Shown here: positions 1-32,000 of the stretch, in pieces
How positions within the stretch are numbered: position 1 is the stretch's first letter
Layout of the letters: every line of letters begins with the position of its first letter
Assembly: GCA_035390665.1 (NCBI GenBank)
Contig: DAOOUC010000002.1
Coordinates: forward strand, 90,001-122,000
Direction: 5' to 3'
Length of the DNA stretch: 32,000 nucleotides
Origin: an archaeon
GTDB taxonomy: Archaea > Iainarchaeota > Iainarchaeia > Iainarchaeales > CSSED10-239
Program-made: the position numbers and the translations under genes
The notes under the pieces: model-generated
The model's input: the letters and a program-made list of their open reading frames with translations, nothing else
Databases searched by the model: none
What the model was told of the DNA's origin: nothing

Positions 1-248
1 TTGGGGATATGGTGGCAACTGCGGTTTCTCAAAGATTTAGAGGATATGGTCTTCAAAGATTTTTAATAAAAGAAAGAGTAAAATATTTTAAAAAGATAAA
101 AAAGAAATATGTAGTAACTGATGTTAATCCAAAAAACAAACCATCGGAAAATAACATTCTTGCCTGTGGGTTTAAATTTACTAAAAAATCAAAAAGTAGA
201 AGAAGAAAAAGTAAAGTGATGTTAAATCATTATATTTTAAAACTATAA
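1..248 (+). CDS. GNAT-family N-acetyltransferase, C-terminal fragment with Lys/Arg-rich tail; the 5' end lies outside the window
   Basis: Frame 3 is open from the window edge. VSQRFRGYGLQRFLI fits GNAT motif A (R/Q-x-x-G-x-G/A) and NNILACGFKF fits motif B. The ORF track shows only the part from an internal Met (9..248). Confidence 0.5.
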   Translation, partial: GDMVATAVSQRFRGYGLQRFLIKERVKYFKKIKKKYVVTDVNPKNKPSENNILACGFKFTKKSKSRRRKSKVMLNHYILKL

Positions 249-322
249 TTATTTAAAAACAAACAATTATAAATAGTTTAATTCATAAGTATTAAGCTAT
301 AATTAAAAAGGGGGTTTTAAAA

Positions 323-505
323 ATGGCATTATTAGAAACAATTTTAGGAATACTTGCACTTGTTGCAGCAATATGGGTAATATATGATGTATTCACAAAC
401 AACAAGAAATTAAAAACAGAAATGAAAATATTATGGACTGTTCTTGCAATTGTTTTTAACATCATTACAGCAATTGTTTACTATTTCATGTACAAAAGAA
501 AATAA
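323..505 (+). CDS. Small two-helix membrane protein, PLD N-terminal (PLDc_N)-like
   Basis: 60 aa with two hydrophobic helices. The pattern W-V-I-Y-D ... K-x-L-W ... Y-Y resembles the cardiolipin-synthase N-terminal small-protein family. AGGGGG lies 8 nt upstream of the ATG and a hairpin plus T-tract follows the gene. Confidence 0.55.
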   Translation: MALLETILGILALVAAIWVIYDVFTNNKKLKTEMKILWTVLAIVFNIITAIVYYFMYKRK

Positions 506-514
506 GTTATAAAT

Positions 515-542
515 TGCCCAAACTTTTGGGCATTTCTTTTTT
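515..542 (+). terminator. Hairpin (TGCCCAAA / TTTGGGCA) followed by TTTCTTTTTT
   Basis: An inverted repeat at 515-522 / 525-532 was read directly. A T-rich run at 533-542 follows, 10 nt after the stop of the 60-aa ORF. Confidence 0.5.
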
Positions 543-546
543 ATTT

Positions 547-562
547 TAAAACCTTTTATAAT
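547..562 (+). promoter_or_regulatory. BRE/TATA-like box (AAAACCTTTTATAAT) upstream of the FKBP gene
   Basis: Matches the recurrent window motif A-rich + [GC]C + TTT(T)ATA. It lies about 55-70 nt upstream of the ATG at 617, which leaves room for the AAGGAG Shine-Dalgarno-like site at 598-603. Confidence 0.4.
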
Positions 563-616
563 GGTTTTGTCTCATAAATATATATTCTATTTTTAGAAAG
601 GAGAGAATGATTTAAT

Positions 617-1192
617 ATGAGTGTTAAAGAAAATGATTGGATTTCTGTAGATTATGAAGGAACATTAAGTGACGGGCAATTATTTGACTCAAGTAAAGGC
701 AGAGAACCATTAAAATTTAAAGTTGGAGCAGGGATGGTAATTCCTGGTTTCGATGACGGAGTTGTTGGAATGAATGTAGGAGAAGAAAAAACAATTGATA
801 TTTCTGCAGAATTAGCATATGGTCCAAAAAATAATGAAATTGCTAAACTTCCAAAAGAACTTTTAAATGGTATAAGCGACCTTCAAGAAGGAAAAGAAAT
901 AACAGTAATGTCTGGAGTTGGTCCATTATCTATATTTATTTCAAAGATTGAAGAAACAACAATTGATGCAATCTTGAATCATCCATTAGCTGGAAAAGAT
1001 TTAAGATTTAAAGTAAAACTTTTAGAAATCTTATCTCCAGAAGAAGCCGAAAAACTAGAAGAAGAAATGCAAGCACATAGTTGTGGCGGACATTGTTCAA
1101 GTTGCCATTCTGATTGTTCAGAAGAACACGGAGATGAGTGCGATTGTGATGAAGACGATTGCGATTGTGACGATGAAGACGACGAAGAATAA
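617..1192 (+). CDS. slyD: SlyD-type FKBP peptidyl-prolyl cis-trans isomerase with insert-in-flap domain and Cys/His/Asp/Glu-rich C-terminal tail
   Basis: The N-terminus is DWISVDYEGTLSDGQLFDSS...FKVGAGMVIPGFDDGVVGM and the C-terminal core is LNHPLAGKDLRFKVKLLEI, which is the typical split FKBP fold of SlyD/FkpA-like archaeal short FKBPs. The tail is CGGHCSSCHSDCSEEHGDECDCDEDDCDCDDEDDEE. Confidence 0.85.
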   Translation: MSVKENDWISVDYEGTLSDGQLFDSSKGREPLKFKVGAGMVIPGFDDGVVGMNVGEEKTIDISAELAYGPKNNEIAKLPKELLNGISDLQEGKEITVMSGVGPLSIFISKIEETTIDAILNHPLAGKDLRFKVKLLEILSPEEAEKLEEEMQAHSCGGHCSSCHSDCSEEHGDECDCDEDDCDCDDEDDEE

Positions 1193-1331
1193 TTTCTTCT
1201 AAATCCCAAGAAAAATTCATTGATTTTTCTGGGCCCAGAAAACATTAGTTTCCCAAAGAAAATTATTAATTTTCTTGAGCACATAAAAGCTTTGCTTTTA
1301 TTGTGTCTTGGGTGTCTTTTTTTATTAAAAT

Positions 1332-1347
1332 AAAGCTTTTTATATTC
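1332..1347 (+). promoter_or_regulatory. BRE/TATA-like box (AAAGCTTTTTATATTC) upstream of serS
   Basis: Carries the same motif as the other boxes in the window and lies about 45-55 nt upstream of the ATG at 1389. Confidence 0.45.
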
Positions 1348-1388
1348 TTTTGTTCTTATTTTATCTATAATATATATTGTGATAAATT

Positions 1389-2678
1389 ATGTTAGAATTA
1401 AAATTTATTAGAGAAAACACAAAGAAAGTTAAAGAAAATATAAAAAAGAAAGGAAAAGATTTCCTTTTGCCCTTAGTTGATGAACTTATTTCTTTAGATG
1501 AAGAGTATAGAAAAGGTATCATTCTAGCTAATGATCTTAAACACCAAAGAAATTCAGTAACTGAAAACATTGCATTAAATAAACAAAAAGGCCTTCCTGT
1601 TGATGATTTATTAGAAAAAGCAAGACAATTACCTGAGAAGATTAAAGTTGTAGACGAAAAACAAAAAGAACTTTATGAAAAAATAATTGATATTCAAAAA
1701 AAAATACCAAATATTATTTCTAAAAAAACACCAATAGGTAAAGACGATACTGAAAATAAAGAAATCAAAAGATTTGGAGAACCAGAAAAAAAAGATTTTC
1801 CAATAATTAACCATGGAGAAATTGCAGAAAAACTTAATGTTGCTGACTTTGAAGCAGCAAGAAATGTTTCAGGAAAAGGATTTTATTACTTAAAAGGCGA
1901 TCTTGCACTTCTTAATAGGGCACTAATCAACTATGCTCAAGACTTCTTAAACAAGAAAGGATATATTTATGTGCTTCCACCACAGATGATAAACAAAAGA
2001 GCTTGTGAGGGAAGTGTGGATTTTTCTTTTTTTAAAGATATGGCTTATAAGATTGAAGGCGAAGATCTTTATTTAATTGCAACTTCTGAGCATCCACTTA
2101 TCTCTATGTTTGTAGACAAAACAATTGATGAGGAAAAGCTACCAATCAAGATGTTTAGTTTCTCTTCTTGTTTTAGAAAAGAAATTGGATCTCATGGTTT
2201 AGATGAAAGAGGACTTTTTAGATTACATCAATTTGATAAAGTTGAGCAAATTATTATTTGTAAACCAGAGGATTCAGAGAAAGCATATGATGAGCTTTTA
2301 AAAAATACAGTTAAACTTTTTACATCACTTGAACTACCAACAAGAACTTTAGAAATTTGTACCGGAGATTTAGGAGACTTAAAATACAGAAGTGCAGATG
2401 TCGAGGTGTGGTCACCAAGAAACAACAAATATATTGAGGTTGCTTCTTGTAGTAATCTTACATCAGCCCAAGCAGTAAGGCTTAACATTAAAGCAAAGAC
2501 AAAGCAAGGCGAAAAATATTATGTTCATACTCTTAATGACACAGCAGTTGCCACGTCTAGAGCGCTTGTAGCAATACTTGAAAACCACCAAACAAAAGAA
2601 GGTACAATTAAGATTCCAAAAGTCTTACAGAAATACATGTATGGTAAAACAGAGATTAAAAGAAATGAAATATTTTGA
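1389..2678 (+). CDS. serS: Seryl-tRNA synthetase (bacterial-type class II)
   Basis: 429 aa. The N-terminal coiled-coil arm starts MLELKFIRENTKKVKENIKKKG. Class II motifs are present (FRKEIGSHGLDERGLFRLHQFDKVE and YVHTLNDTAVATSRALVAILENHQ). Confidence 0.95.
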   Translation: MLELKFIRENTKKVKENIKKKGKDFLLPLVDELISLDEEYRKGIILANDLKHQRNSVTENIALNKQKGLPVDDLLEKARQLPEKIKVVDEKQKELYEKIIDIQKKIPNIISKKTPIGKDDTENKEIKRFGEPEKKDFPIINHGEIAEKLNVADFEAARNVSGKGFYYLKGDLALLNRALINYAQDFLNKKGYIYVLPPQMINKRACEGSVDFSFFKDMAYKIEGEDLYLIATSEHPLISMFVDKTIDEEKLPIKMFSFSSCFRKEIGSHGLDERGLFRLHQFDKVEQIIICKPEDSEKAYDELLKNTVKLFTSLELPTRTLEICTGDLGDLKYRSADVEVWSPRNNKYIEVASCSNLTSAQAVRLNIKAKTKQGEKYYVHTLNDTAVATSRALVAILENHQTKEGTIKIPKVLQKYMYGKTEIKRNEIF

Positions 2679-2683
2679 ATTTT

Positions 2684-3145
2684 ATGAAATACAATAAACT
2701 TCAAGAAAAGTATTTTGAAGATGAGCGAGTTGTTAATTCTGGAATAATTATCTTTAACAAAGATAAAATCCTTCTTGTTGAACGAAAGGACAAAAAACAT
2801 TTGGAACTTCCTGGTGGAAAAATTAAACTTCTTGATACAGACAAAACCAAAAAAGAAACTTTAAGAAATGCGGCAATTAGAGAAGTATTTGAAGAAGTAC
2901 ATATTAAACCAGAAATATTAAATTATTCGCCTTTCTATATTGATTTTGAAACTCCAGATAAGATAAAAAGAAGAAGCTATAATTTTATTGCAATATCAAA
3001 TAAAGAACCAAAGATAACTGAAAAACATATTTTCTCAACTGCAAAATATATTGCAGTTAAAGATTTAGAAAAATATAATCTTGCACCAAATGTAATTACC
3101 TTAAAAGAGCTATTTAAAACCTGTCTTTTTAGATATAAGTTTTAA
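2684..3145 (+). CDS. Nudix hydrolase
   Basis: The Nudix box is recognisable: E-TLRNAAI-REVFEEVHI fits E-x7-REUxEExGU with G->H, and there is an insertion after the LPGGK glycine. The start is taken at ATG 2684. The track ORF starts at a TTG (2675) that overlaps the serS stop. Confidence 0.7.
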   Translation: MKYNKLQEKYFEDERVVNSGIIIFNKDKILLVERKDKKHLELPGGKIKLLDTDKTKKETLRNAAIREVFEEVHIKPEILNYSPFYIDFETPDKIKRRSYNFIAISNKEPKITEKHIFSTAKYIAVKDLEKYNLAPNVITLKELFKTCLFRYKF

Positions 3146-3192
3146 CTTTAATCTTTAAAAAGATATCGCTATATAATATTTATAATTAACTC

Positions 3193-3235
3193 CCTACCAT
3201 TGAGAATCTTTTAGATTCACAACGGTAGGATTTTT
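3193..3235 (+). terminator. Long imperfect hairpin (17-position arms, 15 paired, 3-nt loop) followed by T5; either a terminator or a 5'-UTR structure
   Basis: CCTACCATTGAGAATCT-TTT-AGATTCACAACGGTAGG at 3193-3229, with mismatches at 3199/3223 and 3203/3219. TTTTT follows at 3231-3235. It sits 12 nt upstream of the NYN gene ATG and downstream of a TATA-like CGCTATATAATATTT (3169-3183). Confidence 0.4.
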
Positions 3236-3246
3236 AAGTGATTTAA

Positions 3247-3774
3247 ATGTCTGATTCTATAAAGCGAATAATGATATTTATTGATGGAAGTAACTTCTAT
3301 TATGCTTTAAAAAGATCTTTTTCTAAAACAAATATTGATTTTGAAAAATTTTGTAATTTTCTTGTTAATTCAGACAATTTAATACAAATTAAATATTATA
3401 ATTCTCCATTAAATCGAATAGAAAATCCAGAAGAATATAAAAAGCAGCAGAAATTTTTTGAATATTTATCTGAAGTGCCATTAATTGATATATATTTTGG
3501 AAGATTAGAAAAAAGACCAGATGGTAAAAAAGCAGAAAAAGGAGTAGATGTTAAATTAGCAGTTGATTTAGTTGTTAATGCTTATAAAGACAGGTACGAT
3601 ATAGCAATATTAGTGTCAAATGATGCAGATTTTATCCCTGCAATACAAGAAGCTTTAAATTTGAATAAAGAAGTATATTATGTTGGATTTCCAAAAATGA
3701 AATCATATCATTTAAATAAAGTTTGTTCTAAAACTATTAAGGTTAATGATATTTCAGAATACCTAAGAGAATAA
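3247..3774 (+). CDS. NYN-domain (LabA/DUF88-like) predicted ribonuclease
   Basis: IMIFIDGSNFYYALKR at the N-terminus, and later GVDVKLAVDLV...YDIAILVSNDADFIPAIQEA, which together form the characteristic Asp-containing NYN/PIN-like motif set. Confidence 0.8.
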   Translation: MSDSIKRIMIFIDGSNFYYALKRSFSKTNIDFEKFCNFLVNSDNLIQIKYYNSPLNRIENPEEYKKQQKFFEYLSEVPLIDIYFGRLEKRPDGKKAEKGVDVKLAVDLVVNAYKDRYDIAILVSNDADFIPAIQEALNLNKEVYYVGFPKMKSYHLNKVCSKTIKVNDISEYLRE

Positions 3775-3786
3775 TGTGAGACAAAA

Positions 3787-6700
3787 ATGCAAGTAAAAGA
3801 ATTAGTTCTAAAAAATTTTAAGTCTTTTGATTATGCCAGTATTCCATTTAAGCCAGGATTTCAAGTAATTGTTGGCCCTAATGGGTCAGGTAAAAGTAAT
3901 ATAATTGATGCTCTATTATTTGGTTTTGGTTCAACATCCCTTAAAAGATTAAGAGTAGATAAAACCGCTAATCTTGTTAATCAATCAGCTAAAGAAAGAA
4001 CTGCAAGAGTAAGGGTTGTATTTAATCACGAAGGCAAAGATCTTGACATTATTAGAGAAATTGATGAAACAGGAAAGTCTGCTTGCTCTTTAGATGGTAA
4101 AAGAAAAGCATTAAATGAAATTACTTCTTTTTTAGCAGAAGTTGGAATAACTGCAGATGGATATTATACAGTTCAACAGGGAGATGTTACAAGAATTATT
4201 AACATGAACCCAGAAGAAAGAAGAAAAATAATAGAAGATATCTCTGGTATTTCTCTCTTTGATGAAAGAAAAAAAGAAGCACAGGATAATCTTGATAAAG
4301 TAAATAAAAGATTAGATAAAGTATCAATTGCATTAAATGAAAGAAAACCGTATGTTGAACAATTATCTGCTGAAAGAGAAAATGCTTTAAAGTTTAAAGA
4401 ATTAGATAGTTTAGAACAGCTATATAATTATAATCTTTATAATCAACAAATAACTGAATTTAATAATGAATTAATATTAGAAGATGGAAAGATTAACAAA
4501 CTATTATCCGAGATTGAAGACAATAACAAAGAAAAGAAAAATATACTTTTTGAAATTTCAGATTTAGAAAATAAACTAGAAACAATAAATAATGATTTAA
4601 TATCTCATTCAGAAAAAGTCCAATCTACTTTTGGTAAAGAACTTTCTGAGAGAAAAGCAAATAAAGAAATAATTCTTAATAATTTAAATTTAAGACAAGA
4701 AAATATTGATTACTTAACTAAAGAAAACAATAGATTAGCTTTAGAAATAACAGAACTAATAAAAGAAGAAAACACTCTTTCCATTATAATTAAAGAACAA
4801 GAAGAAAAATTAAGAAACAAAAACAAAATAAAATCAGAACTTAAAGAAAAAATACAAAAAAGTTCAAAAGAGTTTGAAGAGATTAGAACTGTTCAAGAGG
4901 AATTGTATTCTCGATTATCTACAATAAATAAAGAGATTACAAAACAACAAGACGAATATTTTTCAAATAAGAATAAAATTTCAGCTTATGAATTCCAAAA
5001 AGAAAGTTTAGAAAAACAAACAAAAGAAAGAGATGAAAATCAAAAGCAATTATCAATTAGAAAGAAAGAATTGGAAAGTAGTATTTCAACTTTAAGAAAA
5101 GAATTATCTGACATTGAAAAAGAAATACAAAATAGTAATAAACTACTTGAAACAAAAACAAAAGAAAAAGAAGAATTACAATTACAATTTAATCAAAAAA
5201 CAATAGAGGTTTCGGGATTAAGAAAAGACCTTTCTTTTAGTTCTAGTGCTCTAGAAAAAAGAGATAAACTTAAAGAGAAGTTAAAAGTACACAAAACATT
5301 TTTAGGATTTTTAGATGATTTTGTTTCGTTAAACAAACATCAAAAATCTGTTTATTCTAATTATATAATATTAAAAGAAAAATCAGAAATATCTAAAATC
5401 ATAAAAGAATTTGAAAATATTAATTTTAATTTTGTGGTGTTATCTTCAATTGGTGTGTCTGAAAAAGAACTATCCAATCATTTCCAAGAACACTTTAATA
5501 CTAAACACAAAGTAGAAGAAATAGATGGTTTTTATTTTGATGGTTTCTGTTATAAAAGAATACTTGTAAAAGACACAAAAGAACTTGAAGAAAAGATTAA
5601 TCATATAGACAAAGAACTTGAAAAAATCAAAGCACACTTACAAGAGGCGACAACAAAAATATCTGAAACCTCACAAGAGCTAACTCAAAAAACAAAAGAG
5701 CAAACACAATTACAAGTTAGATTAAACACATCAATACAGACACTTGATGATATTATTGAAAATCTTGAAGGAATAACCAGTAAGTCATCAGGAGAAAGTG
5801 GCGCAACTATTAAAACCATTACACAAAATCTTGGACAACTCTCAAGTCAAATTTCTGACCTTGATACTAACCTTACAAATTTACGTAAAGAAAAGCAAGA
5901 GATTGAAGACAAATTAAAGTCCTTAAACATTGGTGTTCAAAACACCTTAAGAGATGATTATGATTCTTTGGTAACTGAAACAAATACCTTAGAACAAAGC
6001 TTAATTTCTAAAAATTCAGAAATTAAATCTACAAAAGAAAAACTAGATAATAAAAAAAATCTTGTAGAACTAAACAATCAAAAGATTTCTGATATTACAA
6101 AGCAATTAAATGATTTCAAAGACCAGATAACAAAGATTGATAACAAGATTTCAGAAATTAATAAACAGTTAGATTTTGAAAACAGTAAGAAGGAAGGTCA
6201 ATTCCAGTATAAGTCAAAGATTAATCAAGAGATTGCTATATTAAATCAAAAAAGTCATGAAATAGATTCTTTAATTTCAGATATTAATTCTGAGATAAAT
6301 GATTCTCGTCTAAACATAAACACTCTCAAAAGTAAAATTATTCAATCAGAACAAAGTCTAAAACTTCTAGATATAAAAACAGATTTAGAAAAGATTAATC
6401 TTCCAATTGAACAAATCTTTTCAAAATTAAGGAGCATAAAAAGAGACAAGAATGCTTTAGGCAATATAAACTTTAATGCAATAGATTCTTATGAAAAGCT
6501 TGCAAAAGAATACGAAGAGATTATTCAGAAGTATGACATAATTGTGGCTGAAAAAGCACAAGTTGAAGCAATGCTAAATGAAATAAATATGAAAAAGTCT
6601 GCAATATTTATGGATTGCTTTGATAAAGTAAACAAAGAGTTTAAAGACATAATTTCAAAGATGTCTAAGTCCTTGAAAGGTTCTTTGGAGTTATCTGGTC

Positions 6701-7041
6701 AAGATCCATTAACTTCTAATCTAATAATAAATATAACAAAAAACGGGCAAACAAAAAACATAGATATAATATCTGGTGGAGAAAAAACAATTACTGCTCT
6801 TGCAGTTATCTTCGCAGTGCATGCTTATAAGAAATCTCCATTCTATATCCTTGATGAAGTTGATGCTGCTTTAGATGATCAAAATTCAGAAAGTCTTCTA
6901 AATTACATAAAGGAATTATCTAAATCTGTTGCAGTAATCTGTATAACTCACAACAGCACAATAGTTTCAGGAGCAAACCAAGTAATTGGTGTAACTCTTA
7001 AAGGAAATTCCTCAGTTATTGGCCTTGATATGGCCATATAG
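3787..7041 (+). CDS. smc: SMC chromosome condensation/segregation ATPase with a short, divergent hinge
   Basis: Walker A is GPNGSGKSN. QQGDVTRIINMNPEERRKIIEDISG is present, followed by long Lys/Glu/Asn coiled coils. The C-terminal signature is ISGGEKTITALA and Walker B is FYILDEVDAALD. The protein is 1084 aa. Confidence 0.9.
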   Translation: MQVKELVLKNFKSFDYASIPFKPGFQVIVGPNGSGKSNIIDALLFGFGSTSLKRLRVDKTANLVNQSAKERTARVRVVFNHEGKDLDIIREIDETGKSACSLDGKRKALNEITSFLAEVGITADGYYTVQQGDVTRIINMNPEERRKIIEDISGISLFDERKKEAQDNLDKVNKRLDKVSIALNERKPYVEQLSAERENALKFKELDSLEQLYNYNLYNQQITEFNNELILEDGKINKLLSEIEDNNKEKKNILFEISDLENKLETINNDLISHSEKVQSTFGKELSERKANKEIILNNLNLRQENIDYLTKENNRLALEITELIKEENTLSIIIKEQEEKLRNKNKIKSELKEKIQKSSKEFEEIRTVQEELYSRLSTINKEITKQQDEYFSNKNKISAYEFQKESLEKQTKERDENQKQLSIRKKELESSISTLRKELSDIEKEIQNSNKLLETKTKEKEELQLQFNQKTIEVSGLRKDLSFSSSALEKRDKLKEKLKVHKTFLGFLDDFVSLNKHQKSVYSNYIILKEKSEISKIIKEFENINFNFVVLSSIGVSEKELSNHFQEHFNTKHKVEEIDGFYFDGFCYKRILVKDTKELEEKINHIDKELEKIKAHLQEATTKISETSQELTQKTKEQTQLQVRLNTSIQTLDDIIENLEGITSKSSGESGATIKTITQNLGQLSSQISDLDTNLTNLRKEKQEIEDKLKSLNIGVQNTLRDDYDSLVTETNTLEQSLISKNSEIKSTKEKLDNKKNLVELNNQKISDITKQLNDFKDQITKIDNKISEINKQLDFENSKKEGQFQYKSKINQEIAILNQKSHEIDSLISDINSEINDSRLNINTLKSKIIQSEQSLKLLDIKTDLEKINLPIEQIFSKLRSIKRDKNALGNINFNAIDSYEKLAKEYEEIIQKYDIIVAEKAQVEAMLNEINMKKSAIFMDCFDKVNKEFKDIISKMSKSLKGSLELSGQDPLTSNLIINITKNGQTKNIDIISGGEKTITALAVIFAVHAYKKSPFYILDEVDAALDDQNSESLLNYIKELSKSVAVICITHNSTIVSGANQVIGVTLKGNSSVIGLDMAI

Positions 7042-7088
7042 CAGGGTATATACCGAAAAGTAACTAATTCTGGTAAATAACTGTGTTT

Positions 7089-7104
7089 ATAAACCTTTTT
7101 AGCC
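7089..7104 (+). promoter_or_regulatory. BRE/TATA-like box (ATAAACCTTTTTAGCC) upstream of the surface-protein pair
   Basis: Carries the recurrent motif about 40-50 nt upstream of the ATG at 7142. The TATA half is less canonical here. Confidence 0.3.
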
Positions 7105-7141
7105 ATAAATTATTTATAACTCTAAAAAGTTAAGAAGTAAA

Positions 7142-7972
7142 ATGAGCTTATTTATGAATAAAAATATTTTAGTCTTAATCTCGGTATTATTAATGTCTAG
7201 TTATATTTATGCATCAAATATTACAGTTTCTTTTCCAGAAAATATAACTTTAGTAAATAATCCTGTTTCTGTAGAACTTTATGTTTATAATGGTTCTAAT
7301 TCTTCAGAATTAATAACTTTAACCTCTTATATTTCTCCTTTTCCAAGCTCTTTTTCAGAAAATCAATTTAGACTATCACCAAATGAATCCAAAAGAGTAA
7401 CAGTTACAATTTCTCCATTAAATGATTATTTAGAGTCAGTATATAGTTCAAGTATAGAAATAAAATCAGCTAATTATTATAATAAACAAACATTTAATAT
7501 TATTCAAAAAACCAATAGAATATGTTCTATTGATTTACAGTATTTTGTAATGTATGTTCCTTCTTCTGAGGAATATAAATTAGAATTAATACTAAAGAAT
7601 AATTCTATAGTAAATAAAGATATAGAAATTATTGGTTTAAAAGACATTAATCTTTCAGATGAGATAGGAATTGTTGAAATATCAGGCAAAACAGAGGTTT
7701 CTACAGTAAGATTGTTTAAAACAGAAGAAAGAAATGTAATTTTAGAATATAGATGTAATGGCTTATTTGGCAAAAAAGAAATAGAATTACCTGAGAAAAA
7801 GACCCCAATAGATATTAAAACAGGATTTACTGGTTTATTTTCATTCATTGGTTCTGTAAATCTAGGTAATTTCTGGGATTCTTTATTATTTCAAATAATT
7901 TTAATAATTATTTTAATTATTCTAGTCTTGTCTTTTTCAACAAGATACATAAAATATATTTATAAGAGATGA
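7142..7972 (+). CDS. Secreted/membrane-anchored surface protein with Ig-like (CARDB/NEW3-like) beta-sandwich repeats
   Basis: The N-terminus is signal-peptide-like (NKNILVLISVLLMSSYIYA). Segments of the V-x-L/V-x-V/L-x-N-x-S type are present and there are many N-x-S/T sequons. The C-terminus reads KTGFTGLFSF, then the TM helix LLFQIILIIILIILVLSF, then a basic tail. Confidence 0.6.
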   Translation: MSLFMNKNILVLISVLLMSSYIYASNITVSFPENITLVNNPVSVELYVYNGSNSSELITLTSYISPFPSSFSENQFRLSPNESKRVTVTISPLNDYLESVYSSSIEIKSANYYNKQTFNIIQKTNRICSIDLQYFVMYVPSSEEYKLELILKNNSIVNKDIEIIGLKDINLSDEIGIVEISGKTEVSTVRLFKTEERNVILEYRCNGLFGKKEIELPEKKTPIDIKTGFTGLFSFIGSVNLGNFWDSLLFQIILIIILIILVLSFSTRYIKYIYKR

Positions 7973-9840
7973 TTTATATGCAAAAAAAAATAATTGATTA
8001 TCAAGATAAAAATACAAAGCAAGCTAATAATAAATTAAGATATTTATTAGTGGGTTTTTTCATTTTATTGGTTTCCGTATTTAGTGTAAGATATATTTTT
8101 GCTTCAGATATTGAATTAGAATTTGATAAGCAAACATATTCTGTAATGGAAGGATCAAGCACAAAAATTGGGTTTACAATCTACAATAATTCTGAATCAA
8201 AATTAAATCTTTTATTGTGGGCAGATTGTGATGATGAGGATGAAGAACTAAGTTGTAATTATTCTCAAAGAATAATAATGCATGGAAACTCAACTCAAAC
8301 AAGTTCTTTTTATGTTACAGGAAGAGAAGATTCATCAACAGATCTTACAATTTATGTAAATGAGTTAGATTCAGATAAAATAAATGAATATTCAGTAGAT
8401 ATAGATGTTATTGATGATGAAGAAGACGGAGAATTTGAAATAGAAGTATATAATTCAAGTATTTGTATTGGAAAAACTAACAAAATGACATTTGAAATAA
8501 ACAATAATGCAAGTGATGGATTATATAATTTATTTTTAACAAGTGATAGATTAGAAATAAATTCAGAATATTCTAATCCTGTTTATTTAAGAAATGAAAA
8601 AGAAATAGATTATTATGTTTTTGTTCCAGAAAACACAGAAGAAGGACAAGTTTTTAATTTAAGATATACTATAGAAGATAATGAGATTTTAGAAACAAAA
8701 TCAATATCAGTATATGCTAGAAATTGTCCAGATACTTTTGTTGATTTTAGTGTAACTGGTCCAACAACTATCTCTTATAATATAAATAAAAATGAAGAAA
8801 AGGTTGTAAACTATACAATAAAAAACAATTCAAATAGCAATAAAACAATATATATTTCAGAAGAACATACAGAAGATAAAATAGAAGTAAATATTTCTCA
8901 AAGAACAATTGTTTTATCTCCAAATGCTTCAAAGACAATAGATGTAAAGATTAAAACAACAGAAGACATTAAATCTGGAAGCTATGATTTAAGTTTAAAT
9001 TTCTTTGATGGGATAAACAATATTAATAAAAAAGTAAAATTACTTGTTAACCCAGAACATAGTATTGAAGTAGAAACATTAAATGGTATAAGTCAGACAT
9101 TAATAATTGGTCAAAATTTAGAGTTGCTTTTAATTATAAAAAACAAAGGAGATATAAGAGATGAGTTTACAGTAACTACTACGGTTGATAATGATGTAAA
9201 AGTAAGAACAACAGAAAATAGCTTTTCTGTTTATCAAAATAGCACTGTTCCTTTCTCAATGGTTTTATCTTCAGGAAGTAGAACACAAACAGGATATGCC
9301 TATTTAAATGTAAAAATTCAAGGAAAAGATAGTGATTTCTATAAAGAAGTTAATTACATTATTAATGTAATAAGAGACACACCAGTTGCTGGATTAGAAA
9401 TATTATCTTATCCAAGAGAAATAAATGTTGTCCCAGAAAGCAATCAAGAAGTGGATTTTATTTTGAAAAATATTACTAATTCAAAAGTAATAATTGATTA
9501 TATAGAATTAACAGATGCCTCTCAAGAGATAACAATAATTGCCCCAAGAGATTCAGTTATAGAACCACAAAATACAAAGACTATAAAAGTAAAGTTTGAT
9601 ATAGGCGACATAAAAGAAAATCAAAATGCAAAAATAAGATTTGTTACAAGAAATGGGGGAATTTTAGAAAGACAAATTAAATTCAATATAGATGATGGGC
9701 AAGAATTAGATTCAGATAGTAAATCAGGAATAACAGGATTTTTGTCTTTAAAAAATTCTATATTTACTGGCATAATTGTAGTATGTTTAGCAATAATCCT
9801 ATTATTTGTATTAGGAATATTTAAGACAAAAAAAATTTAG
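7969..9840 (+). CDS. Large membrane-anchored surface protein with about 5-6 Ig-like (CARDB/NEW3-like) repeats
   Basis: An ATGA overlap with the upstream gene implies coupling. There is an N-terminal TM/signal anchor (LRYLLVGFFILLVSVFSV). Strand motifs repeat (FTIYNNSES, FEINNNASD, YTIKNNSNS, LLIIKNKGD, FILKNITNS). The C-terminus reads SGITGFLSL, then the TM helix IIVVCLAIILLFVLGIF, then KTKKI. Confidence 0.6.
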   Translation: MIYMQKKIIDYQDKNTKQANNKLRYLLVGFFILLVSVFSVRYIFASDIELEFDKQTYSVMEGSSTKIGFTIYNNSESKLNLLLWADCDDEDEELSCNYSQRIIMHGNSTQTSSFYVTGREDSSTDLTIYVNELDSDKINEYSVDIDVIDDEEDGEFEIEVYNSSICIGKTNKMTFEINNNASDGLYNLFLTSDRLEINSEYSNPVYLRNEKEIDYYVFVPENTEEGQVFNLRYTIEDNEILETKSISVYARNCPDTFVDFSVTGPTTISYNINKNEEKVVNYTIKNNSNSNKTIYISEEHTEDKIEVNISQRTIVLSPNASKTIDVKIKTTEDIKSGSYDLSLNFFDGINNINKKVKLLVNPEHSIEVETLNGISQTLIIGQNLELLLIIKNKGDIRDEFTVTTTVDNDVKVRTTENSFSVYQNSTVPFSMVLSSGSRTQTGYAYLNVKIQGKDSDFYKEVNYIINVIRDTPVAGLEILSYPREINVVPESNQEVDFILKNITNSKVIIDYIELTDASQEITIIAPRDSVIEPQNTKTIKVKFDIGDIKENQNAKIRFVTRNGGILERQIKFNIDDGQELDSDSKSGITGFLSLKNSIFTGIIVVCLAIILLFVLGIFKTKKI

Positions 9841-11420
9841 ATAAGTGATTTTTGTCTTTCTTCCATTTCTTTAATTTTATTTTCCATTAAATTAAAGGTG
9901 TTGTTTATTTTTTCTATATTTTTGTCAATAATTGCAATAAATTGATCTCTAAACATATTTAGTTCTGTGATTTTTTCTTTAGCAATATCTATTGTAGTTT
10001 GTAATTGTTCAATTCTTTTAATTTCATCATCTACTGTTTTTATTTTTCCTTTTATTTCTTGAGTAATTGCGCTTTCGTAAATTTTTAGAGATTGTGAGAT
10101 TTTTTCATCAACGGCATTAATTAATTGAGATTCAAATCCTTCAAGTTCTTTTAATTTTCTATTAATAATTTCAGGATCGGTTTTAGCAACAATAGTGTCT
10201 TTTACTTTGTTTATTTCTAATAGTTCTTTTGCAATTTCATCTTTGAATGCTTCTCTAGCTTTAGTTAAAAATTCGTTCTTTACAGCATCAAATCTTAGTT
10301 CATATCTATTTGCTAATTGTTGTTTAAATGATTCTAATTGATTTAATTTATCATAAAGTTGTTGTGGATTTATTTGTTTATTTATTCCTTCTTTAAATTC
10401 ATTTAGTTTTTTAATTTCTTCAATTACTGCTGTTTGTGTATTCTTTATTAATCCTTGTGTGATTTTAGATTGTAAAGCAAGTATATCATTTATCTCTTTT
10501 ATTTTTGCATTTAATTTTACTGTGGTTGTTGCTACAATTTTATTTACATTTTCTTGATTTAGTTTAGTGGTCTCGGTTATTTGATTTTGGAATTCTTGGA
10601 ATTTAATCAAAAGTGCTTCTATTTCTTGTTTGCTATTGTTTATGTCTTCTGCTTTTTTGTTTATTTTCGCTTGCTCTACTTTTAATTGTGCAAGTTGTTT
10701 TGTTAATTGAGTAGAAATGCCACTTACTTGTTCAGCTACTTGTTCATTTATTTTACCCATTAATAATTGTTTTGTAGTTTCTTGGATTTTTTTGTATTTT
10801 TCTATTTCTAAATCAATTTTAGATTTTAAATATTCTTCCATTTTTGTTTGTCTAATTTCAACTTCATTGATTTTTGTATTAATTGTTGTAACAAGTCCTG
10901 TTTGCCAAACATCTGCAGTGTTATTAGTTGTTTCAATCTTAGAATATTCTGGTTCTTTTTTCTTTGTTGTTTGAGGGGTTGGTGTGTAGGTATTAAAATC
11001 ATCAAAAGACACTGTATCTTTATCGCTAGAATAGTCTAATCCACTAATATCTAAGCCTTTAGTAATATCAGGTATATCTTTAGTTTCATCTTTTGTTTCT
11101 GGAATTTCAGGAACTGTTAATTTAGCAATTTCTGTTTCTTCTGAAAATAAATTATCAGGTATTTCACTTTTGTTAAAAATAGTTTTTGGTTCTTCCGTAA
11201 TCTTAGTTGTCGTCACTTTAGAATCTGTACTTTTTATGTCGTTAACTTTTAATTCAGTAACAGAAGATGTTTTTGTTTCTTCAAAGGCATTACTAATTAA
11301 ATCATCACAATCTTTAGCTGAAAGTCCCATCTTTAATAAATTATCTTTAATGTCTTCTTTAGACATTCCTAAATCTTTTAATTTTTTTATATTTTCTATA
11401 ATTCTTGGATCTGGAATCAT
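9837..11420 (-). CDS. Protein with UBA-like N-terminal domain, Thr/Glu/Lys-rich linker and ~330-aa coiled coil; function unknown
   Basis: The N-terminus IENIKKLKDLGMSKEDIKDNLLKMGLSAKDCDDLISNA has the shape of a three-helix UBA/TS-N domain. A low-complexity linker follows, then heptad-rich sequence with repeated P-x-x-L/I-x-x-K-L-x-x-L-E-x-F-x-x-Q-L units. The start overlaps the adk stop (ATGA). Confidence 0.6.
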   Translation of the reverse strand: MIPDPRIIENIKKLKDLGMSKEDIKDNLLKMGLSAKDCDDLISNAFEETKTSSVTELKVNDIKSTDSKVTTTKITEEPKTIFNKSEIPDNLFSEETEIAKLTVPEIPETKDETKDIPDITKGLDISGLDYSSDKDTVSFDDFNTYTPTPQTTKKKEPEYSKIETTNNTADVWQTGLVTTINTKINEVEIRQTKMEEYLKSKIDLEIEKYKKIQETTKQLLMGKINEQVAEQVSGISTQLTKQLAQLKVEQAKINKKAEDINNSKQEIEALLIKFQEFQNQITETTKLNQENVNKIVATTTVKLNAKIKEINDILALQSKITQGLIKNTQTAVIEEIKKLNEFKEGINKQINPQQLYDKLNQLESFKQQLANRYELRFDAVKNEFLTKAREAFKDEIAKELLEINKVKDTIVAKTDPEIINRKLKELEGFESQLINAVDEKISQSLKIYESAITQEIKGKIKTVDDEIKRIEQLQTTIDIAKEKITELNMFRDQFIAIIDKNIEKINNTFNLMENKIKEMEERQKSLI

Positions 11421-11983
11421 ATTTTGTGTTCCTTTAATTTTCTTTTAATTTCTTTATAAACATTTTCAATTGATTGATTTCCATCAATTTCTATAAGTTT
11501 GCCTTTTTCTTTATATCTTTGAATTACTTTTTTTGTTATCTTGTCGTAATCTTCTAGTCTTTTCTTAATTGCTTTTTCTGTATCGTCATTTCTTTTTCTT
11601 AATAATAGTCTTTTTACACTTTCTTTTTTTGAAATATTAAGATGGATTACTCCAACTAATTCGTAATCATTAGAATGTAAAAAATAATCAAAAACTGCTG
11701 CTTGATCATATTCTCTTGGAAAGCCATCCATTAATATTTTATTTGATTTTTCTTTTTTTATTTTATTAAAAATTAAATCACTTGCAATTTCTAAAGAAAC
11801 CATATTTCCTTTACTTATGATTTCATTAATCTTTTTTCCTAAAATTGTTTTCTTATTTACTTCTTCTCTTAAGATTTCGCCCATAGAAAAAGGTTTGTAA
11901 CCAAAATCCCTTTCTATAAGTTTATTTTGGGTTCCTTTTCCGCTACCTGCTGGACCAACCATTATGATTATTTTTTTAGTCAT
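11417..11983 (-). CDS. adk: Adenylate kinase, short-lid bacterial/eukaryotic type
   Basis: The P-loop is GPAGSGKGTQ, followed by FSMGEILRE and LMDGFPRE. The 188-aa length and absence of a Cys4 lid indicate the short-lid type. It is not the archaeal trimeric AdkA type. Confidence 0.9.
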   Translation of the reverse strand: MTKKIIIMVGPAGSGKGTQNKLIERDFGYKPFSMGEILREEVNKKTILGKKINEIISKGNMVSLEIASDLIFNKIKKEKSNKILMDGFPREYDQAAVFDYFLHSNDYELVGVIHLNISKKESVKRLLLRKRNDDTEKAIKKRLEDYDKITKKVIQRYKEKGKLIEIDGNQSIENVYKEIKRKLKEHKI

Positions 11984-12050
11984 AACTATTTCTATTTAAA
12001 ACTTATATTTTTAAACTGCTCTTCTAATAAATATATTATATAATATATAG

Positions 12051-12070
12051 AAAAACTTAGTATTTAAAAA
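12051..12070 (+). promoter_or_regulatory. BRE/TATA-like box (AAAAACTTAGTATTTAAAAA) for the tRNA gene
   Basis: TATTTAAA at 12061-12068 is centred about 27 nt upstream of tRNA position 1 (12092), which is the canonical archaeal TATA-to-TSS spacing. Confidence 0.5.
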
Positions 12071-12091
12071 TGTTTCTTATTTTAGAAAAAA

Positions 12092-12166
12092 AGGCCGGTA
12101 GCATAGTTTGGATAGTGCACAAGCCTCCTAAGCTTGGGATCGCGGGTTCGAATCCCGCCCGACCTG
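12092..12166 (+). tRNA. tRNA-Arg (anticodon CCU)
   Basis: Cloverleaf folded by hand. The acceptor is AGGCCGG/CCGACCT. U8 is present. The D arm is GCAT/GTGC with a GG-containing loop. The anticodon stem is CAAGC/GCTTG with loop CT-CCT-AA, and the variable loop is 5 nt. The T arm is GCGGG-TTCGAAT-CCCGC, the discriminator is G, and no CCA is encoded. Confidence 0.85.
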
Positions 12167-12257
12167 TATAGAAATTTTAACTAAGTTGCAATAAGTAGAT
12201 ACCTTTAAATATATTTTAGTTTACTATTACTATAGAATAATAAATATAGGAAAGAAA

Positions 12258-13691
12258 ATGTATTACACAAGATGGTATTTCGATGAGATTTTTAGAATTA
12301 TTGGTCAGATTATCTATTACAGTAGTTTTGTATTTTTAATTCCATTAATATTGTCTATTATTTTAAAAGAGCAAACCTTATTTATAGGAAATTATGCTTT
12401 ATCTTTTCTAATTGTTTTTTTATTTGGATTAATTTTATATAAATTTATTCCAAAAAATAATTTTGTAGAACTAAGTGGAATACATTATTTATTAATTGTT
12501 TGTGGATTATGGTTGATTTTTTGTACAGTGTCAACAATTCCATATTATGTTTTTGGATATAGCTTTATTGATTCATTCTTTGATACGATGTCTCTTCTTA
12601 CAACAACAGGGACAACAACATTACCTTACATTATAGATTTAACAAGTTTTCATGTCTGGAGAGCTATACTTTCATGGATAGGTGGTATCGGAATAGTTTT
12701 AATTGCATTCTATGGATTATTGAATACCAATATCTTTTTTTCAAAAAAAATTGCAATGGCAGAAGGTCACGATCAAATGACAAATTCCTATAAAGGAACA
12801 ATAAAAGCACTTTGGATAATATATATTGTTTTAACTATTATTGGAATTATTCTATTATTATTGGTTGGAATGGATTTATTAAATTCAGTAACTTATACAA
12901 TGTCAGCAATTTCTACAACAGGACACGATATGCCAAATGCAAATTATATATATAATGGTAATATTCAATTAGTAATTGCATTTATTATTTTATTGGGAGC
13001 AACATCATTTGTAACTCATTATAAGGTTTATAAAGAAAAAAACCCGTTAGTATATTTTAAAGATCCGCAGTTTATTTTTATTTCAGTTATAATATTTATA
13101 TTTTTCTTAATATTTTATGCATATTTACACACAACACAAACTTGGCAAAGCATACTTGGTTTAATAGTAGGATCCATGGGTGGTGGTTTTATAGTATTTT
13201 CTCCAGAAATGATTTTAGGATTAGCACCATTGCTTTTTTTATTGTTATTATTTGTTATGTTTGTGGGTGGTGCAAAAGGGTCTACTGCTGGTGGTATTAC
13301 ACAAGAAAGATTTCTATTATTAATTAAATCAATTTTTTGGCAAATTAAAGAGATAAGATTACCGGATCTTTCAACTATTTCAAAAAAATACGACGATAGA
13401 ATTATAGATGATGATGAAATAAAATTATTATATTTTTTTGTGGCAAGCTATTTATTTTTTATAGTTTTTGGAGTATTAGTATTAACGGCTTATGGTTATC
13501 CATTAAATACAAGTATTTTTGAAGTTATTTCAACTCAAGGAAATATTGGTATTCCAATAGGAATTGCTGAATATAGTATGCCATTAATACCAAAAATTGT
13601 ATTAATATTAAACATGTGGGTTGGAAGATTAGAAATAATTCCAATATTTGGATTAATTGGAATGTTATTCCAAAGAACGAGGGTGATATGA
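12258..13691 (+). CDS. trkH: TrkH/KtrB-family K+ uptake membrane subunit
   Basis: 477 aa and polytopic. Four P-loop/selectivity-filter-like segments each carry a conserved Gly (LLTTTGTTT, AISTTGHD, GSTAGGIT, VISTQGNIG), as expected for the fourfold M1-P-M2 repeat. trkA starts 1 nt after the stop. Confidence 0.85.
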   Translation: MYYTRWYFDEIFRIIGQIIYYSSFVFLIPLILSIILKEQTLFIGNYALSFLIVFLFGLILYKFIPKNNFVELSGIHYLLIVCGLWLIFCTVSTIPYYVFGYSFIDSFFDTMSLLTTTGTTTLPYIIDLTSFHVWRAILSWIGGIGIVLIAFYGLLNTNIFFSKKIAMAEGHDQMTNSYKGTIKALWIIYIVLTIIGIILLLLVGMDLLNSVTYTMSAISTTGHDMPNANYIYNGNIQLVIAFIILLGATSFVTHYKVYKEKNPLVYFKDPQFIFISVIIFIFFLIFYAYLHTTQTWQSILGLIVGSMGGGFIVFSPEMILGLAPLLFLLLLFVMFVGGAKGSTAGGITQERFLLLIKSIFWQIKEIRLPDLSTISKKYDDRIIDDDEIKLLYFFVASYLFFIVFGVLVLTAYGYPLNTSIFEVISTQGNIGIPIGIAEYSMPLIPKIVLILNMWVGRLEIIPIFGLIGMLFQRTRVI

Positions 13692-13692
13692 A

Positions 13693-14349
13693 ATGTATGT
13701 AATTATTGTAGGAAGAAGTGCGGTTTCAAGACACGTAATAAGTCTATTAGAAGCAGAGGATCACGAAGTAGTGGTTATTGAAAAAGACCCAGCATTATCA
13801 AAGGCAATTGCTTATGATTATGATGTAATTACCGTTAATGGGGATGCAACAAATCCAAATACTTTAAAAAAAGCAGGAATTGATCATGCAGATGTTTTTT
13901 TAGCATTAACAGACGATGATGAAACAAATTTAATAATGGCTCTAATTGCTAAACAAGCAGGAGTAAAAATGGCTGCAGTAATCTTAAGAAAGATAAGTTA
14001 TCAAAAAGAAGTTTTTGATAAACTTGGAATTGATTATGTTATTCAGCCAGATTATGCAGCTGCAGGGTATATCACTCAATTAATAACCGATAAAGATATT
14101 CTAGATTTATCTTTCTTTTCTATGGGGGATGCAGGAATTGTTGAAAATGTAATAAAAAAAGAAAGTAAACACCTAGGATTACATATCTCTAAATTTAAAA
14201 CTCTTTTACCTGAGGATACAAACATTATTGGATACTTCAAAGATGGAAACTTTAATGTCTATAAGGACACAGACATTTTAGAAGAAGGTCAAAAGATTTT
14301 AATTGTTGCAAAAAAAGAGCAAATGAAAGAAGTAAAGAAATTGATTTAA
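13693..14349 (+). CDS. trkA: TrkA/KtrA-type RCK regulatory subunit (TrkA-N + TrkA-C)
   Basis: EVVVIEKD and GDATNPNTLKKAGIDHADVFLALTDDDETNLIMALIAK are typical of TrkA-N, and a C-terminal TrkA-C-like domain follows. The N-terminal dinucleotide loop reads IIVGRSAVS rather than G-x-G-x-x-G. Confidence 0.8.
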   Translation: MYVIIVGRSAVSRHVISLLEAEDHEVVVIEKDPALSKAIAYDYDVITVNGDATNPNTLKKAGIDHADVFLALTDDDETNLIMALIAKQAGVKMAAVILRKISYQKEVFDKLGIDYVIQPDYAAAGYITQLITDKDILDLSFFSMGDAGIVENVIKKESKHLGLHISKFKTLLPEDTNIIGYFKDGNFNVYKDTDILEEGQKILIVAKKEQMKEVKKLI

Positions 14350-15116
14350 TTTTCAATTTCTTCTAATTCTTGTGCACCATTATCAGATGGTATTTCTTCA
14401 AAATGTATACAGATTGTGTGTCTATATTTTCTTCTGCCATCTTTGTCTGCAGTAATAAGAGATCTTGTTTTTTGCCAAGTTTTAGCGTGTTTGTTTAAAA
14501 TTATTGTTTTTCTAACTTTCTCAGTATGATCAATGTCATTTAAATAAATGTCAATACCTGTTTTTTGATCCACTTTTTTAGAAATAAAAAATGGTTTTGT
14601 TTTATTTGCAGCCGCATTGTTTATAGAATTAACTTGTGTTTCTATTTGTTTAACAAGTGCCGGTTGTAGTTCTTTTAAAAGTTCTTTAGTATCAAATCTT
14701 AATTGTAAAATAGTAGTATAGTAATGACTTGCAAATTTTAAACATTCAGCACAAGGTTCAACTCTAAAAGACACATCTTTTTCCATTGTTATTTCTTTTA
14801 TTGCATTTCCAAATAAGGCTTTAACAACAACTTTAACATAATATTCATGTCTTTCAAAGTCAGTAATAAAAGTAACCATTGGTTTTGCTTGCTCAAGTTC
14901 TTTTATCCTTATGTGTTTAGACAGTTCATGTTCAAGTTCTGGTTTTTTCATAAGTCTCTTAGCATATCTATAACTATCACATTTAGAACAATAAGTAATT
15001 TCAAATTTAGGTGCTGTGATTACAGGATTTTCAGAAACATAGCATTCAATACAGAAATTATTTATCATTTTTTCTTCTGGAACAGTCTTTCCACATTTTG
15101 GACAAAATCTTTGCAT
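14346..15116 (-). CDS. NMD3-family protein (archaeal homolog of the 60S export/maturation adaptor)
   Basis: The N-terminal Cys clusters are FCPKCG...FCIECY...YCSKCDSY, with a further CAEC. Length and layout match the short archaeal NMD3 N-terminal domain proteins. Confidence 0.75.
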   Translation of the reverse strand: MQRFCPKCGKTVPEEKMINNFCIECYVSENPVITAPKFEITYCSKCDSYRYAKRLMKKPELEHELSKHIRIKELEQAKPMVTFITDFERHEYYVKVVVKALFGNAIKEITMEKDVSFRVEPCAECLKFASHYYTTILQLRFDTKELLKELQPALVKQIETQVNSINNAAANKTKPFFISKKVDQKTGIDIYLNDIDHTEKVRKTIILNKHAKTWQKTRSLITADKDGRRKYRHTICIHFEEIPSDNGAQELEEIEN

Positions 15117-15126
15117 AATTCTTTAC

Positions 15127-16428
15127 CTACTCTAAATCAATTGTTTCTCCAAGTGCAGGATTTTCAGCAACAATTCCAAGTTTTTTAAGTTCGTCTTTAA
15201 AATGGAAGGTTGTGTCTTTATCTCCATGTACACAAATTACTTTTTTTGGATTTACTTTTTTTACTAATTCCAATAGTTCATCTTTTCCTGCATGTCCTGA
15301 AAAACTATGCTTGGTTATTTTTGCTCTTGGAGAATAAACTTTTCCATCAATATAGATTTTATTTTTTTCTAATAATCTTCTTCCATTTGTTCCTTCTACT
15401 TGATAACCAGTAAGAATAATTCTATTTCTTGGATCATCTCCAAGTTCTCTTATATAGTAAAGAACAGGCCCGCCTTCAAGCATTCCTGCAGTAGTAATTA
15501 TTATACATGGTTCTTGTTTACTAATAATCTTGTCTCTTTTCTTTTGATTTTTAATATATTCTACTCTTTCTACTGCTTTCTTAAATCTTAAGAAATCATT
15601 AAAGTGTGCTGGATATTGAGAAAAAATAGTTGTTGCTGTTTTTGCCATTCCATCAAGGTATATTGGAACTTGAATATTGTATCTATCAAGAATACTAATT
15701 AATTCTTGAGATCTTTCAATAGCAAAAGCAGGTAAAATTACAATTCCTCTGTTATCAATTGTTTCTTTAATTTCTTCAATTAATACTTTTTCTTGTTCTT
15801 TTCTATTTTTGTGAACCTCATCTCCATAAGTTGTTTCTGTTATCAAGTAATCAACTTGTGGTAATTTTTTATCATAACCTTTAAACATTTGGCTTTCTGA
15901 ACCTCTAAAGTCTCCGGTATAAAGTATTTTTTTTTTATCCATCTCTACAAGAGGCATAACGCTTCCAACAATATGTCCTGCATCAAAAAATGTTATTGTT
16001 GTGTTGTCTGTAATCTGTATTGGTTTTTTATAATCAATATAGAATGCAGAATTATTTGTATCATCCACATGTTGTTGTTTAAATCCACAATCTTCTCCAG
16101 TCAATTTTGCAATCTTTAATGTGTCTTTCCATAATAGATTAGACAATTGTAAGGTTGCTTCTGTTAAAAAAAGTGGAGCATTTGCACTTTTATATAGTGA
16201 TGGCACAGCACCTGAGTGGTCCAAATGTGCGTGACTTAATATCACTCCATTAAGTGGATCTTTAACAGGTCTTGGATGCTCTGTTTTAGATGGCATTTCC
16301 AAATCTGTAGCCGTTTTTGTTGTAGGATTAAGTTTCAAACCATAATCCAATAGTATGTTGTCTTTGCCTTTAAGAAGAATAGCACTTCTACCTACTTCTT
16401 GTCCGGCGCCTAAACATTGTACTTTCAT
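15127..16428 (-). CDS. Beta-CASP metallo-beta-lactamase ribonuclease, aCPSF2-like (no KH domains)
   Basis: The MBL motif is LSHAHLDHSG. DAGHIVGS and YTGDF are present, and the C-terminus carries SGHAGKDEL and VHGD (beta-CASP motifs B/C). The protein is 433 aa. Confidence 0.85.
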   Translation of the reverse strand: MKVQCLGAGQEVGRSAILLKGKDNILLDYGLKLNPTTKTATDLEMPSKTEHPRPVKDPLNGVILSHAHLDHSGAVPSLYKSANAPLFLTEATLQLSNLLWKDTLKIAKLTGEDCGFKQQHVDDTNNSAFYIDYKKPIQITDNTTITFFDAGHIVGSVMPLVEMDKKKILYTGDFRGSESQMFKGYDKKLPQVDYLITETTYGDEVHKNRKEQEKVLIEEIKETIDNRGIVILPAFAIERSQELISILDRYNIQVPIYLDGMAKTATTIFSQYPAHFNDFLRFKKAVERVEYIKNQKKRDKIISKQEPCIIITTAGMLEGGPVLYYIRELGDDPRNRIILTGYQVEGTNGRRLLEKNKIYIDGKVYSPRAKITKHSFSGHAGKDELLELVKKVNPKKVICVHGDKDTTFHFKDELKKLGIVAENPALGETIDLE

Positions 16429-16585
16429 GTTATATCGTCTCCTTATGTTTAATAAAAATAATAATTAAATAGATTACCTATGTAATTTTAAATGTAATAT
16501 ATAGTCTAATTAGAATTTAGATATATTTAAATAATATATAATTTATAGTATATATAGGTTTTTAAATATATTTTTGGTGGAAAAA

Positions 16586-17200
16586 ATGGTTTGGTTAAAT
16601 TTTCTTGAGTCTATTGATTTTTTAAAAAAAAATAATATTAAAGTTTTGGATTATAAGATTATTGATTCAAAAGAAAAACTAGAATATTATAAAGATTTTC
16701 CATATGTCTTAAAACTAAGTTCCAATCTTTTACATAAAACTGAAGAAAAAGCAGTAATCACAGATATTTATTCAAAGGAGTCTTTGTTTTCTGCATATAA
16801 TCACCTTTCTTCAATTTTAGAAAAACATAAAATCAAAGGGAAAATAATTCTTCAAAAACAAGTAAAAGGTTTAGAATTAATTATTGGAATTAACAAAGAT
16901 GAACAGTTTGGAAAAGTCATTTTATTTGGTCAAGGCGGAATATACACTGAAGTTTTAGATGATACAAGTATAAGAATACTTCCAATAGAAAAGAAAGAAA
17001 TACAAGAAATGATATTTTCAACAAGGGTAAGTAAATTATTTTTTGCAAGAGGAGTAATTTATGATACAAAAGAATTAATTGATTTGATTGAAAATATTTC
17101 TAAAATTTCAACTAAGGTTTTAGAATTAGATTTAAATCCTGTAATTCTAACAAAAGAAGGATTATACATTGTTGATGCAAGAGTTAAGCTAGAGGAATAG
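16586..17200 (+). CDS. Stand-alone ATP-grasp domain protein resembling the beta subunit of ADP-forming acetyl-CoA synthetase (AcdB-like)
   Basis: PYVLKLSS...HKTEEKAV, ILQKQVKGLELIIGINKDEQFGKVILFGQGGIYTEVLDDTSIRILP and LELDLNPV match the ATP-grasp_5 pattern. ATG 16586 is preferred over the TTG at 16574 used by the track. Confidence 0.6.
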   Translation: MVWLNFLESIDFLKKNNIKVLDYKIIDSKEKLEYYKDFPYVLKLSSNLLHKTEEKAVITDIYSKESLFSAYNHLSSILEKHKIKGKIILQKQVKGLELIIGINKDEQFGKVILFGQGGIYTEVLDDTSIRILPIEKKEIQEMIFSTRVSKLFFARGVIYDTKELIDLIENISKISTKVLELDLNPVILTKEGLYIVDARVKLEE

Positions 17201-17205
17201 ACACT

Positions 17206-18141
17206 ATGTCATATAATTTAGATTTAAACACAAGTTTTCGTAAAAGAAAGCAATCTCCTAAGAGATACTGGCAATTTGTTTCTAAAAATAATCTTTTGGG
17301 AACAGCAATAACCGAAGATGCGAAATTAAATCCAAAAAAAGCATATTTTGATTTGTATGCTGTTAAACCTAAAGGCAAAATATTAATTCCAGGAGTAACA
17401 ATATCAACAGATTCTGGAGATGTTGTTGTCTATGCCCCATTTGAAGAAATTTATGATTATGGGGTAATCTATGAAGATAATGTATCCATAAAAAGAATAT
17501 ATGATCTTTGTGAAAGAAAGGGGTATCTAATGTCAATAGCTCACCCATTTGGACTAATAAATAATTCTGCAAGTTATATGATGGGGTTATCAAAACTTGA
17601 AAAATTTATTAAAGAAAAAAATGTAGGGGTGGAAGCATATAATGGAAGAATTGGATATCTTTCTTATTATATGTATGATTCTTATTTTTTAAAAACAATT
17701 AGGGATTTTTTATGGTATATTCAAGCACACAAAACATTCAAGTTACTTGGGTTATCTAAATTTGCAAATAAATTAAATCACAAAATAGATCAAAAAAGTT
17801 ATGACATGGTATATAAATTTGCAGCAACAATAAAGTTATCTCAATCAGCTAATTTTATAACAGCCGGTTCTGGAACAGATTATGTTGATAGAATAGGGAG
17901 CGGTGTTGTTACCATAGATTTACCAAAATCTTTTTTTGAGGAAACAAATATTTCTCAAAACCAAATACTACTTAACAAGATTTCAAAAAAAGAAATAATC
18001 TCTTTTGGACCACCAGGAAAATATACTGATGAATTGTTTGAGAGATCAACAGCAAGAATAACCAAATTAAAAGCATATGATGATTTAGTATATCTTACAA
18101 AAACAGCTTTTAAGATTGAAAAAAAAGAAAAAAAGAAGTAA
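17206..18141 (+). CDS. PHP-domain-like protein with most metal-ligand histidines substituted
   Basis: The order of conserved blocks follows PHP phosphoesterases: FDLYAV (vs DLHxH), IPGVTISTDSGDVVVY (vs G-x-E-i-s...H), SIAHPFG, VGVEAYNGR, GSGTDYVDRIGSG (vs SDAH...G). The assignment was made by eye only. Confidence 0.4.
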   Translation: MSYNLDLNTSFRKRKQSPKRYWQFVSKNNLLGTAITEDAKLNPKKAYFDLYAVKPKGKILIPGVTISTDSGDVVVYAPFEEIYDYGVIYEDNVSIKRIYDLCERKGYLMSIAHPFGLINNSASYMMGLSKLEKFIKEKNVGVEAYNGRIGYLSYYMYDSYFLKTIRDFLWYIQAHKTFKLLGLSKFANKLNHKIDQKSYDMVYKFAATIKLSQSANFITAGSGTDYVDRIGSGVVTIDLPKSFFEETNISQNQILLNKISKKEIISFGPPGKYTDELFERSTARITKLKAYDDLVYLTKTAFKIEKKEKKK

Positions 18142-18142
18142 T

Positions 18143-18874
18143 ATGTTTTTTATTTATCCAATGGTGTTTTTAACAATAATTTGTTTATTTTATCTAGTCT
18201 ATGAAGATTTAAGAACAAGAGAAATAAATACTATTCCTATTTATATATTATCAGGTATTGGTTTAATTTATAATTTATATTTTGGATTTTTATATAATTT
18301 CTGGAAATTATATATTTTACAATTATTAATTGTTTTAATATTTTTAATAATAATTTATTTATTAGGCAAAATAACTATTTATGCATATATTGGAGAAGGA
18401 GATTTGTTAACAATAATGATGATTTCTTTTACTAGCGGATATTCTGTTTTATTTTCTGAATTTGTATTTTTACTGGCTCTTTTCTTTATGTTATTTATTC
18501 CATTGATTTTCTTAGTATATAATTTATTAAAAAAGAACTATCCATCAAAAAAAATAAATAATAGATTTTCTTTAATGTTTTTAGGATTTCCGGTTTCTGT
18601 TTCAAAACTAAATAATTTCTTTACTCCGTTAGAGGAATATAAATTGAAAGACGGAAAAATCGAAAATAGTATTTTAATTAAACCTAATTGTGATTCTGAA
18701 ATCCAAATACAAAAGATAAAGGAAATAGCAATACAATATAATATAAAAAAAATATGGGCCTCTCCATTAATTCCATTTGTCTGGCCAATATTTATTGCTT
18801 ATCTTTTATTATTATTTTTCTTAATTTTAAGCAAATTGAATTTCTTTGGATTTTTTGCAACTCTATTTATTTAG
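18143..18874 (+). CDS. A24-family prepilin/preflagellin peptidase (FlaK/PibD-like aspartyl protease)
   Basis: Polytopic membrane protein. The first catalytic Asp context is LVYEDLRTREINTIP and the second is the G-x-G-D motif in AYIGEGDLLTIMMISF. ATG 18143 is preferred. The track start 18116 encodes KKKKKRSN and overlaps the upstream gene. Confidence 0.75.
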   Translation: MFFIYPMVFLTIICLFYLVYEDLRTREINTIPIYILSGIGLIYNLYFGFLYNFWKLYILQLLIVLIFLIIIYLLGKITIYAYIGEGDLLTIMMISFTSGYSVLFSEFVFLLALFFMLFIPLIFLVYNLLKKNYPSKKINNRFSLMFLGFPVSVSKLNNFFTPLEEYKLKDGKIENSILIKPNCDSEIQIQKIKEIAIQYNIKKIWASPLIPFVWPIFIAYLLLLFFLILSKLNFFGFFATLFI

Positions 18875-18947
18875 TTATTTCAGAACAAATATATATTTAT
18901 AAACATAATGTACTTATTATTTGCTATAATATATTTAAGTAATAAAT

Positions 18948-21314
18948 ATGGTTGAATTAAAAAAATTAAAACAGATTAAAGATAATCATATAAAAGAAAA
19001 TCAGCATCCTAAATACACCCCGCAAGAGTTGTCTAACTATGAGCATAAACAAATTACTTTAAAAAAAATTAAAACTCGTGGAGAATCTAATTACATTCCA
19101 CCAAAATCTGCAATTGTTGAAGAAAAAAAACCAAATTCTATTAATTCTAAAATCCCTGTTGAGGATTTACAAAATAGAATGATTGAAGAAAATTTATTAT
19201 TTCAAATAGAGAAAAAAAAGTTAGAAATTATTTCTGATGACCTTAAAGATAATAATATTTCTAAAGATTATAATTTGATAGATGTATCTGATTCAAATAT
19301 TGATGATTTGCTTGAGAATCTAAATAAGCAAACTACAAATATAGATGAAGATAAACCGTTTTTAGAATCTATATCTTTTTTGGATGATGTTCCAAAAATA
19401 AATAAAATTGCGATTCCAAATTTAGATGTTTCTAACCTATATGCGAAAATAGATGAAATAGAAAAAAAAAGAGAACAATCAAAAGTAATCCAGACAGAAT
19501 ATCTAAATCAGAATAATCTTAAGAATCCACTACAAAATAATAACAAAGAAAAAAAAATAGACATTGTTCCATTAATTGAAAAAATTGAAATTCCAGAAAT
19601 TATGACTTTAGATGATGATACAAAAATTACAGAATCAATAAAGAATGATTTTATAAGTTTAGAAAAAAAGGCAGTTACAGAAAAAATAAAAGAATCTAAT
19701 TTTGTAAATTCTAATAAAGAATTGAAACAAAATCCAGAAATAGAGAATAGAATAAAAGATATAAAGATAAAAGCAGATAACATTAAAATATCTACGCCTG
19801 TAGAATATAAAAAAGAAAATACAAAAATAAAAGAATTAGAAAAAGTAAATTATATTTTACCTAAAGATTATTTAACTAATAAAGGGCCTGTAGCTTATGA
19901 TGCAATAAAAAATAAGCAAAAAATTAATTTAATTTATGATTCAGAAGTTAAATCCAAATCCATAAATAAATCTGAAATTAATGAAAAATACAATATAGAT
20001 GAATTTACATTTGTTAATATTAATTATAAAGAAAACAGCCTTTTTTATAATATAATCCAACCAGAATTAACAAAGACACAAGAGGAAACACTTTCTGAAG
20101 TAAAAAGGGCGTTTCTAGATTCTATTGATGCAAATTATTATTCTTTTAAAGGAGATAAACAAGGGATTCAAAGTTATATAAAAAAGATATTTGATTTGAC
20201 TTTAGAAAAATTATCCTTTGATTTAACAAGCTTAGAAAAGAAACAATATTTTAATTTCATAAAACAAGAATTTTCTGGATTGGGATTTTTAGCAAGTATA
20301 TTAGAGGATAAAAATATAATTGAGGTAAATTGTGGAGGAGTAGGATTACCAATTATGGTTTATCATACTAAATATGGGTTAATTCAAACTAATTTAAAAT
20401 TTGAAAAAATGTCTCAATTAAATTTATTTGTATTATCTTTAACTAAAGTTATGGGATTAAGGGTAAATTCTTCTCAACCATTAATTAATGGCTATCTCCC
20501 AAATGGATATAAAGTTGAAGGATTATATTCTGTAGGAGATACAAGTAATAAAGGATCATCCTTTATAATTAAGAAATATTTAGAAGAACCATTAACCCCA
20601 AATCAATTAATAAATTTAGGTATAGGTACAATAGATGTCTTTTCATATATTTGGTGTGCAATAGATCAAAATTATCAGGTCGCAATTACAGGTGGAGATT
20701 CTGTACTTTTGATTAATTCTATTGTTCAATTATATCCTAATAAAAAGATTGCAAGTGTTCAATCTTATGATTATTTTAAATTCCCACAAAAAAATTGGAT
20801 AAAAAGAATGATACATAATGAGACGGCACTAGATAAGAAAACATTATTATCTCAAACACTTTCTGAAAGGCCAGATTATATTATTGTGGATGATTTTACT
20901 AAAGAATTATTTGATACAAAATGGTATGATTATAGTTTAATTTATGCTGATTCAAATATTATTGGAGAATATATAGAGAAGGTTAAATCTATAGGCACAA
21001 ATACAATCATCATTTATTTAGATAGAATAAAATCTCGCGATTTTGAACAAACACAAATATTAAAAATAATAGAAATAGATAAAGGAAAAGAACAAAAAAT
21101 CATAGAATTTAACATTGATGATGGGAGTTATCATTTTAACTTAGTGCCTTCTAATATTAATATTGTTGATTTTTTAAAAAAGCAGAAATTACTTAGATGG
21201 ATATCAGACACAGATATATCTGATTATTTAGATTTTAATAATCTAATTAATGATTATTATTTAGATTCTAAAAAATTATTTAACAAATTAAATATAATAG
21301 AAAAAGAGCAATAG
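18948..21314 (+). CDS. FlaI/PilB/GspE-family (T2SSE) secretion NTPase homolog with eroded nucleotide-binding motifs and a ~340-aa low-complexity N-terminal extension
   Basis: FlaI-type N-domain blocks are conserved (YNIIQPELTKTQEETL, IIEVNCGG...MVYHTKYGLIQTNLKF, PLINGYLPNGYKVEGLY, SSFIIKKY). The core aligns to the ATPase domain, but Walker A reads ITGGDSVLLINS, Walker B reads RPDYIIVDDFTKE, and no GKT/GKS occurs anywhere. Confidence 0.8.
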   Translation: MVELKKLKQIKDNHIKENQHPKYTPQELSNYEHKQITLKKIKTRGESNYIPPKSAIVEEKKPNSINSKIPVEDLQNRMIEENLLFQIEKKKLEIISDDLKDNNISKDYNLIDVSDSNIDDLLENLNKQTTNIDEDKPFLESISFLDDVPKINKIAIPNLDVSNLYAKIDEIEKKREQSKVIQTEYLNQNNLKNPLQNNNKEKKIDIVPLIEKIEIPEIMTLDDDTKITESIKNDFISLEKKAVTEKIKESNFVNSNKELKQNPEIENRIKDIKIKADNIKISTPVEYKKENTKIKELEKVNYILPKDYLTNKGPVAYDAIKNKQKINLIYDSEVKSKSINKSEINEKYNIDEFTFVNINYKENSLFYNIIQPELTKTQEETLSEVKRAFLDSIDANYYSFKGDKQGIQSYIKKIFDLTLEKLSFDLTSLEKKQYFNFIKQEFSGLGFLASILEDKNIIEVNCGGVGLPIMVYHTKYGLIQTNLKFEKMSQLNLFVLSLTKVMGLRVNSSQPLINGYLPNGYKVEGLYSVGDTSNKGSSFIIKKYLEEPLTPNQLINLGIGTIDVFSYIWCAIDQNYQVAITGGDSVLLINSIVQLYPNKKIASVQSYDYFKFPQKNWIKRMIHNETALDKKTLLSQTLSERPDYIIVDDFTKELFDTKWYDYSLIYADSNIIGEYIEKVKSIGTNTIIIYLDRIKSRDFEQTQILKIIEIDKGKEQKIIEFNIDDGSYHFNLVPSNINIVDFLKKQKLLRWISDTDISDYLDFNNLINDYYLDSKKLFNKLNIIEKEQ

Positions 21315-21316
21315 AT

Positions 21317-22159
21317 ATGTTTGGAAAATTTTTTACAAAGATTTCTGAATTCTTCTTTTCAGAGATATCTAAACTTATTGTTCCGAAATTTAAAGAATTA
21401 TCTAAAACTCTTTCATTTACTGATATTGAAGAAGATGCTCAAACATATCTTTCAAATATATTGTTTTTATCTTTCCTTATAGGAATAATCTTAGAATTTT
21501 TAATGATTTTTGTAATGCTTAAATTAAATATATTATTTAATATTTTTACTTTTGTCTTAACAATAATAATTGCCTTTACCTTTGCAGGGTTAATTTTTAT
21601 TATATTATATAATTATCCAAAATTTATTTTATTATCTAATAAAAAAAAGATAGAAGAAGAATTAGAAACAAGCATAAAGCATCTTTCTGTTTTACAGGAT
21701 AAGAATTTAACTGTGAAAGATGTACTTTACTTATTACAAAAAATAGATAATAACAAAATACTTACTGTAGAATCAAAAAGAATATTATCTATGTCTGATT
21801 TAAATAAAAATCTTAAAGAAACATTAAAATATATGTGTGATAATACCTATTCTGAACAAGAATATAGCTTCTTATCTAAATTAATAGAAGTCTTGGATGG
21901 GAAATACAAATTGGATCAAGTAATAAATGAATATTTTTTGTCTACGGAGCAAACAAGAAAAGAAAAAGAAGAACATCAAAGAAGTAGAATTACCTTGTTA
22001 TTTGAAATAAATATTTTTTTGTTCTTTTTAATCTTTGTTTTAATCTTTAGTGTTTTCTTAATGCCTATATATAGAAATTCAATAAAAGAGATTTTATTTG
22101 CTATTGCAATTATTTTTCCAATTATTGAATTAATTTTAATAATAATATTAAGTAAGTGA
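21317..22159 (+). CDS. Single-T2SSF-domain membrane protein (FlaJ/TadB-like platform subunit)
   Basis: N-terminal TM helices are followed by a ~110-aa soluble helical domain (EELETSIKHLSVL...LKETLKYM...LSKLIEVLDG) and then C-terminal TM helices. This is the T2SSF topology. The gene starts 2 nt after the NTPase homolog. Confidence 0.6.
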   Translation: MFGKFFTKISEFFFSEISKLIVPKFKELSKTLSFTDIEEDAQTYLSNILFLSFLIGIILEFLMIFVMLKLNILFNIFTFVLTIIIAFTFAGLIFIILYNYPKFILLSNKKKIEEELETSIKHLSVLQDKNLTVKDVLYLLQKIDNNKILTVESKRILSMSDLNKNLKETLKYMCDNTYSEQEYSFLSKLIEVLDGKYKLDQVINEYFLSTEQTRKEKEEHQRSRITLLFEINIFLFFLIFVLIFSVFLMPIYRNSIKEILFAIAIIFPIIELILIIILSK

Positions 22160-22166
22160 AAAATTA

Positions 22167-23297
22167 ATGAGTGTAAATAAAACCACAAATAAAGAAATTA
22201 ATTTGTTTTTCTATAATCATGAATATACCATCTTAAATATTGCAGGAATAATTTGTGGTCTTATTATTTTATGGATTGCAAATAACTTTTTTGTTGATAG
22301 TAAGATATATTATCTGATATTTATTTTTGGATTGTTAGTTGGGGGATTTGGTTTTGTTATAGAATATTATATAAAAAATGAAAAACGTAAGTCTTTAGAA
22401 ACAGAATTTAGTTATTTTTTATATGATTTATCTAAGGAATATAAAAAAACAAACAATTTATCTTTAGCATTAACAAATATATCTGAATATAATTTTTATG
22501 GAGACATAAATACAGATATAAAAAGATTAGCAAATAGAGTATCTTGGGGAGATTCTTTTGAGGATGCATTAGAGTCAATAAATAAAAACATAAATAGTTC
22601 TGTTATTATTCACACACTTGTATTACTTAGAGCATTAAAGAAATCATCGGTCTCTTATGATATAATTTTAAAGAATATATCCAAGGATCTTAAAATATTT
22701 AAAAGTGAAGATCGTTCAAAAAAGTATTTTTCAAATTTATTTTATTTGTCTTTGGTTTTTTATTTTGTATTTATTTTTGTTTTATTATATATTGACCACA
22801 TTATTGGTGGAAATTTTCTGTGGAGTAGTAATGCAGAAGTAGTTACAAGAATATTCTTTGATAATTTTATGCTTTATTTGGCATTGCTTTTAGGGGTTTT
22901 TACTGCTTACGTTATGTATTCTATAAAAAAAGACAAAGGCATAAATTTTGTTAAATATATTCTATTAATGTTTATAATAACCGTTATCTTATTTCAAATC
23001 TTTGCACCAAAACCAGAGGCTGAAAGAATTTTAATAGATACAATAGAATATATGATCAAAAATAATGAAACAAAAGTAGAAATAGATAATGCAATTGCAT
23101 TAAAGACAATAAGTTCTAAATACATTTCTGAAAAAGTAGAGACCGAAACTATATATTTTCAACAGGTTGATAATTTAAGTTGTTTCTCTGAAGAATGTAA
23201 AGAGTTTACTATCTTTGTTAATGAGCCAGCATTCTATGATTTTATTATCGAGAAACAAGAAAATAATCATTTTATTATATATTATAAAAAAGTTTAA
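22167..23297 (+). CDS. Single-T2SSF-domain membrane protein (FlaJ/TadC-like) with an extra ~100-aa C-terminal domain
   Basis: Two TM helices are followed by a soluble helical domain (ETEFSYFLYDLSKE...IKRLANRVSWGDSFEDALESI...LVLLRALKKS), further TM helices, and a C-terminal domain containing CFSEEC. Confidence 0.6.
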   Translation: MSVNKTTNKEINLFFYNHEYTILNIAGIICGLIILWIANNFFVDSKIYYLIFIFGLLVGGFGFVIEYYIKNEKRKSLETEFSYFLYDLSKEYKKTNNLSLALTNISEYNFYGDINTDIKRLANRVSWGDSFEDALESINKNINSSVIIHTLVLLRALKKSSVSYDIILKNISKDLKIFKSEDRSKKYFSNLFYLSLVFYFVFIFVLLYIDHIIGGNFLWSSNAEVVTRIFFDNFMLYLALLLGVFTAYVMYSIKKDKGINFVKYILLMFIITVILFQIFAPKPEAERILIDTIEYMIKNNETKVEIDNAIALKTISSKYISEKVETETIYFQQVDNLSCFSEECKEFTIFVNEPAFYDFIIEKQENNHFIIYYKKV

Positions 23298-23309
23298 TAA
23301 GAAAAAGAT

Positions 23310-23675
23310 ATGATAAAAAACATTACAAAGAAAAAATTAATAATTAGTGATTATAAGATTGCAAATACTGTTTTTTCTAGAGGATTAGGGTTAATGTTTT
23401 CCAGAAAATCAAAATTTAATTATGGATTAATATTTGACTTAGAAAGAGAAACAGTTATTGGAGCAAGTTTGCATATGTTTTTTGTATTTTATCCAATAAA
23501 TGTAATATTTTTGAATTCAAAAAAACAAATTGTGGATATCAAAACCGATTTTAGGCCATTTACATTTTATTCTACAAATAAGAAATGCAGGTATATTATT
23601 GAATTACCTAAAAAGATTGGATTAAGATATTATTCTTTAAATGATAGAATTTCTTGGAAAAACATCAAAAATTGA
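23310..23675 (+). CDS. DUF192-family protein
   Basis: ANTVFSRGLGLMF...GLIF...SLHMFFVFYPINVIFLNSKKQIVDI...YIIELP follows the DUF192 (COG1430) pattern (GLM, then MxF, then D/N-V-I-F-L). Confidence 0.7.
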   Translation: MIKNITKKKLIISDYKIANTVFSRGLGLMFSRKSKFNYGLIFDLERETVIGASLHMFFVFYPINVIFLNSKKQIVDIKTDFRPFTFYSTNKKCRYIIELPKKIGLRYYSLNDRISWKNIKN

Positions 23676-23865
23676 TGATTTTCTTGTGTTTTTATTATGT
23701 AGACTTTGAAAATCAAACTGATTTCTAATTGTTGGTTTAAATTAACTACCAGTAACCATATATAAAGATTTTAGGACTATAACATATACAGTAATCTATT
23801 ACCTAGATTTCCACAAAAGAATAAAAGGCAGAAAAGAGGAAGAGAAGAAACATACTGTTTAACAG

Positions 23866-23891
23866 GAACAGGTCCCTGTTCTTTTCTTCTT
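23866..23891 (+). terminator. Hairpin GAACAG-GTCC-CTGTTC followed by TTTTCTTCTT
   Basis: Read directly, with the stem at 23866-23871 / 23876-23881. It is nested inside a second possible stem AGAAGAAA (23843-23850) / TTTCTTCT (23883-23890). Confidence 0.35.
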
Positions 23892-23962
23892 AGAAATTAA
23901 TTACATTTGTGGCTTAATTGCCCCAAAACCTTTTCCTTCCCCAAAAGAAGAGGTAAACTAAG

Positions 23963-23993
23963 GAGCCCAAATGGGCTCAAGTTCTATTTTTAT
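23963..23993 (+). terminator. Hairpin GAGCCC-AAAT-GGGCTC followed by a T-rich run
   Basis: Inverted repeat at 23963-23969 / 23972-23978, with TCTATTTTTATT downstream. The stem also sequesters an AAGGAG (23960-23965) and an ATG (23971). Confidence 0.35.
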
Positions 23994-24122
23994 TAAAAAT
24001 GTTTTATTTAAATATGTTTCTATATAAATATATTTATAATAACTATAATATAAATTCGACTATAGAAAATCACAATCTTTGTGTTTTTAAGCGATTTTTA
24101 AAAAATTTCAAGGTGAATAGAG

Positions 24123-24893
24123 ATGGGATTAAGACCAGGACATTGTTATTGTCAAAATGTTAAAAAAAGAGCATATTCAAGAATTGCAGTTAAAGTTCAT
24201 AAAAAGAACTTTATTGGTGGTGTACCAGGATTAAAGATAAGACAGTTTCACATGGGTAATGGGAATAGAGCATATACGCATGTAATTCATTTTACTACAA
24301 AAAACAAGGTACAGATTAGAGACAATGCAATTGAAGCAGTAAGACAAAGTGTTGTAAGACAGTTAAACAAGAAATTAACGGCAGTAAACTATTATATGAA
24401 AGTAAGAGTTTATCCTCAATTTTTCTTAAGAGAAAACAAACAAGCACAAGGGGCACACGCAGATAGAATTCAAACAGGAATGAGTCAATGTCCTTTTGGA
24501 AAAGTTGTTGGTAGAGCTTCAAGAGTAAGAGCAGGACAGAAAATATATAGTGTCTTAGTTGATGAAGCAAATGTTAAATTTGTTAAGGAACTTTTCGAAA
24601 GAATGGGTTCAAAGTTCCCTACAGAAATGAAAGTTATTGTTGAAAAGAATACAGATAATTTAAAGTCTGTTGGAACAGTAAGAAAGAAAAGAAAGATGAA
24701 GGAAGAAGAAGAAACAAAAGCCGCAACAACAGAAGCAGCACCAGCAGCAGGTAAAGATGCAAAAGCAGCAGCTCCTGCAAAGGGCGCAGCTCCAGCTAAA
24801 GGTGCAGCACCTGCAAAAGGCGCAGCTCCCGCAGGTAAAGATGCAAAAGCAGCAGCTCCAGCAAAGGGCGCAGCTCCAGCAAAGAAGAAATAA
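24123..24893 (+). CDS. rpl10e: Ribosomal protein uL16 (L10e) with ~80-aa Lys/Ala/Pro/Gly-rich C-terminal extension
   Basis: MGLRPGHCYC...GGVPGLKIRQFHMG...VRVYPQFFLRENKQAQGAHADRIQTGMSQCPFGKVVGRASRV is unmistakably L10e. The conserved core ends near residue 176. The tail is KKRKMKEEEE...AAPAKGAAPAKGAAPAKGAAPAGKDAKAAAPAKGAAPAKKK. AGGTGA lies 7 nt upstream. Confidence 0.92.
   Translation: MGLRPGHCYCQNVKKRAYSRIAVKVHKKNFIGGVPGLKIRQFHMGNGNRAYTHVIHFTTKNKVQIRDNAIEAVRQSVVRQLNKKLTAVNYYMKVRVYPQFFLRENKQAQGAHADRIQTGMSQCPFGKVVGRASRVRAGQKIYSVLVDEANVKFVKELFERMGSKFPTEMKVIVEKNTDNLKSVGTVRKKRKMKEEEETKAATTEAAPAAGKDAKAAAPAKGAAPAKGAAPAKGAAPAGKDAKAAAPAKGAAPAKKK
24747..24880. repeat. Near-perfect 50-nt direct duplication with 84-nt period, containing 18-nt (AAPAKG) sub-repeats, inside the L10e tail
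   Basis: GCAGGTAAAGATGCAAAAGCAGCAGCTCC[T/A]GCAAAGGGCGCAGCTCCAGC occurs at 24747-24796 and again at 24831-24880 with one difference. The segment is GC-rich within an AT-rich window. Confidence 0.8.
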
Positions 24894-24947
24894 GTGTTTT
24901 ATTTCTTTCTTTTTCTTTTTTTATTTGTATTTGAATTTTGAAAAATT

Positions 24948-26138
24948 ATGTATTTATTTTTACTTGGAAGAGATAAAGAACTTTCAAAACTTGAGCTTGC
25001 AATATATTTGCAAAAAAATAAAATTTCTTATTCTATCATTTCTAATTCTGAAAAATATTTAATCTTAGATATAAAAGAAAAGGAAAAGGAACTTATCAAT
25101 TTAACTCAAAATCTTGGGGGTATTGTTAGAGTTTGTAAAATTTATATATCTGCTAAAAAGATAACTAAAGAAATTATTGATAAATTAGATTTTAATGTTC
25201 CAAAAAAATTTAATTACACGATATCCAGTATTGATATAAATCAGAGAGAAATAGAAGCAGTTGAACAATTATTAAAACAGAGTTTTAAGGAAGAAAAAGC
25301 TAAGGCAGTTTATAAAAAGCCAATAAATCATTCTGAGAAAAAATCTAAATTTAATACAAATTATATTGCAAATCCGGATAATTATTATTCTTGGAAAATT
25401 GAAAATGGTTTGGAATTATTTGTAATTAAAAATTCAGATACTTATTATTTTGCAAGAACAATATCTTGTTTTGATCCTAAACAAAATATAATTAAAGATA
25501 AAGGACGCCCAGCAATAAAAGAAATGTATAATACATCTTTTAGATTAGTTTCAATTATGATTAATCTTTTAGGTCTTGAAAAAGGTAAAACTATTGTAGA
25601 TCCGTTTTGTGGAACAGGAACTTTCTTAATAGAAGGACTTATTAAAGGTTATAGTGTTGTGGGTATTGATGTCGATCAAGAGATGGTAGAAGCAAGTAAT
25701 AAAAATGTTTCTTGGGCAATAAAAGAATTTAAATTAAAGGGTAATTATAAAATAATTAAAGGTAATTCAGGGACATCTAAATTTCAAGCAGATGCATCTG
25801 TCTTTGAACCATATATGGGGCCATTTTTACGTAAAGCAATTAATATTGATAAAGCAAGAGCAACAATTAAAGAATTAAATGATATTTATTTTCAAGTTTT
25901 TGAAAATCTTTCAAAACAGTTACCTAAGAAATCAAAAGTGGTTTGTATTCTACCAGAATTGAAAACTTTTGATAATAAAGTTGTTCCAATTAACTGGGCA
26001 GTTTATGAAAAAAATGGATTTAGTTTAGTTGATGTTTCAAAAATTGATTGTACTTTAGGATTAAGAAATCCAATAAATTATTCTACACCTAGTGGATCAA
26101 TGATTAATAGAAAAATATATATTTTAGAAAGATTATGA
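24948..26138 (+). CDS. Trm11/Trm-G10-like SAM-dependent tRNA (guanine-N2) methyltransferase
   Basis: The N-terminus MYLFLLGRDKELSKLELAIYL is typical of this family. RPAIKEMYNTSFRLVSIMINLLGL is followed by motif I, IVDPFCGTGTFLIEG, then VVGIDVD. Motif IV appears as the variant VFEPYMG instead of D/N-[PL]-P-Y-G. Confidence 0.65.
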   Translation: MYLFLLGRDKELSKLELAIYLQKNKISYSIISNSEKYLILDIKEKEKELINLTQNLGGIVRVCKIYISAKKITKEIIDKLDFNVPKKFNYTISSIDINQREIEAVEQLLKQSFKEEKAKAVYKKPINHSEKKSKFNTNYIANPDNYYSWKIENGLELFVIKNSDTYYFARTISCFDPKQNIIKDKGRPAIKEMYNTSFRLVSIMINLLGLEKGKTIVDPFCGTGTFLIEGLIKGYSVVGIDVDQEMVEASNKNVSWAIKEFKLKGNYKIIKGNSGTSKFQADASVFEPYMGPFLRKAINIDKARATIKELNDIYFQVFENLSKQLPKKSKVVCILPELKTFDNKVVPINWAVYEKNGFSLVDVSKIDCTLGLRNPINYSTPSGSMINRKIYILERL

Positions 26139-26159
26139 ATTTAAAGGAGTGAATAGGAT

Positions 26160-26621
26160 ATGGAAAGAACATTATTGATATTTAAACCTGATGCACTAAA
26201 TAGAGCGTTAGTTGGAGAAATTTTACATAGATTTGAAAGAAAAGGATTAAAGATTGTAGGAATGAAAATGATGTATCTTAGTGATGACTTACTTGATGAA
26301 CACTATTCTCATCTTAAAGACAAACCCTTTTTTCCAAGAATAAAAAAGTTTATGAAGAGTGCACCTTCAATTCTTTGTGTTCTTGAGGGAAACAACGTAA
26401 TTAGTGTTGTTAGAAATTTAGTGGGAGTTACAAGAGGTTATGAAGCAGCTTCAGGCACAATAAGGGGAGATTATTCCTTAAGTGGGCAATGTAATGTAGT
26501 CCATGCATCTGATTCTATTGTTGCTTCAGACATTGAAATTGCTAGATTTTTTAAAGATAATGAATTGTTTAATTACGAAAAAGTTGATTTAAATTTTGTA
26601 TATGCAGAAGACGAGAAATAA
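26160..26621 (+). CDS. ndk: Nucleoside diphosphate kinase
   Basis: ERTLLIFKPDALNRALVGEILHRFERKGLKIVGMK, YSHLKDKPFF and GTIRGDY are present, and the active-site His lies in NVVHASDS. Confidence 0.93.
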   Translation: MERTLLIFKPDALNRALVGEILHRFERKGLKIVGMKMMYLSDDLLDEHYSHLKDKPFFPRIKKFMKSAPSILCVLEGNNVISVVRNLVGVTRGYEAASGTIRGDYSLSGQCNVVHASDSIVASDIEIARFFKDNELFNYEKVDLNFVYAEDEK

Positions 26622-26640
26622 TTTTTCGTCCTTTTTCTTT
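26610..26640 (+). terminator. 9-bp hairpin with the ndk stop codon in its loop, followed by CTTTTTCTTT
   Basis: GACGAGAAA-TAA-TTTTTCGTC at 26610-26630 contains one G.U pair. A T-rich run follows at 26631-26640. Confidence 0.5.
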
Positions 26641-26777
26641 AATTTTTGATAAATGATAATAATTTCATTTGTTTTTGTAGTTGCCTGCAAAACAACAGCT
26701 TATTTGAAATCACAGTTCATGAAATTTGTTTCATGTTTGTAGAATTATAAATGAACCTGTTTTCATATTAAAAAAAT

Positions 26778-26795
26778 AAAAAGCTTTATATATAT
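26778..26795 (+). promoter_or_regulatory. BRE/TATA-like box (AAAAAGCTTTATATATAT)
   Basis: This is the best copy of the window motif. It lies about 35-50 nt upstream of the ATG at 26830 of the K/A/P-rich micro-ORF. Confidence 0.45.
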
Positions 26796-26829
26796 AATGC
26801 TACACAATTATTATATAATATTTTTCCAA

Positions 26830-26937
26830 ATGGGGAAGGAAAAGGTAAAACGGGGTGAAATGAAAATGGTTGCAAAGAAAAAGCCTGCTGCAAAAAAAAC
26901 AACAGCAAAGCCTAAAGCAAAAGCAAAGAAGAAGTAA
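26830..26937 (+). CDS. Unlisted micro-ORF encoding a 35-aa, highly basic Lys/Ala/Pro-rich peptide (MGKEKVKRGEMKMVAKKKPAAKKTTAKPKAKAKKK)
   Basis: Translated by hand. It has its own TATA-like box and a downstream T-rich terminator (26950-26985). Alternative in-frame starts are at 26860 and 26866, preceded by GGGGTGA. It is below the size cut-off of the ORF track. Confidence 0.4.
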   Translation: MGKEKVKRGEMKMVAKKKPAAKKTTAKPKAKAKKK

Positions 26938-27119
26938 ATCTTAGGTAACTAGATTTATTCTTTTTATTTTATTTTTTTTCTATTTCTATTTTTTCTAAAT
27001 CTTTCTTAAGATATTATCTTTATGTACTTTTTTAAAAAAGTCAGGTTTTAAATCTTTCTTTTCATATATATATACAAATTAATTAATTTAATTTGAAATA
27101 ACAAGAAAACAGTGAGACT

Positions 27120-27263
27120 ATGAAATACGAAACAAAGATGTGTCAATTTTGTAAAAATGTTACAAGACACAGAGTAGATGAAGAAACTGGCGAAGAAATT
27201 TGTTTAAAGTGTAATAATGAACCGCCAAAGGCAAAAGATTATAGATTTAAAGGATTTAGATAA
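27120..27263 (+). CDS. Unlisted micro-ORF encoding a 47-aa zinc-ribbon protein (C-x2-C ... C-x2-C)
   Basis: Hand translation gives MKYETKMCQFCKNVTRHRVDEETGEEICLKCNNEPPKAKDYRFKGFR. The two CxxC pairs are 18 residues apart. TATA-like TTTTCATATATATATA lies about 50 nt upstream and a T-run follows the stop. Confidence 0.5.
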   Translation: MKYETKMCQFCKNVTRHRVDEETGEEICLKCNNEPPKAKDYRFKGFR

Positions 27264-27348
27264 AGATCCTTTCTTTTTATTTTTTAATCACTCATCTTTA
27301 CGGTTTTTCTTGATTTCATAAAAAAGCAAGTTTTTTAATATATAGCGC

Positions 27349-27360
27349 CTTTATATTTTA
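27349..27360 (+). promoter_or_regulatory. TATA-like box (CCTTTATATTTTA) upstream of the thioredoxin-fold gene
   Basis: Carries the recurrent motif about 45 nt upstream of the ATG at 27400. Confidence 0.4.
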
Positions 27361-27399
27361 TTGTAATTATAAAAATTAAACTAGTAAATAGGTAAATCA

Positions 27400-27732
27400 A
27401 TGTCAGTCATACTTTGTAATAGACACAACTTTGAAGAGGAAGTGGTTGAATCAGATGTACCTGTGGTTATTTATTTTTGGGAAACTCTTTCTGGGCCATC
27501 AAGGGCTCTTAATTTAACTTTTGAAGAACTTAGTAATGAATATAATAATAAGATTAAATTTCTTAAAATTAATAGTGAAGAAAACAAGCCAATTTCAACA
27601 ATGTTTAATATTGATGAAGTGCCTTGTATTGTTATTATGAAACGTGGTGGAGAAATGGGTAGAATTGTAGGATTTGAACCAAAACCTATTTTAAAACAAA
27701 AAATAGACCACATTCTTTCAAGATTAAGATAA
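27400..27732 (+). CDS. Thioredoxin-fold protein lacking both active-site cysteines (SGPS in place of CGPC)
   Basis: PVVIYFWETLSGPSRALNLTFEELSNEY...IKFLKINSEEN...FNIDEVPCIVIMKRGGE aligns block by block with thioredoxin (vlVdFWA-WCGPCk...cis-Pro...G). Confidence 0.8.
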   Translation: MSVILCNRHNFEEEVVESDVPVVIYFWETLSGPSRALNLTFEELSNEYNNKIKFLKINSEENKPISTMFNIDEVPCIVIMKRGGEMGRIVGFEPKPILKQKIDHILSRLR

Positions 27733-27785
27733 AATTATTGTAGATAAATAATATGCAATCGTATATTAAAAATATACATTAAAAC

Positions 27786-27803
27786 AAACTCTTTTTATAT
27801 ATA
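27786..27803 (+). promoter_or_regulatory. BRE/TATA-like box (AAACTCTTTTTATATATA)
   Basis: It is centred about 25 nt upstream of the ATG at 27822, so that ORF would be leaderless or nearly so. Confidence 0.4.
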
Positions 27804-27821
27804 ATCTAACATATATTATAT

Positions 27822-28064
27822 ATGCAATTAAGCAAATCAAAACCACTTTCTTGGTATACAGAAATTTTTACAAGTGGTTATCTTAAATCTCATATATTTT
27901 CTACATTATTTATCTATGCAATTCTAGTAATTATCTTAATGGCATTAATAAACGAAATAAAGACATTTGAAATTTTATCTTTTGGTAAATTTATATTAAA
28001 AGTAATATTTTCAATAATTATAATATATTTAATCAAATTATTTTTTGAAAAATTTAATATTTAA
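27822..28064 (+). CDS. Small hydrophobic protein (two predicted TM helices), function unknown
   Basis: 80-aa ORF with two long hydrophobic stretches. A promoter-like box lies just upstream and tyrS starts 12 nt downstream. I recognised no family. Confidence 0.4.
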   Translation: MQLSKSKPLSWYTEIFTSGYLKSHIFSTLFIYAILVIILMALINEIKTFEILSFGKFILKVIFSIIIIYLIKLFFEKFNI

Positions 28065-28076
28065 GAAGGGAAAACC

Positions 28077-29171
28077 ATGACTCTAACAACAGAAGAAAGA
28101 TTAAAACTAATTAAAGAAGTTTCTGAAGAAATTATTGGTGAAGTTGAATTAATTGAGCTTTTAAAATCTAATAAACCACTGATTGCTTATGATGGTTTTG
28201 AACCTTCAGGAAGAATTCATATTGCTCAAGGATTAATGAGAGCAATTAATGTTAATAAACTTTCTAAAGCAGGAATTCATTTTAAATTTTGGGTGGCTGA
28301 CTGGTTTGCTTTAATGAATAATAAAATGGACGGAGATTTAGAAAAAATACAAACGGTTGGAAAATATTTTATAGAAGTTTGGAAAGCTTCAGGAATGGAT
28401 ATGAAAAATTGTGAGTTTTTGTGGGCTTCTGAGAATATGGATCAAGAATATTGGTTAATGGTTTTAAAGATTGCAAGAATCAACACAGTTGCAAGAATAA
28501 CAAGATGTTCTCAGATTATGGGCAGAACAGATAAAGATGAGCTTTCAGCAGCTCAAATTTTTTATCCTTGTATGCAAGCAGCAGACATTTGGAATCTTAA
28601 AGCAGATATAGCACAACTTGGAATGGATCAAAGAAAGGTAAATGTTCTTGCAAGAGAAAGTTTTCCAAAACTCGGCCTTAAAAAACCAATAGCAATACAT
28701 CATCACATGCTTATGGGTTTAACAGAACCAAAAACAGAAGGATTAGAAGGAGCAGAAGCAGCAATAGCAAAAAAGATGTCTAAATCAAATCCAGATTCTG
28801 CAATTTTTATGACTGACACAACAGAAGAAATTAATAAAAAATTTAAGAAGGCATATTGCCCAGAAGGAATTGTAGAAGACAATCCAGTATTAGAATATTG
28901 TAAATATATAATATTTGAAAAAATAAAAGACGGAACTTTAAAAGAATTTAAAGTAGAAAGACCTGAAAAGTTTGGAGGTAATGTTATCTATAAAGATTAT
29001 TCTGAACTTGAAAAGGATTTTATAGAGAAGAAATTACATCCAATGGATTTGAAAGCATCAAGTGCAAAGTATATTGATGAGCTTTTGGAACCAGTAAGAA
29101 AACATTTCCAAATAGATGAAAAAGCTAAAGAACTTTTGACAAAAGTTGAAAGTTATATTATTACAAAATAG
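28077..29171 (+). CDS. tyrS: Tyrosyl-tRNA synthetase, archaeal/eukaryotic type
   Basis: AYDGFEPSGRIHIAQG is the HIGH-region variant typical of archaeal TyrRS. ADWFALMNNKMDGDLEKI is present, as is an exact KMSKS. TrpRS is not fully excluded without a profile search. Confidence 0.8.
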   Translation: MTLTTEERLKLIKEVSEEIIGEVELIELLKSNKPLIAYDGFEPSGRIHIAQGLMRAINVNKLSKAGIHFKFWVADWFALMNNKMDGDLEKIQTVGKYFIEVWKASGMDMKNCEFLWASENMDQEYWLMVLKIARINTVARITRCSQIMGRTDKDELSAAQIFYPCMQAADIWNLKADIAQLGMDQRKVNVLARESFPKLGLKKPIAIHHHMLMGLTEPKTEGLEGAEAAIAKKMSKSNPDSAIFMTDTTEEINKKFKKAYCPEGIVEDNPVLEYCKYIIFEKIKDGTLKEFKVERPEKFGGNVIYKDYSELEKDFIEKKLHPMDLKASSAKYIDELLEPVRKHFQIDEKAKELLTKVESYIITK

Positions 29172-29177
29172 ATAATT

Positions 29178-30866
29178 ATGTCAAACAACGATGCAATCAA
29201 ACTGTTAATTTTAGAAAATGCCGTAAAATATAAAGGAACAGCAGATAAGAAGTTTGTGTTTGGTGGGGTATTAGCAAACCACCCAGAATATAGAACTAAA
29301 CAACAAGAATTGCACGAAATCTTGGACAAGCTTATATCAGAAATTAACTCTTTGGATTTAGACACTCAAAAACAAGAACTTGAAAAGTTAAATCCAAACT
29401 TTTTTGATAAAAAAGATAAAGTTGAACGTAACATTTTTGCTTTTCTAAATATAAAAAACGGAGATAAAGTCATAAGTGCTTTTCCACCAAGTCCAGAAAA
29501 GTATTATCACATAGGGCATGCAAAAGCAATTCTTCTTAATTATCTTTTGTCTCAAAAATATAATGGAAAGTTCTATTTAAGATTTGAAGACACAAATCCA
29601 GAAAAGGTTTTGCCGGAGTTTTATACAATAATGCTTGAAGACATTGGTTGGCTTGGTGTTAAATGGGATCAGGTTCAATATGCTTCAGATCATATGGATT
29701 TATTTATATCTTGTGCAGAGAAATTAATTAAAGAAAACAAAGCTTACATGTGTTTCTGTAAACCAGAAGAAGCAAGTGATAAAAGAGCAAAAGGAGAAGA
29801 TTGTTCTTGTAGAAATCACACCCTTGAAGAAAATTTAAAATTCTGGAATGAGTTTTCAAGTTATCCTGAAGGTAAAGCAGTTTTAAGATTAAAGATTGAC
29901 ATGAAACACAAGAATTACAGAATGAGAGATCCAACAATCTTTAGAAGAATAGATACAAAACACCCAAGAATAGGCGATAAATATAATATTTATCCAATGT
30001 ATGATTTTCAAAATCCAATAATGGATGGTTATTTTAATATTACTCATAGACTGAGAACAGTTGAGTTTGAGATGGCTAGTGAGTTACATCATTATATTAG
30101 AAATATTTTAGGTCTTTATGACACCTATACCTATGAGTTTTCAAGACTTAACTTTGAAGGAACAGAGTCAAGTGGAAGAGTAATTAGAGAAAAAGTAGAG
30201 TCTGGAGAATTGATTGGTTGGGATGATCCAAGTCTTCCAACTTTAAGGGCATTAAAAAGAAGAGGTTTTACCCCCCAAGCAATTACTCAAATGGTAATTG
30301 AAAGCGGGATAACAAAATCTTCTGGTTCTTTATTGACTTGGGATACTTTAATAAAATATAATAAAAGAATATTAAACGACAGCTCAAAAAGATTCTTTTT
30401 TATTAAAGAACCGACAGAAATATTAATATCAGAAGACAAAAATAAAGAATTTTTATTAGAGATGCATCCAAGTGTTTCTTTGGGTAAAAGAAATTTCAAA
30501 TCAACAGGGAAATATTATCTTGAAAAAGAAGATGTTGATTCTTTTAAAGATGGAGTTTTAGTAAGATTAATGGATAATATTAATTTTATTTATACAAAAA
30601 AAATAAATAAATTCCATTCAGAGGATTATTTAAATTTTAAAAATTTTAAAGAAGAGAAGAAGATTATTCACTTTCTTCCAGCAGATAAAAATCAATTGTT
30701 AACTGCAACAATCTTTATGCCTGATCATAGAATTATCAAAGGAATTGCAGAAAAGAATATTCAATCTTTAAAGGTTGGAGAGATTATTCAATTTGAAAGA
30801 TTTGGATTCTGTAGATTGGATTCAATAACTGAAGAAAATGTTTATAACTTTTGGTTTACACATTAA
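29178..30866 (+). CDS. gltX: Glutamyl-tRNA synthetase, archaeal type
   Basis: The N-terminal domain contains ILENAVKYKGTADKKFVFGGVL, as in archaeal GluRS. Then come FPPSPEKYYHIGHAKAILLNY (HIGH), LRFEDTNPE and DPTIFRR. The protein is 562 aa. Confidence 0.9.
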   Translation: MSNNDAIKLLILENAVKYKGTADKKFVFGGVLANHPEYRTKQQELHEILDKLISEINSLDLDTQKQELEKLNPNFFDKKDKVERNIFAFLNIKNGDKVISAFPPSPEKYYHIGHAKAILLNYLLSQKYNGKFYLRFEDTNPEKVLPEFYTIMLEDIGWLGVKWDQVQYASDHMDLFISCAEKLIKENKAYMCFCKPEEASDKRAKGEDCSCRNHTLEENLKFWNEFSSYPEGKAVLRLKIDMKHKNYRMRDPTIFRRIDTKHPRIGDKYNIYPMYDFQNPIMDGYFNITHRLRTVEFEMASELHHYIRNILGLYDTYTYEFSRLNFEGTESSGRVIREKVESGELIGWDDPSLPTLRALKRRGFTPQAITQMVIESGITKSSGSLLTWDTLIKYNKRILNDSSKRFFFIKEPTEILISEDKNKEFLLEMHPSVSLGKRNFKSTGKYYLEKEDVDSFKDGVLVRLMDNINFIYTKKINKFHSEDYLNFKNFKEEKKIIHFLPADKNQLLTATIFMPDHRIIKGIAEKNIQSLKVGEIIQFERFGFCRLDSITEENVYNFWFTH

Positions 30867-30882
30867 AAAGGAGAAATAAAAG

Positions 30883-31446
30883 ATGTTACAAAAAATAAAT
30901 GATGAAGTATATAAGATTGCATGTGATTCAAACATGTATTACATAAAACCATTAGAGCTTGTAATTGATACAGGTAATTTTCAAGAAAGAGCAATGGTTG
31001 AAAGAGAGTTGAAAAGTGTAGTTGATCCCGCAACCATAAAAACAGTTATCTTTACTCATCTTCATTATGATCACATAGGTAACTTCAATATGTTTCCTAA
31101 TGCCAAATTTTATGCGCATAAAGACGAAATTTCTTATTTTGAAATGAACAAAGAAGGAGCTGTATTAAATCCAGTAATTGTTAAGAAATTTACTCCAAAA
31201 TTAATTAGTATTGCAAGATTAAAACTACCTAAAAGATATGAGATTATTCACACACCCGGTCATACAGGTGGTTCAATATGTATCCTAGATAATGTAAAAA
31301 AAATTCTTTTCTCAGGAGACACACTTTTCTATGACGGTCATGGAAGAGTTGATCTTCCAAGTTCTGAAGCAAAAAAGATGGAAAAAACCTTAGATTTGAT
31401 AGCAGATCTTGATTTTGAAACTCTTTGCCCAGGTCACGATTATTAA
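30883..31446 (+). CDS. Metallo-beta-lactamase-fold hydrolase
   Basis: The H-x-H-x-D-H motif lies in FTHLHYDHIGN. Downstream are HTPGHTGGS, SGDTLF and PGHD. AAGGAG lies 8 nt upstream. Confidence 0.8.
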   Translation: MLQKINDEVYKIACDSNMYYIKPLELVIDTGNFQERAMVERELKSVVDPATIKTVIFTHLHYDHIGNFNMFPNAKFYAHKDEISYFEMNKEGAVLNPVIVKKFTPKLISIARLKLPKRYEIIHTPGHTGGSICILDNVKKILFSGDTLFYDGHGRVDLPSSEAKKMEKTLDLIADLDFETLCPGHDY

Positions 31447-31458
31447 TTTTGAAAAATT

Positions 31459-32000
31459 ATGGAACAAGAGAAACATTCTTTTGAAACAATTGTTTTAAAT
31501 AATGAAAAAGACGTTCTTGATTTCTATAAGCAAAATCCAACAAAATTTAGGCAAATCTATGATATCTTTGATAAAGAATTACATCTTGGTTCTCATCAAA
31601 AATTTCAGGAATGGGTAAAAGAGCTAGCAGCTGGTCCAAAGACTACTTTTTTTCTAATTACTAATAATAAAGAAGTAATTGGAGCAATCTATGGATATGA
31701 TGTTGTGTTAAAAAAGCATTTTGAGTTATCAATGGTTGGTATAAAAAAAGAATATCAAGGAAAACTCTATGGCACAAAACTTATGGCAAAAGCAATGTCA
31801 ATAATTTTTAGAAAAGGTTATGAAAAGATTGAAATGCTTGCTTTAGAGAAAACAAAAAGAATAAATTCTTATTTAACTGGAGAATTAGCAGATAAATTAG
31901 GAAAAAAAAGAAAATTTATATCAGATTTTGAATATAAATTAACCACAGATCCTAAAAACACCTCTAAGCAAAAAATAACAAGGGTTTCAAAACCGAGAAG
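31459..32000 (+). CDS. GNAT-family N-acetyltransferase with a basic C-terminal region; the 3' end lies outside the window
   Basis: The frame is open from ATG 31459 to the window end, so it is absent from the ORF track. SMVGIKKEYQGKLYGTKLMAKAMSIIFRKGYEKIEM fits GNAT motif A (Q-x-x-G-x-G/A-like). Confidence 0.6.
   Translation, partial: MEQEKHSFETIVLNNEKDVLDFYKQNPTKFRQIYDIFDKELHLGSHQKFQEWVKELAAGPKTTFFLITNNKEVIGAIYGYDVVLKKHFELSMVGIKKEYQGKLYGTKLMAKAMSIIFRKGYEKIEMLALEKTKRINSYLTGELADKLGKKRKFISDFEYKLTTDPKNTSKQKITRVSKPR

What the first reader, a model, noticed from the sequence alone, without database searches (positions are those of the whole stretch)
16586..23675. Type IV pilus/archaellum-like assembly cassette with no recognisable pilin and two unusual upstream passengers
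Seven same-strand genes are separated by only 5, 1, 73, 2, 7 and 12 nt. In order they are an AcdB-like ATP-grasp, a PHP-like protein, an A24 prepilin peptidase with both Asp motifs intact, a FlaI/PilB-family protein, two single-T2SSF-domain membrane proteins (a TadB/TadC-style split of FlaJ, the second with an extra Cys-containing C-terminal domain), and DUF192. I see no ORF in the 32 kb with a class III signal peptide (short basic N-terminus, G/A cleavage site, hydrophobic helix). I also see no FlaH, FlaF/G or FlaCDE. A peptidase plus platform plus hexameric-NTPase-family set in a probable episymbiont is a natural candidate for an attachment or exchange filament. This particular composition, with DUF192 and the ATP-grasp/PHP-like pair, is not a described archetype as far as I know.
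Basis: partly seen in the sequence, partly recalled or inferred. Interest (0 to 1): 0.75.

Follow-up and report, generated by a model that had tools for sequence, protein, structure and literature searches.

The report
Pilus-type gene block with dead ATPase
A small DPANN archaeon (Iainarchaeota) carries a conserved pilus-assembly-like gene block whose "motor" protein keeps its shape but has lost every ATP-burning motif, so the block probably acts as a scaffold for surface adhesins rather than as a self-powered pilus machine.

Summary
The seven genes, their spacing and their family assignments are real. The window comes from an AT-rich DPANN archaeon of the Iainarchaeota/Diapherotrites.

The conserved unit is genes 3-6, with gene 7 added in this clade. 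It consists of an A24 prepilin peptidase with both Asp intact, a FlaI/GspE2-fold protein, two TadB/TadC-like T2SSF proteins, and DUF192. The ATP-grasp and PHP-fold genes are only neighbours.

The 788-aa "FlaI/PilB" protein lacks Walker A, the Asp box, the Walker B Glu and the His box. All 33 homologues aligned or scanned lack them too, as does a distant relative at 29% identity. The fold is kept (AF2 pLDDT 87; Foldseek E 1e-32 to GspE2) and selection is purifying (dN/dS 0.15).

Genomes of this clade also carry an intact ferredoxin-fused T2SSE ATPase with its own two T2SSF genes. I could not show this for the window's own genome.

The window holds no pilin. Two giant proteins with class-III-like signal peptides lie 4-9 kb upstream on the same contig, and pilin-like genes follow DUF192 directly in relatives.

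Pilins encoded in trans and split TadC genes are ordinary in archaea. The conserved dead ATPase is the novelty. Verdict: a new variant of a known kind, of moderate to high interest.

The parts
16586..17200 (+). Gene 1: stand-alone ATP-grasp_5 protein of 204 aa, like the beta subunit of ADP-forming acyl-CoA synthetase. It is a conserved neighbour, not part of the core.
   Evidence: PF13549 E 2.9e-40. NCBIfam acetate-CoA ligase scores 104 bits against a cut-off of 1200, so only the domain matches. Absent from L011, L014, L015 and L016, and not next to the block in L008.
17206..18141 (+). Gene 2: clade-restricted PHP-fold protein of 311 aa with degenerate metal-binding motifs. It is a conserved neighbour, not part of the core.
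   Evidence: No Pfam hit. 49 homologues, all >=55% identical and all 'hypothetical'. AF2 pLDDT 81.5. Foldseek finds the RNase AM PHP domain 7ug9 at E 8e-5, plus Pol III alpha PHP and TrpH-like folds. Motif I is DLNTS in the window; His is kept at position 8 in 22/43 and at position 10 in 28/43. The terminal GSDAH motif is GSG[TS]x in 41/43, and no member has Asp at the motif's Asp position. Separated from gene 3 by an opposite-strand gene in L019.
18143..18874 (+). Gene 3: A24 prepilin/preflagellin peptidase of the FlaK/PibD type (243 aa), apparently catalytically intact.
   Evidence: PF06847 E 5.8e-10. PF01478 scores 26.1 bits (cut-off 26.5). NCBIfam FlaK E 1.2e-10. FlaK 3s0x E 0.013. D22 and GEGD(84-87) are invariant in 15 orthologues.
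18948..19934 (+). Gene 4, N-terminal extension (residues 1-329). It is rich in K, I, N and E, poorly conserved overall, and carries short conserved motifs such as ISFLDDxPKIxKI, VSNLYAKID, IEIPEI and FDYILPKD.
   Evidence: Alignments A1/A2. Mean pairwise identity 0.34 against 0.64 for the next domain. Composition K 16%, I 13%, N 11%, E 10%. dN/dS 0.22. The length varies from 772 to 1209 aa among orthologues, with 45-nt tandem repeats in Forterrea.
19935..21314 (+). Gene 4, core (residues 330-788). It has the two-domain FlaI/GspE2 fold plus a PilB3_C-like tail, but no catalytic motif. I read it as a pseudo-ATPase.
   Evidence: AF2 pLDDT 87, pTM 0.86. Foldseek: 2oap E 1e-32 (TM 0.69 for the second 2oap chain, E 2e-32), FlaI 4ii7/4ihq about 1e-30, CpaF 1e-19. 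No PF00437 hit. dN/dS 0.085 for the N-domain and 0.163 for the degenerate P-loop domain.
20682..20720 (+). Remnant of the Walker A site (residues 579-591, AITGGDSVLLINS). It aligns to GETASGKTTTLNA of GspE2 with a 3-residue deletion and no Lys or Thr.
   Evidence: phmmer alignment to 2oap and 4ii7. Across the family G582 is invariant and D584 is present in 17/18, with no GK[ST] anywhere.
20874..20900 (+). Remnant of the Walker B site (residues 643-651, DYIIVDDFT, against DYIIVGEVR). The position of the catalytic Glu varies (N/E/D/Q/T/S/H). The Asp box upstream reads SVQSYDYF against SIEDTREI, and the His box is deleted.
21317..22159 (+). Gene 5: TadB/TadC-like platform protein of 280 aa with a single T2SSF domain. 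It has two hydrophobic blocks, which I read as about 4 TM helices, flanking a 115-aa cytoplasmic domain.
   Evidence: PF00482 28.7 bits. NCBIfam ArlJ/FlaJ E 5.8e-11 over the first half of that model. Hydropathy. Conserved in 14 loci.
22167..23297 (+). Gene 6: second TadB/TadC-like platform protein of 376 aa, read as about 5 TM helices. It ends in a 92-aa acidic C-terminal domain (residues 285-376, nt 23019-23294) with a conserved Cys pair. By TM count this domain would lie outside the cell.
   Evidence: T2SSF at 23.3 bits in the window, and 13/13 orthologues hit T2SSF (best E 2e-8). C339 and C344 conserved at >=90%. Hydropathy and charge. A CxxC is also kept in the distant L056 homologue.
23310..23675 (+). 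Gene 7: DUF192 (COG1430) protein of 121 aa with no signal peptide. It follows the platform genes throughout this clade.
   Evidence: PF02643 E 5.6e-13. NCBIfam PRK03760 E 4.8e-27, 94.2 bits, below its cut-off of 146. It moves with genes 3-6 in L008 and stays next to gene 4 where genes 5/6 are missing. It is absent from the distant L056 locus.

Best explanation
The core of this region (genes 3-6, plus DUF192 in this clade) is a membrane module derived from a type IV filament system, in an Iainarchaeota (DPANN) archaeon.

Shown:
- The A24 peptidase has both catalytic Asp.
- There are two single-domain TadB/TadC-like platform proteins.
- The 788-aa protein keeps the complete FlaI/GspE2 two-domain fold and the PilB3_C-like tail.
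- It has lost Walker A, the Asp box, the Walker B Glu and the His box.
- The loss is shared by the whole family and is old. The gene is under purifying selection.

Inferred mechanism:
- Gene 4 is a catalytically inert scaffold. It still docks on the cytoplasmic domains of its two platform proteins. Its long, variable N-terminal extension offers further binding motifs.
- The peptidase matures proteins with class III signal peptides. These are the giant DUF2341/LamG and CHB_HEX_C adhesin-pilins encoded nearby.
- The inert base complex anchors or nucleates these proteins at the membrane.
- The energy for any polymerisation comes in trans from a second, intact module encoded elsewhere in genomes of this clade. 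That module has a ferredoxin-fused T2SSE ATPase, two small T2SSF proteins and a DedA protein, and has no peptidase gene beside it.

The ATP-grasp and PHP-fold genes are syntenic neighbours, not components.
For: Dead motifs:
- Alignment to 2oap and 4ii7.
- Family alignments with the intact Micrarchaeota protein P0034 as reference and column counts.
- None of the 33 homologues has a PF00437 hit.

Fold kept.

Discrete, old clade:
- An exhaustive HMM search gives a gap from >=695 bits for full-length members of the clade to <=244 bits for the intact PilB3_C-type ATPases. The two scores in between (373 and 275 bits) are truncated members of the same clade.
- A distant dead homologue, P0289, sits in the same order A24 - dead ATPase - T2SSF - T2SSF at 25-29% identity.

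Selection: dN/dS is 0.146 overall and 0.163 in the degenerate P-loop domain. The N-domain and C-terminal tail are the best-conserved parts.

Block behaviour:
- Genes 3-7 move together in L008.
- Genes 2-7 keep their order in 8 of the 14 loci that cover the block.

Link to an intact system:
- In L008 the cassette is followed directly by an intact Fer4-T2SSE (PF00437 E 1.7e-34), a 245-aa protein with a sub-threshold T2SSF match, a 271-aa membrane protein and a DedA-like protein.
- The dead and intact genes share contig JAQVTI010000004.1, about 18 kb apart.
- Contig-length matches place both in the Forterrea complete genome, on the 813-kb contig of the P0022 species, and on contigs of 65.6 kb and 63.4 kb. 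The 368-kb contig carries the gene 2 homologue and the intact ATPase.
- No A24 gene lies within 4-10 kb of the intact module in 5 loci.
- In the P0022 species the dead ATPase is intact on 24 contigs. In the four places shown, genes 5/6 are missing from the locus. It must therefore act with something not encoded beside it.

Substrates:
- Class-III-like N-termini occur on two giant DUF2341/LamG proteins upstream on the window's contig.
- They occur on genes directly after DUF192 in five relatives.
- They occur on LamG proteins flanking the intact module.
Against: - No intact ATPase was found for the window's own genome. I found one only in the same metagenome sample (Ga0116241_10000770), and tetranucleotide and GC comparison does not tie that contig to the window.
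- The intact module also exists in lineages without the dead cassette, such as AR10 and Micrarchaeota. It therefore does not need the cassette.
- No physical interaction was tested or is testable here.
- Class III signal peptides were called by pattern. The only Pfam support is weak: DUF7289 E 3.5e-4 and Pilin_N E 3.4e-3.
- The role of DUF192 is unknown, and it is absent from the distant L056 locus.
- A residual ability to bind nucleotide cannot be excluded from sequence.
Confidence: 0.45

Rival explanations
1. ATP-independent display system, similar to the bindosome. The peptidase cleaves class-III-signal adhesins. The inert gene 4 / gene 5 / gene 6 complex only organises them in the membrane as short stubs or single anchored adhesins. 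No ATPase takes part, and the intact Fer4-ATPase module is a separate pilus system.
For: - All catalytic motifs are lost, yet the module is conserved.
- The nearby substrates are very large multidomain adhesins (831 and 1113 aa with DUF2341/LamG; 358-502 aa with CHB_HEX_C) rather than small major pilins.
- The intact module occurs without the cassette in other lineages.
Against: - The Sulfolobus bindosome system uses an active ATPase (BasE). No type IV-like assembly without ATP is known (my own knowledge).
- The adjacency in L008 and the shared peptidase suggest the two modules are coupled.
- Loss of genes 5/6 with gene 4 retained in the P0022 species is hard to fit with a self-contained complex.
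Confidence: 0.2
2. Regulator or brake. The dead FlaI-like protein competes with the active ATPase for platform or pilin binding, or forms mixed rings with it. This would switch assembly off, stabilise assembled filaments or set their number. The cassette would then be a control module, not a structural one.
For: - The interaction surfaces (N-domain, C-terminal tail) are conserved while catalysis is lost.
- Gene 4 persists without its own platform genes in one species.
- It always co-occurs with an intact ATPase where long contigs exist.
Against: - Gene 4 and the Fer4-ATPase are only about 24% identical (P0034-type relatives), so mixed hexamers are doubtful.
- A pure regulator would not need its own two platform proteins, which are conserved even in the distant L056 locus.
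Confidence: 0.15
3. This is a complete, self-sufficient type IV pilus or archaellum-like assembly cassette, whose NTPase drives an attachment or exchange filament and whose pilins lie elsewhere.
For: - Peptidase, platform and a FlaI/PilB-fold protein are all present and conserved.
- Pilins in trans are normal in archaea (PMC4858521).
Against: - The P-loop has a 3-residue deletion and no Lys or Thr. The Asp box, Walker B Glu and His box are gone in every member.
- There is no PF00437 hit.
- No FlaH, FlaF/G or archaellins are present.
Confidence: 0.07
4. A decaying remnant of a pilus operon with no current function. It would be retained only because the region is collinear among close relatives.
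For: - The whole neighbourhood (TrkH, TrkA, NMD3, aCPSF on one side; L10e, methyltransferase, NDK on the other) is collinear in most loci.
- Genes 5/6 have been lost in one species.
- The PHP-like neighbour is also degenerate.
Against: - The ORFs are full-length in 33 homologues at 43-99% identity and in a 29%-identical distant homologue.
- dN/dS is 0.15.
- There are 97 invariant residues among 18 sequences.
- The block survives rearrangement intact in L008.
Confidence: 0.04

Closest known systems
Archaeal type IV pilus ATPase/TadC modules of the PilB3-PilC3 / A. fulgidus GspE2 type (euryarchaeal adhesion pili; Makarova, Koonin & Albers 2016, PMC4858521)
   Same: - Same fold for gene 4, including the PilB3_C-like tail.
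- One or two TadC-like platform genes next to it.
- An A24 peptidase.
- Pilins often encoded in trans, and paralogous ATPase/TadC operons in one genome.
   Different: - Every catalytic motif of the ATPase is lost.
- It carries an N-terminal extension of about 330 aa.
- DUF192 is attached to the module.
- Gene 6 has an extracellular Cys-pair domain.
- The family forms a discrete clade restricted to Iainarchaeota-like DPANN.
Bacterial Tad/Flp pilus system (TadA/CpaF, TadB, TadC, TadV, TadZ)
   Same: - The platform is split into two single-T2SSF proteins.
- The peptidase has no methyltransferase domain.
- CpaF is a structural match (8rkd, E 1.7e-19).
- Tad also has a non-hydrolysing NTPase-fold organiser, TadZ/CpaE (my own knowledge).
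   Different: TadZ is a ParA/MinD-type protein, not a T2SSE paralogue, and TadA itself is active. Here the T2SSE homologue is the inert one. No Flp pilin, secretin or TadZ is present.
Archaellum motor (FlaI/ArlI, FlaH/ArlH, FlaJ/ArlJ, FlaK)
   Same: - FlaI is the second-best structural match (about 1e-30).
- FlaK-type peptidase.
- Gene 5 matches the first half of ArlJ.
- FlaH is a precedent for an NTPase-fold partner that does not act as the motor (my own knowledge).
   Different: - No FlaH, FlaF/G, FlaX/CDE or archaellins in the window.
- FlaJ is split.
- FlaI's catalytic motifs are missing.
- FlaH is RecA/KaiC-like, not a FlaI paralogue.
Bindosome assembly system of Sulfolobales (BasE/BasF with class-III-signal binding proteins)
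   Same: It is a type IV-like module that handles large non-pilin surface proteins carrying class III signal peptides (PMC4858521, and my own knowledge). This resembles the giant adhesins found near the cassette.
   Different: BasE is an active ATPase and the substrates are sugar-binding proteins. No sequence relationship beyond the superfamily level was tested.

Membership tests
Type IV filament superfamily assembly system (T4P/Tad-like) | PilB/GspE/FlaI-family hexameric ATPase with Walker A, Asp box, Walker B and His box | tested here: not met
   The fold is present (Foldseek E 1e-32), but all four motifs are absent in the window protein and its whole family. No PF00437 hit.
Type IV filament superfamily assembly system (T4P/Tad-like) | Polytopic platform protein(s) with a T2SSF domain | tested here: met
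   Gene 5 scores 28.7 bits (cut-off 25.2). Gene 6 scores 23.3 bits, but 13/13 orthologues hit PF00482, best E 2e-8.
Type IV filament superfamily assembly system (T4P/Tad-like) | A24 prepilin peptidase with two catalytic Asp | tested here: met
   PF06847 and PF01478. D22 and GEGD87 are invariant in 15 orthologues.
Type IV filament superfamily assembly system (T4P/Tad-like) | Substrates with a class III (prepilin) signal peptide | tested here: inconclusive
   None in the window. Pattern-based candidates lie 4.2-9.4 kb upstream on the same contig (MNNKG|TSEIISQILLMLITVVV and MNNQKG|AANLITTMAYLLISFVII) and directly after DUF192 in 5 relatives. Pfam support is only weak.
Archaellum | FlaH, FlaF/FlaG, FlaX or FlaCDE, and archaellins next to FlaI/FlaJ | tested here: not met
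   No such family among the 27 of the 39 window ORFs >=80 aa that were scanned. FlaI NCBIfam scores 120.9 bits against a cut-off of 550.
PHP phosphoesterase domain (gene 2) | PHP fold plus the metal-binding His/Asp/Glu motifs (N-terminal HxH, ..., C-terminal DxH) | tested here: not met
   The fold matches PHP domains. The window has DLNTS in place of DLHTH, and GSG[TS]x replaces GSDAH in 41/43. No Pfam hit and no PDB profile hit.
ADP-forming acyl-CoA synthetase (gene 1) | ATP-grasp beta part together with the CoA-binding/ligase alpha part | tested here: inconclusive
   Only the ATP-grasp_5 domain is present (E 3e-40). It scores 104 bits against an equivalog cut-off of 1200. There is no alpha subunit in the window, and the rest of the genome could not be searched.
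DUF192 / COG1430 (gene 7) | Match to PF02643 above the gathering score | tested here: met
   49.3 bits against 27. PRK03760 E 4.8e-27, 94.2 bits, below its cut-off of 146. Function unknown; only a weak PDB match, 3pjy.
Anti-phage defence systems (PADLOC) | Any component model hit | tested here: not met
   No hit for any of the seven proteins.

The most novel reading that the evidence does not exclude
Iainarchaeota build their surface filaments or adhesin anchors with a two-module machine. One module is a catalytically dead FlaI/PilB paralogue that has been kept for a long time, with its own platform pair, DUF192 and the cell's prepilin peptidase. The other is a redox-sensing, ferredoxin-fused active ATPase module. 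The dead ring would act as a stator or assembly hub, so that attachment to a host would be gated by the cell's redox or energy state. This would be the first pseudo-ATPase of the T2SSE family with a defined structural role.
Probability: 0.2. Interest if true: 0.8.

Novelty: new variant of a known kind. Interest (0 to 1): 0.62.

Why it matters
All known type IV filament machines (pili, archaella, T2SS, Tad) are thought to need an active PilB/FlaI-type hexamer. A paralogue that has lost all catalytic motifs, yet is kept with its own platform proteins and the prepilin peptidase across a whole DPANN lineage, points to a non-motor role for this fold. That role could be as scaffold, stator or regulator. 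This question can be tested directly by biochemistry and co-folding.

It also bears on how ultra-small archaea with minimal genomes display the giant adhesins they probably use to contact other cells.

Finally, annotation pipelines label these proteins 'FlaI' or 'VirB11 ATPase'. Metabolic and lifestyle reconstructions of DPANN that count them as pilus motors may therefore be wrong.

Tried and rejected
1. Finding the intact ATPase in the window's own genome.
- Look-ups of P0079 and P0046 led to other samples.
- Cluster listings carried no sample ids.
- P0080 lies in the same sample as a copy of the window (3300010429, Ga0116241_10000770). Tetranucleotide correlation (0.978, below that of loci from other species) and GC (24.6% against 26.4%) do not link it to the window. 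This remains unresolved.
- Walking along the contig is limited to proteins encoded in the window, so only 10 kb upstream could be read.

2. A profile search of PDB sequences with the gene 2 family gave no hit. Only the fold search was informative.

3. hhalign of the gene 5 family against the gene 6 family was not significant (probability 3%). I rely on Pfam hits for each family instead.

4. DUF192: 22 papers mention it and none concerns pili or archaea. The PDB match is weak.

5. Rfam search of the conserved intergenic element found nothing credible.

6. A defence-system origin was rejected.

7. An archaellum was rejected because no accessory genes are present.

8. Using gene spacing as evidence of an operon was rejected, because unrelated genes in this window are spaced just as tightly.

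Full report
**Observation.** The ORF listing gives seven + strand ORFs at 16586-17200, 17206-18141, 18143-18874, 18948-21314, 21317-22159, 22167-23297 and 23310-23675.

Pfam and NCBIfam confirm most assignments:
- Gene 1: ATP-grasp_5, E 3e-40.
- Gene 3: Peptidase_A24 plus Arc_PepC_II.
- Gene 5: T2SSF, 28.7 bits.
- Gene 6: a sub-threshold T2SSF hit at 23.3 bits.
- Gene 7: DUF192, 49.3 bits.
- Gene 2: no Pfam hit.
- Gene 4: no PF00437 (T2SSE) hit. It matches NCBIfam FlaI only in part (120.9 bits against a cut-off of 550).

The rest of the window encodes housekeeping proteins of an archaeon: NMD3, aCPSF, L10e, SMC, aminoacyl-tRNA synthetases and TrkAH. GC is 26%. Short same-strand gaps also separate unrelated genes here, so spacing alone says little about operons.

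**Origin.** The same DNA occurs on JGI Ga0116153_10000498 (48.5 kb), Ga0116241_10000596 (80.8 kb) and ENA ERZ761563 NODE_118 (130.7 kb). A scan of species-representative genomes with the gene 4 family found 17 loci. All are from uncultured DPANN archaea labelled Iainarchaeum, 'ainarchaeum' or Diapherotrites, and they include the complete genome of Ca. Forterrea multitransposorum.

**What is conserved.** I searched the ORFs of those loci with the window proteins using phmmer.
- Genes 2-7 keep their order in 8 of the 14 loci that cover the block.
- The flanking housekeeping genes are collinear too, so gene order alone is weak evidence.

The informative cases are the exceptions:
- In L008 the block of genes 3-7 lies in a different place, after NDK and without genes 1 and 2.
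- Gene 1 is missing in L011, L014, L015 and L016.
- In L010 a DHH-type gene lies between genes 1 and 2. L013 has a gap of similar size there, which I did not inspect.
- In L019 an opposite-strand UPP-synthase gene lies between genes 2 and 3.
- A far more distant locus, L056 (GCA_043821385.1), has A24 - gene 4 homologue - T2SSF (287 aa) - T2SSF (377 aa, with a C-terminal CxxC) at only 25-29% identity. It lacks genes 1, 2 and 7.

The functional unit is therefore genes 3-6, with DUF192 joined to it in this clade. The ATP-grasp and PHP-like genes are neighbours.

**Gene 4 is a dead ATPase.** phmmer against PDB sequences aligns residues 344-651 with A. fulgidus GspE2 (2oap, E 7.5e-36) and S. acidocaldarius FlaI (E 6e-27). 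The catalytic sites compare as follows:

| Site | Active enzymes | Window protein |
|---|---|---|
| Walker A | GETASGKTTTLNA | ITG---GDSVLLINS |
| Asp box | SIEDTREI | SVQSYDYF |
| Walker B | DYIIVGEVR | DYIIVDDFT |

- The alignment stops before the His box. In the family alignment, which includes an intact Micrarchaeota ATPase (P0034), the His-box region is an 8-residue deletion.
- None of the 18 aligned family members has a Lys/Thr P-loop. The position of the catalytic Glu varies (N/E/D/Q/T/S/H).
- None of the 33 homologues (43-99% identity) carries a precomputed PF00437 hit.
- An AF2 model of residues 330-788 is confident (pLDDT 87, pTM 0.86). It matches GspE2 (E 1e-32; TM 0.69 for the second 2oap chain), FlaI (about 1e-30) and CpaF over both domains.

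The fold is kept and the chemistry is gone.

**Gene 4 is not a pseudogene.**
- All homologues are full-length.
- 97 residues are invariant among 18 sequences.
- The N-domain (64% mean pairwise identity) and the PilB3_C-like tail are the best-conserved parts.
- For the closest pair (L006/L009), dN/dS is 0.146 overall and 0.163 in the degenerate P-loop domain.
- An exhaustive HMM search of 1.84 billion representatives shows a discrete clade of about 17 clusters at >=695 bits. Below it there is a gap to <=244 bits, apart from two truncated members of the clade at 373 and 275 bits. The proteins below the gap are intact archaeal ATPases with GGTxSGKTT and the same C-terminal domain.
- The only other clearly degenerate protein in the top 150 is the L056 homologue.

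The first 329 residues form a K/I/N/E-rich extension of variable length with a few conserved short motifs. In Forterrea this extension contains 45-nt tandem repeats. That probably corresponds to the repeat-bearing 'secretion-related ATPase' mentioned in PMC5905446; this link is my inference.

**Other components.**
- Gene 3 has D22 and G-E-G-D87 invariant in 15 orthologues.
- Gene 6: all 13 orthologues hit T2SSF (best E 2e-8).
- Hydropathy shows two hydrophobic blocks in gene 5, which I read as about 4 TM helices. It shows four in gene 6, read as about 5 TM helices. This would put gene 6's acidic 92-aa C-terminal domain, with its conserved Cys pair, outside the cell. That placement is an inference.
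- Gene 7 has no signal peptide or TM helix. Its function is unknown.
- Gene 2 belongs to a family of 49 proteins found only in this clade. Its AF2 model (pLDDT 81.5) matches PHP domains. The metal-binding motifs are eroded, however. The window has DLNTS where half of the relatives have DLHTH. In 41 of the 43 members GSG[TS]x replaces GSDAH, and none keeps the Asp.

**Pilins.** The window has none.
- Upstream on the same contig, 4.2-9.4 kb before window position 1, lie two adjacent genes. One encodes an 831-aa DUF2341/LamG protein and the other a 1113-aa DUF2341 protein. Their N-termini are MNNKG|TSEIISQILLMLITVVV and MNNQKG|AANLITTMAYLLISFVII.
- In L011, L012, L013, L015 and L016, one or two genes with KKS|ISAIISVVLLILVT-type N-termini follow DUF192 directly. 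Some are fused to CHB_HEX_C domains.

These are pattern-based calls with only weak Pfam support. According to PMC4858521, pilins encoded in trans, two TadC genes and paralogous ATPase/TadC operons are common in archaea. Those features of the finding are therefore ordinary.

**A second, intact system.** In L008 the cassette is followed immediately by four genes:
- a 596-aa ATPase with an N-terminal 4Fe-4S ferredoxin domain and complete motifs (GNTGSGKTT; PF00437 E 1.7e-34);
- a 245-aa protein with a sub-threshold T2SSF match;
- a 271-aa membrane protein;
- a DedA-like protein.

This module is widespread, with 4904 hits at E <= 1e-20 in the homologue search with the L008 ATPase. It keeps the same architecture in six loci. 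It co-occurs with the dead cassette in several ways:
- On JAQVTI010000004.1, about 18 kb apart.
- By matching contig lengths: in Forterrea (839,632 bp), on the 813,239-bp contig of the P0022 species, and on contigs of 65,641 and 63,384 bp. The 368,344-bp contig carries the gene 2 homologue and the intact ATPase.

No A24 gene lies near the intact module in any locus I read. In L030 the module is flanked by five LamG proteins with Pilin_N-type N-termini.

In the P0022 species the dead ATPase occurs as the identical protein on 24 contigs. In the four places shown, genes 5/6 are absent and gene 4 is followed directly by DUF192.

I could not show the intact module in the window's own genome.

**Interpretation.** The first-stage reading of a type IV filament-like cassette is right in kind, but the cassette cannot be a self-powered assembly machine. 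The best-supported view, at 0.45 confidence, is this:
- The cassette is an inert base or scaffold module.
- It supplies the prepilin peptidase and a platform that is capped by a non-catalytic FlaI-fold ring.
- It acts on giant class-III-signal adhesins.
- It depends on the intact Fer4-ATPase module for any energy-requiring polymerisation.

The rivals are ATP-independent, bindosome-like display (0.2), a brake or regulator (0.15), a self-sufficient motor (0.07) and a decaying remnant (0.04).

I found no description of a conserved catalytically dead PilB/FlaI paralogue, or of this gene set, in the searchable literature. I class it as a new variant of a known kind.

Noticed in passing
window 23,765-23,985 (between DUF192 and L10e): This intergenic DNA is far better conserved across species than the flanking proteins, with long invariant runs in 7 loci. 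It has a TATA-like box, a long imperfect hairpin (GGCAGAAAAGAGGAAGA...GAACAGGTCCCTGTTCTTTTCTTCT), a second hairpin, and a variable stem followed by a T-run. I read it as a candidate non-coding RNA of about 200 nt. No Rfam family matches it.
   Followed up: partly
L026:2719-5214(-) and L026:1-2722(-), which is 4.2-9.4 kb upstream of window position 1 on the same contig: Two adjacent giant surface proteins, an 831-aa DUF2341/LamG protein and a 1113-aa DUF2341 protein, have class-III-like signal peptides (MNNKG|TSEIIS..., MNNQKG|AANLIT...). They are likely substrates of the A24 peptidase.
   Followed up: partly
L006, L057-L060 (the P0022 species, including the 813-kb contig Ga0116249_10000002): A natural variant of the cassette lacks both T2SSF genes. 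The dead ATPase, identical on 24 contigs, is followed directly by DUF192 in the five loci read (L006, L057-L060).
   Followed up: yes
L008:10080-13475; also L020, L022, L028, L030, L055: There is a widespread DPANN module made of an ATPase with an N-terminal 4Fe-4S ferredoxin domain fused to T2SSE, two small T2SSF-like proteins and a DedA/VTT protein. It usually lies next to the PRPP synthase and PCC genes. The ferredoxin fusion suggests redox control of a pilus ATPase.
   Followed up: partly
L055:4001-5731: This otherwise intact Fer4-T2SSE ATPase has the Walker A sequence VNTGSFKTT, with two Gly replaced by Val and Phe. It may be a sequencing or assembly error, or a second case of erosion.
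   Followed up: no
P0415: This archaeal T2SSE homologue has a long insertion starting with Cys directly after the Walker A Lys (GGTATGK|C...). It looks like an intein inside the P-loop.
   Followed up: no
window 24,123-24,893: Ribosomal protein L10e/uL16 carries an Ala/Lys/Pro-rich repeat tail of about 70 aa (AAPAKGAAPAKG...). This causes the local GC rise to 33%. A lysine- and alanine-rich tail is also present in Forterrea.
   Followed up: no
window 7,142-9,840 (+) and 9,837-11,420 (-): Two adjacent predicted surface proteins (276 and 623 aa) have an N-terminal signal or anchor, weak Ig-like domain hits in the 623-aa protein, and a C-terminal TM helix. A convergent 527-aa coiled-coil protein has no Pfam match. 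None has a class III signal peptide.
   Followed up: no
L016:9424-9681: The N-terminal extension of the Forterrea gene 4 orthologue (1116 aa) contains a 45-nt tandem repeat of 5.7 copies. This is probably the repeat region of the 'secretion-related ATPase' whose assembly was curated in PMC5905446.
   Followed up: partly
L019:7877-8560(-) and L056:6493-7197(-): A UPP synthase (cis-prenyltransferase) gene lies on the opposite strand directly upstream of the A24 peptidase gene. This occurs in two distant versions of the cassette, so it may be the ancestral neighbour.
   Followed up: no

What the first reader, a model, noticed from the sequence alone, without database searches (positions are those of the whole stretch)
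20676..20960. FlaI/PilB homolog is an intact 788-aa ORF but has lost every nucleotide-hydrolysis motif (candidate pseudo-ATPase)
I aligned the core by eye to canonical FlaI/GspE cores. The P-loop G-x-T-G-S-G-K-T-T-x-L-N is QVAITGGDSVLLINS here, about 3 residues shorter with the Lys-Thr deleted (nt 20685-20726). The Asp box I-E-D-T-x-E is VQSYDYF. Walker B R-P-D-x-I-I-V-G-E-x-R-G is RPDYIIVDDFTKE (nt 20868-20906). The His box T-G-H-x-x-x-S-T-x-H-A is YDYSLIYADS. No GKT or GKS occurs anywhere in the protein. The flanking FlaI-specific blocks are well conserved, and a 2.4-kb frame is uninterrupted in an AT-rich genome where stop codons arise easily, which argues for selection rather than decay. 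A non-catalytic hexamer scaffold, or a partner for an active paralog, within a pilus machine would be unusual.
Basis: partly seen in the sequence, partly recalled or inferred. Interest (0 to 1): 0.8.

Follow-up and report, generated by a model that had tools for sequence, protein, structure and literature searches.

The report
Dead motor ATPase in archaeal pilus operon
A small symbiotic-type archaeon (Iainarchaeota, DPANN) keeps, under clear purifying selection, a pilus-motor ATPase homologue that has lost all its ATP-binding and ATP-splitting residues, so a conserved pilus-assembly gene set appears to carry a non-catalytic 'motor' protein.

Summary
ORF 18948..21314 (+, 788 aa) is a FlaI/GspE-type secretion-ATPase homologue (NCBIfam FlaI E 6.5e-35; PDB 2OAP E 7.5e-36; AF2 model pLDDT 86.6, Foldseek 2OAP/FlaI E about 1e-31). 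HMMER and MAFFT alignments show that Walker A is 2-3 residues shorter and has no Lys-Thr. The Asp box is replaced, the catalytic Glu position is variable, and the His box is deleted.

This is a family, not an accident. About 45 contigs from Iainarchaeota/Diapherotrites MAGs and metagenomes, including Ca. Forterrea, carry intact orthologues. None has GK[ST]. dN/dS is 0.09-0.37.

The order unknown-311aa, class III signal peptidase, pseudo-ATPase, two half platform (T2SSF) genes, DUF192 is conserved. Deeper subclades add pilin-like genes directly downstream.

On three contigs the same genome also carries an intact ATPase fused to a 4Fe-4S ferredoxin domain, with its own two platform genes.

Most likely this is a non-catalytic ring or adaptor of a type-IV-filament machine, with energy supplied by another protein. 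That mechanism is inferred, not shown. One lineage lost the platform genes but keeps the pseudo-ATPase under selection.

I found no description in the searched literature. It is a new variant of a known kind.

The parts
17206..18141 (+). Conserved 311-aa protein of unknown function. It is always encoded just upstream of the peptidase in this gene set.
   Evidence: No Pfam hit. An orthologue sits in the same position in every locus long enough to show it, 59-98% identical.
18116..18874 (+). Class III signal (prepilin) peptidase of FlaK/PibD type, apparently active. The true start is probably the downstream Met (MFFIYPM...), as called in the orthologues (243 aa).
   Evidence: Pfam Arc_PepC_II 6.2e-10 and Peptidase_A24 1.3e-5. 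NCBIfam FlaK 1.4e-10. Both catalytic Asp contexts can be read in the sequence (YEDLRTREI; IGEGD).
18948..21314 (+). The pseudo-ATPase: a FlaI/GspE-type secretion-ATPase homologue, 788 aa, without any nucleotide-hydrolysis motif.
18948..19955 (+). N-terminal extension (aa 1-336). It is Lys/Glu/Asn-rich and predicted disordered, with short conserved motifs such as PFLESISFLDDxPKI, VSNLYAKID, LIExIEIPEI and FxYILPxD. Its length varies from about 330 to 680 aa among orthologues.
   Evidence: Full-length AF2 model: aa 1-325 almost entirely pLDDT<50. Conserved patches in alignment A1. dN/dS 0.14-0.41, less constrained than the core.
19956..20627 (+). N-terminal domain of the ATPase fold (aa 337-560). 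This is the best conserved part of the protein.
   Evidence: Aligned to FlaI/afGspE NTD. Mean column conservation 0.70 in 33 orthologues. dN/dS 0.05-0.17.
20676..20720 (+). Former Walker A (aa 577-591, QVAITGGDSVLLINS). The P-loop is shortened by 2-3 residues and lacks Lys-Thr. Acidic residues occupy the loop in most orthologues.
20748..20777 (+). Former Asp box (aa 601-610, IASVQSYDYF). The canonical IEDTxE is replaced. Q605 is invariant and D608 is conserved in at least 90% of the family.
20868..20906 (+). Former Walker B (aa 641-653, RPDYIIVDDFTKE). The strand and its Asp are kept. The catalytic Glu position is D/E/N/Q/Y/H/V/T across the family, and the following Arg is lost.
20916..20954 (+). 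Former His box region (aa 657-669, TKWYDYSLIYADS). It has a 5-residue deletion and no His. W659 is invariant.
21162..21290 (+). C-terminal helical bundle shared with archaeal PilB/FlaI-type ATPases (PilB3_C-like, aa 739-781). It is conserved (W751, D762, N764 invariant).
   Evidence: Pfam PilB3_C E 5.7e-4, below cut-off. Aligned with the same motif in canonical relatives. Helices at high pLDDT.
21317..22159 (+). Platform protein, N-terminal half (T2SSF/FlaJ-like, 280 aa).
   Evidence: Pfam T2SSF 1.5e-6 (28.7 bits, cut-off 25.2). NCBIfam ArlJ/FlaJ positions 3-243 of 555, E 5.8e-11. Begins 2 nt after the pseudo-ATPase stop.
22167..23297 (+). Platform protein, second half (T2SSF-like, 376 aa).
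   Evidence: Pfam T2SSF 6.7e-5 (23.3 bits, just below the cut-off). Conserved position in orthologous loci.
23310..23675 (+). DUF192 protein (121 aa), the last conserved gene of the set.
   Evidence: Pfam DUF192 5.6e-13. Present after the platform genes in all loci long enough. Also found next to the ferredoxin-ATPase module in a lineage without the pseudo-ATPase locus (L064).

Best explanation
SHOWN. The gene encodes a member of the FlaI/GspE/PilB secretion-ATPase superfamily. It keeps the whole two-domain fold and the C-terminal helical bundle. It has lost the P-loop Lys-Thr (with a shortened loop), the Asp box, the catalytic Glu, the neighbouring Arg residues and the His box. It is one of a discrete family found in Iainarchaeota (Diapherotrites, DPANN). 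Every member seen is intact, lacks these motifs and evolves under purifying selection. It sits in a tightly packed, conserved gene set: unknown 311-aa protein, class III signal peptidase, pseudo-ATPase, two half platform proteins, DUF192. In the deeper subclades this set is followed directly by genes with pilin-like N-termini.

INFERRED. The protein cannot bind or hydrolyse ATP at the classical site. It acts as a non-catalytic structural or regulatory subunit of a type-IV-filament-like machine. It probably still forms a ring or oligomer through its well conserved N-terminal domain and docks on the split platform. Its long disordered N-terminal arm, with short conserved motifs, would recruit partners. 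Any energy needed for filament assembly would come from elsewhere, most plausibly the intact ferredoxin-fused T2SSE ATPase module found in the same genomes.
For: Homology and fold.
- NCBIfam FlaI E 6.5e-35.
- phmmer to PDB: 2OAP E 7.5e-36, FlaI E about 1e-26.
- AF2 core model pLDDT 86.6, pTM 0.80.
- Foldseek: 2OAP and FlaI E 2e-32 to 8e-30, TM up to 0.77 over about 490 columns.

Motif loss.

Discrete family.
- A profile search of 1.84 billion representatives gives 16 proteins at 582 bits or more, then a drop to 270 bits.
- The family is monophyletic with a long stem in a rough NJ tree.

Distribution.
- 17 loci in GTDB genomes, all named archaeon, Ca. Iainarchaeum, ainarchaeum, Diapherotrites or Ca. 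Forterrea.
- 29 more loci in metagenomes.
- All family ORFs are open and lack GK[ST].

Selection.
- NG86 dN/dS is 0.15 (window vs L004; all 9 non-synonymous changes lie in the disordered N-terminus).
- It is 0.093 for L003 vs L005, with NTD 0.048, degenerate CTD 0.10 and C-terminus 0.094.
- It is 0.15-0.37 in further pairs.

Synteny.

Peptidase catalytic Asp residues are present.

Pilin-like genes with class III-like N-termini (KKSISAIISVVLLILV...LSWSK) lie immediately after DUF192 in about 20 loci.

Intact ATPase in the same genome.
- L010: adjacent.
- JAQVTI010000004.1.
- NPID01000316.1.

Disordered N-terminus.
Against: - No experiment or multimer model was possible, so oligomerisation, platform binding and the absence of nucleotide binding are all inferences.
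- The lineage L011/L040/L041 has lost both platform genes from the locus. It still keeps the pseudo-ATPase intact at dN/dS 0.16. Its function therefore may not depend on the adjacent platform.
- The intact ferredoxin-ATPase belongs to a distant clade and has its own pair of platform genes. This argues against a simple shared ring.
- Co-occurrence with an active ATPase was established on only three contigs. It could not be checked in the window's own genome or in the complete Forterrea genome.
- In the window's subclade no pilin-like gene lies in the locus.
- Profile support for calling the downstream genes pilins is weak (UpsA E 0.086; arch_flag_Nterm E 0.14).
Confidence: 0.6

Rival explanations
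1. The protein has left the pilus machine altogether. It now works as a cytoplasmic scaffold or regulator, for example using its disordered arm, independent of the platform proteins. Its place in the operon would be historical.
For: The lineage L011/L040/L041 lacks both T2SSF genes between the pseudo-ATPase and DUF192. It still keeps an intact pseudo-ATPase at dN/dS 0.16. The window's subclade has no pilin-like gene in the locus. The long, conserved-motif-bearing disordered N-terminus is not a feature of classical FlaI.
Against: In all other loci long enough to show it, the pseudo-ATPase stop and the platform start are separated by a few bases or overlap. The gene order is fixed over sequence divergence down to about 45% identity. 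Pilin-like genes follow directly in the deeper subclades. The platform genes of L011 may simply lie elsewhere in that genome.
Confidence: 0.2
2. The dead protein forms mixed rings with, or directly regulates, the intact ferredoxin-fused ATPase paralogue. It would act as a non-catalytic partner subunit of an active motor.
For: An intact T2SSE ATPase with an N-terminal 4Fe-4S domain is encoded directly after the dead module in L010. It lies on the same contig in two further genomes.
Against: The two proteins share only about 20-22% identity and fall in distant clades. The ferredoxin-ATPase has its own two platform genes and occurs in many genomes without the dead module nearby. The two are adjacent in only 1 of about 45 loci.
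Confidence: 0.1
3. The protein is still an NTPase or nucleotide binder, using a non-canonical site.
For: The RecA-like core is predicted with high confidence. Several residues at the old site are conserved: Q605, F650 and W659 are invariant, and D608 and D648 are conserved in at least 90%.
Against: The P-loop is 2-3 residues shorter and lacks Lys and Thr/Ser in every member. It is acidic in most, and it is one of the least conserved stretches (0.53 against 0.70 for the NTD). The catalytic Glu position is freely variable. The His box and flanking Arg residues are gone. No other GK[ST] exists in the protein.
Confidence: 0.05
4. It is a decaying pseudogene, or an assembly or annotation artefact.
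For: Automated annotation gives no Pfam domain and the name 'hypothetical protein'. The motifs are degenerate.
Against: The frame is uninterrupted at 757-1132 aa on about 45 independent contigs from many studies. dN/dS is 0.09-0.37. The N-terminus and start are conserved. The AF2 fold is confident.
Confidence: 0.02

Closest known systems
Archaeal secretion ATPases afGspE (PDB 2OAP) and archaellum motor FlaI (PDB 4IHQ/4II7)
   Same: The two-domain fold is the same over about 490 aligned positions (Foldseek E about 1e-31, TM up to 0.77). The NTD blocks and the C-terminal helical bundle are conserved. A platform protein is encoded next to it.
   Different: Walker A, the Asp box, the catalytic Glu and the His box are all missing, and several loops are deleted (P-loop -2/3, His box -5, PPIxLP loop -9, C-terminal subdomain -18 and -6). 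A 330-680 aa disordered N-terminal extension is present. It fails the curated cut-offs: no Pfam T2SSE hit, and NF058587 scores 121 bits against 550.
FlaH/ArlH of the archaellum. By my own knowledge this is a RecA/KaiC-like protein that binds ATP, hydrolyses it poorly and modulates FlaI. Makarova et al. 2016 (PMC4858521) cite it in this role.
   Same: It is a precedent for a non-hydrolysing P-loop-fold protein serving as a structural or regulatory part of an archaeal type IV filament machine.
   Different: FlaH belongs to a different family (KaiC/RecA-like, not T2SSE) and keeps Walker A and ATP binding. Here the motor homologue itself is dead and even the P-loop is gone.
Archaeal type IV filament loci with two tadC-like platform genes: clades 1, 2 and 4B of Makarova et al. 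2016 (PMC4858521), and 'system 1' / subsystem 4A of the 2026 census (bioRxiv 10.64898/2026.04.22.720090)
   Same: Two separate platform genes sit next to the ATPase homologue. A class III signal peptidase and pilin-like genes are in the locus. The arrangement occurs in DPANN archaea.
   Different: Those systems are described with a functional ATPase as a defining core component. Neither paper mentions inactive ATPases: the words 'inactive' and 'Walker' are absent from both as a topic, as are 'inactivated' in the 2016 paper and 'degenerate' and 'ferredoxin' in the preprint.
Accessory or paralogous pilus ATPases in bacteria (PilT/PilU; TadZ/CpaE as a localisation factor with an atypical Walker A). 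From my own knowledge.
   Same: One filament machine uses more than one P-loop protein. Some of these have supporting rather than primary motor roles.
   Different: PilT and PilU are active ATPases. TadZ belongs to the MinD/ParA family. None is a T2SSE homologue stripped of all catalytic motifs.

Membership tests
Secretion ATPase superfamily (T2SSE: GspE/PilB/FlaI/VirB11) | Homologous sequence and two-domain fold (NTD plus RecA-like CTD) | tested here: met
   NCBIfam FlaI E 6.5e-35. PDB 2OAP E 7.5e-36. Foldseek E 2e-32, TM 0.77.
Secretion ATPase superfamily (T2SSE: GspE/PilB/FlaI/VirB11) | Reaches the curated family score thresholds (Pfam PF00437; NCBIfam NF058587) | tested here: not met
   No PF00437 hit even at E<=1. 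NF058587 scores 120.9 bits against a cut-off of 550.
Secretion ATPase superfamily (T2SSE: GspE/PilB/FlaI/VirB11) | Walker A P-loop G-x-x-G-x-G-K-[ST] | tested here: not met
   It aligns to TG-GDS--VLLIN. There is no GK[ST] anywhere in the window protein or in any family member.
Secretion ATPase superfamily (T2SSE: GspE/PilB/FlaI/VirB11) | Asp box, Walker B with catalytic Glu, His box | tested here: not met
   IEDTxE becomes VQSYDY. GEVRG becomes DDFTK, and the Glu position varies across the family. The His box lies in a 5-residue deletion.
Secretion ATPase superfamily (T2SSE: GspE/PilB/FlaI/VirB11) | Hexamer formation and ATP hydrolysis | not testable with these tools
   This needs purified protein or multimer modelling. 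Only monomer AF2 models were available.
Archaeal type IV filament (TFF) assembly module | Platform protein (T2SSF/FlaJ/TadC) encoded with the ATPase homologue | tested here: met
   There are two half platform genes, at 21317..22159 and 22167..23297. They are conserved in all loci except lineage L011/L040/L041.
Archaeal type IV filament (TFF) assembly module | Class III signal peptidase with two catalytic Asp | tested here: met
   18116..18874: Arc_PepC_II, Peptidase_A24 and FlaK profiles. The YEDL and GEGD motifs are read in the sequence.
Archaeal type IV filament (TFF) assembly module | Filament subunit (pilin with class III signal peptide) in the locus | tested here: inconclusive
   None was found in the window. 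About 20 related loci have genes with pilin-like N-termini right after DUF192. Profile support is weak.
Archaeal type IV filament (TFF) assembly module | A catalytically competent assembly ATPase | tested here: not met
   The module's own ATPase homologue lacks all motifs. An intact ferredoxin-fused ATPase exists elsewhere on the same contig in 3 cases. Its presence in the window's genome is unknown.
Decaying pseudogene | Frame disruptions or relaxed selection (dN/dS near 1) among orthologues | tested here: not met
   All orthologous frames are open. dN/dS is 0.09-0.37.
FlaH/KaiC-like non-hydrolysing ATP binders | Retained Walker A and nucleotide binding with impaired hydrolysis | tested here: not met
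   Walker A is absent here. The fold matches T2SSE ATPases, not KaiC.

The most novel reading that the evidence does not exclude
Iainarchaeota may build or operate a type-IV-filament-like surface structure whose dedicated 'motor' position is held permanently by a catalytically dead ring. This would be the first natural pseudo-enzyme of the secretion-ATPase superfamily. Power, if any, would come in trans from a redox-sensing ferredoxin-fused ATPase, or not be needed at all, as in a static anchor or conduit for host contact. The same kind of degeneration has arisen several times in uncultured archaea (P0047, P0127, P0115, P0122). Dead motor homologues may therefore be a recurrent, overlooked component of archaeal surface machines.
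Probability: 0.3. Interest if true: 0.75.

Novelty: new variant of a known kind. Interest (0 to 1): 0.62.

Why it matters
Type IV filament machines (pili, archaella, type II secretion) are described as needing a hexameric ATPase that drives the platform protein. The 2026 census of archaeal systems lists the ATPase as part of the defining minimal core (abstract).

Here a whole clade keeps such a module while its ATPase homologue is dead and still under selection. This points to a structural or regulatory role of the ring that can be separated from catalysis. It offers a natural 'separation-of-function' variant for studying how the ring docks on the platform.

It also bears on how host-dependent DPANN archaea build their contact structures. 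Practically, these proteins escape Pfam-based annotation: they get no domain and the name 'hypothetical protein'. Censuses of pilus systems will therefore miss or misclassify them.

Tried and rejected
- Pfam scan of the protein found no T2SSE hit, only a sub-threshold PilB3_C tail. Homology had to be shown with NCBIfam, PDB phmmer and fold search.
- The bacterial sigma-70 promoter scan of the operon equals chance (62 found against 59.8 expected) and does not apply to archaea.
- Foldseek against afdb50 was unavailable.
- I looked for the intact paralogue in the complete Ca. Forterrea genome indirectly. No ferredoxin-ATPase with a contig of 839,632 bp is among the best 120 hits of two searches. 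This is unresolved, not negative.
- Reverse look-ups of P0190, P0268 and P0258 did not land on family contigs.
- P0183 lies in the same assembly as P0010 (GCA_015657915.1). That record has thousands of contigs and is probably metagenome-level, so I do not count it.
- A gene call on record in L002 joins the second platform half to DUF192 (494 aa). The DNA has an in-frame stop between them, so I rejected the fusion argument.
- I tested whether the platform-less L011 copy is an outlier at conserved positions. It is not: 5 deviations, within the family range.
- I considered that the old active site was 'repurposed', because D584 looked invariant in 13 sequences. With 33 sequences the former P-loop is among the least conserved stretches, so I dropped this idea.
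- Literature searches for inactive or degenerate secretion ATPases in archaea or DPANN found nothing relevant.
Full report
**What is there.**
The window is AT-rich (GC 0.22-0.30) and archaeal in gene content: NMD3, a beta-CASP/RMMBL (aCPSF-like) nuclease, uL16/L10e, archaeal-type aminoacyl-tRNA synthetases.

ORF 18948..21314 (+) encodes 788 aa. Its neighbours, separated by 73, 2, 7 and 12 nt, are:
- a FlaK/PibD-type class III signal peptidase (18116..18874);
- two half platform proteins (21317..22159 and 22167..23297);
- a DUF192 protein (23310..23675).

No other T2SSE-type ATPase lies among the window's ORFs of 100 aa or more.

**Checking the observation.**
Pfam does not recognise the protein as T2SSE; it gives only a weak PilB3_C tail. 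Three other methods establish the homology:
- NCBIfam FlaI matches aa 332-649 at E 6.5e-35.
- phmmer against PDB gives afGspE 2OAP at E 7.5e-36 and FlaI 4II7/4IHQ at about 1e-26.
- An AF2 model of aa 337-788 built on 12 orthologues has pLDDT 86.6 and pTM 0.80. It matches 2OAP and FlaI chains over about 490 columns at E 2e-32 to 8e-30, with TM up to 0.77, followed by CpaF, VirB11, PilT and PilB.

The motif changes below come from the HMMER alignment, a MAFFT alignment of 21 family members with 14 canonical relatives and hmmalign.

| Motif | Canonical | Window protein |
|---|---|---|
| Walker A | GGTASGKT[TS]xLN | TG-GDS--VLLIN |
| Asp box | SIEDTxE | SVQSYDY |
| Walker B / Glu | LRQRPDYIIVGEVRGxEA | LSERPDYIIVDDFTKELF |
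| His box | ATGHxxxxTxHA | inside a 5-residue deletion |

Further deletions remove the PPIxLP loop (9 residues) and parts of the C-terminal subdomain (18 and 6 residues). The protein has no GK[ST] anywhere.

**It is a family.**
A word-indexed search found 13 orthologues, 49-100% identical in the core. They have no precomputed Pfam domain. A gap then separates them from canonical ATPases at 25-27% identity.

A profile search of 1.84 billion representatives gave 16 proteins at 582-758 bits and then a drop to 270 bits. Their lengths are 757-1132 aa because the N-terminal extension varies.

Scans of GTDB genomes and JGI metagenomes added 17 and 29 loci. All named records are 'archaeon', Ca. Iainarchaeum, ainarchaeum, Diapherotrites or Ca. 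Forterrea multitransposorum. Every family ORF in these loci is open and lacks GK[ST].

In 33 unique cores, 45-72% identical to the window, the conservation pattern is as follows:
- The NTD is the most conserved region (0.70).
- The former P-loop is among the least conserved (0.53).
- The catalytic Glu position is D/E/N/Q/Y/H/V/T.
- Q605, F650 and W659 are invariant, and D608 and D648 are conserved in at least 90%.

A rough NJ tree shows the family as one clade on a long stem inside the archaeal FlaI/PilB-type proteins. The only member with a public name is called 'hypothetical protein'.

**Selection.**
I computed Nei-Gojobori dN/dS on pairs where dS is not saturated.

| Pair | dN/dS |
|---|---|
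| window vs L004 | 0.15 (14 synonymous, 9 non-synonymous; all non-synonymous changes in the disordered N-terminus) |
| L003 vs L005, whole gene | 0.093 |
| L003 vs L005, NTD | 0.048 |
| L003 vs L005, degenerate CTD aa 561-660 | 0.10 |
| L003 vs L005, C-terminus | 0.094 |
| L003 vs L005, N-terminal extension | 0.14 |
| L036 vs L006 | 0.15 |
| L011 vs L012 | 0.145 |
| L054 vs L055 | 0.17 |
| L054 vs L056 | 0.33 |
| L036 vs L060 | 0.37 (only 13 changes) |

Between the window and L001 the core is 53% identical. The other operon genes are 44-62% identical. This excludes a decaying pseudogene.

**Context.**
The order 311-aa unknown, peptidase, pseudo-ATPase, platform N-half, platform C-half, DUF192 is the same in every locus long enough to show it.

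The peptidase keeps both catalytic Asp motifs.

In all deeper subclades (53% identity to the window or less) one to three genes follow DUF192 directly. Their N-termini look like class III signal peptides: a short basic stretch, then KKSISAIISVVLLILVTAVLVAGFLSWSK-type helices. They range from 173 to 2471 aa. Some carry Laminin_G_3 or Big_12 domains. Profile support for 'pilin' is weak.

In the window's own subclade these genes are absent. The operon is followed by a conserved non-coding element and uL16 instead (see the last section).

Two platform genes per locus are a known feature of several archaeal type IV filament clades (PMC4858521; bioRxiv 10.64898/2026.04.22.720090).

**An intact paralogue.**
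In L010 the DUF192 gene is followed at once by a 596-aa protein and then two small T2SSF-like proteins. The 596-aa protein has an N-terminal 4Fe-4S ferredoxin domain and a canonical T2SSE domain (VVGNTGSGKTTTLN; Pfam T2SSE 1.7e-34).

This ferredoxin-ATPase family is large in Iainarchaeota and other DPANN. Two of its members lie on the same contigs as the pseudo-ATPase:
- JAQVTI010000004.1;
- NPID01000316.1.

At least three genomes thus carry one dead and one live module. I could not test the window's own genome or the complete Forterrea genome. The live ATPase is only about 20-22% identical to the dead one and falls in a distant clade.

**A complication.**
Three contigs of one lineage (L011, L040, L041) have lost both platform genes from the locus. 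They keep the peptidase, an intact pseudo-ATPase and DUF192. The pseudo-ATPase there still shows dN/dS 0.16 and is not an outlier at conserved positions. Either the platform genes moved, or the protein has a role that does not need them.

**Most likely mechanism.**
The shown parts are the retained fold, the loss of all catalytic motifs, purifying selection, and fixed linkage to the peptidase, the split platform, DUF192 and (ancestrally) pilin-like genes.

The rest is inferred. The protein is probably a non-catalytic ring or adaptor at the cytoplasmic face of a type-IV-filament-like machine:
- Selection acts mainly on the NTD and the C-terminal helices. By established knowledge of GspE/FlaI/PilB structures, these regions make the inter-subunit and partner contacts in active homologues.
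- The 330-680 aa disordered N-terminal arm has short conserved motifs and would tether other components.
- Energy, if needed, would come from the co-resident ferredoxin-ATPase module.

I put about 0.9 on 'selected pseudo-ATPase' and about 0.6 on the whole statement. The rivals are a role detached from the pilus machine (0.2), a mixed ring with the live ATPase (0.1), non-canonical nucleotide use (0.05) and a pseudogene (0.02).

**Comparison and novelty.**
The closest solved relatives are afGspE and FlaI. The closest functional precedent is FlaH. By my own knowledge it is a non-hydrolysing RecA-like partner of FlaI, but it belongs to another family and keeps Walker A.

The protein is a member of the T2SSE superfamily by descent and fold. 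It fails every catalytic criterion and the curated score cut-offs.

The two census papers on archaeal type IV filament systems do not mention inactive ATPases or ferredoxin fusions. Targeted literature searches found nothing. The library does not hold most subscription-journal papers.

Other independently degenerate homologues exist among the top 150 representatives: P0047, P0127, P0115 and P0122. I rate this a new variant of a known kind. A pilus specialist would be moderately to clearly surprised.

**Seen in passing.**
The 447-nt spacer between DUF192 and uL16 holds a roughly 200-nt element (window about 23760-23985).
- It is far more conserved at the DNA level than the flanking genes. An exact 15-mer occurs in 9 loci, and the spacer alignment is 78% identical on average where synonymous sites of the neighbouring genes are saturated.
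- It has an upstream TATA-like box.
- It has a variable terminal hairpin followed by a T-run.
- It folds significantly better than shuffled sequence (z -3.6).
- It has no Rfam match.

It is a candidate new small RNA.

Noticed in passing
window 23760-23985 (+), in the spacer between DUF192 and uL16; also L002 about 14870-15060, L003, L005, L006, L007, L009, L011, L012: A roughly 200-nt non-coding element that is almost invariant between genomes whose neighbouring genes have saturated synonymous sites. It is preceded by a TATA-like box (ATATATAAAGATTTT). It ends in a hairpin plus T-run whose sequence varies among genomes. It folds better than shuffles (z -3.6) and matches no Rfam family. It is a candidate unannotated small RNA gene.
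   Followed up: partly
window 23668-23726 (+), overlapping the end of the DUF192 gene: A C/D-box-like arrangement (UGAUGA ... CUGA) with a weak, sub-threshold Rfam snoRNA match (SNORD30, 22.5 bits, E 0.81). It may be an archaeal C/D box sRNA or may be chance.
   Followed up: no
L010 10080-11870 (+); also L023, L026, L027, L030-L034, L064, L066: A large family of T2SSE/CpaF-like ATPases fused to an N-terminal 4Fe-4S (ferredoxin-type) domain. Each is followed by two small T2SSF-like platform genes. The family is widespread in Iainarchaeota and other DPANN: at least 120 hits down to about 32% identity. JGI calls some of them 'CpaF family ATPase/ferredoxin'. This suggests a pilus motor with a redox-sensitive domain. 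The 2026 census of archaeal TFF systems does not mention it.
   Followed up: partly
L011 8834-11757, L040, L041: One lineage has lost both platform (T2SSF) genes from the operon. It keeps the peptidase, an intact pseudo-ATPase (dN/dS 0.16) and DUF192.
   Followed up: yes
Proteins P0047, P0127, P0115, P0122: Other archaeal T2SSE homologues outside this family also have degenerate motifs: P0047 has no GKT, P0127 has GKH, P0115 has GRT, and P0122 has an altered Asp box, Walker B and His box. At least P0115 and P0122 arose independently, because they sit inside canonical clades in the rough tree.
   Followed up: partly
Loci L001/L044 14723-17350, L046 10937-17758, L048 13906-21318, L052 9478-13041, L054-L056 about 13780 onwards, and others: Genes right after DUF192 encode proteins of 173 to 2471 aa. 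They share a conserved pilin-like N-terminus (KK[AS]IS..I.VVLLILV...LSWSK). Some carry Laminin_G_3 or Big_12 domains. They may be giant pilin-anchored adhesins.
   Followed up: partly
window 24123-24893 (+), repeat at 24759-24883: Ribosomal protein uL16/L10e carries a C-terminal Ala/Pro/Lys-rich tail (AAPAKGAAPAKG...). The tail is encoded by about 7 copies of a GC-rich 18-nt repeat in an otherwise AT-rich genome. Orthologues have different low-complexity Lys-rich tails.
   Followed up: no
L002 13268-14752: The gene call on record joins the second platform half and DUF192 into one 494-aa product. The DNA has an in-frame stop codon between them. This is a mis-call, or a different genetic code was assumed for that assembly.
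   Followed up: yes
Proteins P0055, P0068: Canonical archaeal secretion ATPases in the hit list appear to be interrupted near the His box by large insertions of several hundred residues. These look like inteins (sequence ends ...HNTGH).
   Followed up: no
window 17206-18141 (+): A 311-aa protein with no Pfam match is always encoded immediately upstream of the peptidase in this gene set, 59-98% identical across loci. It may be a further component.
   Followed up: partly
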